From Eledone cirrhosa (lineage: Eukaryota), in assembly GCA_964016885.1 (NCBI GenBank), contig OZ024742.1, positions 274,474,001 through 274,538,000 of the forward strand: 64,000 nt of DNA, written 5' to 3'. The notes beneath the pieces were generated by a model, which did no database searches, was not told where the DNA came from, and saw nothing but the letters and a program-made list of their open reading frames with translations. Positions within the stretch are counted from its first letter, which is position 1. Every line of letters begins with the position of its first letter. A program made the position numbers and the translations under genes. Positions 1 to 64,000 of the stretch are shown one piece after another.

Positions 1-92
1 AGCAAAGTTAACCTCGGTGAGATTTGAACCCAGACTTTAAAGGGCCGTAACTCTATGCTGAAAAGTATGACGTCCGATGCTCTGCCGATACT
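1..92 (-). mobile_element. tRNA-derived SINE fragment cut by the window edge
   Basis: Matches 4173-4260 (caaagttaacctcgg...gatttgaac); box-B-like GTTCAAATC on the minus strand. Confidence 0.7.
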
Positions 93-1012
93 ATTGATAC
101 TTGTGTCTCCCTGTTAGATATGTTTTGTATTGTTGGAAGTCATCATATGAGGAAAACATTTTAAAACTAAAATTCTTTTGACATCTTTCTTTTCCATTTC
201 TATTTATATATATATATATATATTAATAGGCCTTCCTCTTCCTTTTTTCCCGGTCAATATGCAAACTCTTATTCTCATGTAATTTTTAATTATATGTCTG
301 CTAATGTATGGATGTAAAGACGTAATATATTTTGATGTACTGTTTTTAATACCGCTTCTGAGTGCTCCAATATATGTATTAGAGCACTCTCCTTTCTCCA
401 TACATATATGGCTACACCCATACATGTATTACAAAGAAAGGAGGGAATCATATTATAGTGTTAAGGCAAACCCAACATAGCAATTAAGCCATATATGTTC
501 AACTATTGGACTGCAATAAGTCAGTGGTTTTAACTAGTTCAAGAGTTAACTGATGTACCATACATTACAATCACAATTATAACATGACGTTGCCCGTGGA
601 CCTAGTATAAAGAGTAAATCCTAAAATGTTTACCTATTGTTCTATCCTAAATACTTCTTAAGGCTTCAATATTTCGCCTGTGCCTTAACTACTACTTATT
701 ATTGTTAAGGTCTGGCATCAAAAATATTATATCCTGTTATTAATGGCATTCGGGGGATTATTCCATTTGGAATGCTACATATGGAAATGTGGATGTACAG
801 CTTATGACATAGCCAGTCCAACTTGGTTAGTATATGTATTAAACATAGTATTAGGTAAGATGAAGTTTTCTAAATTTTCACATCGCAATGAGTAACAATT
901 TGGTGGTGTATTATGGGTATATATGGATATATATTATTCCTGCTGATTTAATAATGTAAAAGTTAAATTCACACTAAGATAGTTTTTTGTTTGATGTGGG
1001 TTGTAATATATT

Positions 1013-2603
1013 GATTTCTTTATTAGCCACAAGGGCGCAACAAGAAAGGGGACAATACAAAGACATGCCGGGGATTTTACATACAGTCGTGTAAAAAAAT
1101 ATAAAAACAAACAAACAATTTCAACAATCGAAATCCCCAATAGGGGGGAGGCGCCACAAATGGGTTGTTTAATACCCTGTCGATAGAACAACCCTCAACT
1201 CGAGGAGCGTGTTGTGCAAGTGCTCCTTTCTTCCTTTTGCTCTCTTCCTCAACCTACAGGCTTATAAACAGAGAAGGCCCAATCACTCGGGCCATTTTCG
1301 CTTCATTCACCCACCTTTCAGTAAATTTACTGGGGTGCAGTGCCTCTCTCTCCACCCTGATTCTCCTTCTAAAGTGATACTTAAAGAAGGGAATCAATTG
1401 TTGTCCGGAGAGAAAGGCATCTGTCCTCAGTCCTCTCAACCTCGTCCACCATATAACTTCTTTCACCATAGCCACCGTACAGAGGAAAACCGCCTCTCTT
1501 TCGTTTTTGAAAGAGTCTGGCGGTTTGATCCTTACTATGGACTCGGAAGTCAACTGTATTTGTCCCATACGCGACAGCAGTTGTTCTGCATAGTTCCACA
1601 GGTCGCTTACGCCCGGGCAGTGTACAATTGCGTGCAGAACCGTTTCAATGTCCTGCGCACATCTTGGACACGTCCTCTTGGAAGGATCCCTGCCAGGGCG
1701 TCCGTGCCTGTAGACCTTGTCACGAACCGGTAGAGCTCCTCGGTAGCACTGCCAGGCCAGGGACCTCTGGAAGTTGTCCATAGGTCCCGGGCGGAAAGTC
1801 CTACCAAACATACTGGTGAGCTCATCGTCTTCGACGCCCAGAGTCTCTCCGAGCACGTCGTCGCCCTTGTAACGTACAATCCCTCTATAGAATGTCGAAG
1901 TGGAGTCTCCACTGATTGCTGCGCCCGCTTGCCAGAGGACTGTGAGCGCCTGAGCGCATTCAATGTGCCAGGCGCCCATCGTTTTCGGTCTTTTCTTCAC
2001 CCAGGACTGCAGCTCCATTAGCGAGACGAGCTGTGGGAAAGCCTGTCTCACAAACGGTGCCCACACCGGTTGGGGGTCGGTGAGGAATACCTGGAGATGC
2101 CGCAGCCTTAGCGCATGTTTGCGCATAATCAGCCACGGCATTCCCAGCCCTCCGTTGGAAGGGTGCTGACAGCAGACGGATCTCCTCACCAGCGGAGCCT
2201 GCTTCTTCCACAGAAACTGGAAGAGCATGCGTTCCATCTTGGCGAGGTGTTCACGGGGACAAGGCACGACAGTCAAGCGGTAGTAGATGACGGACGCTAT
2301 GAAAGTGTTCGCCACCTCCGCTCGACCTTTCAAGGACAGTTTGCACTCTGCCCACTTCTGAGTGAGTGCAAACACCTTGGCGGTGACCTCGTTCCAGTTT
2401 TTCTCCACCTGGAGGTCTGGACCGAACCAGACCCCGAGCAATTTCACCGGTCCGTCCGTCCAGCGTCCAATGGCGCTGTCGGATGTCATCGGTTTGCCTC
2501 TCCACGTACCGAGTTGCAAACCGACAGACTTGTCTGGGTTTAGTTTTGCTCCCGTCAGCGTTTCGTATTCTTTCAGTATGTTGCCGATCACCCCGATTTC
2601 CGA
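1013..2603 (-). mobile_element. 5'-truncated L1/Tx1-clade LINE with a 14-bp target-site duplication
   Basis: GGTTGTAATATATT at 999-1012 and 2604-2617; GC-richer than flanks; AATAAA near the 3' end; intact ORF. Confidence 0.9.
1254..2591 (-). CDS. C-terminal part of Tx1/L1 ORF2 (RT thumb plus C-terminal zinc-binding domain), 445 aa
   Basis: YETLTGAKLNPDKS, KLLGVWF, LSLKGRAEVAN, GGLGMP, CPRC...ETVLHAIVHC motifs. Confidence 0.85.
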   Translation of the reverse strand: MIGNILKEYETLTGAKLNPDKSVGLQLGTWRGKPMTSDSAIGRWTDGPVKLLGVWFGPDLQVEKNWNEVTAKVFALTQKWAECKLSLKGRAEVANTFIASVIYYRLTVVPCPREHLAKMERMLFQFLWKKQAPLVRRSVCCQHPSNGGLGMPWLIMRKHALRLRHLQVFLTDPQPVWAPFVRQAFPQLVSLMELQSWVKKRPKTMGAWHIECAQALTVLWQAGAAISGDSTSTFYRGIVRYKGDDVLGETLGVEDDELTSMFGRTFRPGPMDNFQRSLAWQCYRGALPVRDKVYRHGRPGRDPSKRTCPRCAQDIETVLHAIVHCPGVSDLWNYAEQLLSRMGQIQLTSESIVRIKPPDSFKNEREAVFLCTVAMVKEVIWWTRLRGLRTDAFLSGQQLIPFFKYHFRRRIRVEREALHPSKFTERWVNEAKMARVIGPSLFISL

Positions 2604-3146
2604 GGTTGTAATATATTAATAGTAGTAGTGTGTTTTATTTCACAATATTCAAGAGTTATATCTAGTTGTGGATATGTAAGATTAAGTATCGATGTGAGTA
2701 TAGGTTAATCGTTCGGCTTAATTTAAAATATATTCTAATTTGCCAGTATTAGACTTGACATTTTAGGGTTGGTTGTCTAGCTTGATTTATAGTGTATGGT
2801 AAAACCGACGGTTAGTTCTATAATACAATGAGTTTGAGGAGGTTTCCCTATGCAAAATATCGATATGGAGACAAAAACTCTGACGATCCCGACCTTAAAC
2901 CAACTCCTGAAGGTCAAGTTATAAAACTATAAATATTTTAAAAACATTTAAGTTTTAAGGTGTTTCGGACTGCTCTTCTATAACGCACGATAGAATTAAT
3001 TAATAATTATTAATAATGGTATATCATGCAATGGTCATACTCGATAACGAGGGGGCAGCCATCATATATATATACAAGCACACGCAAATACACACACACA
3101 AACACACACACATACACACACACACACCTATATATATATATATATC

Positions 3147-3211
<65 letters not shown>

Positions 3212-3779
3212 CATGGCTACAACCAAGTTTCGAATAATGCCATCGCTTGATATTTAAGCATGAGCATCACGAACATGGCTTCCTAGTCCTGCAACGGACT
3301 TGCCTATGACCACAAATACCATATATCAGAGGAAATGTATCACATCAAGCGATTCCTGTGCTGGAGGCATTTTTTAAGTGAGGAAAGGCTTTGCTGAGGG
3401 CAAATCCCACTTTCCGAAAATCGAATGCGATTACCCAAAAAGAATAACTGGTCTGCATAATGGATGGAAACGAAGGTGCATGTTTTATATTAGAGTGATC
3501 TTCTCCTTGAGATGTATCTTAATAAATAAAGACTAGGTGTCTCTCACTCCCACCCCCCGCAAAAAACAACTTTATTGGAAGTATAACTTATTAATATCAT
3601 TTATTATGTTCCGGCTAGTGTTTATACTAATGGTTTGAGCCTCTGCATATGTGTGTAATTAATTCTATTTTGTGTATCCATTCACTTTTGTTGTAGTATC
3701 CAGCTCTAACTAATGCACCATCATATTCACTAGCCTTGCTAATGAAGATTTTTCTATTTTATAGAGACAGAACAAACCC

Positions 3780-4680
3780 AACGCTATTGTTTAGCGCGTT
3801 AGATATATGTTTACCGATATCACACAGATATAGTAGGATCTTTAATAGATACACAGTTAAACTATCATACTCAACAACGAACTATATAGCACAGAACATA
3901 GGAGAGATTACTAATAAAAACTTAAAAATTCAGCATAACGTAACCTCACACTCTATTAAACAAAATAATGAACACCAGCTAAACATTGACAATAACAACA
4001 TGCAAAAATAGACAAAATACCATAAACAAAAAACAGACAGATCAATGAACACACAGACACAGGGAACAAAAATAACGAACGATAATAATTGTTTCTACTG
4101 TTGGCACAAGGCTAGCAATTACCCAGTGCATTACTGGTACTTTACTTTATCGACCCCTTGAGGGTGAAAGACAAAGTTAACCTCGGCGGGATTTGAACAC
4201 AGAATGGCAAGGGCCGTAACTTTATGCGTCAAAGCATGGCGTCCGACCCTCTACCGAGTCTGCCAATCCACCAATAATAATAAATAATAAAATTAACCGC
4301 AACTACAGAAGTCCAGTCAACTGCTCTATGCAGAATAAATGCCTAGATAGAAACATTGTTTATGAATGTAGAATCTCTACTAGAAATAAAACATATAAAT
4401 ATATAGGGGCAACCTCAACTAGCATTAAGGAAAGGTAGTACAACTGTCGCCACACATTTAAACAACAAGAAGTAGCAGGGCTCTATCTGAAATGACATTA
4501 AGATTAAAAAGAAACTAAGTACAATACTCTCTCTGTCCTGGACTAAACTAGCATATGCTTTTCCTTATTTTAACGAATCTATTTCTACTTGTTGTGACAT
4601 TTGTACAACTGTTATTTTACATATTATAAATAGATGACAGATAGTTATTAATAAACTGTCGGCATATTTAACAGGTGCAA
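3780..4680 (+). mobile_element. Decayed PLE 3' fragment (RT-EN linker and GIY-YIG)
   Basis: PISHRYSRIFNRYTVKLSYS in ORF 3736-4011; NKCLDRNIVYEC...YKYIGATS near 4330-4420; split by a SINE. Confidence 0.7.
4085..4273 (-). mobile_element. Near full-length tRNA-derived SINE (octopus-type)
   Basis: Minus strand has box A TGGCAGACTCGG, box B GTTCAAATC and body CCGCCGAGGTTAACTTTG...GGGGTCGATAAAG..GTACCAGT; homologs at 1-92, 53185-53335 and 57240-57352. Confidence 0.8.
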
Positions 4681-4804
4681 AAATGTACAAAATCTCGAAA
4701 GCTTTCCGCAGAATATATCTTACACTGGTGGAAACATGGCTTTAAAATGTGTATAATAGAGTTTTGTAATGAAGGGATGTACGAATAAAACCTTTTCTTA
4801 TATT

Positions 4805-4883
<79 letters not shown>

Positions 4884-4932
4884 CATGAAGTAAAAGTCTA
4901 CAGGTTATAATTCACTTCGTTTAATCATAATC

Positions 4933-4992
4933 ACTGTTATATATATTTCGGTGATAACCGTCATGCAACAGGTATGATCTCATCAGGTAGCT
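4933..4992 (-). ncRNA. Degenerate type I hammerhead ribozyme (related to 18449-18520)
   Basis: CTGATGA..~30 nt..CGAAA-TATATA-TA-ACAG; stem I is partly disrupted. Confidence 0.5.
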
Positions 4993-5519
4993 AGAAGTTG
5001 AACAACTAAAACATACATAAAGAAGAAATAAAGCTTACTTATTTTGTTTCAAGATAATGATATGCCCCGGGCTGATATTTGGTGTTGCTCTTTCATACCA
5101 TCGGCTATATATGACTGAGAATAAGTAGCTTCATAGCATCAGCCAAAAGGGTATACACCCTATTTATTGGTTTCAATTAGCTTCACCACTATATCATCAA
5201 GTAATTTGATTTCCTTAGTGGTGTCATTGTCTGAGATTTGATTTCACCTTTTTCAGGAATCAGTTCTATCAGTGATTGACCTTGTAGATATATTGCTTTG
5301 TGAGTTTGAATTATTTTCAGTAGCAACAGTGACTGATGATTCTTTATTTTGTTTGGAGTGGAGGTTCGCCACTGTGTTCATAATAGTAGTAATGGCAGTA
5401 ATAATAATATAATGTAAAATATAATAAATAGAGAACTGCGAGAATGAAAGAGAGAGAGATTGTGATTGTGTGTGTAATTGTGTGTGTGAAGAGAGAGATA
5501 CAGATAGAGTGACTATGTG

Positions 5520-5640
<121 letters not shown>

Positions 5641-5651
5641 TAAATAATGCC

Positions 5652-6652
5652 CATAACTTGGGCATTATTTATCCCAACTTGTAGAAAACTTATAACGAAA
5701 CGATCGTATGGAAAGAAAGAGAGATTTATTTAATTATGTCTCATATAAAATAATACAACCAAATTTCCACGAAATGCTATATAGTAAGCATCCCAAACAC
5801 TTAATTGGGATTATACTTAGGTATATCCTAATGTTTGATGAGTGAGATGGAGTTGGTCAGAGTATCGCTTAAAGCTTTCAATGTTAATGTATTAAATATT
5901 ATACTCTTGGATGGCCAGATATGAAAATTCCAGATATTTAGGTATGACTTTATTTATTCTTTATATGAAATATTGATTGCATTTTCCTGTATCTCATGTC
6001 TGATATTTTTGCCTGAGAAAATACCTATATGTGTGTATAGATAGGGCGTACATATATTTATTATTTTTTTAATATCTCTATGTGTGTGTAGATGGTACAT
6101 ACATATGCTTATTTTTTTAATATCCAATTGAGTTCTTAAACACGTGGTGAAAATACCTAACAGGCTTCAATGACCAGCTTGTATATTATTTTATATTTTA
6201 CGATGACCTCCCCTTTCCCTTTTGTGGACAGTGTGAATTTTCTTTTTAAAAGACTACTAGGTTTTCAAATTTAGCTGTCCTTCTAGCACTGACGGAGACC
6301 ATCAATAATTATTAATATCGATGTAATTTTTTATATCGGTATTGCATGGGCATGCACTGATGAGTTATAAGGGCCCGCTTGTGTTTATATCTATGGATTA
6401 TATACAAGTTTCTACATAACTTGGACATTATTTATCCCAACTTGTAGTAATCTAATAACGAAACGATCGTATGGAAAGAAAGAGAGATTTATTACATTAT
6501 GTCTCATATAAAATAATACAACCGACTTTCCACGAAATACTATATAGTTAGCACCCCAAACACTTAATTGGGATTATATTCAGGTATATCCTAATGTTTA
6601 GTGAGTGAGCTGGAGTTGGTCAGAGTATCGCTTAATGCTTTAATGTATTAAA
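5652..6652 (+). repeat. ~763-bp HHR-bearing repeat, 1.3 tandem units
   Basis: 5652-5890 recurs at 6415-6652; diverged relatives at 33765-34090 (-) and 36740-37375 (+). Confidence 0.85.
6352..6476 (+). ncRNA. Type I hammerhead with a 96-nt stem II domain
   Basis: CTGATGA 6357-6363; GTTATAAG..CTAATAAC; GAAAC-GATC-GTA 6460-6471 with palindromic stem III. Confidence 0.7.
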
Positions 6653-6658
6653 TAAATT

Positions 6659-6778
<120 letters not shown>

Positions 6779-6802
6779 AACATATATATATGTATATATA
6801 TA

Positions 6803-7681
6803 CAATTGGTCTTTCGTGTGGTTGATTATGCTGATTGGGAGAGGAAATGGTGTATATATTTTATCAAATGATTCTATGGAATACTTTATTGTATATATAT
6901 ATAAATATATATATATATTTGTGAAAATATATATACATACGTATGTATGTATGTATACACATGTGTGTGTGTGTGTGTCTCATTATGGTGTACTTAACAC
7001 GAAAGTATAGTAACTGCTATTTAGCAAACACTATAATCGCTTTCAGTCCACCTTACTACCCGCCTGTAACCTCTGTATCATGTAGTAATTTCTTCTTCCG
7101 CCTTTTGAGATATTTTTCACTTCCTACAAGGGATTCAGTTCCCTTTCTTGACCGGTGTATCACGTGGTAATTTCTCCCTCCATCTTTTGAGATTTTCTCA
7201 CTTGCTACGAACCTGTCTGGAAATTATTTTTTCCCTGAGGAGTTCCTTGAAAAGCTGGTGTGCCTCACAACAATATTGCACATCTATAATTTTCAATGGT
7301 TGCAAACTGACCAGCGAAACTGTACAGTCGGCATTTTAAAGAAAAAATAGTTTTATATCTGTGTCTATTACTTCTTATTTTATAATTTGTTATATATATA
7401 AAACAAAGGAACGATCGACATTTGTCAAATCGGACCGACGAAACAATGTTTCCGTTGGTCTTTGCATTTGCTAATACTATCTATCGGTCGCAACTCCAGG
7501 TAGAAGAAGCAACGTGAAATAAAGTGTCTTCCTCAAGGACATAATGCATCGCCCTGTCCGTGAATCGAACACACAGCCTCAGGTTTTATATATATATATA
7601 TATATATATGTTTACAATCACACCGAGCATTATAATAAATTTTCGGGGAATCGATACGTACATGTGTATATGTGTGCATGG

Positions 7682-7690
<9 letters not shown>
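6803..7690 (+). repeat. ~0.9-kb duplicated composite module, copy 1
   Basis: Near-identical to 12876-13855; includes a SINE-like piece (~7510-7580) and ends in a piece of the 427-bp unit. Confidence 0.9.
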
Positions 7691-9083
<1,393 letters not shown>

Positions 9084-9136
9084 AATCAGGAAAGAAGGTT
9101 TACATGGTTTGCTATACAAAAAAGTTTTTAATCACT

Positions 9137-9246
9137 TAGCTTACATTTGTTTCACTGAACTGGTATGTCTAGAGATCGCTATCCGCTTAATTTTGCGTTA
9201 CTCGATCGCCAATACAGAATTATAACCAGTCAGATCTTCGGAGCAT
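9137..9246 (-). ncRNA. Type I hammerhead at the PLE1 3' end; ~80-nt stem II domain; core CCGAAGA
   Basis: GCT-CCGAAGA-TCTGACTGGT...ACCAGTTCAGT-GAAAC-AAAT-GTA-AGC. Confidence 0.7.
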
Positions 9247-9638
9247 GCGAGAATGTAGAAAATACACAGGCAAGAAAAGAATAGAAAATACGGCTACTAT
9301 ATGGAGTAGTTAGGGCATTCAATTAGAACAATAACAACAATTACAACAATGCTATCAATAAACTATTTAAGGAGACCCTGACATTACTTAGGTGGGGGGT
9401 ATATAATGTATCTAATGTTACGGCGTGAAAACCAGCTGTAATAAGGCAAAAAGTATCGAAGTGTGTATCAATTTTAAATTATAAAGATAAGCTAGTTTTT
9501 ACAGTCTTTCTCTTCATCTTCAACAATATACATGAGTGGGACCACTGTCAAAGCTCAATAGTTGTAGAGTTAATACAGAGGTTAACGAATTAATAAACGC
9601 ATATATCTACGCACACACACACACACACACATACACAT

Positions 9639-9671
<33 letters not shown>

Positions 9672-9999
9672 CACATATATACACATGCATGTGTATATAG
9701 ACACATACATACACATCAATATACACTCGTACAAAAATATACATACACGCAAAGAGAAAAGCGTGCTAATTGTAATTATGGCAAAAAGAAGGTAAAGTAA
9801 CATTGTACTAGTGAAATGAGAAAAACTAGGATCTAGGATCAAATGATTGCAGCAGCTGAGAAGGAGTAAGATTGTTGGTAGATGAGGTACTTACAGACAA
9901 TTGTGTGGTATAGACTTGTGAAGGAAATAGTATACTTAATGAATATATTTCTGTGGGTAGTAGGTATCCTAATTTAAAGCTATGTTATGTTGGTTCGAT

Positions 10000-11838
10000 T
10001 CACGGAGGTTTGAATCTTATGAATTTAGTGGCTATTCTATGTCTGCAGAAGATAGATCTTTCTAACTTATTATTAAGTAGCCTTTTAACATTTCTAAGGA
10101 TATACAATAGCTCAAGATCACACAGCCCGCAATAGGACATCCCTGTACTATAGGTTTTAGCAGCCGACAACTTCGACCAGTTGATAGTGTAGTTAGTGTT
10201 GCTGTCCTTCAATTCCCATATTTTTCTGGCGAGGGTGGATCCTATGTAATTCCAGGTGGAGTTACCCGAGATGACAGTGCACATGTACAACAGGCTCGAA
10301 TCGAGACATCTGTTCGCCAATGGGCACCTATCTGGGAGGTGACAGTTGCAGTTTGAGGCGCTATTTTGTGCAGCTTTTACATTCCTATTTAGTACCCTGT
10401 TATAAGTGGGTTGTGATATATGCCCAATGGGGTTTTGCTGCTGCGCGATTGTATGCGCTTGTGGTTGTGATGTTGTGATGAGTTTGTGCTTATGTATAGG
10501 TGCAATTGATTTACTTGAGATATTTCTGTGGTTGATCTTGCGTATGTGTGATTCTATGTTAGCTGCTGTTGAGAAAGAGAGTTTTATAGTAGATCTATTG
10601 AGTATTTTGTGATATCTATGCGAGATAGGGAAGTGTTTATCTATTAGTTTAAAGAATGTAGAGGGCAGTCTAGTTTTTATAGAGGAGTTGAATATTGGGT
10701 TGAACCATAGGTATTTTCTTTGTCTGTTTCTTCTATTGTTTCTAGGGTTTACGTTATTAGTGTTTTGGCCGCTTACTCTAGGTGTTACATGTCTAACCCT
10801 ATGTCTAGTCAAGCTATTCCTATTATTATGTGAGCGGTTGGAGTAGAAATTACTAGGATTGTTTATGTTGTCCTTATTCACTATATACTGTAGTTTATCT
10901 TTATGACCGGCCCTACTTAATGCTGCATTATAATAGTCAGCATGCTCGTTAAAGATTTCTAGGTTTGAGGATAAGCGGGATATTCGGAGGGATATACTAC
11001 GTGCTATGGATTTAATTATGGATTTGGGGTGATTTGAGTTGTAACTAATGTAGGCAAGATTTTCATTATTTTTGTGGAAAGGTTCTATTAATCCAGTATT
11101 TAGATTTAGAGTTACATCTAGAAAATTTACCTTCTTATGGTTTAGTTCGTAGGTAATACTTAGGCCTAGTTTTTTGAAGAATATTCTAATATTTTTCCTT
11201 AGTCTTTCCATGCTCTGGTTGTTTAGGTTCCTAGCTATAAGTAACGTGTCGTCCCTATAAATTCCTCCTTGGAGGTTACTGAATTCCTTATGTAGGTTGT
11301 GTGCTATGAATAGCCCCACGATATCTGTAATTTGTGCAGAATCATTTGATCCCATTGTAATATCGAAGCTATTTATTCTATCCTTTCTTACCCAGTAGTT
11401 ATTTTCAAATTTTACCATAGTCCTTCTAGCCGCTATTATTATTTCAATTTCATCATGGGTAAGATCAGAGTTATTTTGGGCAAATATAAGCGCCTTATCT
11501 AGGGTAGCTGGGGATATGGATGCATAATAGTCGTCTATATCAAATTGTATGAAGTTACACGTCTCCCTATTTTGTATTTTATTGAACCATTTAATTGCCT
11601 CGTTAGTGTTGCCCCATAAATTGATTTCTAGTTTACCCTTTATTTGTGCGATTACCCTATCTAGAATGTTTTTGCTAATTTTACCTATGTCTGACTTGGA
11701 TGGGCATATTAATCTAATGGTGGGATTAGTTTCAAAGTTATTTTTGTGATCGTTCAGGTTAAATGTAGGGTTGCACGGGGTAAGCGGTTCGGTCCTATCT
11801 GAAATTCCGAGTTTATTAACTATCTTGAGGCCGTCCAT
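10000..11838 (-). CDS. PLE RT + GIY-YIG polyprotein (612 aa; frame stays open upstream to ~11975; in-frame deletion in the endonuclease)
   Basis: FIQFDIDDYY, MGSNDSAQ, IYRDD, VNFLDVTL, SNHP, CNC..CPL..C, WNYIGST, CGLC. Confidence 0.9.
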   Translation of the reverse strand: MDGLKIVNKLGISDRTEPLTPCNPTFNLNDHKNNFETNPTIRLICPSKSDIGKISKNILDRVIAQIKGKLEINLWGNTNEAIKWFNKIQNRETCNFIQFDIDDYYASISPATLDKALIFAQNNSDLTHDEIEIIIAARRTMVKFENNYWVRKDRINSFDITMGSNDSAQITDIVGLFIAHNLHKEFSNLQGGIYRDDTLLIARNLNNQSMERLRKNIRIFFKKLGLSITYELNHKKVNFLDVTLNLNTGLIEPFHKNNENLAYISYNSNHPKSIIKSIARSISLRISRLSSNLEIFNEHADYYNAALSRAGHKDKLQYIVNKDNINNPSNFYSNRSHNNRNSLTRHRVRHVTPRVSGQNTNNVNPRNNRRNRQRKYLWFNPIFNSSIKTRLPSTFFKLIDKHFPISHRYHKILNRSTIKLSFSTAANIESHIRKINHRNISSKSIAPIHKHKLITTSQPQAHTIAQQQNPIGHISQPTYNRVLNRNVKAAQNSASNCNCHLPDRCPLANRCLDSSLLYMCTVISGNSTWNYIGSTLARKIWELKDSNTNYTINWSKLSAAKTYSTGMSYCGLCDLELLYILRNVKRLLNNKLERSIFCRHRIATKFIRFKPP

Positions 11839-11976
11839 GTTTATGCTGGTGAGTGTAGATTCATTTGTTTTTTTATATTTTTTATGTAGTTCACGCTGAA
11901 TAAAGTTATTGTATGTGTTAATGTCAATAGAGTATACGTTTGATGTTTTGTCTGCTTTTACTATGATACCGTTAGT

Positions 11977-12606
11977 GTTTGTTTACAAACACACCGAGCA
12001 TTATAATACATGTTCGGTAAATCCATACGTACATGTATATATGTGTGCATGTGTATATATAAATATACATACTACTGTACGTCTGTATACATATATGTAT
12101 GTAGGTATACATACTTATATTTAAGTAACAGCCGTACTAAGAGTGGGAAATGAAATTCCGTTTCATTATTTCCGTTTATCGTTTACGGTGCACCCGGCCG
12201 ATTAACCCACTCGATATGCAAATTGGGCTACTCAGCCGTTAATATGGATAAGGAAAGTATATACTTTCAGACGTTCAATCATCTGGCAGGAAGGTATACG
12301 TTGCTGACGATAGCTAATAAGCTTCAAACTAGTACAGCGTTCCTTTGTCAGTATTGAACAAACGAGCAACGATGGTTGCTAGACACTACGGCTTGATACG
12401 GGATGTTTTTTTACAAACACACCCAGCATTATAATAAATGTTCGGTGAATCCATACGTACATGTATATATGTGTGCATGTGTGTATATATATATACATAC
12501 TACTGTACGTCTGTATACATATATGTATGTGCGTATACATACCTATATTTAAGTAACAGCCCGTACTAAGAGTGGGAAATGAAATTTCGTTTCATTTTTT
12601 CCGTTT
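11977..12606 (+). repeat. 427-bp HHR repeat family, ~1.5 units; HHR at 12298-12340 has G12>C
   Basis: Matches the units at 19744-21412; reads CTTCAAAC instead of CTTGAAAC. Confidence 0.9.
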
Positions 12607-12621
12607 CTATATATATATATG

Positions 12622-12701
<80 letters not shown>

Positions 12702-12813
12702 GTATATATTTATATTTATTGAAATAACAGATGCTCTACGGTTCTTATATATTCGATATATATTCATCCTTATCGAGCCCTCTTTGGATTTTAGTCTTCA
12801 AATTTATTATTAT

Positions 12814-12870
<57 letters not shown>

Positions 12871-12875
12871 TATAT

Positions 12876-14645
<1,770 letters not shown>

Positions 14646-14648
14646 TTG

Positions 14649-14710
<62 letters not shown>

Positions 14711-14715
<5 letters not shown>

Positions 14716-15728
14716 CATCCCCCTTCTATAATAAAGCCCTCCAAAATAGCGGTTTTAGCGAACCGATTAAATACGTACCCAACTATACTAACTCTATTAA
14801 ACATAAAAACAGGAAAAGAAAAATGTTCTGGTTCACACCCCCCTACTCTCTAGCAGTTAAAACTAATGTAGGCAAAAAATTCCTAGAGCTCCTAGATAAA
14901 CATTTCCCTAGAACACATAGATACTATAAGATCTTTAATAGAAACTGTGTCAAAATTAGCTATTCCTGCGATCCCCCTATTAAGTCCTATATCATCAACA
15001 AAAAATCACCTATAGAACATCAAAATTGCTCATGTAGAATCAAAAGTGAATCCCCATTACAAGGTAAATGCAACACCAAAGCTATTGTATATGCGGCTAA
15101 AGTGACAACCATCAGCAACAACCATCCAGCCACCAGTGAACGATATGTGGGTATGACGCAAGACAAATTCAAAACGCGTTATTACTCACATGTCGCATCC
15201 TTTCGACATCCAGAAAAAAGATTTACAACAGCTCTGGCTAGCAGAATATGGAATTTGAAAGACCAAGGTATCCAATATAAATTGGATTGGTCAATTTTGA
15301 ACCAATCTAAAGAATATGCAAGAGGAACAAGAAAATGCACGCTCTGCATAAATGAAAAATATTGGATCTTGCAAAATCTTAAATCACCAAAGACCTGCCT
15401 GAACACAAAGACGGACATTTTCACCAGTTGCCCACACGTGAAATCACACCTGCTTTCCAGCTCATAAACTTAACACACTTTCAGATACTTATTCTCCATA
15501 AACTCTTATTATTCTCTTTATAACTACCCTTTCTGATTTACTTTCATTTTTATCCTTATTATTAAATTCATTTTTATTTTTATTTTTATATTTTTTTATT
15601 TTTACCTCACATCCACCAATAAGCCCCCCCCCCCCTTTAATCTCCGTTTCACTTACCTAATATCTTCAGTTTCTACTTTTTCCCTATTTTCTTCACTAAC
15701 TGATTAAACAATTTCACTTGCGTTTTCC

Positions 15729-15760
<32 letters not shown>

Positions 15761-16953
15761 CTATTTTTTTTTCTATTTTTTTTTTCTATTTTTTTTTATC
15801 ATTTTTTTTTTTTCTATCTTTTTTTTTTTTTTTTTTTAATCTTTTCGCAGCCAATCTTATAATTATATATTTGTACTAACTTATCCACAAGTTTTTTACA
15901 CCCTGTATCTATGTGTCTGAACGCCTTAATGTGTGTATACTTTCTATATATGTACACGAGTGCCTCCGCATGTGCGCGCGCGTGCGTGTATATATATATA
16001 TATATATGTGTATGTATATGTGTCTTTATATCCGTGTTTTTACATCTATGTTTTTTGTTTTGTTTTTTTCTTCTTCCTTTTTTTACATCCTCATTTTTAT
16101 GCGTGTGCATGCAAGCAGGTCAATATGCGTGAGTGTATGTATGTGTGTGTGTGTGTGTGTGTACGTACCGAATGTATGGATGTGTAAGTGTGCGTGTGTA
16201 TATAAGCATGTATATTTTTGTGTGTGTGTGTGTGTGTGCCAGTGTGTATACAGTCGCGTGCGTGCGCGTGATTAGATATACATGGGGCGAGGCGTATATG
16301 CGTATATATGTGCATCCTGTGTGTGTAGATGTGCTTGCATACGCTTTTGTCTGCACGTTTTTTGCGTGTATATATATATATTTCTTATAGTTATACGTTT
16401 CTTGTAGATATACGTGTGTATGTACGCGTGTACCTTGTTTGTCTTCTTTTCTTTAATTTTTTCTTTCTAAATTATTGTTCCATTTTTATAAATATATCGA
16501 GAATGATACTTTCTTTTAATTATTACACTCCCTTACCTCTTTTACTTCCGCATATAAGTGTACGTGCGTGTGGGTGTGTTTATACGCGTGCCTTCATATT
16601 CTTATAATGTATCTGTTACCCTATTTTTTTCTGTGTACCTGCCAAACAGAAAACCACATCATGTCTGTCTGTAGTTTACAGATACAGATATACTTGCCCT
16701 AACATATATATTTGCGCACACTTTTTCACTATACGTGTACATCTGTATATACACATATATGTACATCTGTGAGCGTATATACATACATATACAAACACCT
16801 AACTATATTTCTTGAAAGATTTTTATATATTTCATATGGCTATTGTAATTCATTTGTCTATATTTATATATATTTTTTTTTTTGCTTTTCTTGATGAGAC
16901 TTTCCAAGTATTTAGCCATGTTTTATATTGCCTCGTCTGACGAACGAATGAAG
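14711..16953 (+). mobile_element. Penelope-like element 2, 5'-truncated; same family as PLE5
   Basis: ORF to 15467 has WFTPPY, HFPRTHRYYKIFNR, YVGMT..FKTRY and CTLCINE; 3' UTR aligns with 32340-33580; stops inside its HHR. Confidence 0.9.
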
Positions 16954-18355
<1,402 letters not shown>

Positions 18356-18361
18356 TTTTAA

Positions 18362-18397
<36 letters not shown>

Positions 18398-18401
<4 letters not shown>

Positions 18402-18734
18402 AAGGAAAAGCGAAGTAGTTTCAGATGTTCAAGTCCTTTAATAATAATGCTGTGATATATATTTCAGTGACGACACTGGCCACACTTCTGTGTGCGAGTG
18501 TCGTGTCATCATCAGACAGCTTGTTACATAATAAGGTTATGTTTCCGAGGCAATCTAAATTGGATCGACATGGGAACGGATGAATTGCGTGTTTTGGGGT
18601 TTTTCATACGCTCCCTTGTGATGACACGACACTCGCACACAGAACAGTGTGGCCAGTGTCGTCACTGAAATATATATCACAGCATTATTATTAAAGGACT
18701 TGAACATCTGAAACTACTTCGCTTTTCCTTATTC
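18398..18734. repeat. Inverted repeat (~115-bp arms) of an HHR-bearing terminus
   Basis: 18398-18511 is the reverse complement of 18619-18734. Confidence 0.92.
18449..18520 (-). ncRNA. Type I hammerhead with long stem II
   Basis: GCTGT-CTGATGA-TGACACGACACT..AGTGTCGTCACT-GAAA-TATATA-TC-ACAGC. Confidence 0.85.
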
Positions 18735-19638
18735 GATATTTACTCCGTCACTCCTATGTGGAAAAAGTACGTTGAGTGCTTGAATTGAATTGCATCAATG
18801 TTTACCCTAATAATTTAGCTCCAATTAGTTGAGCGCTTTACGATGTAACTGATATGGTGGAGAAGAGAGGAACCAACCATAGGCTGCCCCGGAAATTCCC
18901 TCTACCATGGGGATGGAAACCCCTTACACTGGACGGACATAATAGTAACTTTCGGCAGGATAAATACGCGGAAACAAATAATAGGATAAACCCCTATTTT
19001 CCTGCACCAAATCGCATTTGAACAGAAGCCCCCTCAATTCAATCTATACATGGACAGATGGACAATCATATGGATTATTTTGCATATATGTACTCTGTTT
19101 TTTTTGCATTTATTCACTATTGGTTCTGTTCTTTTCTTTTGTGTAATTTATGTCTGTTTTTCTTTCGTTTTGTTCCATGTGATGGAAATTATGGCTGTGT
19201 ACCAGATTGACTAATGCCTAGAGCCCTGTAGTTTGCCCTCAGTTATAATGTACGGCACTGTCGTTCAATATGTGGATAGAGTAACTGTGACACTAGAATC
19301 CTTCTCATAATATATTACTTAAACATCTCTCTCCATATTATTTACTCACTTCAGTCTATATTTTTACTCACTTCAATCCGAATTATCACCTGAAAAGAAT
19401 TTGTTTAATTCTTTAATTTCTAATTGTTAATTTCTTAATTGTTTAATTTATAATTTCTGATATTTGATTTAGGATTTTAATTTTTATTTCCAACTCTCAC
19501 TCTTAACTTGTACGCTGAGTGCTTGAATTGAATTGCATCAATGTTTACCCTAATATATATATATATACATATATATATCTATATATATATATATATATAT
19601 ATATAAATATATATTAAAAAAAAATACATATATATATG

Positions 19639-19735
<97 letters not shown>

Positions 19736-19743
19736 GTATATAT

Positions 19744-21411
19744 ATGCAAATTGGGCTACTCACCCGTTAATATGCATAAGGAAAGTATATACTTTCAGAC
19801 GTTCAATCATCTGGCAGGAAGGTATACGTTGCTGACGATAGCTAATAAGCTTGAAACTAGTACAGCGTTCCTTTGTCAGAATTGAACAAACGAGCAACGG
19901 TGGTTGCTAGACACTTAGGCTTGATACGGGATATTGTTTACAAACACACCAAGCATTATAATAAATGTTCGGTGAATACATACGTATATGTATATATTGG
20001 TGCATGTGTGTTTATATATATACATAGTACTGTACGTCTGTATACATATATGTATGTACGTATACATACTTATATTTAAGTAACAGCCGTACTAAGAGTG
20101 AGAAATGAAATTTCGTTTCATTTTTTCCGTTTATCGTTTACGGTGCACCTGGCCGATTAACCCACACGATATGCAAATTGGGCTACTCAGCCGTTAATAT
20201 GCATAAGGAAAGTATATACTTTCAGACGTTCAATCATCTGGCAGGAAGATATACGTTGCTGACGATAGCTAATAAGCTTGAACCTAGTACAGCGTTCCTT
20301 TGTCAGTATTGAACAAATGAGCAACGATGGTTGCTAGACACTACCGCTTGATACGGGATGTTTGTTTACAAACACACCGAGCATTATAATAAATGTTCGG
20401 TGAATCCATACGTATATGTATATATGTGTGCATGTGTGTATATATATATACATACTACTGTACGTCTGTATACATATATGTATGTACGTATACATACTTA
20501 TATTTAAGTAACAGCCGTACTAATAGTGGGAAATGAAATTCCGTTTCATTTTTTCCGTTTATCGTTGTCAGTGCACCCGGCCGATTAACCCACTCGATAT
20601 GCAAATTGGGCTACTCAGCCGTTAATATGCATAAGGAAATTATATACTTTCAGACGTTCAATCATCTGGCAGCAAGGTATACGTTGCTGACGATAGCTAA
20701 TAAGCTTGAAACTAGTACAGCGTTCCTTTGTCAGAATTGAACAAACGAGCAACTATGGTTGCTAGACACATCGGCTTGATACGGGATTTTTGTTTACAAA
20801 CACAACAAGCATTATAATAAATGTTCGGTGAATCCATACGTACATGTATATATTGGTGCATGTGTGTTTATATATATACATACTACTGTACGTCTGTATA
20901 CATATATGTACGTATACATACTTATATTTAAATAACAGCCGTACTAAGAGTGGGAAATGAAATTTCGTTTCATTTTTTCCGTTTATCATTTACGGTGCAC
21001 CCGGCCGATTAACCCACTCGATATGCAAATTGGGCTACGCAGCCGTTAATATGCATAAGGAAAGTATATACATTCAGACGTTCAATCATCTGGCAGGAGG
21101 GTATACGTTGCTGACGATAGCTAATAAGCTTGAAACTAGTACAGCGTTCCTTTGTCAGAATTGAACAAACGAGCAACGATGGTTGCTAGACACTACGGCT
21201 TGATACGGGATGTTTGTTTACAAACACACCTAGCATTATAATAAATGTTCGGTGAATCCATACGTACATATATATATGTGTGCATGTGTGTGTCTATATA
21301 TACATACTACTGTACGTCTGTATACATATATGTATGTACGTATACATACTTATATTTAAGTAACAGCCGTACTAAGAGTGGGAAATGAAATTTCGTTTCA
21401 TTTTCTCCGTT

Positions 21412-21412
<1 letters not shown>
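19744..21412 (+). repeat. Tandem array of ~3.9 x 424-428-bp units with one HHR per unit (retrozyme-like)
   Basis: CTGACGA cores at 19832, 20259, 20687 and 21111; flanked by (TA)n. Confidence 0.95.
19826..19868 (+). ncRNA. Minimal type I hammerhead (also 20253-20295 mutated, 20681-20723, 21105-21147)
   Basis: ACGTTG-CTGACGA-tAGCT aata AGCTt-GAAAC-TA-GTA-CAGCGT; palindromic ACTAGT in stem III. Confidence 0.9.
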
Positions 21413-21443
<31 letters not shown>

Positions 21444-21448
21444 TAAAT

Positions 21449-21743
21449 TAAATTAATATTTGATGAACATTTACATGTTATAGTTGCAATTGACTAATAA
21501 GATCGCTAGAGTGAAAAATCTTAATTCAACAACATAAGGTCTGCCTGTACGATCTAGAGAATAATAAATCAATACTCACAGACTCATATGGGCAAAAAGC
21601 CCATATGAGTCTGTGAGTATTGATTTATTATTCTCTAGATCGTACAGGCAGACCTTATGTTGTTGAATTAAGATTTTTCACTCTAGCGATCTTATTAGTC
21701 AATTGCAACTATAACATGTAAATGTTCATCAAATATTAATTTA
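21449..21743. repeat. Perfect palindrome with 145-bp arms and a 5-nt loop
   Basis: 21449-21593 vs 21599-21743, loop AAAAA. Confidence 0.95.
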
Positions 21744-21814
21744 TATTGCTCAGAAGCGATTCCTAGAGCTGAAATGATTGTAAATGACCTTGAGTCTAAA
21801 CTCTAAGCTATTTA

Positions 21815-21880
<66 letters not shown>

Positions 21881-21888
<8 letters not shown>

Positions 21889-23722
21889 GTGTAAGGAATT
21901 CTTTTACAATGGAATTAGCTCGAAAGGAAATATTCCTGAGCCGTGTATAAAAGTAATATATATGAGTAATATATATGATGAAACAGATACCAACATATCT
22001 GTATTTATATTGCAAAAGAAAGTTAGCCAGACTGAAGAATATTAATTATTTTACCACAGTTCGTCCACATCGATTTAAAATAATAATAATAATAAATCGA
22101 CAAAAACTAGCTGTGCCGCCAAATGGCTATGATGTTTATACATATTTAAATTTCAAAGTTAAACCTGTTCAGTAGATAAGTTTAAACCTCAAAATCCAAA
22201 CATGTTTCGAGATGGATACGTGTATAAGTGTAGGAATATCTTGCCACTGCTCTCCTCAGTAAACATCCAGAGACAATTGATAAGCTTCACTTCTAAATAA
22301 TTTAAAAGACTGTGTGACGCACATGGGTTCACAGATTCAGGCTAGTCTCATAACCGTACTGCTAGAAATAACAGTCGTATATATGAGGCGAATTTTAGCT
22401 CGACGAAGAGCCGTTATATTAAGTGTAAGGAATTCTTTTACAATGGAATTAGCTCGAAAGGAAATATTCCTGAGCCGTGTATAAAAGTAATATATATGAG
22501 TAATATATATGATGAAACAGATACCAACATATCTGTATTTATATTGCAAAAGAAAGTTAGCCAGACTGAAGAATATTAATTATTTTACCACAGTTCGTCC
22601 ACATCGATTTAAAATAATAATAATAATAAATCGACAAAAACTAGCTGTGCCGCCAAATGGCTATGATGTTTATACATATTTAAATTTCAAAGTCAAACCT
22701 GTTCAGTAGTTAAGTTTAAACCTCAAAATCCAAACATGTTTCGAGATGGATACGTGTATAAGTGTAGGAATATCTTGCCACTGCTCTCCTCAGTAAACAT
22801 CCAGAGACAATTGATAAGCTTCACTTCTAAATAATTTAAAAGACTGTGTGACGCACATGGGTTCACAGATTCAGGCTAGTCTCATAACCGTACTGCTAGA
22901 AATAACAGTCGTATATATGAGGCGAATTTTAGCTCGACGAAGAGCCGTTATATTAAGTTTAAGGAATTCTTTTACAATGGAATTAGCTCGAAAGGAAATA
23001 TTCCTGAGCCGTGTATAAAAGTAATATATATGAGTAATATATATGATGAAACAGATACCAACATATCTGTATTTATATTGCAAAAGAAAGTTAGCCAGAC
23101 TGAAGAATATTAATTATTTTACCACAGTTCGTCCACATCGATTTAAAATAATAATAATAATAAATCGACAAAAACTAGCTGTGCCGCCAAATGGCTATGA
23201 TGTTTATACATATTTAAATTTCAAAGTCAAACCTGTTCAGTAGTTAAGTTTAAACCTCAAAATCCAAACATGTTTCGAGATGGATACGTGTATAAGTGTA
23301 GGAATATCTTGCCACTGCTCTCCTCAGTAAACATCCAGAGACAATTGATAAGCTTCACTTCTAAATAATTTAAAAGACTGTGTGACGCACATGGGTTCAC
23401 AGATTCAGGCTAGTCTCATAACCGTACTGCTAGAAATAACAGTCGTATATATGAGGCGAATTTTAGCTAGACGAAGAGCCGTTATATTAAGTGTAAGGAA
23501 TTCTTTTACAATGGAATTAGCTCGAAAGGAAATATTCCTGAGCCGTGTATAAAAGTAATATATATGAGTAATATATATGATGAAACAGATACCAACATAT
23601 CTGTATTTATATTGCAAAAGAAAGTTAGCCAGACTGAAGAATATTAATTATTTTACCACAGTTCGTCCACATCGATTTATAATAATAATAATAATAAATC
23701 GACAAAAACTAGCTGTGCCGCC
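21881..23722 (-). repeat. Tandem array of ~3.45 x 534-bp near-identical units with one HHR per unit
   Basis: Short ORFs recur every 534 bp; HHR cores at 22253, 22787 and 23321 (minus). Confidence 0.95.
22194..22264 (-). ncRNA. Type I hammerhead with extended stem II (also 22728-22798 and 23262-23332)
   Basis: GTTTA-CTGAGGA-GAG..TGG..GATA...TATC-CA-TCTC-GAAAC-AT-GTT-TGGAT; palindromic AAACATGTTT. Confidence 0.72.
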
Positions 23723-23732
23723 ATATTACTTT

Positions 23733-23763
<31 letters not shown>

Positions 23764-23873
23764 TATTTATATTTATTGAAATAACAGATGCTCTACGGCT
23801 CTTATATATTTGATATATATTCATCCTTATCGAGCCCTCTTTGGATTTTAGTCTTTAAATTTATTATTATTAC

Positions 23874-23905
<32 letters not shown>

Positions 23906-23920
23906 TATACATGTATATAC

Positions 23921-24043
<123 letters not shown>

Positions 24044-24057
24044 TATATATACATGTA

Positions 24058-24899
24058 TTAATAGGATATACGTTCCTTCACGCACAAGGCGCCAAGGTAC
24101 GCATGTATTGTCCAACCAAATGCCAGTGTGGTTCAATGGCGGGTTAATAAATTAACGAGCCAGAACAAATATAAACAAGGTTTAGCAAATAATGAAAAAG
24201 TTTCAAAATAAATTTTAAAAAATTGACTTTACCTACTATAGTTACCTTTACCGATCGGTTTCGAATCCCAAAAATAAAACGGAGACCATACGGCCCTCGT
24301 TGCAAAGAAAGATTCTCGTCAGAAGGTTCTTTTCGTTCAAAGAATATAAAATTCCTGAATTTAAATCACAAACTAGCGCTATCAAAACTGTTCCTGGGAT
24401 GAGAGTGGATGATGTAGAAACAGGTTTATCAAAGGCCGAAGCAAAGATAGAGGCAAAAGGAGGTAGGTCAAACTAGCCACAGCTATTGCTAGCAGCAGTC
24501 AGAACGACCAAATTTGTTCTCAACATTAGTGGAGGTAGTAGTAATAGGATATACGTTCCTTCACGCACAAGGCGCCAAGGTACGCATGTATTGTCCAACC
24601 AAATGCCAGTGTGGTTCAATGGCGGGTTAATAAATTAACGAGCCAGAACAAATATAAACAAGGTTTAGCAAATAATGAAAAAGTTTCAAAATAAATTTTA
24701 AAAAATTGACTTTACCTACTATAGTTACCTTTACCGATCGGTTTCGAATCCCCAAAATAAAACGGAGACCATACGGCCCTCGTTGCAAAGAAAGATTCTC
24801 GTCAGAAGGTTCTTTTCATTCAAAGAATATAAAATTCCTGAATTTAAATCACAAACTAACGCTATCAAAACTGTTCCTGGGATGAGAGTGGATGATGTA
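24058..24899 (-). repeat. Tandem 483-bp HHR repeat, ~1.75 units
   Basis: The sequence at 24060 recurs at 24543; one HHR per unit. Confidence 0.93.
24244..24327 (-). ncRNA. Type I hammerhead with a 53-nt stem II domain (also 24727-24810)
   Basis: ACCTT-CTGACGA-GAATC...GATTC-GAAAC-CGATCG-GTA-AAGGT; palindromic stem III. Confidence 0.88.
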
Positions 24900-25087
24900 A
24901 CATGTATATATACATACGGCTCTGTTTAATTACATTGAGCTATACCTTTTACTGTCATTTCTATAATACGAAGAGGGTGTTTTACTCCAACACGCTCCAG
25001 TATTTTAACCCTTGTCACTGCTCCCGATTGGTTGAGCTTCCTCATATATACTGGTATTTTGGCCTTTATATATATATATCTGACAGT

Positions 25088-27772
25088 ATGCTAACAAAGA
25101 GTTACCTGCCTTTATCTCTGAAGAATATTCCCACCCCCTCTAGGAATATTTACGAAAAACTACTGATAGCTAGTGTTAAATCCTTTGTAAAAAGGATTAG
25201 ATGGCGTGCTTTCCACTATGATAATAATAAGCATAGGAATGACCCCAGGAATAGAACAAATTTTAATAACTATGGCTTCAAAACTTATAAGAGCCCACCA
25301 CATAATATTTTATTAGACAGTTTTGAAAGTGACTTACTCTCTCTTGTCAAAAATATTAAGTATAAGCCAAATAATAGACATAGAAGTTATAATAAATTTG
25401 ATAAGTTCCAGTCTAGACTTAAAATATTGTTAAGGGTTTTGGTGAGAATAAGTCCATTCTTGTCCCGGCGGATAAGACTAAGAATCTATACTCCATGGAT
25501 TATAGTGCTTACCGTGACTTTATTTATAAGGAGCTATATAGAAATTATAAAAAAACTACGCTTGATAATTTAACCACATCAATAGTGAGGGTTTTAAAAT
25601 TGTCTCTGACCTCGGCCTCGATAAGTATACCCAGCCATATTACCCTCGAGAACTGAGATTCACTCTTAAGGATCATAAGGTTGATTTTATTAGTAACCCC
25701 TCTGTTAGACTCATCTGTCCTTCTAAGTCCGATATAGCCATTATCAGTAAAAAAATCCTTGACCTTATTATACCAGATGTTAGGGATAAAGTTAATTTTA
25801 ACCTATGTGGGAACACTAAGGAAGTTATAGATTGGTTCTCTGGGATTAATAGACTTGAATCTAATAAGTTTATCCAATTCGATATTGATGCCTACTACAC
25901 ATCAATTTCACCCATCCTCCTCAATAAAGCTTTAATGTTGGCCATGAGAGTGTCCAGCCTTACACGATCACAGGTAGATATTATACTAGCAGCCCGTAGA
26001 ACTATTATTAAATTTGAGGACACATTTTGGACCCGTAAAAACACGCCCAATAATTTCGACGTTACAATGGGCTCGAGTGATTCGGCCCAGGTAACTGATA
26101 TTGTTGGGTTGTTCCTCCTAAATGAACTATATGTTACCTTCCCGCACCTTGTAGGCGGACTATACCGTGATGATGCATTGTTTGTAATTAACTCTAGCAC
26201 CAACAATGTCGAGCATAATAAGAAGAAGCTTTATAAGTTTTTTAAAAGCTATAACCTTTCGATCACGATAGATAGAAATGATGGAGCGGTTAACTTTTTA
26301 GATGTGACTTTGGACTTGGTCACTAATAGTTTCAAACCCTTCCATGAGCCTAATGAAATACTTTCTTATGTTAGTCCCAATTCTAACCACCCCAAATCTA
26401 TGATAAACTCTATAATTAAGGGTGTATCTAATAGGATTTCCACACTCTCTAAGGACGTAGGAACATTTAATGAACATGCGGAGTACTATAATAATGCCCT
26501 AGCAAATTCCGGTTACTCTAGTAAAATACATTATAATAATAGTAACTTTAGAAAGTGTCCGCTTACATTTAATAATAATAACATAATATCACATAACATG
26601 GCCATGAATGGGAGTAGGAAGCATAATAACCGTAAAAATTGCATAGGTGTATCTGAACCCATCCATAAGCTAACCCACGGGACTCGTAATAGTGAATATA
26701 ATACCTCTAGGAAACAAGTCGAACCCTCTGAGCGCTCACTCATCGGTGATAATTTTGCTAGATCTTATTCAAATAATGTTGCTTCTACTGATACTATTAT
26801 TGGCCCTAATCCTTTTAGTGGGATTCCAGACAGCAGCAGATCTACTGGAGGTAGAAACAGTAATAGACTTAATGGAGTTTTGGCCGATTCTAATAATGCG
26901 GTTTTAACTAATCCTTGTAGTAACCCTAGTCTTGATGGTGGGATATTAGATAATGGTAGAGTCGGTAAGAATAAAAGTAGAAGGAGACTAAATACTTATT
27001 TTAACCCGCCATATAATCAGGAAGTATTAACTAATATCCCTAGGTCTTTCTTTTCTATCTTAGAGAAAAATTTCCCCCCTTCTCATAAATACCATAGTAT
27101 TTTTAATAAAAACGTTATTAAACTTTCATTCTCTACCACCCCTAATATTAGTTCTCATTTAGCTAGCACTAACAATAAGAAAATTAGGGATGGATTCTCC
27201 TCTCTACATACTACTAGTCTGAACAGATCTGGAAATGCCTTACCACCAGAACAGACCTTATCTAATAGCAATCCTACGGGTAATGCATCACCACTTGAGC
27301 CAACCAATAGCACCCGGAAGTGTAACTGTAGAGTGAGTGCTAACTGCCCTTTAAACTGTACTGCCTCTCTAAGAACATTGTCTATGCTTGCGTAGTTATA
27401 ACTAATTCCTCTAATAAAACTTATATAGGCTCTACATCTAACACTTTTAAGACTAGGTTTAATTCTCATATCTCTAATTTCAAACATTTTAAGTTTAAGA
27501 ATTCTACTTCTTTAGCACATTATATCTGGGATCTTAAGGGGGCTAATATATCATATAGCCTTAACTGGCGTTTAGTAGCATGCTCTAATAACCTTTCTAC
27601 AAATACTAAATTTTGTAATCTCTGTATCCTCGGGACACACTCTATAATTTTCTCTAGCGAATCCTTACTTAATAGAAAGTCTGAGATATTCTCTTCTTGT
27701 CCCCACGCTATTTCTAATTCTTACTTTTATTATAAACCTAAAGGTTCTAGTAGTATAAATTGTATCCATTAG
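25088..27772 (+). pseudogene. PLE4 RT-GIY-YIG ORF with ~3 frameshifts (near 25430, 25575 and 27355)
   Basis: Joined from ORFs 24902-25573 and 25935-27395 plus adjoining frames, by homology to the PLE1 protein. Confidence 0.85.
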
Positions 27773-29534
27773 CTGATATATTCCATTACTTATTTTTTAG
27801 TTTAGATTCTTTTTGTTTTTTGTTTACCACCATTATTATCATCATTATTATCATTGGTTTTTGACAACTCTTTATTCTAGCTCACATAATCTTTTGGCTA
27901 CTATACCATATCTATCTTCTTACGTATTAAATTTTCACTATTAACACCTTATGAGTATATATCTGATTATATATTTTACATTACTTTATTTTATTTCATT
28001 TTATTTTATTTTATTTTATTTTTATTTGGATTCTTCTTTGGGTACCCCCCCCTCCCACACACACACACACACCCTCCCCATGCGCATATAAACTTATTGT
28101 CAACCCCTCCAAATTGATTATGATTATATTTAATCCCCCCCCCCCTCTTTTACGCTCCTTTCTATTATTTAATATAGTATATGGACTATGATTTTATGCC
28201 CCCTTGTATCCTCCATATATTTCTTTATTTCTGTCCCTATTAGCCTACCATAATTCTGCTTAAGTCAGTTTTTTTAGATATCGTTATGTATTTGATAGTA
28301 AAAAATTTCATTCCTGTTTGTAAATATTTGTAATGAAATATTAACGTTTATAAACTTTGATTTCTTAAACCATAGCTAATATTGTATTGCCTTATTGGAT
28401 ATTTTAAGTATTTTTGAATATTAATTTATCAAATAGGGTTTTCGAGTCATTTACCGGGGTTATTTCCTAAGTTTTTACTTAACGGCATGTGAGACCTAAA
28501 TGTATACTTTTGTTTTTGTTTTTTAATTTACGGTTGATTCTATCTATTTATTTATTTTATTTTATTTTATTTGTAATACTACTGTGCTTTATATTTACTG
28601 TCTGGCCCTTACTCACTCATCCACATATATGTCTGTTTACCAACCTTGTAATTATAAGTAATTATATATTATATTATGTTAATTATTTTCTATTATATTG
28701 TATTTGCTATTGGACCATCGATCCTTATTACTTACCGTTGATTAAATGTAACAATGTGATATGTTAAACTTTATATACCATGTAAGATGTTTATATTTTT
28801 GTACCATCATAATTTTGGGTATTGTACAATTTATTTTCCTCACCTACTCTGTAACTCTATATGAATTGATTTGTTAACTTGAATGCCATTATATATTGTA
28901 TATTATATATGTTATTATATTATATTATTATTATAGTATTATTGTGACATCTATATTGTTTGTGTAAATTAACCGGAAACTATCTATTCTATTATATTAT
29001 ATTATATAGTATATAATTGTATAGCTTATTATATATTATATGTGCTACTTATAATAATATCATATTATTACCTCATGTATATTGGGTATATGTATTATTA
29101 TTATTATTATTATTATTATTTTTATTCCTATCATGCTTATTTATATTTAAACTCTTAATAAGGTTTAATTTGTGCTGTTGAAGATGGATATGTGTATTGA
29201 TGTATGTGTATATGTGCGTACGTGTGCGTACATATATACATATGTATATTGTACCTTTTGATTTTTATTGTAATTTTAATATTGGTAAAGGTATATTATA
29301 TTATATTATATTGTATATATAATACCTGCTCTATATAACCACCTTTGTTTAGCTCTAGGGTTTTTTTTGCTTTGGACTATATTTGTAATATGGTTCTAAA
29401 TGTTATACACCTTCTTAGTGATTTTTATTATATATTTTTACCCATAATCTTGCAATACTTTAGTGTATGTACACTCCATATTCTTCGGAGTTTCTGGCTT
29501 GTATTGGCCGATAATACTTCTTGTTGTTTTATTT

Positions 29535-29572
29535 GCCCTGACGAGTCCTTAACAGGACGAAACATTGTTGGC
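29535..29572 (+). ncRNA. Minimal type I hammerhead at the PLE4 3' end
   Basis: GCC-CTGACGA-GTCCT taac AGGAC-GAAAC-ATT-GTT-GGC. Confidence 0.9.
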
Positions 29573-29717
29573 TAATAAAGACTTTTGATGTATTGAAGGC
29601 TTCTTTGTTTTACTTTCATAAATATATATACATATATATATATAATTGGCTTTTGTGTGGTTGATTATGCTGATTGGGAGAGGAAATGGTTATCAAATGA
29701 TCCTATGGACATACTTT

Positions 29718-29838
<121 letters not shown>

Positions 29839-29856
29839 GAAAATATATATATATAC

Positions 29857-30485
29857 AAAAATTAGAATTGGAGCTTTGAAATAGCAATATATATATGGAT
29901 GTATGTATAATGTATTTTGCAATACAATTTATGCTTAATTAAAAGCATTTTGAAGACCGTATGCTATTGTTTTAGAGTAGTGACAAATTCACTTACTTTA
30001 ATCTCAGCAAACAGAGGAGATAAGCCGACAAGGCCTTGTTTCGCTTTTGTTGAAGCTTATCAAGGCTAACTACCCCTCCTGTCGACTGAGATTTCTGATG
30101 TTATATTCTTATAGAATTCTAGTAAATAATCAGGAACTGATTATACAGAGCGATTGTTCGTCAGGCAGAAATTAAAAATTAGAATTGGAGCTCTGAAATA
30201 GCAATATATATATGGATGTATATATAATGTATTTTGCAATAGACTTTATGCTTAATTAAAAGCATTTTGAAGACCGTATGCTATTGTTTTAGAGTAGTGA
30301 CAAATTCACTTACTTTAATCTCAGCAAACAGGGGAGATAAGCCGACAAGGCCTTGTTTCGCTTTTGTTGAAGCTTATCAAGGCTAAATACCCCTCCTGTC
30401 TACTGAGATTACTGATGTTATATTCTTATAGAATTCTAGTAAATAATCAGGAACTGATTATACAGAGCGATTGTTCGTCAGGCAG

Positions 30486-30503
<18 letters not shown>
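29857..30503 (-). repeat. Tandem 2 x 317-bp HHR repeat
   Basis: ATTAGAATT at 29861, 30178 and 30495; relatives at 37430-37850 and 54780-55120. Confidence 0.93.
30023..30067 (-). ncRNA. Type I hammerhead, U3:A8 core variant (also 30340-30384)
   Basis: AGCC-TTGATAA-GCTT caacaa AAGC-GAAAC-AAGGCCTT-GTC-GGCT. Confidence 0.82.
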
Positions 30504-33655
<3,152 letters not shown>

Positions 33656-33697
33656 TATATATATATATACATTATACATTATATATATATATACATT

Positions 33698-33745
<48 letters not shown>

Positions 33746-33887
33746 TCCGGCCAAATTCCAACTCACTCAACAAACATTAGGAAATAAGTGATTATATTCC
33801 CAATTATGCGTTCGGGGTGCTAACTAAAAGTATTGCGTGGAAAATTGGCTGTATTATTTCATATGAGACATAGCTAATACAGCTCTT

Positions 33888-34014
33888 CCCAGACGGACGT
33901 CTCGTTTCATTATAGGATTCCTACAATTTGGGTGAAGTTATACCAATTTATGTAGGAGCTTGTATACCATCAATAGATATATATTCAAGTGGGCTCCTAT
34001 AATTCATCAATGGG
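33888..34014 (-). ncRNA. Hammerhead of the 763-bp family with ~95-nt stem II; core TTGATGA
   Basis: CCCA-TTGATGA-ATTATAGGA...TCCTATAAT-GAAAC..GTC-TGGG. Confidence 0.7.
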
Positions 34015-34095
34015 TGCCGCAATAATACTAATATTGATAATCTAACCAACATCAGTATTTAGCGATAATCATCATCCTCTGTGCCTGAGGTATCT

Positions 34096-34261
34096 ATATT
34101 TATTAAATAACAGATTCAAGTTTAAGCAAAGAATCGCTGCTTTCACCCCTAACAGGATCTTCTGAAACTAACAAATTGACTTTGTTAGTTTCAGAAGATC
34201 CCGTTAAGGGTGAAAGCAGCGATTCTTTGCTTAAACTTTGATCTGTTATTCAATAAATATT
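34096..34261. repeat. Fold-back with HHR-like motifs (core CAGAAGA) on both arms
   Basis: 34096-34175 vs 34181-34261; AGTTT-CAGAAGA-tCCC gttaa GGGt-GAAAGCAG..TTGCTT-AAACT. Confidence 0.8.
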
Positions 34262-34346
34262 TGCTCTACGGTTCTTATATATTTGATATATATTTATCCT
34301 TATCGAGCCCTCTTTGGAATTTAGTCTTCAAATTTATTATTATTAC

Positions 34347-34380
<34 letters not shown>

Positions 34381-34710
34381 GTTAATGTGATTGAAGCGGC
34401 AGTGGCGTCGAGTTTGAATGCTGGAACTAGGCTGCTAATCCCAAGGATACCACATCAGTCTCAAGAGCTTGAGTTGCTTTTCACAAATATTGGCAAGCAA
34501 TTTCCTGTCAAACCAGCTTTTACCCTCAAATGCAACAAGGCACAAGGGCAGATATTTTAAAAATAGGTGTATATATACCAACACAATTCTTCTCACAAGA
34601 TCAGATGTATGTTTTATTATAAAGAGTTATGAAAAAAAGAAAATATTAAAATATTAAATGAAAGATAACTGTTTGCTGTCAACTGTGTCTACCAAAATAT
34701 TCTAGGGTGA
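34381..34710 (+). mobile_element. Helitron remnant (PIF1-like helicase C-terminus)
   Basis: NVIEA..LLIPRIP..QFPVKPAFTLKCNKAQGQ, followed by an FSQDQMYV-like motif in another frame. Confidence 0.78.
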
Positions 34711-34906
34711 TGTGACACAGCCATCGCACTGTTTTTATTGAAATGCACTTCAGATTCGTTTTAATTGCTAGAAAAGGGACAAGAAGGGGTAGCTGGCAGG
34801 TTCAACTACCCCTTCTTTCCACAAATTGCCATGATAGAATTATGTGTCTCAACCACAAACTTTTGACCAATCCTTGTGACAATCACTTTTACTATATATG
34901 AAATTA

Positions 34907-35002
34907 CCCCCTGAGAAGCTCGGCTATTCATATACCAGGATAAAAATGTTCATTTAGTCCAGAATTAGCCGTCGAAACGGCTTGAGCTCAGCCGTCGGAC
35001 TC
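34907..35002 (+). ncRNA. Degenerate hammerhead (core CTGAGAA)
   Basis: CC-CTGAGAA..CGGCTA...TAGCCG-tc-GAAAC-GGCT tgagctc AGCC-GTC-GG. Confidence 0.5.
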
Positions 35003-35011
35003 CTACTCGTT

Positions 35012-35102
<91 letters not shown>

Positions 35103-35119
35103 GTGTGTGGGGGGGTGTA

Positions 35120-35154
<35 letters not shown>

Positions 35155-35581
35155 GTATACAAGCATAGGCATACATATGAGGGACTCCAACAGACACCAA
35201 TTTTGCTCAATGAAGGAATTTACAAAAATCAATTATTCAGAGCATAATACAAATTATATTTACGAAACGCAAATAAGATTAATTAATATTTACCTATTTA
35301 CTTAGAGGTGCCAATTCCATTTTCTTTGAACAAACTGACCATGAAAATCAGTGAATTCAGTTGCGAAAATTTCAAATTATCAGGGGACATTTTTAGAGAA
35401 GAAAGAATTCGTCTGAGCTGTCCCCTAACACCGACAAAATTAGAATCGGAGAATTATCACTTTATTAGCATCCTACAGAGGAGCAGAGGTATGTAGCCAA
35501 TAGCAAGTGAAATGTTCACTGATGGAGATGCTCCGAATAAATAACTAAATATTTCTTTATCTTAATTGAGTTTCCCAAATA

Positions 35582-35706
<125 letters not shown>

Positions 35707-35918
35707 CGCGTGTGTGTATATATAAATATAATATAGAAATGACTTCTAAAGGAATAGAACTGTTTCATTTGGGAGAAATCTTCTGGGCTTCCTCGTAATT
35801 TCTCCCAAATGAAACAGTTCTAGTCCTGTAGAAGCCATTTCTATATTAAATATTTATATACTGCTATGTATTGAATACTTTACTTACTGTGGTGACCCCC
35901 GAATGAACCCGGGTTAAA

Positions 35919-35955
<37 letters not shown>

Positions 35956-37039
35956 CAAACTTACTATAAAAGAGACTGTTATACTGACATTTTCTTCGCT
36001 AAGCATAAATATATATAGTTGCAAAATTGTGTATGATAACATGAAATCTTTTCCATGACTGTCAGAGATTACAGATATTTTTGCTACCATAACTTTTCAC
36101 TAATAATGTATCGGTTAATTTATATTTTTGCTTCGAAATTATTCCAAATATTCATGTTTTTTGCCTTTTTATTAAGGTTATTTCGAATACAGTTTATGCC
36201 TAAGGTCTCTAAATGGTAGAACATCCATTAATTTGTGAAATATGAGATGTAATTAAGAAAAATTCGTAAAGGCAAATAAAAAGAAATCTATATATGAATT
36301 TTCATTTTTCATCTCATTTTAGAGAATTATCTCCAGGTGAAATTGTTGTCTCAAGACTAGAATACTTAATTTAGCAATAATTCTATGAAGCAAACGTAAT
36401 ATTTACTTATTCGCCAGAAGTGCAGTAATCATATTATCATAACGTTAAATGCAAAATATTAACGCACAAAATGTATAGTCCTATCCAATGCGTATTACAA
36501 TCACGCTGGCACGGTGAGGAACACTATGTATTCATGTTTATATACGATCGTTTATATTTGAATATACATGCACCATCACTCAAAAATATTAACCCGCGTG
36601 TGTTTTATATTTTACTCTTAATAATTCGGCCGGAGAATTATATTCCCATTTGCCCTTTATAGCATAACTTTCTGCATTTACTGCGGTTATGAGAAGCGGT
36701 TCTTATTCGGGTACAACTTCTGATTTAGCCTAAGAAAATATCTATATGCTTGTGTAATTTATACAAGCATATATTTATTTTTTTATTTTCAATTGAGTTC
36801 TTAAACACGTTGGATTGATAATGTTTTCAAAAAAACTAATTAACCCGCGTGTATATTATTTTTTTTCCTCATTTCGTGGGTTGTCTTCCCTTCCCGCTTC
36901 GTGTCGCTATGATACTTCCTCAGTTAAAAACTGCTGGAATTTCAAATTGGGCGGTCATTCGAGGTGAGAGAGACCAACTTTACGGACATGATTTTGACAG
37001 CGATAAGAAATTGTTTTCTTATATCAATGTTTAATGGGC

Positions 37040-37165
37040 TTCCACTGATGATTTATAAGTGCCCACCTAAATATATTCTTACATGAATATATATTAGGCT
37101 TCTACATAAACTGGAAGCATTCGCCCAAACTTTTAGAAAACTTATAATGAAACAATTGTTTGGAA
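37040..37165 (+). ncRNA. Hammerhead of the 763-bp family with a 97-nt stem II domain
   Basis: TTCCA-CTGATGA-tTTATAAG...CTTATAAt-GAAAC-AATT-GTT-TGGAA. Confidence 0.78.
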
Positions 37166-37429
37166 ACAATTGTTTAAATATACTTAATTGTTTAAATATA
37201 TTTAAACAATTGTTTAAATATACTTTAACTTTAATTATATCTCATAAAATAATACAACTGGTTTTTCCACATTATACATATTGTTAGCACCCCAAACACT
37301 TAAATTGGGTCTATATTTTAATATAACCTAATGTTTGTTGAGTGAGATGGTTACCAGTCAGAATTTAGCTTTAAACTATCTCTGTTATTCTATTACCTGC
37401 ATATATATATAACTATATATATATAAGAG

Positions 37430-37850
37430 TGTATGTGTAGTATATTTGGCAATAAGGAGACCATTCGCTATGACTTTTAAAGTAGTGACTATGTCACTTA
37501 CGTATTCTCGCCAACAACAACAGAGAGCGGCCGACAGACAGTCTGTTTTTCGCTTGTGAGCGTTCATCAAGACAACACACTCAGTTGCCTTTGCCGAGAA
37601 TTATAGATGCTGTATTCTTATAGAATTCCAGTAATAATCAGGAGCTGATTAAACAGATCGATTGCCAGTTCAGCAAAAATTAGGTATTAGTATTGGTGCT
37701 CTGAAATAGCGATTTATACATGAATCGTCTCTCGGTGGCTCTCCGTTGTTTTTGCTGAGAATAAGAAATTGACATAGTGACTACTTTAAAACATATAGCG
37801 AATGGTCTTCTAAATGTTTTTAATTAAACATTCAGTGTATTGCCAAATAT
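37430..37850 (-). repeat. Diverged member of the 317-bp family with an inverted partial copy; mutated HHR at 37530-37573
   Basis: Shares the gtagtgac, attcttatagaattc..taatcagga.ctgatt and ctctgaaatagc blocks with 29857-30503. Confidence 0.7.
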
Positions 37851-37934
37851 TAATAAATTTGAAGACTAAAATCCAAAGAGGGCTCGATAAGGATAAATAT
37901 ATATCAAATATATAAGAACCGTAGAGCAAATATT

Positions 37935-39073
37935 TATTAAAATAACAGATTAAAGTTTAAGCAAATAATCGCTGCTTTCACCCTTAACGGGATCTTCTGA
38001 AACTAACAAAATAAATATGTGAACGGGGAAGTAAATATTTCGAAAAACGTTGCAACCGAAAGAAGACAGGAAGACGATAATTTGGTTCGTGGAAATGTTC
38101 CCTCGCAAAGAACGAAAAAAACGAAGATAATACGACATTGTGTGGGCCGTTGAGAACAATTACACGCAAAGACAAAACCACGTTTATGGTATAACTGAAG
38201 TCGTAGACTAATATCCTATTTAGGAAACCAAATGATTATCGGCTTCAGAGTTAAGAATACTGTAAATAATTTACAGAGGTTATCGAAATCAACAATAATT
38301 AAATATATACATGCACGCATCCTTATACGTACATACACATGCATACGCGAAAACACCCGCCATGGGTATGCAAATACAGGCAAGTACACAAAACCACGCG
38401 CACACATACAAATACCCTGTACCCGCACACATACGAACGTATACACCAAATACACATAAACATATATAAAAGAATATATATACATGTGTGTGCGTGTGCG
38501 CGTACACATATAATTATATAAATGTATATAAATATACACACATAAATACGTATATAACGCGCGCGCACACACACCTACATGTAAATACACATATGTTCGC
38601 TAAACAACGTCAACCAAAACGCGAAGTACACATATACACACACCCTACATAAATGCAAACCCGCATACACACATACGAAATATACGCGGATAATTTACGT
38701 CTTGATGTAGTAGCGAAATATATTTTATGTTTATATCATTACTTATTTGTATAGGTAAGTATATATTACCTGTATGTTTTGTGAAGGTACGTATACTTTC
38801 TCGTACCTATATTTGCTTGTATTTGTTATAGGCGTATATATTATATTATATATACTGGTACATGTGTATATGGTTAGTGTATACGTGTGTTTTGCGTTTG
38901 TGTGTGTATGCGCGTTTGCCCCCATGTAGGATGTGTGTATTTGTGCACTTTGTGATTTGGTTGACGTACGTTTAGCGAACATATGTTTATTTACATGTAG
39001 GTGTGTTTGTGCGCACGTATATATGTATTTATGTGTGTGTATTTATATGCGTTTATATAATTATATGTATACG

Positions 39074-39104
<31 letters not shown>

Positions 39105-39790
39105 ATGTATATATATATTTTCTATATATGTTTTATGTGTATTTGGTGTATACGTTCGTATGTGTGCGGGTACAGGCGCTGCGTCGGTTTGTGTACGTGC
39201 TTGTATTTGCCTACCCATGGCGGGTGTTTTCGCGTATGCATGTGTATGTACATATATGGATGTGTGCAGGTATATATTTAATTATTGTTGATTTCAATAA
39301 CCTCTGTAATTTATTTACATTATTCTTAACTCTGAAGCCGAGAATCATTCGGTTTCCTAAATAGAATTTTAGTCTACAACTTCAGTTATACCATAAACCT
39401 GGTTTTGTCTTTGCGTGTAATTGTTCTTGAAGTACAACATAATGACGTATTATCTTCGGTTTTTTTTCTTTCATTGCCAGGGAACGTCTCCACGAACCGC
39501 CAAATAGAATATTAATCTACGACTTCATTTATACCATAAACGTGGTTTTGTCTTTGCATGTAATTGTTTTCAACGATCCACACAATGACGTATTATCTTC
39601 TTTTTTACCCGTTCTCTGCCAGGGAACGTTTCCACGAACCAAAGTATCGTCTTCCTGTCTTCCTTCGGTTGCAACGTTTTTCTAAATATTTACTTACGCG
39701 TTCACAGATTGATTTTTTTAGTTTCATAAGATCCCGTTAAGGGTGAAAGCTGTGATTATTTGCTTAAACTTTAATCTGTTATTTTTAAAA
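37935..39790. repeat. ~1.85-kb imperfect inverted repeat of a PLE-like 3' end, with outward-facing HHR-like motifs (37954-38004 minus, 39720-39770 plus)
   Basis: 37935-38640 is reverse-complementary to 38930-39790; the right arm has an internal ~140-bp duplication. Confidence 0.85.
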
Positions 39791-40573
39791 ATAAATAAAT
39801 ATATATATATATAGTAATAAAGTATGAATTCCTACGTGTAAAAAATACATATAGGGAAACAAATATTATCCAACCGCGGTAAAGGCACATATAGTAAGTA
39901 CAGCAACTTTATTTTTAATTTATTTTAAAACTTTTTCTCTATTTGCTAGACCTTGATTTTATATATATATATATATTTATAATTAAATTTGTGTCCACGT
40001 GCGTGTGTGCGTGCGCGCGTTTATATATATATATATTAATGATTCAAACATTTAATAACTATCAGCCTTTCTTCACAAGGCAGGAATTTTCAGAGTTATT
40101 AAATACAAATATAAGATATTAATTACTCTTATTAAAAGTTTGAAAGATAAAATACTATTTGATTATTATTTACATTTTAATTCTGCTCAGTATTATACTT
40201 GATATATTACATACGTGTTCCCTGTAAATGGTTAGGCGTCTCTTATCTTCTCTTTGATGAGACCTCATGCCTCGTTAGAAATTTTGAACTACTACATTCA
40301 CTTGCAACCAGCAACGGGAAGTAACAGCACACCATATGGAACTTCCATTACAGAGAAGCGCACTCCCGCTGACGACGCGTTTACCACAAAATTACGTAAT
40401 GTATACAAACATTGGCTAATTTTCTTCACATAGTTGTTCCACTCGGAATGTTAACAGGAGATAGGCATCGTAGAAACTAATGCATGGGTTCGGGTTGCTC
40501 AATTTTGTGACATACACGGTACAGTATATATAGGGAATATAAAAGGGTATCGCTTGAAATAGAAGGAAGCGGG

Positions 40574-40609
40574 TCTTACCGTTTTGAACGCTAGTCCTTC
40601 ATCAGAAGA
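40574..40609 (-). ncRNA. Degenerate minimal hammerhead (G12>A)
   Basis: TCTT-CTGATGA-aGGAC tagc GTTC-AAAAC-G-GTA-AGA. Confidence 0.45.
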
Positions 40610-40804
40610 AAGACTGGTAAATTAGAAAGATTGAAGGGATGGGCAGGGCGGATTAGGAAATTATGATTTTAGAGAAAAATAACAAGTCCATTTATGTTTC
40701 CATCTTATTTAGTTCATATATAGGCATCTTCAATTGCACTACCTTAGGCTTGGAATTCTACGTATGGTCACACTTTCAGACTGTATACGTTGGTGTATAA
40801 TGCA

Positions 40805-42190
40805 TGTGTCATTTAGCAACTGTAGCAGAAACCCCTGCGCTGAATAATCTCCACTCGGTCTCAACGTTTTCACTTTGCTCAGGGAGTTCTCTGAATGTGG
40901 ATGCAACACTTCTGCATAGCTGCCTTACCATACTCCAATTCTTCAAACAATATCCAATAGGTCACCCTGGATCTGCCAATCTTTTGGGCTTCTTTGGCTT
41001 CAGGGAGTCTCAAGTTGCAGATAACTAGATGGTGATCAGTTGATAGCTCTGCCCCTTATCACGAACATCCAACGCAGAATGAATGAGATCAGAGACAATA
41101 ACAAAATCAATTATTGATCACTGTCCCTGATATCCCATATACCATGTTTATGTATCGATGTCTCTGTGCTGGAAAAGAGTGTTCATAATAGAGAGTCCAT
41201 TGCTAGAACAGAGTTCTAGTATGGCCTCTCCATTCGTATTTAGATCGGGTCGCCAAACCTTCAAATACCGCCCCCCCCCCCTTTCCATATAATGTCGCCA
41301 GTGCCAAAATATGCATTGAAGTTTTCCATGAGGATATATGACTCAGTCTTAAATACATCTAACGCTGCAGTGTCTTCATCAAGGAAGATCCTCTATTCGG
41401 ACTCCTTATTTGGTGCATAAGCTTGCACCACGCATAACTACCTATCTTTCAGCCTTAGCTTCAAGAGACGAATCCTTCCTCCTAACGGAATCCAGTCCAT
41501 AACACATTCTGGCAATCGTGGTCATGTGAGTATCCCCACTACCACCTGTGCAGTCATTTCTGGCGCCTCACCTGAATAGTCGAGTTCCCATCCTCCATCC
41601 AACTCTATAGTATCAGAGCCATGGATCTTTCTTGAGGAAACACCTACTATATCTACTCGGTAGTATCTAGACTCCTCCACTTGTTCCTGTTCCTTGCCTG
41701 TAAGACTGGTGATGTTTCAGCTTTTGTACCCTTTCAGACCTTCTTTGGAGTTTTGGGATACACACAATTTGTGTGACCATCCCACACCTCCCGGTAACGA
41801 TCTCAGGCCCATCGCCAGTTATTGTGGCATGAAATGGACACTGCAATATATTTTTCGATCTGGCCTCTCTACTGAAATCCTGGACGCATCACTTGTTAAC
41901 CCACGCGAAAGACGGTGGATATGTTTTTTCTTTGTTTTCATCATCATAGTGCAATTTCAGTTTCGGTGGTCTTATCTGAGCCAGTCATCAATCTGGTACT
42001 TTGTCAAAACCGGGACGACTAGGCTTATTTAGTAGCAGCCTTAACTCGCCTTGTCGTAGATACGTCACTGGGTTGGAGAGTTGTCACCCAGTGCTCCATC
42101 TCCCAGAGTAGTTTCCCGCTGTTCGTCCAGGGTTGCTTATTTGTCCTGCACTTGACCGCTTACCTGTCAACTAGCCATCATATATTCATG
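40805..42190 (-). mobile_element. Inverted 5' half (UTR and APE endonuclease) of an RTE-clade LINE, Expander/Rex3-like
   Basis: Minus strand reads NITSLTGKEQE..DIVGVS, VVQAYAPN, ENFNA and GAELSTDHHL, with stops. Confidence 0.8.
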
Positions 42191-42199
42191 GCAGCATCG

Positions 42200-45100
42200 C
42201 TATTGGACACATGTGATCCGTTGTCTAGAAGAACAACTCTGGGAGGACTTTGGAGTTAAGCTACAATCCGACTTAAGATGAGCAAATAATGTGTTCTATC
42301 TGACCATCCGTCGGCTTTGCAATAAGAACCCTCCTCCACATCTTATATCAAGAATACGTCTGGGGCTCACCTCTCCTCAGAGAGGTGCATCTTCCCGCGG
42401 TTTAGAGAATTTGTTGCTGATCTCCTAAACCGGCTCACAACAGCATCTTCGGATGTACACGAGCTTCATCTGGGAGCGGTGACTAATTGAGATCACAAGA
42501 GCACTTGAAGTACTCAAATGCTACAAAGCCGCTGGGGGAAAAGGAATCCTGCCCGTCATGTAAAACGCCTTATATATAGAACATTTTCTCTGACTGAGTC
42601 GTGTGTGCCGCGTGGCCTGGATCTCTGGAAAGGGACCTAAGCAATGGCAATGGGGAATGATGATCCACATTTTCAAAAAGGTAGACAGAGACTATTCCAA
42701 TAAAAGAGAGATCTCCTTGTTAAGCCACCTCGATAGATTCTATGCTAAGTGTCTGAGAAAGAAATGCATGGAGCTGACTAAATATTCACACTACGGCAGT
42801 TCTTCGAGAAATCGTGGGAGTATTGCCAAGAAGTGTATTCATGCTTTGTCGACCTTGAGAAGGCATATGATCGCGTTTCTCGGGGCCTGCTGTGAAAGGC
42901 TATGCAGGAGTATTGTGTTGATTGTCAGCTTCTTGGTGCCTTGAAGTCTCTATACAAATGTCCGAGTAATTGTTTTCGGATAAATGGTGCTGAATTAAAA
43001 TAATTTAATGTGGGAGTCGGACCCCACCAAGCGTGCGTACTGTCACCTCTCCTGTTCATTATATATATATATGAACAGGATTGACATGTGCAGCTGAGTT
43101 GCAAGTGGTGTCATGACTGGTAGGGATAAAATCAGTCGGCAGTAATTTGCAGACGACATGGTGTTACTTAACGCGACAGAAATTGATCTTCTTGCACTTG
43201 ATAGGTTTGAAGGCGAATGCTGCATGCCTGGAATGAAAATCAATGCTGCGAATACTGTGACACTCGTCCCCTCAAGGAAGCCTGTGCAGTACACATTGCA
43301 TCTGAATGGAGTTTCACAAAAAAATGTAGAAATAGTCAAATATCTCAATGCCGTATTGAAGATATATGGAACGCAGGAGGCTAAATTAAGTGCAAAAATT
43401 GCAAAAGATTGTGCAGTAATGCACCAGCTTCAGCATTCAATAACACCGTGTAACAAAAAAAAATGTTTTCTCTGTTCCTGACTTGTAATCACTTTTTTCG
43501 TGTTGTTTAGGTCCCAAATAAAAAAAAAAGTGTTATTAAACAGTTAAAAGTTTGGGTTTGTAAAAATTCTAAGCTATTCACTAGAATTATTTGTATGCTG
43601 GATTTTACGTTGTATGTAAGTTTAAATTGCTTATGTTAAATTATTTTTTATATATGTTTTAGGTTAAGTTAAAATTATAAAATAAAGAGTAATACCTAAA
43701 GAAAATTATAAAAGTGCAATAAAGTATAAAAGTTCCCGACACTGCACCTAGCTCATTCAGTCTGCCTGAAGGAAGATTACTACAGTGTGAAAGTCCTCTT
43801 GGAAGCTCTGCAATACAATCAGTACAATTGAGAAATCATTGGAGACTTCAAGATGGTGGCTTTCCTGCTTGGACTCCAAGGAGGCTTTATCAAATTCCAA
43901 TGCTTCCTCTGCCTTTGGGACAGCAGAGCCACCCCTGACCACTACAAAAGAAAGAACTGGGAGCAGCGAACAGAATTTGTAGTTGGGACCGGGAACGTCA
44001 CATGTGAGCCACCGGTTGATCCCAGAATTGTGCTCATGCCACCATTGCACATTAAGTTGGGGTTGATGAAGCAGTTTGTGAAGGCTCTCAACCAAGAATC
44101 AGCCGCTTTTAAGTACCTTCTTGAGTTCTTCCACAAGTTATCTGAGGCCAAAATCAAAGGCGGAATTTTTGTTAGCCTCAGATAAAGAAGGTGTTTTAGT
44201 CTACCGAGTTCTCCAATAAGCTCAATAGGATTGAGAGAACAGCATGGAACTGTTTCAAGGAAGTTGTTAAGGGCTTCCTGGGCAACTACAGAGCTGAAAA
44301 CTACCAGCAACTGGTGCAGGATCTGAGACAGGCTTTTGGCGCCATGGGATGCAGGATGTCGCTTCAACTCCATATGCTGGACGCTCACCTGGAAAAATTC
44401 AAGGACAATATGGGCGCCTACTCAGGAGAACAAGGCGAACGATTCCACCAAGATGTGAAAGAGATATAGCGGAGGTACCAGGGCCACTACAATAAAAAAA
44501 TGATGGGTTACTATATCTGGGGGCAAGTGCGGGAATGCGACCTGGACTACAATCGCAAATACAGGAAATCCAGTCATTTCTGACGTGTATAAGTTGCTTT
44601 ATAAGTGTTATTTGTTTGTACTTGTTTGTTTTTGATAAGCTTGTGTAATAAAATAAATATATACTATGTTGAACTGATAAACTTTAAAAAAATGGTTTTT
44701 TTTCTTGAAAAATATGAAAATTTCAAAATATCAAATTCCTGACAAAAAACCCAAACTTCTGATTAAATAATAGTGTTTTTTGATAATAATGGGATATACC
44801 AAACCAGGAAATGACACTTAGAAGCGGGGAATAAAAATGTGTTACACGGTTTAATCAGATAAACGGTGGTAGGTGTAAAAGCCAAACTTGCTATCTTCAA
44901 TTGGCATTTCTTGCCAAACCTTATAAATGGTAATGACCGAAAGAATACAGTTGCGAATACAAGCGGCCGAAATGGGATTCCTCCGAAGTGTCTTTGGAGT
45001 AACGTTACTCGATAAAATTCGTACCACGGGGGTCAAAGAGTCACTCCATGTAGAGCCGCTACTTTTCCGATTTGAGAGGTCAGAACTCCGATATTATGGA

Positions 45101-45423
45101 TATGTGGTTAGAATGTATCAGCAAATGATCCCTGGATAGATTTTACGGGCAGAATTAACCGGCAAGAGACCAAGGGGTAGACCCTGAGAAAGATGATTGG
45201 ATAACATCCACGAGCTTGGATGGTCACGCTGAGGATCCAGTCGTATCAATTGGAGACGGCTGCTTCTGAGAGGACTGACTGGAAGGAGGATTTGAGCCCT
45301 CTACCCCACGACACTCTCAGGAATATGTGGGCGAAGAAGAAGAAGAAGAAGAAGAAGAAGAAGAAGAAGAAGAAGAAGAAGAAGAAGAAGAAGAAGAAGA
45401 AGAAGAAGAAGAAGAAGAAGAAG
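42200..45423 (+). mobile_element. 3' half of the RTE LINE (decayed RT) with a (GAA)n tail, interrupted by a DNA transposon
   Basis: CFVDLEKAYDRV, QACVLSPLLFIIY, FADD, TERIQLRIQAAEMGFLR, GKRPRGRP; (GAA)n at 45333-45423. Confidence 0.88.
43444..44851 (+). mobile_element. Internally deleted Chapaev3-like (CMC) DNA transposon
   Basis: Termini CACCGTGTAACA / TGTTACACGGTt; TAA duplication at 43441-43443 and 44852-44854; transposase GDFKMVAFLLGLQGGF..CFLCLWDSR..PPLHIKLGLMKQF..EQGERFHQD. Confidence 0.82.
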
Positions 45424-45484
<61 letters not shown>

Positions 45485-45524
45485 GCAGCAGCAGCAACAA
45501 CAACAACAACAACAACAGCAGCAG

Positions 45525-45554
<30 letters not shown>
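45333..45554 (+). repeat. Compound (GAA)n-(CAA/CAG)n microsatellite
   Basis: Read directly from the sequence. Confidence 0.95.
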
Positions 45555-45555
<1 letters not shown>

Positions 45556-48500
45556 ATTTATATATATATATATATGTATGTGTGTGTGCGTGTGTGTGCG
45601 TGTAAGTGTGTATGTGTGTATTCAAACAGACGGATATACGTGTGGATATATGTGAATCAATTATTCTGTAAATTGTGTCGCTGTCCTTTTACTTATCTAC
45701 ATAACACCATCATGCAGAATATTTTTGTTTGACCCACTGGACTATTGTACTTTATAACGAATTAGTAATATGATAGTATTTGTCTACAGCTGGTACTTCC
45801 CATGTGTAGTCATATACTCGGACGTATCTCACTTCTAGTTACATGTCATTGGTCAGACTATTCGATGCGGTTGTAAACAATTGGGTGATTCAATGATTCA
45901 ATGCTTAACAGAAGGAGAAATTATCGATTGCCTAAAACTAAAATAAAGAGGATCCAAAAAACAAGTAACTTATAAAGTGTTAACCAACAATATGAAAATG
46001 TTCGTGCTATTTTATTTTATAAACAAGATTGTTAACTTCACAGAAAGGTATTCCGCCTTCGGATAATAGAAAAGAGGGCATAAAATCCTCTTGTACTTTG
46101 CGGAGAATTGATATATATTATGTAGTTGCATCAGGCATACCATAACAATATCCCAAAAATAAACACTTACACTGCTGTGTTAAGGAGCGATTAGATGCTA
46201 CTTCTGTATTAGTAAGAAGATTCGTTTATGAAGACTCAAGTTTATCTCATGAAGAGCAATTTCTGAAATTATTACAACGAGACGAATTTACAGTGCCATA
46301 AAAACCGTAGTGTATCCACAGGCACTCTCTAGTGAGTAGCTAAATACTTTGCTTGGGATATGGTTGTTCAACCATATATTAAATATGATAAGATAATAAT
46401 AGAACACGTCTTAATCGGAATGAAATGTAGATCAAGGAAATTCTGATAGATAACTCGATTGCTTCTTTTTAAAAATAAATGATTCTGAAAACCCGAGTAC
46501 TACACACTATATAGATTTAGAAACAGAAATAAGCAGGCTGCAGCTTATGAATTAGAGAGAAAGATTTGGTAATAGAACGTAGTGACCGAATCAGTGACCG
46601 ATGGAGATGACTAAAATGTGTTTGACCAGTTCAATCAATGCTGATGTTAGGCTAAACAGAAATCAACTGCCAGGCTCATTTTGAATGTGTACACAAACAT
46701 ATATTAATGGCTGCTACAACAGCTACAAAAACAAACCAAACACGAATAAAATAAACGACTATATAGTGCGGACATCAGTCCGGCTACCTAGGATTGTACA
46801 GAACACTATATACCGTATTCTACAAATAGTTACTCGGTTTGAAAATACTAACACTCTGTATTTATATACATAACACAGATACATTTTATATTGTAATCTC
46901 CGATACAGGTAATGGCTTTCATTCATTCAATCTCGTCTAATACGTGAATACTCTGGCAAGCCTTTCGGCTTATTGACTCCATCCGTTTTCCATCAATTCT
47001 TTTTGTGTGGCTTACTCTCACATCTCACTATAGGGTGAGCGTTGATTTAATTCCTTCTGAACCACATTATATCGTGTTAAGTGTTCTCAAAAGTCTGCTT
47101 CCTCTATTACACCAAGGACATATGCATCATCACCAAATTAAACACTCTCGCCAATATAGATGAAACTCAAGTTCGTTGCTCCCTAATTTCCCACATCGAA
47201 ACTTTATCGAATGGCACACTAGTCACTTTAATCCAAACAAGCAAGGAATCCATAAAAAGTCCCCAGGCCAATTGCATTTTGCTCAACAAAACAGAGGCAG
47301 TTTATGTTATTGTACACTTAGAAACATTCAGTAAATTGCATTCAATTTTGTGTTAGATTTTATTGATCGAAAAAATGCTTAATGTTTTCAACAAAACGGT
47401 ATATTATGATTAATTTAGAAAGCGATTTTATATATAAAGAACATTAATGGTCAATATTAAATATGAATGATTAATTTTAGAAAAATTATTAGAAAATGGT
47501 TGACATTTATATATGTTAGTTCCTGTTTACATTTAATACAAAACATGAAAAAAATGACATGTTGAACAACCCTACGTTAATAATTAAGTAATTAAGTAAT
47601 CAATTGTCTAAAGATATAGTTTGTTTACAATTCATTTCAGTATTCCTTTCCCTTTGGCTATTGACAGGGAATATGAAGTATGACAAAGAAGAACAAACAC
47701 TAGATAGTGTGTTTCAATGAATAATACATTATAGAAATAAGTCTGCTTGAATAATTCGCGTCTAAATATTATATACATAAACTATACACTCTCGATTGAT
47801 TCATTATTGATGTTTTAATTATAGATACATGCAATGTGTGAGAGAGGCGTTATTATTTTAGTAATTTTAAAAACAAGTTTTAATAGTGATTCTATTTGAT
47901 AGTTGATGCCTAGATAGAATTTTAACGATCCAACATAATTACTTTAATATCGGATGATGAGAAAAAGCGATAGAAAATGCAAGTGCACAAGACACAAGAA
48001 TGCTGCTGATTTTCTAACCTGCTGAAATCTAAAAATAAGATTATCTGAATTATGTACAGTTTCTAAACCCGTTTATTGGTTTTATTAAATAACAGCCTCT
48101 AACATATTTCCTTAAATCTAAGGAAACTACAAGGATATCGCTTTGTCGATGGGCAAATAAATAAATTCTTTAATCTTATTGTGCATAACAAAATAAAAGC
48201 AACATTGAAATAAGTTTTGAAAGAATGGAAGTATTCAGTTGCACTGCTTGAGTGTTAGGGCTGATTGGTCTAAAAGTTACACAACCCAAAGAAGTCATAC
48301 TGGACAAAACTGTTTATACCTTAGAAAGCAGCGGACTAATCAATTGATCAACAAATGAATTTAATGAACTACACTATTCACAACAGTATTCATAGTTTAG
48401 AACTGTTTTCCTCATTAATCGGTTTTATTATTACGTCATGCTATCTAAGGGCACATGAGTCAGAAATATAATTTTATTGAAAGAGATTAATCTCATCTTT

Positions 48501-49299
48501 TTAAGGAAAAAATAAAACCTGTCGAAACGGAAAGAGGGTCTGCTTAAATTACTTCATGACAGGAACATGTGTCTCAGAAGGTGAATGGTCATTGTATTTG
48601 TGGTGATAATGAATTATTGAAAGCAAAGATAAAATAGTAATACGTAGATATATTATGGAAAAATATCAATAACAAAAGGGTGATAATGATGATGATAGGA
48701 AAGATGAGGATGTTGGACGTGATTTTAATAATTGAGATGAGAATAGAATTGATGGCAGATATTGCATTCATAGAAACGGAATGTATCAACAGAATGTATA
48801 AACGCTTCAACATTCACGATTGTACGTACATTTAAAACCACGTAACTCTACTTCTGGCTTTTAGCCATTTTTATACTTTTAATTTCTTCCCTTATATCAT
48901 TTTCTTCGTTTACTTATTTTCTGTTATTAGTTTCTAAATATGTTTCTGTTCTCATTTTCAATTTTGCATTATATCTTATTACATAATGTTTGTTTTCTAT
49001 GTCTTTTGTTCGTTTCCTTTGGTTTTATGGTTTCAACTCTTCCATTATTTATCATTTTCCACTTTACATCTTTCGCTTCCCATTTTCACTTTTCTACATT
49101 TCATCTCATTAATGTTTATTTTTCATTTTCATTCATAACTATTAATCTATGTTTATTATATACGTTTTCATATTTCTATTCTTCATATATCAATTTTACT
49201 CATTAATTATTAATGTTATCTATCTATTTACGTTCTGAGCTTCATCATAAGTACCTTTGTGTTGGTTACAGTTTTTCTCTGTTTTACTCGTCATTTACA

Positions 49300-50848
49300 C
49301 AAGTATACATGTTTTCTATGTTGACAGGCGTGTATGCTTGGGTGTGTGACAGCCTTTATATGTGTCAATATCTGCTTGTACGTTAGTACTTGCGAATGTT
49401 TTGATCTATATATGAGCATTTGATTGCTATTGTGGATTTATGCACAGTTGTGGTATCATTTCCAGGTCTATAGATTTTGTCTCGAACCAACGTGCGGTGG
49501 CATTGGCAGGTCAGAAAGTTATGAAAATGATGTATAGCACATGGCCCGAAAGTTCTCCATGACGTACGAGTTACTTAAACTTCGATAATGTCTCCACTGG
49601 GTTTCTTTAGAAAATCCATTGTGGACATCCTCCTAACTATATTCGCCGACTGATAGACGGTTGTGCGCAACTGACAACATCCTGGAAGTCAGTCTCTCAA
49701 TCTTGATTGTTGCTTTACTTAGGACTGCAGATATGTGAAAGAGACGGAATGTGCAAAGGTGTAGCTGGCAACTGGTGACCACACCTGCTGCTTATGATCT
49801 AGAAAATTCTTTAAATGCCCCAGCTTCGGTGCTTGTTTTTACGTTATCAACTGTGACATGATCAATCTTCTATGTCTAAGATTTTAGCAAGAAATAACCA
49901 GTGCATTGCGTCGGTTCCACAAATAATCTGGTCAGAGAAAAGCTAGAGCAAAACACGACGACTATGCCGTAATACATAACGGTCTCGCAGAAAAAAGGTA
50001 AATTTTAAACCATTTCTGTTTGACGTTAGGTACCCTTCACAAAACCACGCCTCAGTCCTTATCTAACTGGATTTCTGGGTTGTACCATTGTTATGCTATT
50101 CCTCTGATTGAAGTGAGAGCAGAAACAGATGAGTAACGGAATATATATTGAAACACTTACCATTGGAATGTATAGAAACGAAGAAATATTACAAAATATC
50201 TTGTATTTATATATACAGTTAGTAATTTAGAATGTGTGGAACCTGCATGCATGTCAAGCTCTGATTGTACAATAGTAGATTCTCGCAATGAGTAATTATT
50301 CTTTTTCTAGTTTCAACTAATCCATGCCTTTTTCATGCGTGGCTCATTTCATAATTGTAAAAGAAACCCACTGATTTCCTCTTCATTGGTAATTTGAAGG
50401 TCATGATTTCGATTATCACCTGTGGATCTTCCTAATAAACATACACCAACAAATTTAACCAAGTCCCCCTTTCGGTGGCTCGGGATTTCGTCTGATAGCA
50501 AGCGCGTGTGTCTTCCATTGACCGGCTTCAATCCCACGAGCTTCTCCGGGTGAAATGTTACGGCTTTCACCACTTTGTACCCCTTCGAAACGATGCCTAA
50601 TGCATCTATATCCCTGGTGTTTGACTCCATTACCACGGCGTCCTCCGCATATGCTGACATCTACGTCCATGACCTAGTTCTAGCAGGATGCCCCTCAACG
50701 ACTTCGGATTGCAGAATAACGATAAAAGTGTCGATACGTTGAAACGGGATGAAAGGGGAAATTCTTGGTGGACCGAATTGGCGTTTCGAAATGGTTGCAA
50801 AAGGTGGACAATTATTCTGACAAGGGAGCGGATGGTACAATGCATTAA
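49300..50848 (-). mobile_element. Old decayed Tx1/L1-like LINE fragment
   Basis: SAYAEDAVV (YADD-like), KGYKVVKAVTFHPEK and VKFVGV parallel the 1254-2591 protein. Confidence 0.6.
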
Positions 50849-50852
50849 AGTT

Positions 50853-52020
50853 ACCGTATATATTCGCGTATAGGTCGCACTTTTTTACCGATAAATAAGC
50901 ATAAAGTTTTGGGGTGCGACTTATCCGATCGACATCAGATTGAGCAATGATTTTTCATAGACTTAATCAACGATGGGTATTTATAAAAAATAACTTTGTT
51001 AATATTTTTTTATTGTTTAACATAATAATTTCATATATCAACCTTCTTATACATTTATTTCTTTATTTTAAATTTTTTACTAAAACTTCGTAGTGTTTAC
51101 GTTTATTTCTATCTGACCGAACCATCCGTCATTAAAATCCATAGAAATGCATACCCGGTATCCAAACAAGCATCACTCCTATGGCAATCATTTGCTTGGT
51201 CTAATTAATCAGATTTCCGCCGCAGCTGTGTTTAATACATGTTATTTATGCGATTTTTATCACGATGTAGATGTCTTCAAGGATAGATTTCTTCAGGATC
51301 TTACAAGTCTATAATTTGCTGACCAGCATTGCGAAGACAACCGCTAACCTCCTTGAAAACTACTTCGTGAAAATTATAAACTCTACATTTAACAGAGTAA
51401 TGTACTAGAATGAATCGATTAAATCCCACCTGACTTCGTCTTTTCTCACCTTCACTGACTCTAGCCAAACTGAATTCGCAGTTTCTCATACATCAGTATT
51501 TCCGCTGTTGCTATCAACAGTTTGCAACTCTTCACACCTTTCCCCTGCAAGTTCGGAGAATTTGTCAACGTAGGCAGTAAAGACTATCACCATTTCCGGC
51601 CAACATCTTACCCTCAAATTTTCCGCAAAGTGCTTCAGAAAATCAGGACACAATCACATTGTATCAGCTAGCATACAATTTCATGTGAAATTGGGGGAAA
51701 TACCTTTATAACGTAATTTTGAATCCATATCGTGATCCGTTGTAATGAAAATTTGGTCGAGGGTCATTATTATTGCGGGCACGTATTGTGTTGCCTTTCC
51801 TTATTTCCACTTTTAAGATGTTCGCAGGCTGCCCATTGGTCGAATTTTCTATATCACAATTTGTTAGAACATCCAATCACTGCTCGTTTAAAATTGCCCC
51901 TATCATTATTTTATTTCCAATTTATATGGGTGATCTAGTTCTTAAATCTTTTATTTTTGTTGTTGGTATGTTTGTAGATTTGGCAGCTGTCATGGTAATT
52001 TGGCATTTGTTTTCCTAATA
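50853..52020 (-). mobile_element. Decayed Tc1/mariner (pogo-like) DNA transposon remnant
   Basis: TA-CCGTATATATTCGCGTATAGGTCGCAC terminus with an internal inverted GTGCGACTTAT; weak HTH-like coding remnant near 51800-51990. Confidence 0.45.
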
Positions 52021-53184
52021 TTGTTGTAAGAAAGTGGATGACCTATGGGGAAGGTACCAATCATTTAAAGCCCACAATTCTGTGCTTAAGGAACTGTTTT
52101 CCGACCTTTATTAATTTTCTTCCGACGATAAATTGTCTATGTCCCAAAATCTGAGGTACCAAAGTGGAACGATCTATTAGTCAGTTTGTAAATGTCTGTA
52201 CTTTTGGGTTGGCCTGGTTGACAAGAATAGAAAATGTGTGGAGGTGTCCTGCTCTGTTGTTGTAGATTCTGTGGACGTTGCTTTATTTTCTGCTACTATT
52301 ATGGCTGCTATATTTACCACTTTTGCTGTTGATGTTATTGCTTTTCTTTGTGCAGATCTTACAAATGATGTTTCTGTCCGTTGAATTAGTTGTTTTGTGT
52401 ATCGGTTTTTTTCTGTCTATTACCGTTGATGGTTTGCGGTTGATGCAATTGAATTTGCGTTGTTGGCAGCAAATAGTATTTTCCACCTTGTATTTGAAGA
52501 GAGAACGAACATTAATGCAGGGCGCTAACACATATGTAGCAGTTTAGTCTTATCTTCTCCTGCCCAAACTATATCCTGTGTTCCTCCCATGATTTGAATG
52601 CCACCGGGTTCAGACATATCAGCTACTTAAAATCTGGAGCGTGAAACGGACCTCTGGCTAGTTTAGTAGAAGGGTTTATTTCGTTTCAGATCATTCTATA
52701 TGTTTCCTCAATACCATCTAGATGTATCTGAAAGAACACAACATGAGCACACAATAGTGGTGTGACTATTACCGTCGGTGGTACATAACACCAGAATGCT
52801 CAGGAAATCTTTCCCCTCTGACAAATAATGCTATATACATGTTTGACATGTAAATTTGCTTCAGCAAGGGACGGGCTGTCCACTGCTTTTGTGTATCTAT
52901 TAAAAGGTTTCTTTTCGGTTCATAACTTTATCCGAGAGATCAATTGTGTTGGGTGGAATAGGCCTCGTTCCGATGGGAAAGAAGCATGATCACGTCATTT
53001 GAAGAATATGCTATTTTGTACTTATTTTGGCTTAAAGACCTACGGGTATAGGTATTGCTATCCACACGCTGGTGGTGGTAATTGTTGTGATAGTGGTGGT
53101 TGAATTCGTAGCGTTCGATGTGCTAATAGGTTTGTTTCTGTTGCTGCTAGTGTTACTGCACCTCCATTTTGGTCCTCAATATGA

Positions 53185-53335
53185 GGGCGATGGATTGGCA
53201 GTATCGAGTTATGTTCCTTTACTTTCTGAGTACAAATCCCACCGAGGTTAGCTTTCCCATTCATCCTTATGAGGTCGATAAAATAAAGCACAAGTAATGC
53301 ACTGGGATCGATTTAATCGAATTTTCTCTCCCCCA
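53185..53335 (+). mobile_element. tRNA-derived SINE, internally deleted
   Basis: GGATTGGCAG..AAATCCCACCGAGGTTAGCTTT..GGTCGATAAAATAAAG..GCACTGGGATCGATTTAATCGA. Confidence 0.7.
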
Positions 53336-54531
53336 TATTGCTGCCCTTGTTGTTACATTCATTTCTTTCTTTATTTTCGTCATTCTCATTGTTGTTGAGT
53401 TGTTGCTTGAATTGTTATTGCTGATGTTATCATAAATACCACTATACATAGTGATGCTTTATGTAGCGTTATATATGGTATTAATGGTGTTGCTGCTGCT
53501 GATAATCATGTTGTCCTTGCTTTACTTTTTTCTTTCACACGCTTTTGCAGGAGTTAGTTTTGCTGTTCTTATTTGTGCTGTCCGGATAGTAACATCAAGT
53601 TCGCTGTTTCATTCTTCCAATCTAAAACACTATAATTGTTTAAATAGGAACATATGTATCAGTGACTGTTATGCTTTTCACAGGAAATGCTGAATGCTGC
53701 AGCCAAATTCGAATGCATATGATGGACTTCCTTCCATCATGGTTATACATATTTAAACATCGATGCTCCTTCTTGTGTGCGTGTATATATATGATGAATA
53801 TCTCTCTTCTAGCCTCCCGTTGACATTCTCTAGTTCTCGTACACATGTATTTGTATGTGTCTGTGTGTCAGTGCGTGCATATGTACATGTGTACATAAAC
53901 CTACATGCATATATGGACATTAAAACAGTTGCACACATACACATACACATGTATGTATTTAAGTGTATGCTTTGTGTATGAATATACAAACGCATTTATA
54001 CACATTTTAGTGTCGTTAACTTTTTTATTAGTTTACTATTCCCTACTGCAACTGGTGCAATATATCTTTATATGATGGTGGAGAATTAAAGAACATTATA
54101 TATAAAATAACAATAACAGGAAAACTATAGAGCGACACCAACGACAACAGCACTAGCAAAACAATATATCGAGTAGCAGAAAGAGAAATTGTATGAAGAT
54201 ATAATGATTGCCGAAGCATTAGATCGAAGAAATAGTCTAGATGGGAGTTAGTTAGAAATGACAATCATTTTCCATCCCCAAATGACCTGAAAAACAGACA
54301 ATTCATTATTTATATTTAAATAATGGGTTGCTATTAGGAATAATTTGAGAGGTTGGTTAGTCCCAAATGAGTAATTAAAAACTCATTAAATGCAGCTATT
54401 TCAGAGATTATATCGATGATATTGAAGAGAATAGTCGTAATATAAATAAGGAGAGAAGCATAACGAAGAAAATGGACGTGAGGTAAAAATGATTGACGCA
54501 TGTGTGTGTGTGTGTGTACGTTAGTGTGTGA

Positions 54532-54580
<49 letters not shown>

Positions 54581-54581
54581 C

Positions 54582-54676
<95 letters not shown>

Positions 54677-54940
54677 ATTATTTGTGAATGTGTGCATGTG
54701 TGTCTATGCGTATTTATATCGGAATATTCATGTATATGTGTGAGTCTAGTGATATGAGGATGTAGTCTACTAGGATAATGTGTGTTGAAATTAAAAAAAT
54801 GAAGATGTAGTTAGGAAAACAGCCTCATAGAATTTGTAATATATATATATAAAACTGAGGATGTCTGTCTGTGTGTGTGTGAGTGAGTTTGAATCCCTAA
54901 AACTCGAGAAGCATAATTCTCGGTAAAAGCAGCGGAGTGC

Positions 54941-54990
54941 GTGGTCTTGATAAACGCTAACAAGCGAGAAACAGACTGTCTGTCAATCAC
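54941..54990 (+). ncRNA. Type I hammerhead, U3:A8 variant, in a solo 317-family copy (~54780-55120)
   Basis: GTGGTC-TTGATAA-aCGCT aaca AGCGa-GAAAC-AGACTGTCT-GTC-AATCAC. Confidence 0.7.
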
Positions 54991-55334
54991 TCTCTGTTGT
55001 TTCTTGCCGGAATAAGTAAGTGGCATAGTCACTACTTTAAAACTCATAGTGAATGGTCTTCAACATATTTTTAATTAAACATAGAGTATACTGCCAAATA
55101 TACTATAAATACATTCATATATATATATATATATATGAAAAACCACAGACCCTCCATTTCAACTCTACTTTTGAAAAGCAGAAGAACTGCGAAACCGATA
55201 AAGGAACAAAATAAATATATATATATTTTTTTTAAATAAGAGACCAGTTGCATTTTCGATTTCATCTTTTTTTCTTTATACTTTCACTCGTGTAGGACAC
55301 CTCGGTTATTTTTCATTTTGTAAAAAAACCTCAC

Positions 55335-55378
<44 letters not shown>

Positions 55379-55412
55379 TGTACCAATTGTGTTGTTATTT
55401 CTGTTTACCTTT

Positions 55413-55506
<94 letters not shown>

Positions 55507-55818
55507 GGTGTGGGTGTGTGTGTGTATGTGTATGTGTGCGTGCGTGCGTGCGTGCATGTATGTGCGTGAAAGGTAAACAGAAATAACAAAATAAACAAAA
55601 CATACGCCATAGTACATGCAAGAACTATATTAATTTAATACTTGAAAGAGGAGGAAGAGAGACTTAACGACTCAGACACTAGTCCCTCATTAGAAAATAG
55701 AGTTAGAAATAGAAGATAAATAGAAAGTAAAGATTGAAAGTGGAAGGAACGGGAAAAATGAGAAAAGAAATTGCGGAGAAAACACACATCTGCGTATTCA
55801 GTCACCCATCTTTCATTT

Positions 55819-55853
<35 letters not shown>

Positions 55854-55858
55854 ATGTT

Positions 55859-55930
<72 letters not shown>

Positions 55931-56321
55931 ATTAATAAAGATGCTGATGTTACATAAATCGTTTGTTCATTATAATTATTTTGATTGCATGGGAGAACCG
56001 TTGAAATAATTATAATGAATAAACGATTCATGTAACATCACCATCATTAGTAATGTTATTATTATACTGAATCTCCATCGTAACTACAAACTACGAATGT
56101 TGAGAGCCTTCTCCTGATTCTCCTGCTTTTACCAAAACAATCTATTCAGAATATATATATATATATATATATAACGGCGATGAATTAGTTTTGCGAGGTT
56201 TTTGATATGAAATCGTGTGTCGAAACAAATATTGTTATACTAAATAAATAAATAAATAAATAAATAAACAGACTAAATAATATGGCGTAAGCATACAATG
56301 CAACGGGAGGAAACATAATAG

Positions 56322-56366
56322 CAACACTGACGATGTTGCAGATGTGCAACGAAAGAACTTTGATAG
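56322..56366 (+). ncRNA. Solo minimal hammerhead with decayed stem I
   Basis: CA-CTGACGA-tGTTGCA gatg TGCAAC-GAAAG-AA-CTT-TG. Confidence 0.65.
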
Positions 56367-56558
56367 ACTATATATATGTGTTGGTGTCTATATTGTATCT
56401 GTATTTTTGACCATTGGTCAGTCAATGGCAACATGGAGGACCGAATAAATTAAATTAACCGATATAAAAGACACAGAAGCAAAAACCAACCAAACAGTGA
56501 GTGTGTTCTGTTATTAATTCTGGCAATATTATTACACAAATATGACCCTCCCCACGTA

Positions 56559-56628
<70 letters not shown>

Positions 56629-57239
56629 GCTCAGTTATATATTTAGATCAGTCTTAAATATACCAAGTGAGAAGGCAAGGCATGGTAGTGATGAAATCAA
56701 ACCACAGACATCCATAGCAACTAGATATTACCAAACCACCGTCTTCTTTTATTCAAAGTACGATAGCCCTTCGGTTGTCGAAAAATTACCAAAGGGTATA
56801 TTTGGTAGGAAATATTTGCATTTGTTGGCCATATATATTTTCTCTACTTTTATTATTCCTAATACTATAACCTAATATTTCATATGCCTAGTGTGTTGCG
56901 ATAAGTACTGCATTTTAACAGCTACATTTCATTGTTAACTTATCATGCCGGATAGGATCCATTCAATTTACGGCTTCGATAAGATAGATTTAGTGTAATA
57001 CTACGTTAGACTTGTTCTGCTATCTATCCAAACAAATCTTTCTGTCTGGTGCTTCCGTTATCAAAAACTAATTATTTTTGGTGTTCGTGTATTCAGTCTT
57101 AATCTATAAAGGTTAACCTCTTCCTTTTCTCTGGTGTGAAAGATCTGGCTGACACTATTATATGATTCATATCTCTAGATGCTCCACTGCCTGTATGGAA
57201 CCGATCTGCTCTCGTGAAGGCTGAAAATCAAATCATTAT

Positions 57240-57352
57240 CATAAATCCCGCCGAGGTTGACTTTGCCTTTCATCCTTACGGGGTCGATGAAGTAAAGTAC
57301 CAGTGATGCACTGGGTAATTGCTGGCCTTGTGCCTAAAGTAGAAACAATTAT
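57240..57352 (+). mobile_element. 5'-truncated SINE
   Basis: Reverse complement of 4085-4195. Confidence 0.8.
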
Positions 57353-58687
57353 CATTTACATTACTTGTAAATTAGTGAAAAGGTCTTGAACGCCTTAAGG
57401 CCTCTATTTCTTGAAAATATATTATAACATGTTAAACCGCAGCTATTTATAGTTGCAGATTGTAGCAGTACATATATGACATAATATCAAATGTTATTAA
57501 ACATATGAAGCGTTATAAAAGATAATATACAATATATAAAACATATACCATAACGCATAGTATAAACTCTCTTCGTAAAAGAAGTTAATCTCTGGCTGCT
57601 TAACTTTACATTTTTAAGATTAAAAAAAAAGCTTATTTGTATACAATAGAAAAATATATAAATATATGTAAGTCATATTATACAGCATACTTTAAAATAT
57701 GAAAAAATCAGCAACATAAAATAAAACACTTTCCTAAGTTTTAATATGTAGCTGCTTAAATTTGAATCTTTTAACAATAAACCTGAAGAAATAATAATAT
57801 AAAACATAAAAAATATAATAAACTTAAAAACAGCATCCAATTTCGTTTGGCCACATGAATGCTGAAACGAAAATATTACAAGGAAAATTCAGAAAAAAAT
57901 GTACACATTTAAAATACTTAGATATAATGTGTATGTGTGCGTGGATGAGCAAGAATTAGCGTGTTAGTGTATGTATAATTGTGTAAATATGTGTTCACCA
58001 ATACTTACGAGATTCAGGTGTGTATGAAGAAATGTGTTTAACCAAACGACATAATGGAGTCGTTTGGGAATTTTACCGGAAATAGAAATGGGAACTACGA
58101 TGATAGAAAATAAGGGAATGTATATAAGCCAAAAACCATTCGACAAACAAGAGAGGAGAAATGAAATAATTATATAAAATACTTGAGAGAACCTAGAAAT
58201 GTTAAATTATAAATAAAAAAAATCAATGATGACGATACTGAGGAGGGATAGGAAAACGTGTTGAGGTTAAGATGATGATGATGATGATGTCATTACGATA
58301 TTTAATACATTTATATTGCCACCATGGCCCAATGAAACAGAACATGTTCCGAAGGTGTTACAGAAACATATGATGTGCATGCAAAAGTGAACATACAAAT
58401 GATAGGGCAAACACAGGATATGCTACGATGCATTAGCAATATTGGCGATTGTGCATAATCATTACGATGTAGTAAAATACTTTGTAATATCAACTACCAT
58501 TACCTGTACATTGAGTTCAAATCACGTACCTCTCAGTGATTCAGCTGGGGGGCTTTTGAAAACTACAAATAGTTTGAGGAACAATGCAAGCATAATTTCT
58601 TTGTCCCGATATAAAGACTAGCTTCTACCATTTCTTTTTACATGCATATGTATATACACATTGAAACAACCTCCCCAAACAGCCAGT

Positions 58688-59615
58688 TTTTCTTCCTCTT
58701 CTCCGCCCACTTAATCATGTGAGAGTCATGCGGTCCGAGTCCTCAAGCGTGCCTTCCAGCGGGTCATGTCATAAGCAATCATCTCTAATTTACCCAGCTG
58801 GATCACCAAGTTAGACCTGCCGAGCTCTTGGTTGTTATCCAACAATTCTTGCTCGTGCTCTGCACAGGGACTCCCCTGCCAGTTAGGTTTACCCGGAAAA
58901 ACAGTCCCGTGATTCTTTCCTGAGACATTATGAAACGATGACGTAGTATCGGAGTTTTGATCTCTCATTTCAGGGAATTAGCGGCTCTACCTGGAACAAA
59001 TCTCTGATCACCAAGCTACGCACTAACGAGTAACGTTATACCAATGACCCTATGGAAGAACTCCATTTCGGCCGCTTGTATATTCACAAAAGTATTCATT
59101 CGGTAATTATTCATGATTCATGACCATAAGTAAGGGTTGGCACAGATACTGAATTGAAGATAGTGAGATTTGCTTTTAATTATACCTCCCCACCTCTGAG
59201 GACCGAATTCTGAAGCGCCAGCTCCTGCAATTCTTGCACTTAATTCCTCCTCTTGTCTTACATCTGCCGTGAACACAGACCAGAGATACTTGAAATCCTC
59301 CATCTGCTTCAATGGAACTTCCCTCGCGTGTAAAGGGCACTCAGACTGCTTCCTTGAGTGAAAAATGTATCCTTATTTGTAGCACTCGGCAGCAAACCTA
59401 AGTGCATGTCGGAGATCACCTTCTGTCAAGTTAAGTAATACCATGTCATCTACAAATTCCGGTTAACTTATCCTACACCCGCCGCTCTGGATATCATTTT
59501 CATTGCGCCTGCGCATATGAATCCTATCATTGATGATTACGAACAGGAGAGGTTACAGAACGGAACCATGGCAGAGACATACACCCACACCGAATTGTTT
59601 CGACCTAGCCCCACA
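58688..59615 (-). mobile_element. 5'-truncated RTE LINE
   Basis: GVGVCLCHGSVL*PLLFVII, FVDDMV, KQMEDFKYL, QAAEMEFF; decayed GAA tail. Confidence 0.8.
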
Positions 59616-61077
59616 TATATAAATATATATATGAGATGAATATTCCTGTTACGTTGAGCGAAACATTTGTCAATCATTTAAATGATTAAAATTAATTTAA
59701 TTTTGGTTATTTGATAATGGCGCCTCTATATGTGCCAAAACATTTAAAATAATACATTGCTTATTTTCGAATTCATGAAAAGATATGTGGTAGCATAGAT
59801 TAGAGTGTACAAAAGCAATTATTAAACATCATTCAACAATTCCTTTAGGGTTTCCAGTTATTTGAAAAAACTGGACATTTTGGTAAATACAGCTAGAGAG
59901 GAATTTGAAATGCCCTGAACCTAGAAATGGGGATGTGTATTGAATTGAATAATTTGAGATACAATACAAGGTAGTTTTATTTGGAAACAATTGAGAACAA
60001 AATTAGAAAAAAAAAAAACTACCAAAAAAGTAATTGTGATAATGCAGAAGATACATAAAACAATTTTTCTACAAATCGCAAACCATACATTCTTGAAACG
60101 TGTCTGTATAAAAAATCTTGCAATGGTAATATTGTCGGAATTTTCATCAACATATTCCTGTGAGACATTATTTTAAAGGTTTAACTTTGTGAAGTTTCAT
60201 GTAATGTGTAGCCTTGCTGAGAGCAATGTTGTATGAATAGCTCAAATACAACGGTGATAGACAGTATCTGTCATCGATGCTGCAGCAGCTATAATCGTAC
60301 GGAAGATAACATATTTATTTCGATCAAATAAATAGCGTTATTTTTCTGTGTCCTTGTTTAAAATCATTGAGTGTAATGATTTTTATTTTCTTTACACAAT
60401 GCAGTTCTACATATGAAGATTGATGTATGATTTTAAAACCATTCATGTTTAAAGATACAGCCTAAAATTCTTTCAATTCTTTCAATTCCATTGTTGAATG
60501 CTTATTTATACTGAATCAATACACGTAGGTAATTAATATAAGATATTTTACTTGAATATATATTATGACAGTATTTTGTTACCTAACTATGTTTTCGGGA
60601 AATACGGATATATATGATATTTAAATACTAACAATACCCAATACAAATTATTCCGAAGTTATTTATTCTGTAAAATTAATTCAGAAATGGCTTCAACCAC
60701 AGAGCATATACCCAATCATTTGAATGGCAGCATACAATTTACAAGTTACTCGTGAACAACAAAAGAAAAATACGCAGAGTATACATTGAGATTCACACAC
60801 ACACATGTACGACACGCTCACAATGTTATAGTTCTTTACTAACATTAATTTAACAGTAACAATCTTATCCATCAATTCACCTATTAATATTTACAATTCA
60901 GTTCCTAGAATGACTGAAATTCAATGGCAAGTTCTATGTTTGTTCTTTTTCGCACGTTCTCTTTTTTCTTACAATTTTCAAATTTTATGAATGAGAAATA
61001 ATTCGCGACATAGGAATATATCTGCACCATTCGTTCATTCCTTTCTCCAGCATTTTGACATTATTGCATTTCAGCTT

Positions 61078-61392
61078 TTGTTTATGATACTATAGGCATG
61101 TTGTTAGAATGTCTCAGGAAACAATCGCTAGGCAAATTATACGGGGAAGACCAACCGGCAGGAGACCCAGGGCTAAAGCCCAAGCAAGATGGTTGGATAA
61201 CAGGGGATCCAGCCGGATTAGTTGGGAACGCTTGTTTCTGACAGGACCCACTGGAAATAATGTTTGAGGACTCTGTACCCACGACCCTCTCATTAATAAG
61301 CGGAAGAAGAAGAAGAAGAAGAAGAAGAAGAAGAAGAAGAAGAAGAAGAAGAAGAAGAAGAAGAAGAAGAAGAAGAAGAAGAAGAAGAAGAA
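61078..61392 (+). mobile_element. RTE LINE 3' end with a (GAA)n tail
   Basis: YYRHVVRMSQE..GRRPR parallels 45090-45330. Confidence 0.75.
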
Positions 61393-62013
61393 TGAGGATG
61401 CAAAGGAGTAAGGGGAAATATAGTTTTCATAAGGCATTGTGAAATATGTAATAAATGAAAAGGTGTTCAGAACGCTGTTACAATGCGGATAGCAATATAA
61501 AGTTTGCATTGGTTTAAAAGTATAAAACAAAAACAAAACAAAATAATTTATTTACCTTCAATAATTCTTTTGAAATGTATGCTAAAATACGAAACGATCT
61601 GATCTCAACCGTGTTGTATATATGGCTGACATGCGGAATGAGTGTACATGCGCAGTCATAACAGACACACAGCTGCATGTTATTCCGATCTTCAAAGGAA
61701 TACTCGTTGATTACCACATTCATATTTATATCCGCATTGTAACTGCTATTCAAACACTTAATTATTTGACTATTATTATTATTATTTGAAGGTGAAGCCA
61801 CGCTTCTTATCGCCTCCAGTTTTTTTTTCAACAGTTTACCTCGTTTTCAACCGTTCTAAACCTTTTATTCAAGATTTAAACTTGATAAAAGTTTAGAAGA
61901 AGTGACCCACCTAATACAGGGGTTCACTCGTAAATAATGCGGCACCCCTTTACGGGGTGTCGTATTATGTAAAAATATTATTTGAAAAAATGAATTTCTT
62001 TCAACAAGGATAA

Positions 62014-62053
<40 letters not shown>

Positions 62054-62055
<2 letters not shown>

Positions 62056-64000
62056 CTGTCAGACAACACAGAGAGAGGGAGACTTTGTCAACATATCAAC
62101 AAGGCAGCGTTCTAGCGAAGGTAAATATAAAAGAAAATATTACGAAGGAAAAGAGGAACAATATCATTTTTAATGATATTGATACAGATTTAAAATTACC
62201 AAATATTTCTGACACAAACAACACCAACAATAACACCAACACCAACAGCGGTAAGGTCGAGAACCACAATAAGAATGACAATAACAACAGCCACAACAAC
62301 AATAATAGTAGGAACAGTAACAACAAAAACAACAATAATAACAGCAGCCACAATAACAGTAACAACAGCAACAGTATCGACGAACAGTATGACAACATCA
62401 ATGACCACAATAACAGCAACAACAGTACCAACGAAAACACGTTTGTTGGCCTCGTCTGTACTGGCTTGAATCGAGGAGAAGACCACCATACTGCAAATAC
62501 AAAGAATGGGAAGAGAGAACTGGTCAGGAATAAGCATGCAAATGCTAATACAGACTGACCAGAAGTGCATCGCGCCCATCCCAGACATCATAAACCTCGA
62601 AAGAGGACTCCAACTCCTTATAAGCGTGGAAGGAAGGCGCCCAAAGTGCTATCTCTATGGGCAGAAGGGTCACCTCAGGGCCTTCTGCCCGCAGAAGACA
62701 GCCAAGAAGAGGGCCCCCCTCCTTCCGACGCCTGATCCGCTACTACCAAGACTAGGGCAGGCAACAGAGGTAGAAGATCCTTCTATGGTGAGTAGGAGGG
62801 CAACGTCCGTTGCACCCATACCAATGCCACGGACAACTAAAGCAACGGCAGCAGTGGCGGACACCAACCGTCGCAGTAACTTCACCGGCGCCAAAATCAC
62901 CTGGGCGGTCTCCACTACCACCACCAAAAGCAGTGGAGCTCATGCCCCTCTCAGACGCCACGGAATCTGACATGGAGTATGAGGCGGGAGGGAAGTGGCA
63001 TACGATCTGCCACAAAAAACAAAAGAGGAAAAACCCCTTAGCTTCACCCTCCAAAAGTGAAGGAAGACAAAGAGGGGTAAAGTCTGCAAGGAGACATACA
63101 GCAACTCCACCACCATCACCATCACAACCACAAGCATCACCACCAACAACAACCACACCACCACCCGCATCACCAAAAACACCAACATCGCACACACAAC
63201 AAAACACACACACCCAGCAGCAACAACAAGAAAACAGCAACAAAATAACTCCTTCCCCCAAAAGTACACAGCCATAAACATGGCAAATAAAGAACTCATA
63301 CAACATATGAAGCAACACACAGACATCACAGAAAAAAACTACTACATCCCAACAACACCAAGAACTCGCCCAACAAACATAAGGATCATTGAAATCAAAA
63401 TAGAACAGTACAAACTTTTAAAACAAAAATTCCACAACGCAGTTGGAGACTTCAGAGGGTCGGTTACCAAGAGGATATACACTGACATCCTCTTGGAAAC
63501 ACCCATGACCACCCAAAGGGACGGTTCTGCTGTCCCTTCACCACACGATCAAGGTAAGTGACCCTTTCTCACTTGCCCCGTTTTTCATCCCAAAATGGCC
63601 GTACTTAGAATAGGCAGTATAAGTGTACGTGGCCTTGGGTCATCTTTGAAGCAGGGTCACCTCCTCAACGACCTCAGGTCACTAAACATAGATGTGGTGG
63701 CCATCAGCGAGACCAGAATCTCCGAAGCACGTGCCTTCGCAGCGATCTTCGGCTGCTACGATGTATACGCATCTCCCAGCCGTCCTGGATCGAGGGGAGG
63801 GGTGGCAGTACTTTTTCGTTGAGGCTAGGATCTCGCCATACTAGCCATCTTCCTGGACGCAGAAGGTAAGTCGGTAGTGCTGGACGTGACAGGCAGCGAA
63901 GGCAATGCTTTCAGTCTAGTAGCCGTCTACGCCCAAACTGTGGTAGGACGGCCAGATTTCTACAGACGTCTAGAGACCTATCTTGGAACGTCCCGCTCTT
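62054..64000 (+). mobile_element. 5' part of a Tx1/L1-like LINE (broken ORF1 and start of ORF2 APE); runs off the window
   Basis: VEGRRPKCYLYGQKGHLRAFC (degenerate gag knuckle); ORF2 from 63595 MAVLRIGSISVRGL..DVVAISET..GGVAVL, then LVAVYA after stops. Confidence 0.85.

Follow-up and report, generated by a model that had tools for sequence, protein, structure and literature searches.

Predicted type I hammerhead ribozymes with a branched stem II on a non-coding repeat of Eledone cirrhosa

The window analysed here, a stretch of 64,000 nucleotides of Eledone cirrhosa DNA (assembly GCA_964016885.1, contig OZ024742.1, positions 274,474,001 to 274,538,000), contains three copies of a non-coding repeat with a motif that is predicted to be a type I hammerhead ribozyme. 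Stem II is expanded into a four-way junction with two hairpins, which likely forms a pseudoknot with the flank of stem I, and the repeat is likely to be moved by a Penelope-like reverse transcriptase (RT). Taken as a whole, this is the reading that we favour and consider reasonably probable. A sequence-only reading of the window had placed three hammerheads in it, with their CUGANGA and GAAA boxes 95-97 nt apart, and all three were found at those places, with box-to-box spacings of 96, 95 and 97 nt for copies 1, 2 and 3. The likely pseudoknot, the retrozyme context and the damage in all three window copies are absent from that reading. The features are the following.

5652-6654 (+): subfamily A repeat insertion, from BLAST of the 767-nt unit against the window and the tandem repeat table
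6348-6475 (+): copy 1 hammerhead
6348-6351, 6353-6356/6472-6475, 6357-6363, 6364-6372/6451-6459 (+): copy 1 GGGC, stem I, core, stem II
6373-6376, 6378-6408, 6410-6449, 6460-6463 (+): copy 1 GCCC, P2a, P2b, GAAA
6464-6469 (+): copy 1 palindromic stem III; predicted cut between 6471 and 6472
33744-34095 (-): subfamily B repeat insertion, unit about 706 nt, then (TA)n, from BLAST and the tandem repeat table
33888-34019 (-): copy 2 hammerhead, coordinates counted by hand
34019-34016, 34014-34011/33891-33888 (-): copy 2 pseudoknot 5' strand (CGGC; consensus GGGC), stem I
34010-34004, 34003-33995/33917-33909, 33994-33991 (-): copy 2 core (with C3U), stem II, GCCC
33989-33959, 33957-33919, 33908-33905 (-): copy 2 P2a, P2b, GAAA; predicted cut between 33892 and 33891
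36588-37395 (+): subfamily C repeat insertion, unit about 1005-1007 nt, from BLAST
37036-37164 (+): copy 3 hammerhead
37036-37039, 37041-37044/37161-37164, 37045-37051, 37052-37060/37140-37148 (+): copy 3 GGGC, stem I, core, stem II
37061-37064, 37066-37098, 37100-37138, 37149-37152 (+): copy 3 GCCC, P2a, P2b (one G>T break), GAAA; predicted cut between 37160 and 37161
37165-37395 (+): 3' domain, about 190 nt, conserved and structured, from the cut site to the fixed 3' end
6476-6654 (+) and, shortened, 33887-33744 (-): equivalents of the 3' domain, placed by 3'-end positions

All three window copies are damaged, decayed members of a repeat with thousands of copies. The CUGANGA box is intact in copies 1 and 3 and not, as had been claimed, in all three: the core of copy 2, at 34010 (-), reads UUGAUGA where the subfamily B consensus has C3, and this copy lacks a proper hammerhead core. 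Copy 1 departs from its subfamily consensus by a G.G mismatch in stem I (TGCA/TGGA) and an A.A mismatch in stem II; the stems TTATAAG/CTTATAA and TTCCA/TGGAA proposed earlier are those of the copy at 37045 and not of the one at 6357. The stem II domain of copy 1 has a folding z of -0.9, and single-sequence folds of the window copies did not yield the active fold. With regard to the insertions, that of subfamily A begins with a unit truncated at its 5' side and has one hammerhead, its fixed 3' end being followed by (TA)n from 6659, and that of subfamily C has a local duplication immediately 3' of the hammerhead.

Conservation of the hammerhead and its four-way junction

Searches of the genome (3.0 Gb, 1,796 contigs) gave 2,165, 1,858 and 1,336 first-look candidates for copies 1, 2 and 3, with 40 candidates scored and 30 loci retrieved per window copy. 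The exact family pattern has at least 3,574 matches against 0 for the reversed pattern, and is thus more than chance. A total of 140 distinct copies fell into 11 clusters, nine of which had at least two members and gave consensuses that are 71-92% identical to one another; two singletons were dropped. The core is present in all nine and varies only at N7 (U/A) and H17 (A/C/U), while GAAA and U16.1 are invariant. Helices I, II and III surround it and the motif is open at helix I, as in type I hammerheads.

The pairing was scored on a 22-row alignment of hand-picked representatives and window copies, against stem I, the 9-bp stem II, the inner hairpins P2a and P2b, stem III and the pseudoknot. 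Of 901 cells, 93.7% pair, compared with 33-47% when partners are slid, and 11 of the 41 pairs change on both sides (one in helix I, three in II and one in III among them). The cell count and the covariation score were reached by none of 500 shuffles, and the number of doubly changed pairs alone by 71 of 500; the rows are related, and these fractions are therefore not probabilities. RNAalifold returned the four-way junction unprompted. In the nine consensuses, 20 predicted pairs have both columns variable; 10 of them are paired throughout and show a double change, against a background of 194 of 2,914 column pairs, a comparison in which the RNAalifold prediction itself favours covariation. Alignment scoring, RNAalifold and the consensuses from genome-wide copies hence bear out the hammerhead identity, the branched stem II and the covariation that the sequence-only reading had proposed from three copies. 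The four-way junction is, in our judgement, very probably real.

Within the junction the linkers are one base long, and the stem II domain measures 93-97 nt in the nine subfamilies. Near-consensus domains gave folding z values of -2.1 to -7.8 in all eight cases tested. P2a varies in 23 of its 33 columns with its fold kept, and the outer helix of P2b is invariant in 12 of 14. A search for subfamilies with another stem II start and the same P2b gave only three unrelated matches. Both inner hairpins had been described as retained in the window. For the first, CTTGT..ACAAG occurs in copy 1 only, with CTTGA..ACAAG in copy 2 and CCTAA..TTAGG in copy 3, and the difference between CTTGT..ACAAG and CCTAA..TTAGG means that this hairpin covaries; for the second, CTACA..TGTAG is not kept in copy 3, which has TTTAG in place of TGTAG.

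The self-complementarity of the palindromic stem III is kept through three different sequences, as had been noted. As a monomer it is predicted to form a hairpin of 2-3 bp with zero stability, whereas self-pairing yields -6 to -15 kcal/mol, as expected for dimer cleavage (PMC4209133). With a palindrome of 6-11 nt on helix III and 95 nt on stem II, the motif is not a minimal hammerhead. Most subfamilies contain U10.1.U11.1, a known tolerated mismatch (PMC3088659) that may lower activity.

A candidate pseudoknot between the junction and the stem I flank

Inside the junction, GCCC(A/G) is the only extended unpaired stretch; on the 5' side of stem I, a single base separates the stem from GGGC. None of the four GCCC columns is variable, and one of the four GGGC columns is (giving GGGU, compatible with a U.G pair), compared with eight of nine in the adjoining 5' flank. 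Within the family, no GGGC/GCCC pair changes on both sides in the 22 rows. When 80 other loci were searched with a covariance model built from the family, two more lineages emerged.

L303-L327: lineage J, 387 candidates, 25 retrieved
L258-L287: lineage K, 437 matches, control 0

Lineage J has a 95-nt domain with stem I CCTG/CAGG and stem II GTGTAAC/GTTGCAC, and its consensus keeps GGGC/GCCC. Short sequences in its 3' domain recur in subfamily B, and it has the look of an older relative. Lineage K has a two-hairpin domain of 83-84 nt with GGC(G)/(C)GCC, and ends in (TA)n about 150 nt past the cut. Families with a single hairpin carry other complementary stretches at the same position, for example GAGCG/CGCTC, TTGAGTT/AACTCAA, GAGAAT/ATTCTC and AAAGA/TCTTT.

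A type I descriptor gave 317 matches in 803,771 retrieved bases (loci enriched for such motifs) and none in the reversed sequence, the stem II domain ranging from 12 to about 105 nt. It also accepted RT coding sequence and no fewer than two doubtful motifs, which were retained for the pseudoknot test described next. Across 28 families with domains of 40-125 nt, complementarity was 7.8 within a family's own strands and 6.4 between mismatched ones (permutation P=0.009; P=0.16 for a control window mirrored on the 3' strand), where most families have one to three copies, some are related, and a few matches overlap stem II itself. Narrower windows, picked after the data had been seen, gave P=5e-5 for 29 families (mirror P=0.15), six of which score 0.

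Pairing at this position agrees with known systems. About 40% of natural hammerheads use an activating pseudoknot between stems I and II (PMC3088659), and a mirror-image case is known in which GCCR/YGGC lies on helix I (PMC7936874). Taken together, these comparisons of sequences suggest that GGGC/GCCC probably forms a pseudoknot. What this analysis adds is the candidate itself, kept in an older lineage in which stems I and II are wholly replaced. In the proposed mechanism, GGGC and the junction GCCC would pair over 4-5 bp and substitute for the usual contact between loops 1 and 2, and the two hairpins would close the junction and so keep the GCCC strand presented.

The same bases could instead act as an off switch, in which a hairpin that arises first as the RNA is transcribed would sequester the CUGANGA strand, so that cleavage would have to wait for refolding or dimerisation. 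Indeed, in subfamilies C, G and H and in copy 3 the minimum-energy fold of the monomer places the GGGC/GCCC bases in a nested hairpin that breaks stem II. The folding program is, however, unable to score pseudoknots, and the pairs that extend the nested hairpin are not retained in A, B and D, whereas GGGC/GCCC is kept. Since its position also agrees with the known activating pseudoknots (PMC3088659; PMC7936874), we consider a switch of this kind improbable and prefer the activating pseudoknot.

The role of the two hairpins is a separate matter. The sequence-only reading had suggested that the insert may be a functional domain; its fold is conserved, but related families have one hairpin or a rod instead. 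If the ribozyme and pseudoknot are real, the hairpins might be a tolerated spacer that is merely kept folded away from the core. The range of stem II domains in the genome, the variability of P2a, and the wholly different P2a and P2b sequences of lineages J and K would all agree with a spacer; the near-invariant outer helix of P2b, the constant linkers and domain length across nine subfamilies, and a two-hairpin layout kept in three lineages speak against it, and we hold it to be rather unlikely. A job of their own for the hairpins appears possible, if somewhat doubtful. A bolder proposal is that the four-way junction is a natural control module, making an allosteric hammerhead switched by the Penelope RT, by a host factor or by the folding order of GGGC/GCCC, and that it is one of many thousands of animal hammerheads, with a stem II of 45-105 nt, whose extensive radiation has gone unrecognised and escapes standard searches; we regard this as speculative and unlikely.

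The carrier repeat and signs of cleavage

Tandem loci define units of 767 nt (A), 706 nt (B) and 1,007 nt (C), in which the longest ATG frame on either strand encodes 58 aa. A, B and C are 70-75% identical across the hammerhead and 200-350 nt beyond it, and much of the remaining unit cannot be aligned. Copies show variable 5' truncation, a fixed 3' end and partial tandems. Among 146 distinct copies with 300 nt downstream, a count biased by 60 loci picked with queries that included the 3' part, 126 enter (TA)n 140-219 nt past the predicted cut (116 at 170-199), 15 run on into another unit and five do neither. Inverted neighbouring pieces occur at L027, L028, L032 and L094/L095. The fixed 3' end, 5' truncation, partial tandems, inverted neighbours and microsatellite targets are insertion marks of the Penelope type, such as those described for Penelope-like elements (PMC8557442). 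Furthermore, consecutive non-coding units, two or more, each with a complete type I hammerhead, are found at tandem loci, as in retrozymes.

L025, L036, L046, L064-L066, L072, L074, L084 and others: tandem-unit loci

The 3' domain contains a long-range helix that covaries across the nine subfamily consensuses. In addition, its copies at 6476-6654 and 37229-37395 have covarying helices of their own (ACTGG/CCAGT versus GCCAA/TTGGC). Judged by their covariation, these helices are a candidate recognition structure for the RT, and the domain is likely where reverse transcription starts; internal initiation has been demonstrated for one Penelope-like element (PMC11167929). An apparent pair of adjacent RT start sites, taken from the 3' ends, was dropped, as the offsets can be explained by TA-like bases.

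We read the family as a non-autonomous retrozyme mobilised by Penelope-like machinery, which fits these features. Transcripts through tandem units would be cut after U-H17, as monomers or as dimers formed via the palindromic stem III, and the unit-length RNA would probably be circularised. A Penelope-type RT/GIY-YIG protein would then start to copy at a point some 190 nt past the cut, on its 3' side, with insertion of the product into (TA)n; copying round the circle would give copies longer than a unit, and a cut linear template would give copies that start at the cut site.

Alternatively, the repeats might be solo or tandem pLTRs of an unseen autonomous Penelope-like element. Hammerheads and (TA)n are found at the ends of autonomous Penelope-like ORFs in the genome, and in some cases (window core 9241 and L220) the stem II domain spans 81-83 nt; retrozymes are also derived from pLTRs in a preprint (bioRxiv 10.64898/2026.07.22.740005). 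Head-to-tail units without an ORF above 58 aa on either strand argue against such an origin, and tblastn found no Penelope-like ORF contiguous with a unit in the retrieved loci, where the few nearby matches are fragments, on the opposite strand or hundreds of bases away. No parent pLTR was found by homology among the retrieved loci and the window, and we consider this alternative highly improbable next to a self-standing retrozyme.

Truncated copies offer an indirect sign of cleavage. In the C group, a tally by hand gave 88 distinct loci in which the junction of the 5' end with (TA)n lies no more than about 40 nt from the cut. The 83 truncations between -34 and +2 include 13 at exactly +1, or 12 should two adjacent loci stem from a single duplication, as well as 7 at -2 and 12 at -18, with a uniform expectation of 2.3 per position. 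At -18, where the element reads TATA, a four-base microhomology site gathers several true ends and has almost as many truncations as the cut site. The corrected P for +1 is 2e-5 if it represents one position, and 0.01-0.04 if it collects two. The count stops at +2, because many junctions further 3' fall at +11/+13, where the element also reads TATA. The pile-up at the predicted cut fits an RT running off cut RNA, and would then be a rare, indirect genomic sign of germ-line RNA cutting by such ribozymes; a pause at the stem may also cause the peak. These counts use longer anchors, which replaced a short pattern with which only 3 of 15 retrieved loci were element copies.

A dead or chance look-alike, with a structure that is merely inherited sequence, would agree with the damage in every window copy and with a comparison of only about ten lineages, all of them related. 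Double changes in every main helix, a core that varies at N7 and H17 only, and truncations enriched at the cut site make such a motif extremely improbable. The predicted ribozyme is, in our judgement, very probably active.

Relation to known ribozymes and other hammerheads in the genome

The family resembles metazoan non-LTR retrozymes, which consist of non-coding tandem units with a type I hammerhead (PMC7229834, PMC7761336, PMC6765202) and share its low GC, thousands of copies and Penelope-like elements alongside (PMC7229834, PMC7761336). In the retrozymes described, helix II measures about 4 bp and bears a small loop, in contrast to the 9-bp stem and two-hairpin junction of 95 nt found here, and the units are about 150-400 nt long (51-972 nt in bioRxiv 10.64898/2026.07.22.740005), compared with 706-1007 nt. 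As in the hammerheads of Penelope-like elements, helix I is short (4-5 bp), helix II long (7-8 bp), and helix III a short palindrome suited to dimers near the 3' end (PMC4209133, PMC6765202); however, those are minimal and are described without a tertiary contact, whereas the present motif has a large junction, a likely pseudoknot and an ORF-less carrier. A Watson-Crick helix that joins stems I and II is shared with the pseudoknotted natural hammerheads (PMC3088659). In the HDV-like circles of toad and termite, YGGC is paired with a GCCR strand, which lies in an internal loop that has an additional hairpin as its cap (PMC7936874); these are type III with an enlarged helix I and one hairpin of about 20 nt, while here helix II, with two hairpins, is enlarged in a type I motif of a genomic repeat. 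As the retrozyme, the pseudoknot and the dimer palindrome are each already known, the family extends a class and does not found a new one.

A further likeness is to the 'HHR_half_core' of Naiad elements (PMC8557442), whose core halves lie 35-50 nt apart, beyond the descriptor limits, and are left unexplained there; the spacing here is about 95 nt, three stems form and the inner fold covaries. Some half-core Penelope elements may therefore carry complete ribozymes. The claim that searches with a capped stem II length miss such motifs held up: an Rfam scan of the three copies (hammerhead clan CL00010) found no match at E<=1, and the descriptors of PMC8557442 allow spacers of 7-17 nt. The Rfam miss is due to the short stem II of its models and has no bearing on how the motif works. 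Canonical and minimal models were used in bioRxiv 10.64898/2026.07.22.740005, with no mention of stem II in the main-text parts covered; the 'long' helix II of PMC13725137 is 6-8 bp, and long inserts that did not fold as hairpins were discarded in PMC10085705. No natural hammerhead with a multibranch stem II turned up in the search listings and the main texts consulted. Hammerhead counts in animal genomes can be low by thousands, since searches cap stem II. For engineered switches, which are built on stem II, the motif would also offer a naturally occurring framework that carries a large folded domain on this arm, along with a candidate pseudoknot.

At a genome-wide level, a loose long-gap pattern gave 38,415 matches against 1,652 in the control, which is not a count of ribozymes, as RT coding sequence with the reading YADDL accounts for 20 of the first 100 rows. 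The family pattern also had 22 matches in metagenome contigs and two in viral contigs, none of which passes the hammerhead descriptor at the match, and these were put down to chance.

The window contains several Penelope-like ORFs. A GIY-YIG domain was found at 27344-27769 (Pfam), one RT ORF was assigned no Pfam family, and the ORF at 11982-10003 (-) has atlas neighbours with HTH_animal, RVT_1 and GIY-YIG. Several elements end in further hammerhead-like motifs. The motif at 9133-9257 (-, core 9241) has an 81-nt stem II and a CCGAAGA core, and lies directly before (TA)n, about 760 nt past a Penelope-like ORF (11982-10000, -); its relative at L220 has an 83-nt stem II and an intact core. A second U4C core in the window, CCGACGA, occurs at 33545-33625 (+, core 33561) with a 38-nt stem II, at the 3' end of a Penelope-like element with ORF pieces at 30823-32342. 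The near full-length Penelope-like element at 24896-29722 (+), with frameshifted RT and GIY-YIG ORFs and a long 3' region, ends in a classic hammerhead (core 29538; weak Rfam match at 29532-29575) and (TA)n.

Other motifs lie in tandem repeats. A 483-nt repeat at 24082-24880 (-) and its relative at 14080-14354 (-) have hammerheads with a stem II of 53-55 nt and AAAGA/TCTTT at the pseudoknot position, and a 534-nt array at 21902-23726 (-) has three hammerhead-like motifs with a 44-nt stem II domain. Short classic type I hammerheads occur at 19832, 20687 and 21111 in a 428-nt array (19742-21414, +, with a further piece at 12115-12452), and a 317-nt repeat at 29857-30503 gave weak Rfam HH9 matches on the minus strand (30010-30077 and 30323-30395). 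The repeat at 6983-7653 and 13154-13816 (+, cores 7235 and 13406) has CUGAGGA and GAAA 74 nt apart, with stems that do not close in the classic register, and may represent a permuted hammerhead form.

Larger stem II domains were also seen outside the main family. A single hammerhead-like motif at 40369-40490 (+) has a 97-nt branched stem II that is unrelated to it in sequence. Motifs at L164, L188, L219, L228 and L250 have rod-like stem II domains of 99-105 nt and a stem I of 8-9 bp with no clear pseudoknot, and the L164 copy lies downstream of a Penelope-like ORF. Finally, a 453-aa frame at 1254-2615 (-) resembles, by eye, the C-terminal part of a LINE-type ORF2.

Follow-up and report, generated by a model that had tools for sequence, protein, structure and literature searches.

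The 428-bp units that are repeated in tandem at positions 19742 to 21414 (+ strand) of the window, the stretch of 64,000 nucleotides of Eledone cirrhosa DNA that was analyzed here, are very probably a non-autonomous retroelement that belongs with the animal non-LTR retrozymes and that would have been mobilized by a Penelope-like element (PLE) through an internal start and thereafter have decayed neutrally. The array is a real and ordinary animal non-LTR retrozyme, and its dimer-type hammerhead is of the textbook kind. The new observation is that a retrozyme copy is fused head-to-head, without any spacer, to a non-homologous PLE of the Hydra type, an arrangement that was seen twice in the window.

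Structure of the Tandem Array

The window consists of AT-rich, microsatellite-rich eukaryotic DNA with 71 tracts of at least 10 TA units, and it contains several PLE open reading frames and fragments thereof. An earlier note on this sequence had described a 427-bp array, and Tandem Repeats Finder identified 3.9 copies with a period of 428 bp and 94% matches at this position, composed of units of 424 to 428 bp with core-to-core spacings of 427, 428, and 424 bp. The array is bordered on both sides by (TA)n tracts, located at 19553 to 19745 and 21412 to 21445, which represent the target, and because both flanks consist of (TA)n, a target-site duplication is unreadable there. The GC content is 37% (unit 2), and the longest ATG frames in this unit span only 49 amino acids on the + strand and 53 amino acids on the − strand, which rules out a coding role. 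No LTR layout was seen in the array sequence. A segment of 36 to 39 nucleotides (+ strand, 20133 to 20171) was present at the internal unit junctions only, both 3′ ends and the stretch preceding the array being free of it.

Animal non-LTR retrozymes have been described as tandemly repeated, noncoding units of 150 to 450 bp with a GC content below 50%, each with a type I hammerhead, and with at least 2 consecutive complete units (PMC7229834, 10.64898/2026.07.22.740005). The array has all of these features, including the consecutive intact pair, and its unit size is near the top of the range given in PMC7229834. The same 2 sources also describe a self-paired predicted circle and the co-occurrence of PLEs, the latter of which is seen here as well. 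The predicted monomer circles were 60% to 69% paired, and when compared with 40 shuffles each, the z-scores of the folding energies were −5.5, −8.3, and −2.6 for the + strand and −4.2, −4.3, and −3.3 for the − strand. Since the − strand circles also folded below their shuffles, the self-pairing is only weakly strand-specific. The element described here differs from the published retrozymes by the fixed 3′ end in (TA)n and by the fusion to a non-homologous PLE.

An alternative is that unequal exchange or slippage multiplied 1 or 2 inserted units on site into the array, in which case the layout would be uninformative about RNA intermediates. Satellite growth from a PLE terminus has been proposed (10.64898/2026.07.22.740005), and some alleles are common to non-adjacent units, with 3 alignment columns, 2 of them adjacent, being shared by units 1 and 3. 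However, the 4 units are no more similar to each other (14 to 20 mismatches per approximately 389 nucleotides in 6 pairs) than to a copy located 7.5 kb away (13 to 19 mismatches per approximately 389 nucleotides in 4 pairs). The second locus is itself longer than one unit and has an identical 3′ end position, and we consider growth in place to be doubtful. A clean two-unit higher-order repeat was also considered and found to be unsupported because the shared columns conflict: 3 further columns are shared by unit 2 and the copy at the second locus in 2 cases, and by units 1 and 2 in one case.

Anatomy of the Hammerhead Ribozyme

A type I hammerhead was identified in all 4 array units, at positions 19811 to 19879, 20238 to 20306, 20666 to 20734, and 21090 to 21158 (+ strand). 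The CTGACGA cores that the earlier note had placed at 19832, 20259, 20687, and 21111 were all recovered, and the core was intact in 3 of the 4 units, with units 3 and 4 being both intact and consecutive. The previously described stems were likewise confirmed with a type I descriptor: helix I consists of 6 bp, one of which is a G.U pair, the 4 bp of helix II (AGCT/AGCT) lie over a U.U mismatch, and helix III is formed by ACTAGT, a perfect palindrome. The cut sites predicted by the descriptor, after 19862, 20717, and 21141 in units 1, 3, and 4, respectively, were the same as those suggested before. The descriptor recovered 3 of the 5 copies, and both of the missed copies contain mutations (at 20283 and 12325). 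With strict settings there were 3 matches in the window, representing three copies of one motif, versus none in 100 block-shuffled windows, and the motif is not a chance occurrence.

The ribozyme is a canonical animal type I hammerhead and not a minimal one, as had been claimed. In the predicted folds of all 5 copies, helix I extends past an internal loop by about 10 more pairs. Furthermore, the hammerhead in unit 3 aligned to all 77 positions of the Rfam model Hammerhead_HH9 (RF02275) with a score of 24.8 bits, which is below the gathering threshold of 52, and with an E-value of 1.6e-4 that refers to a search of a 121-base stretch, unit 3 not being listed at E ≤ 1 in the whole-window search. 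The 6-bp helix I, the internal loop, and the 6-nucleotide loop 2 were in register with the model, and the sizes of loops 1 and 2 agreed with it, but the helix III loop of the model is missing here. The whole-window Rfam search yielded 125 matches, nearly all of which were to microRNA models on TA/CA runs and all of which were below the gathering thresholds; these were dismissed as composition artefacts.

Most animal type I hammerheads are reported to have a helix I of 6 bp, a helix II of 4 bp, and a helix III of 1 to 2 bp with a palindromic loop of 2 to 4 nucleotides (PMC4209133). The hammerhead in the array has these dimensions, along with the extended helix I and internal loop 1. The minimal PLE hammerheads described in the same paper are similar in that helix III is palindromic and that they are proposed to act as dimers, but they have a short helix I (4 to 5 bp), a long helix II (7 to 8 bp), and a poorly defined loop 1, none of which was observed here. 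The hammerhead is also close to the motifs of newt satellite 2 and of the axolotl: a helix III that can be reduced to one pair and a palindromic tetraloop is found in HHR_Amex1, and in HHR_Amex2 the base of helix II has a U.U mismatch (PMC7229834). The hammerhead studied here differs from these motifs by joining the traits of Amex1 and Amex2, by having a GUA cut site, and by its apparently invertebrate host; by analogy, dimer-enhanced cleavage would be expected here as well.

Dimer Formation

It had been argued in the earlier note that the hammerhead should fold only as a double hammerhead between 2 units, and that this provides a functional reason for the tandem layout. A double hammerhead is indeed plausible, and in the model published for motifs of this kind the palindromic helix III pairs across 2 units, the dimer fold being possible for animal type I hammerheads that are arranged in tandem (PMC4209133). 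That the tandem layout allows neighboring ribozymes to dimerize is also stated in PMC6765202, where the idea is traced to work from 1988. The proposed reason is already known, and its obligatory form is overstated.

In the strong form, the hammerhead would work only as a double, the tandem layout would be kept for its function, and the active and dead cores would be a meaningful mix. This is compatible with the palindromic helix III, the 2-nucleotide loop of which is unable to close, and with the predicted energies for oligonucleotides of 43 nucleotides, which were −19.4 kcal/mol for the double hammerhead versus −1.3 kcal/mol for each monomer closed by one helix III pair. The monomer without this pair reached −6.7 kcal/mol, and the best dimer (−20.7 kcal/mol) was inactive. 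The axolotl motifs, with a similar helix III of 1 to 2 bp, were cut to 6% to 22% in 1 h when alone and much better when dimeric (PMC7229834), and the 3 columns common to units 1 and 3 hint weakly at a template of two units. However, the other shared columns are at odds with a clean two-unit repeat, and the full-context predictions were less favorable. For a transcript of 601 nucleotides with cores 3 and 4, the energies were −167.4 kcal/mol for the free fold, −160.6 kcal/mol with one active monomer, −157.4 kcal/mol for the double hammerhead, and −153.8 kcal/mol with 2 active monomers, which places the double form only 3.6 kcal/mol below 2 monomers and 3.2 kcal/mol above one. The probability of inter-unit helix III pairing in this transcript was 0.000, and in the predicted ground state a pairing of the core's CUG to the UAG in helix III blocked the core (P 0.71 to 0.90). 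This inactive fold within the unit is favored by the model and would keep the ribozyme off. Because nearest-neighbor energies leave out tertiary contacts and kinetics, folding neither proves nor excludes that the hammerheads act as dimers.

The published cleavage data are mixed: the hammerheads of coral and mussel retrozymes cut as single copies (PMC7229834), and 8 of 9 Xenopus dimers remained uncleaved (10.64898/2026.07.22.740005). It also counts against the strong form that hammerhead cleavage was dispensable for insertion in an assay with PLE protein (PMC11167929) and that substitutions were not depleted in the ribozyme (see below). We think that cleavage is probably enhanced by dimerization; strict dependence on the dimer is rated lower, and the strong form as a whole seems improbable. 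According to the established model of the double hammerhead, the cut at either site is made by the core of the partner. The site after 20289 in unit 2 should therefore also be cut if the units dimerize, because the intact core of a neighbor would act there, and this site was lacking in the earlier list of the 3 cuts after 19862, 20717, and 21141.

Mutations in the Core and in the Unit Hairpin

The change from GAAAC to GAACC that had been noticed in unit 2 corresponds to A15.1C at 20283, and the GTA site of this unit is intact. The fifth copy contains the G12C change reported previously, at 12325, but its core starts at 12304, whereas 12298 is the start of helix I. The labels G12 and A15.1 follow the standard hammerhead numbering. 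Intact and mutated cores consequently coexist, but the mix fits neutral decay. A total of 35 singleton substitutions was identified over 387 columns in the five copies, 2 of which were located in the 12 columns of the core, corresponding to 3.3% per site and copy versus 1.9% outside the ribozyme (p = 0.30). Selection on the ribozyme as a whole was not seen, with 5 of the 35 singletons in 69 columns (p = 0.82), although five copies provide little power. Since mutations in the core are about as frequent as in the background, the dead cores look like the result of neutral decay after insertion, which is the best explanation for their presence.

Each unit had also been described as containing a hairpin. 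An exact hairpin of 11 bp was found at 20375 to 20402 (+ strand) in unit 2 only, that is, in one of 4 array units and in one of the 6 copies examined, with weakened versions starting at 19947, 20803, and 21227. The other 5 copies contained unpaired changes and no compensatory changes, and the predicted hairpin was weakened from −14.7 kcal/mol to between −11.5 and −3.2 kcal/mol. No selection on this hairpin was seen among the 6 copies, again with little power.

A Second Locus and a Fixed 3′ End

A second locus of the 428-bp family was identified at 11976 to 12606 (+ strand). It contains 1.5 units, including the fifth copy of the hammerhead (core at 12304), is truncated at the 5′ end, and is followed by a (TA)n tract at 12608 to 12719. 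The 3′ ends of both loci fall within 2 nucleotides of the same position in the unit, 273 nucleotides downstream of the ribozyme cut and directly after a hairpin (21380 to 21409, + strand, in the array), and are then followed by (TA)n. The hairpin is a candidate signal for an internal start of reverse transcription. Purified PLE protein has been reported to begin reverse transcription at internal stem-loop sites and to nick both strands of AT-rich DNA, with no need for hammerhead cleavage (PMC11167929), and a fixed 3′ end far past the cut is, by analogy, what would be expected for internal initiation by such a protein. Two other hammerhead repeats, of 477 bp (14017 to 14647, − strand) and 483 bp (24055 to 24899, − strand, cores at 24805 and 24322), are 78% identical and share the position at which they run into (TA)n at the 3′ end, 188 and 194 nucleotides past their respective cut sites. 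The hammerheads in both of these repeats have a long insert in helix II.

Two direct copies of a block of 880 bp, at 6803 to 7690 and 12877 to 13853, flank the second locus and the PLE to which it is fused. They align with 853 matches, 20 mismatches, and one insert of 97 nucleotides, and are either copies of a dispersed repeat or a target duplication of unusual length between 2 TA tracts. Pieces of 85 bp at 7609 to 7690 and 13772 to 13854 are about 81% to 83% similar to the middle of the 428-bp unit; they start within 4 nucleotides of the truncation point of the second locus and end at the internal TA run of the unit, and may represent a subfamily of greater age or a module that was captured.

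Neighboring Penelope-like Elements

The second locus adjoins PLE-A (9086 to 11982, − strand), a 5′-truncated element with an open frame of 660 amino acids (10000 to 11982) and with a different hammerhead-like motif of its own (core at 9241, with a U4C change), located 56 nucleotides upstream of its 3′ end, which lies at (TA)n. PLE-B (24896 to 29619, + strand) is frameshifted and has its own hammerhead (core at 29538) located 50 nucleotides before the 3′ end. A 3′ region of 1.8 kb that is AT-rich separates the open reading frame of PLE-B from the hammerhead, and an asparagine-rich stretch lies between the reverse transcriptase and the endonuclease, as in rotifer Penelopes (PMC3846280).

The hallmarks of the Hydra clade are DKT, an RWK-like motif, CxCx5C, CxxC, CxH, as well as a GIY-YIG domain at the C terminus, and members of this clade nearly always insert into (TA)n (Craig et al. 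2021, PMC8557442). The open reading frames of PLE-A and PLE-B contain DKT, RWRA, CxCx5C, CxxC, and CxH, with RWRA present in PLE-B only since PLE-A is truncated. Pfam named 2 of 9 open reading frames, one of which was assigned a GIY-YIG domain and another a zf-RVT domain, and Atlas neighbors carry HTH_animal, GIY-YIG, and RVT_1 domains. Judged by the motifs, the 3′ hammerhead, and the (TA)n target, both elements appear to be of the Hydra type. The match to zf-RVT is to a frame of 453 amino acids at 1254 to 2615 (− strand), which forms the 3′ portion of a LINE-like element. Another segment, at 16849 to 17700, was by eye the GIY-YIG-like end of an element resembling Penelope/Poseidon.

No nucleotide similarity was found between the 428-bp unit and the bodies of the 4 PLEs in the window (blastn, E < 0.05), and the array is therefore not a pLTR that belongs to PLE-A, B, C, or D. 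Because of this lack of similarity, the sequence of the unit does not point to a partner PLE family. The unit could still be the terminus, either a pLTR or the 3′ end, of some autonomous PLE family located outside the window, in which case the 2 loci would be truncated and tandemized ends of such an element. PLEs are known to insert as truncated partial tandems with an optional tail of 30 to 40 bp (PMC8557442, PMC11167929), which resembles the segment of 36 to 39 nucleotides at the unit junctions, and retrozymes have been proposed to be derived from pLTRs (10.64898/2026.07.22.740005). This is made less likely by the 4 full units in a row without open reading frames, by the absence of a match to the PLEs in the window, and by the position of the 3′ end: the 2 PLEs with intact 3′ ends stop at 50 and 56 nucleotides past the ribozyme, compared to 273 nucleotides in the array. 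Moreover, the extended canonical hammerhead is of the retrozyme type, and the PLE variants are described as usually lacking it (PMC7761336). We regard an origin as a PLE terminus as quite improbable.

Head-to-Head Fusions with PLE-A and PLE-B

At its 5′ end, the second locus adjoins the truncated 5′ end of PLE-A head-to-head and without a spacer, with an overlap of up to 7 nucleotides between the locus, which starts at 11976, and PLE-A, which extends to 11982. A hairpin with arms of 7 to 8 bp, most of which is part of the repeat unit, is located at this junction (11975 to 11992). The 5′ end of the 483-bp repeat is fused to PLE-B in the same manner, and the junction is TA-rich. Both composites (9086 to 12606 and 24055 to 29619) are bounded by (TA)n at their two 3′ ends. 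A short hairpin or palindrome was found at or within 3 nucleotides of both junctions, as compared with 75 of 2000 random windows of 41 nucleotides.

PLE insertions often carry an inverted, 5′-truncated copy in a head-to-head orientation with a palindrome at the join (PMC8557442, PMC3846280). The composites resemble such Hydra-clade insertions in the (TA)n target, the 3′ hammerhead, and the palindromic head-to-head junction, but the inverted copy there is described as being of the same element, whereas here its place is taken by a non-homologous hammerhead repeat. No published heterologous fusion of a retrozyme and a PLE was recognized in a literature search that missed most subscription papers and the supplements of 10.64898/2026.07.22.740005.

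A tentative explanation, to which we give somewhat less than an even chance, is that one and the same insertion event, carried out by Hydra enzymes, introduces both the RNA of the Hydra element and that of an unrelated retrozyme. One RNA would be primed on each strand of the (TA)n target, and the 2 cDNA ends would be joined head-to-head. This reading is drawn from the assembled sequence of one window. The chances are about balanced that the junctions have instead arisen because both kinds of elements pile up in (TA)n, and that the intervening TA was lost, either through a subsequent deletion or through misassembly. The 71 TA tracts and the many stacked fragments in the window would favor such accumulation, and the 5′ end of the main array is located on (TA)n without a PLE. 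In a third case, the 477-bp repeat and PLE-C face each other across a TA spacer of 65 bp, and the 317-bp repeat described below is separated from PLE-D by approximately 0.6 kb with fold-back pieces; the long perfect palindromes nearby could be artefacts. On the other hand, the same spacer-free geometry was observed for 2 independent pairs of families, and each of the junctions shows a short palindrome or hairpin, as in the inverted junctions of PLEs (PMC3846280). In addition, all 4 of the Hydra-type 5′ ends have a hammerhead repeat on the opposite strand at most about 0.6 kb upstream, although these cases are not fully independent.

Other Repeats in the Window

To the right of the array, a repeat of 534 bp is present in 3.5 copies at 21881 to 23753 (− strand), with 96% to 99% identity and a 3′ end at (TA)n. 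Its hammerhead-like motifs (cores at 23327, 22793, and 22259) have an ACATGT palindrome and a weak, wobble-rich helix I. The repeat of 317 bp (29857 to 30503, − strand) is present in 2 copies, each with a type I hammerhead (cores at 30380 and 30063) in which C3 and G8 are replaced by U3 and A8, with a palindromic helix III of 12 nucleotides, a GTC site, and weak matches to Rfam HH9. A covariation of U3 and A8 is described in PMC4209133. A possible core of this type was also located at 55171 (+ strand), within a dispersed relative of the 317-bp repeat, and a hammerhead-like motif with a helix I of 10 bp and a U4C change in the core was located at 33561 (+ strand). Long, near-perfect palindromes (81% to 98%) were identified at 21449 to 21743, 30486 to 30730, 30731 to 31232, 18390 to 18742, and 34096 to 34260. 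Some of these are centered on TA tracts and involve pieces of PLE-D, and they arose either by fold-back during PLE insertion or as assembly artefacts.

Proposed Mode of Movement and Implications

We suggest that read-through transcripts of the array would be cut by the type I hammerhead, probably better with 2 units pairing through helix III, and that this may yield RNAs of unit length that can be circularized, as in the retrozyme family. The TA tract would be nicked by a (TA)n-targeting PLE with a reverse transcriptase and a GIY-YIG endonuclease, most likely of the Hydra clade, and reverse transcription would start at a fixed internal point about 270 nucleotides downstream of the ribozyme cut, such that one to several units might be copied in each insertion. 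The inserted copies would then decay neutrally. Hydra enzymes appear to be the likeliest movers because the neighboring elements have the Hydra marks, because this clade inserts into (TA)n, and because initiation was internal in the assay with PLE protein. Against this attribution, Naiad and Neptune are other (TA)n-targeting PLEs that could have donated the enzyme.

Which autonomous element mobilizes animal retrozymes is a question in the field, and PLEs are proposed only as the likely movers, based on co-occurrence and pLTR homology, in 10.64898/2026.07.22.740005, PMC7229834, and PMC7761336. If the interpretation presented here is correct, the composites at 9086 to 12606 and 24055 to 29619 would be direct genomic records that name the mobilizing enzyme with no need for shared sequence, and copying would start at a fixed internal site rather than at the ribozyme cut. 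The spacer-free fusions of retrozymes with Hydra-type elements, together with the distant fixed 3′ end, would make the question of the mover directly testable.
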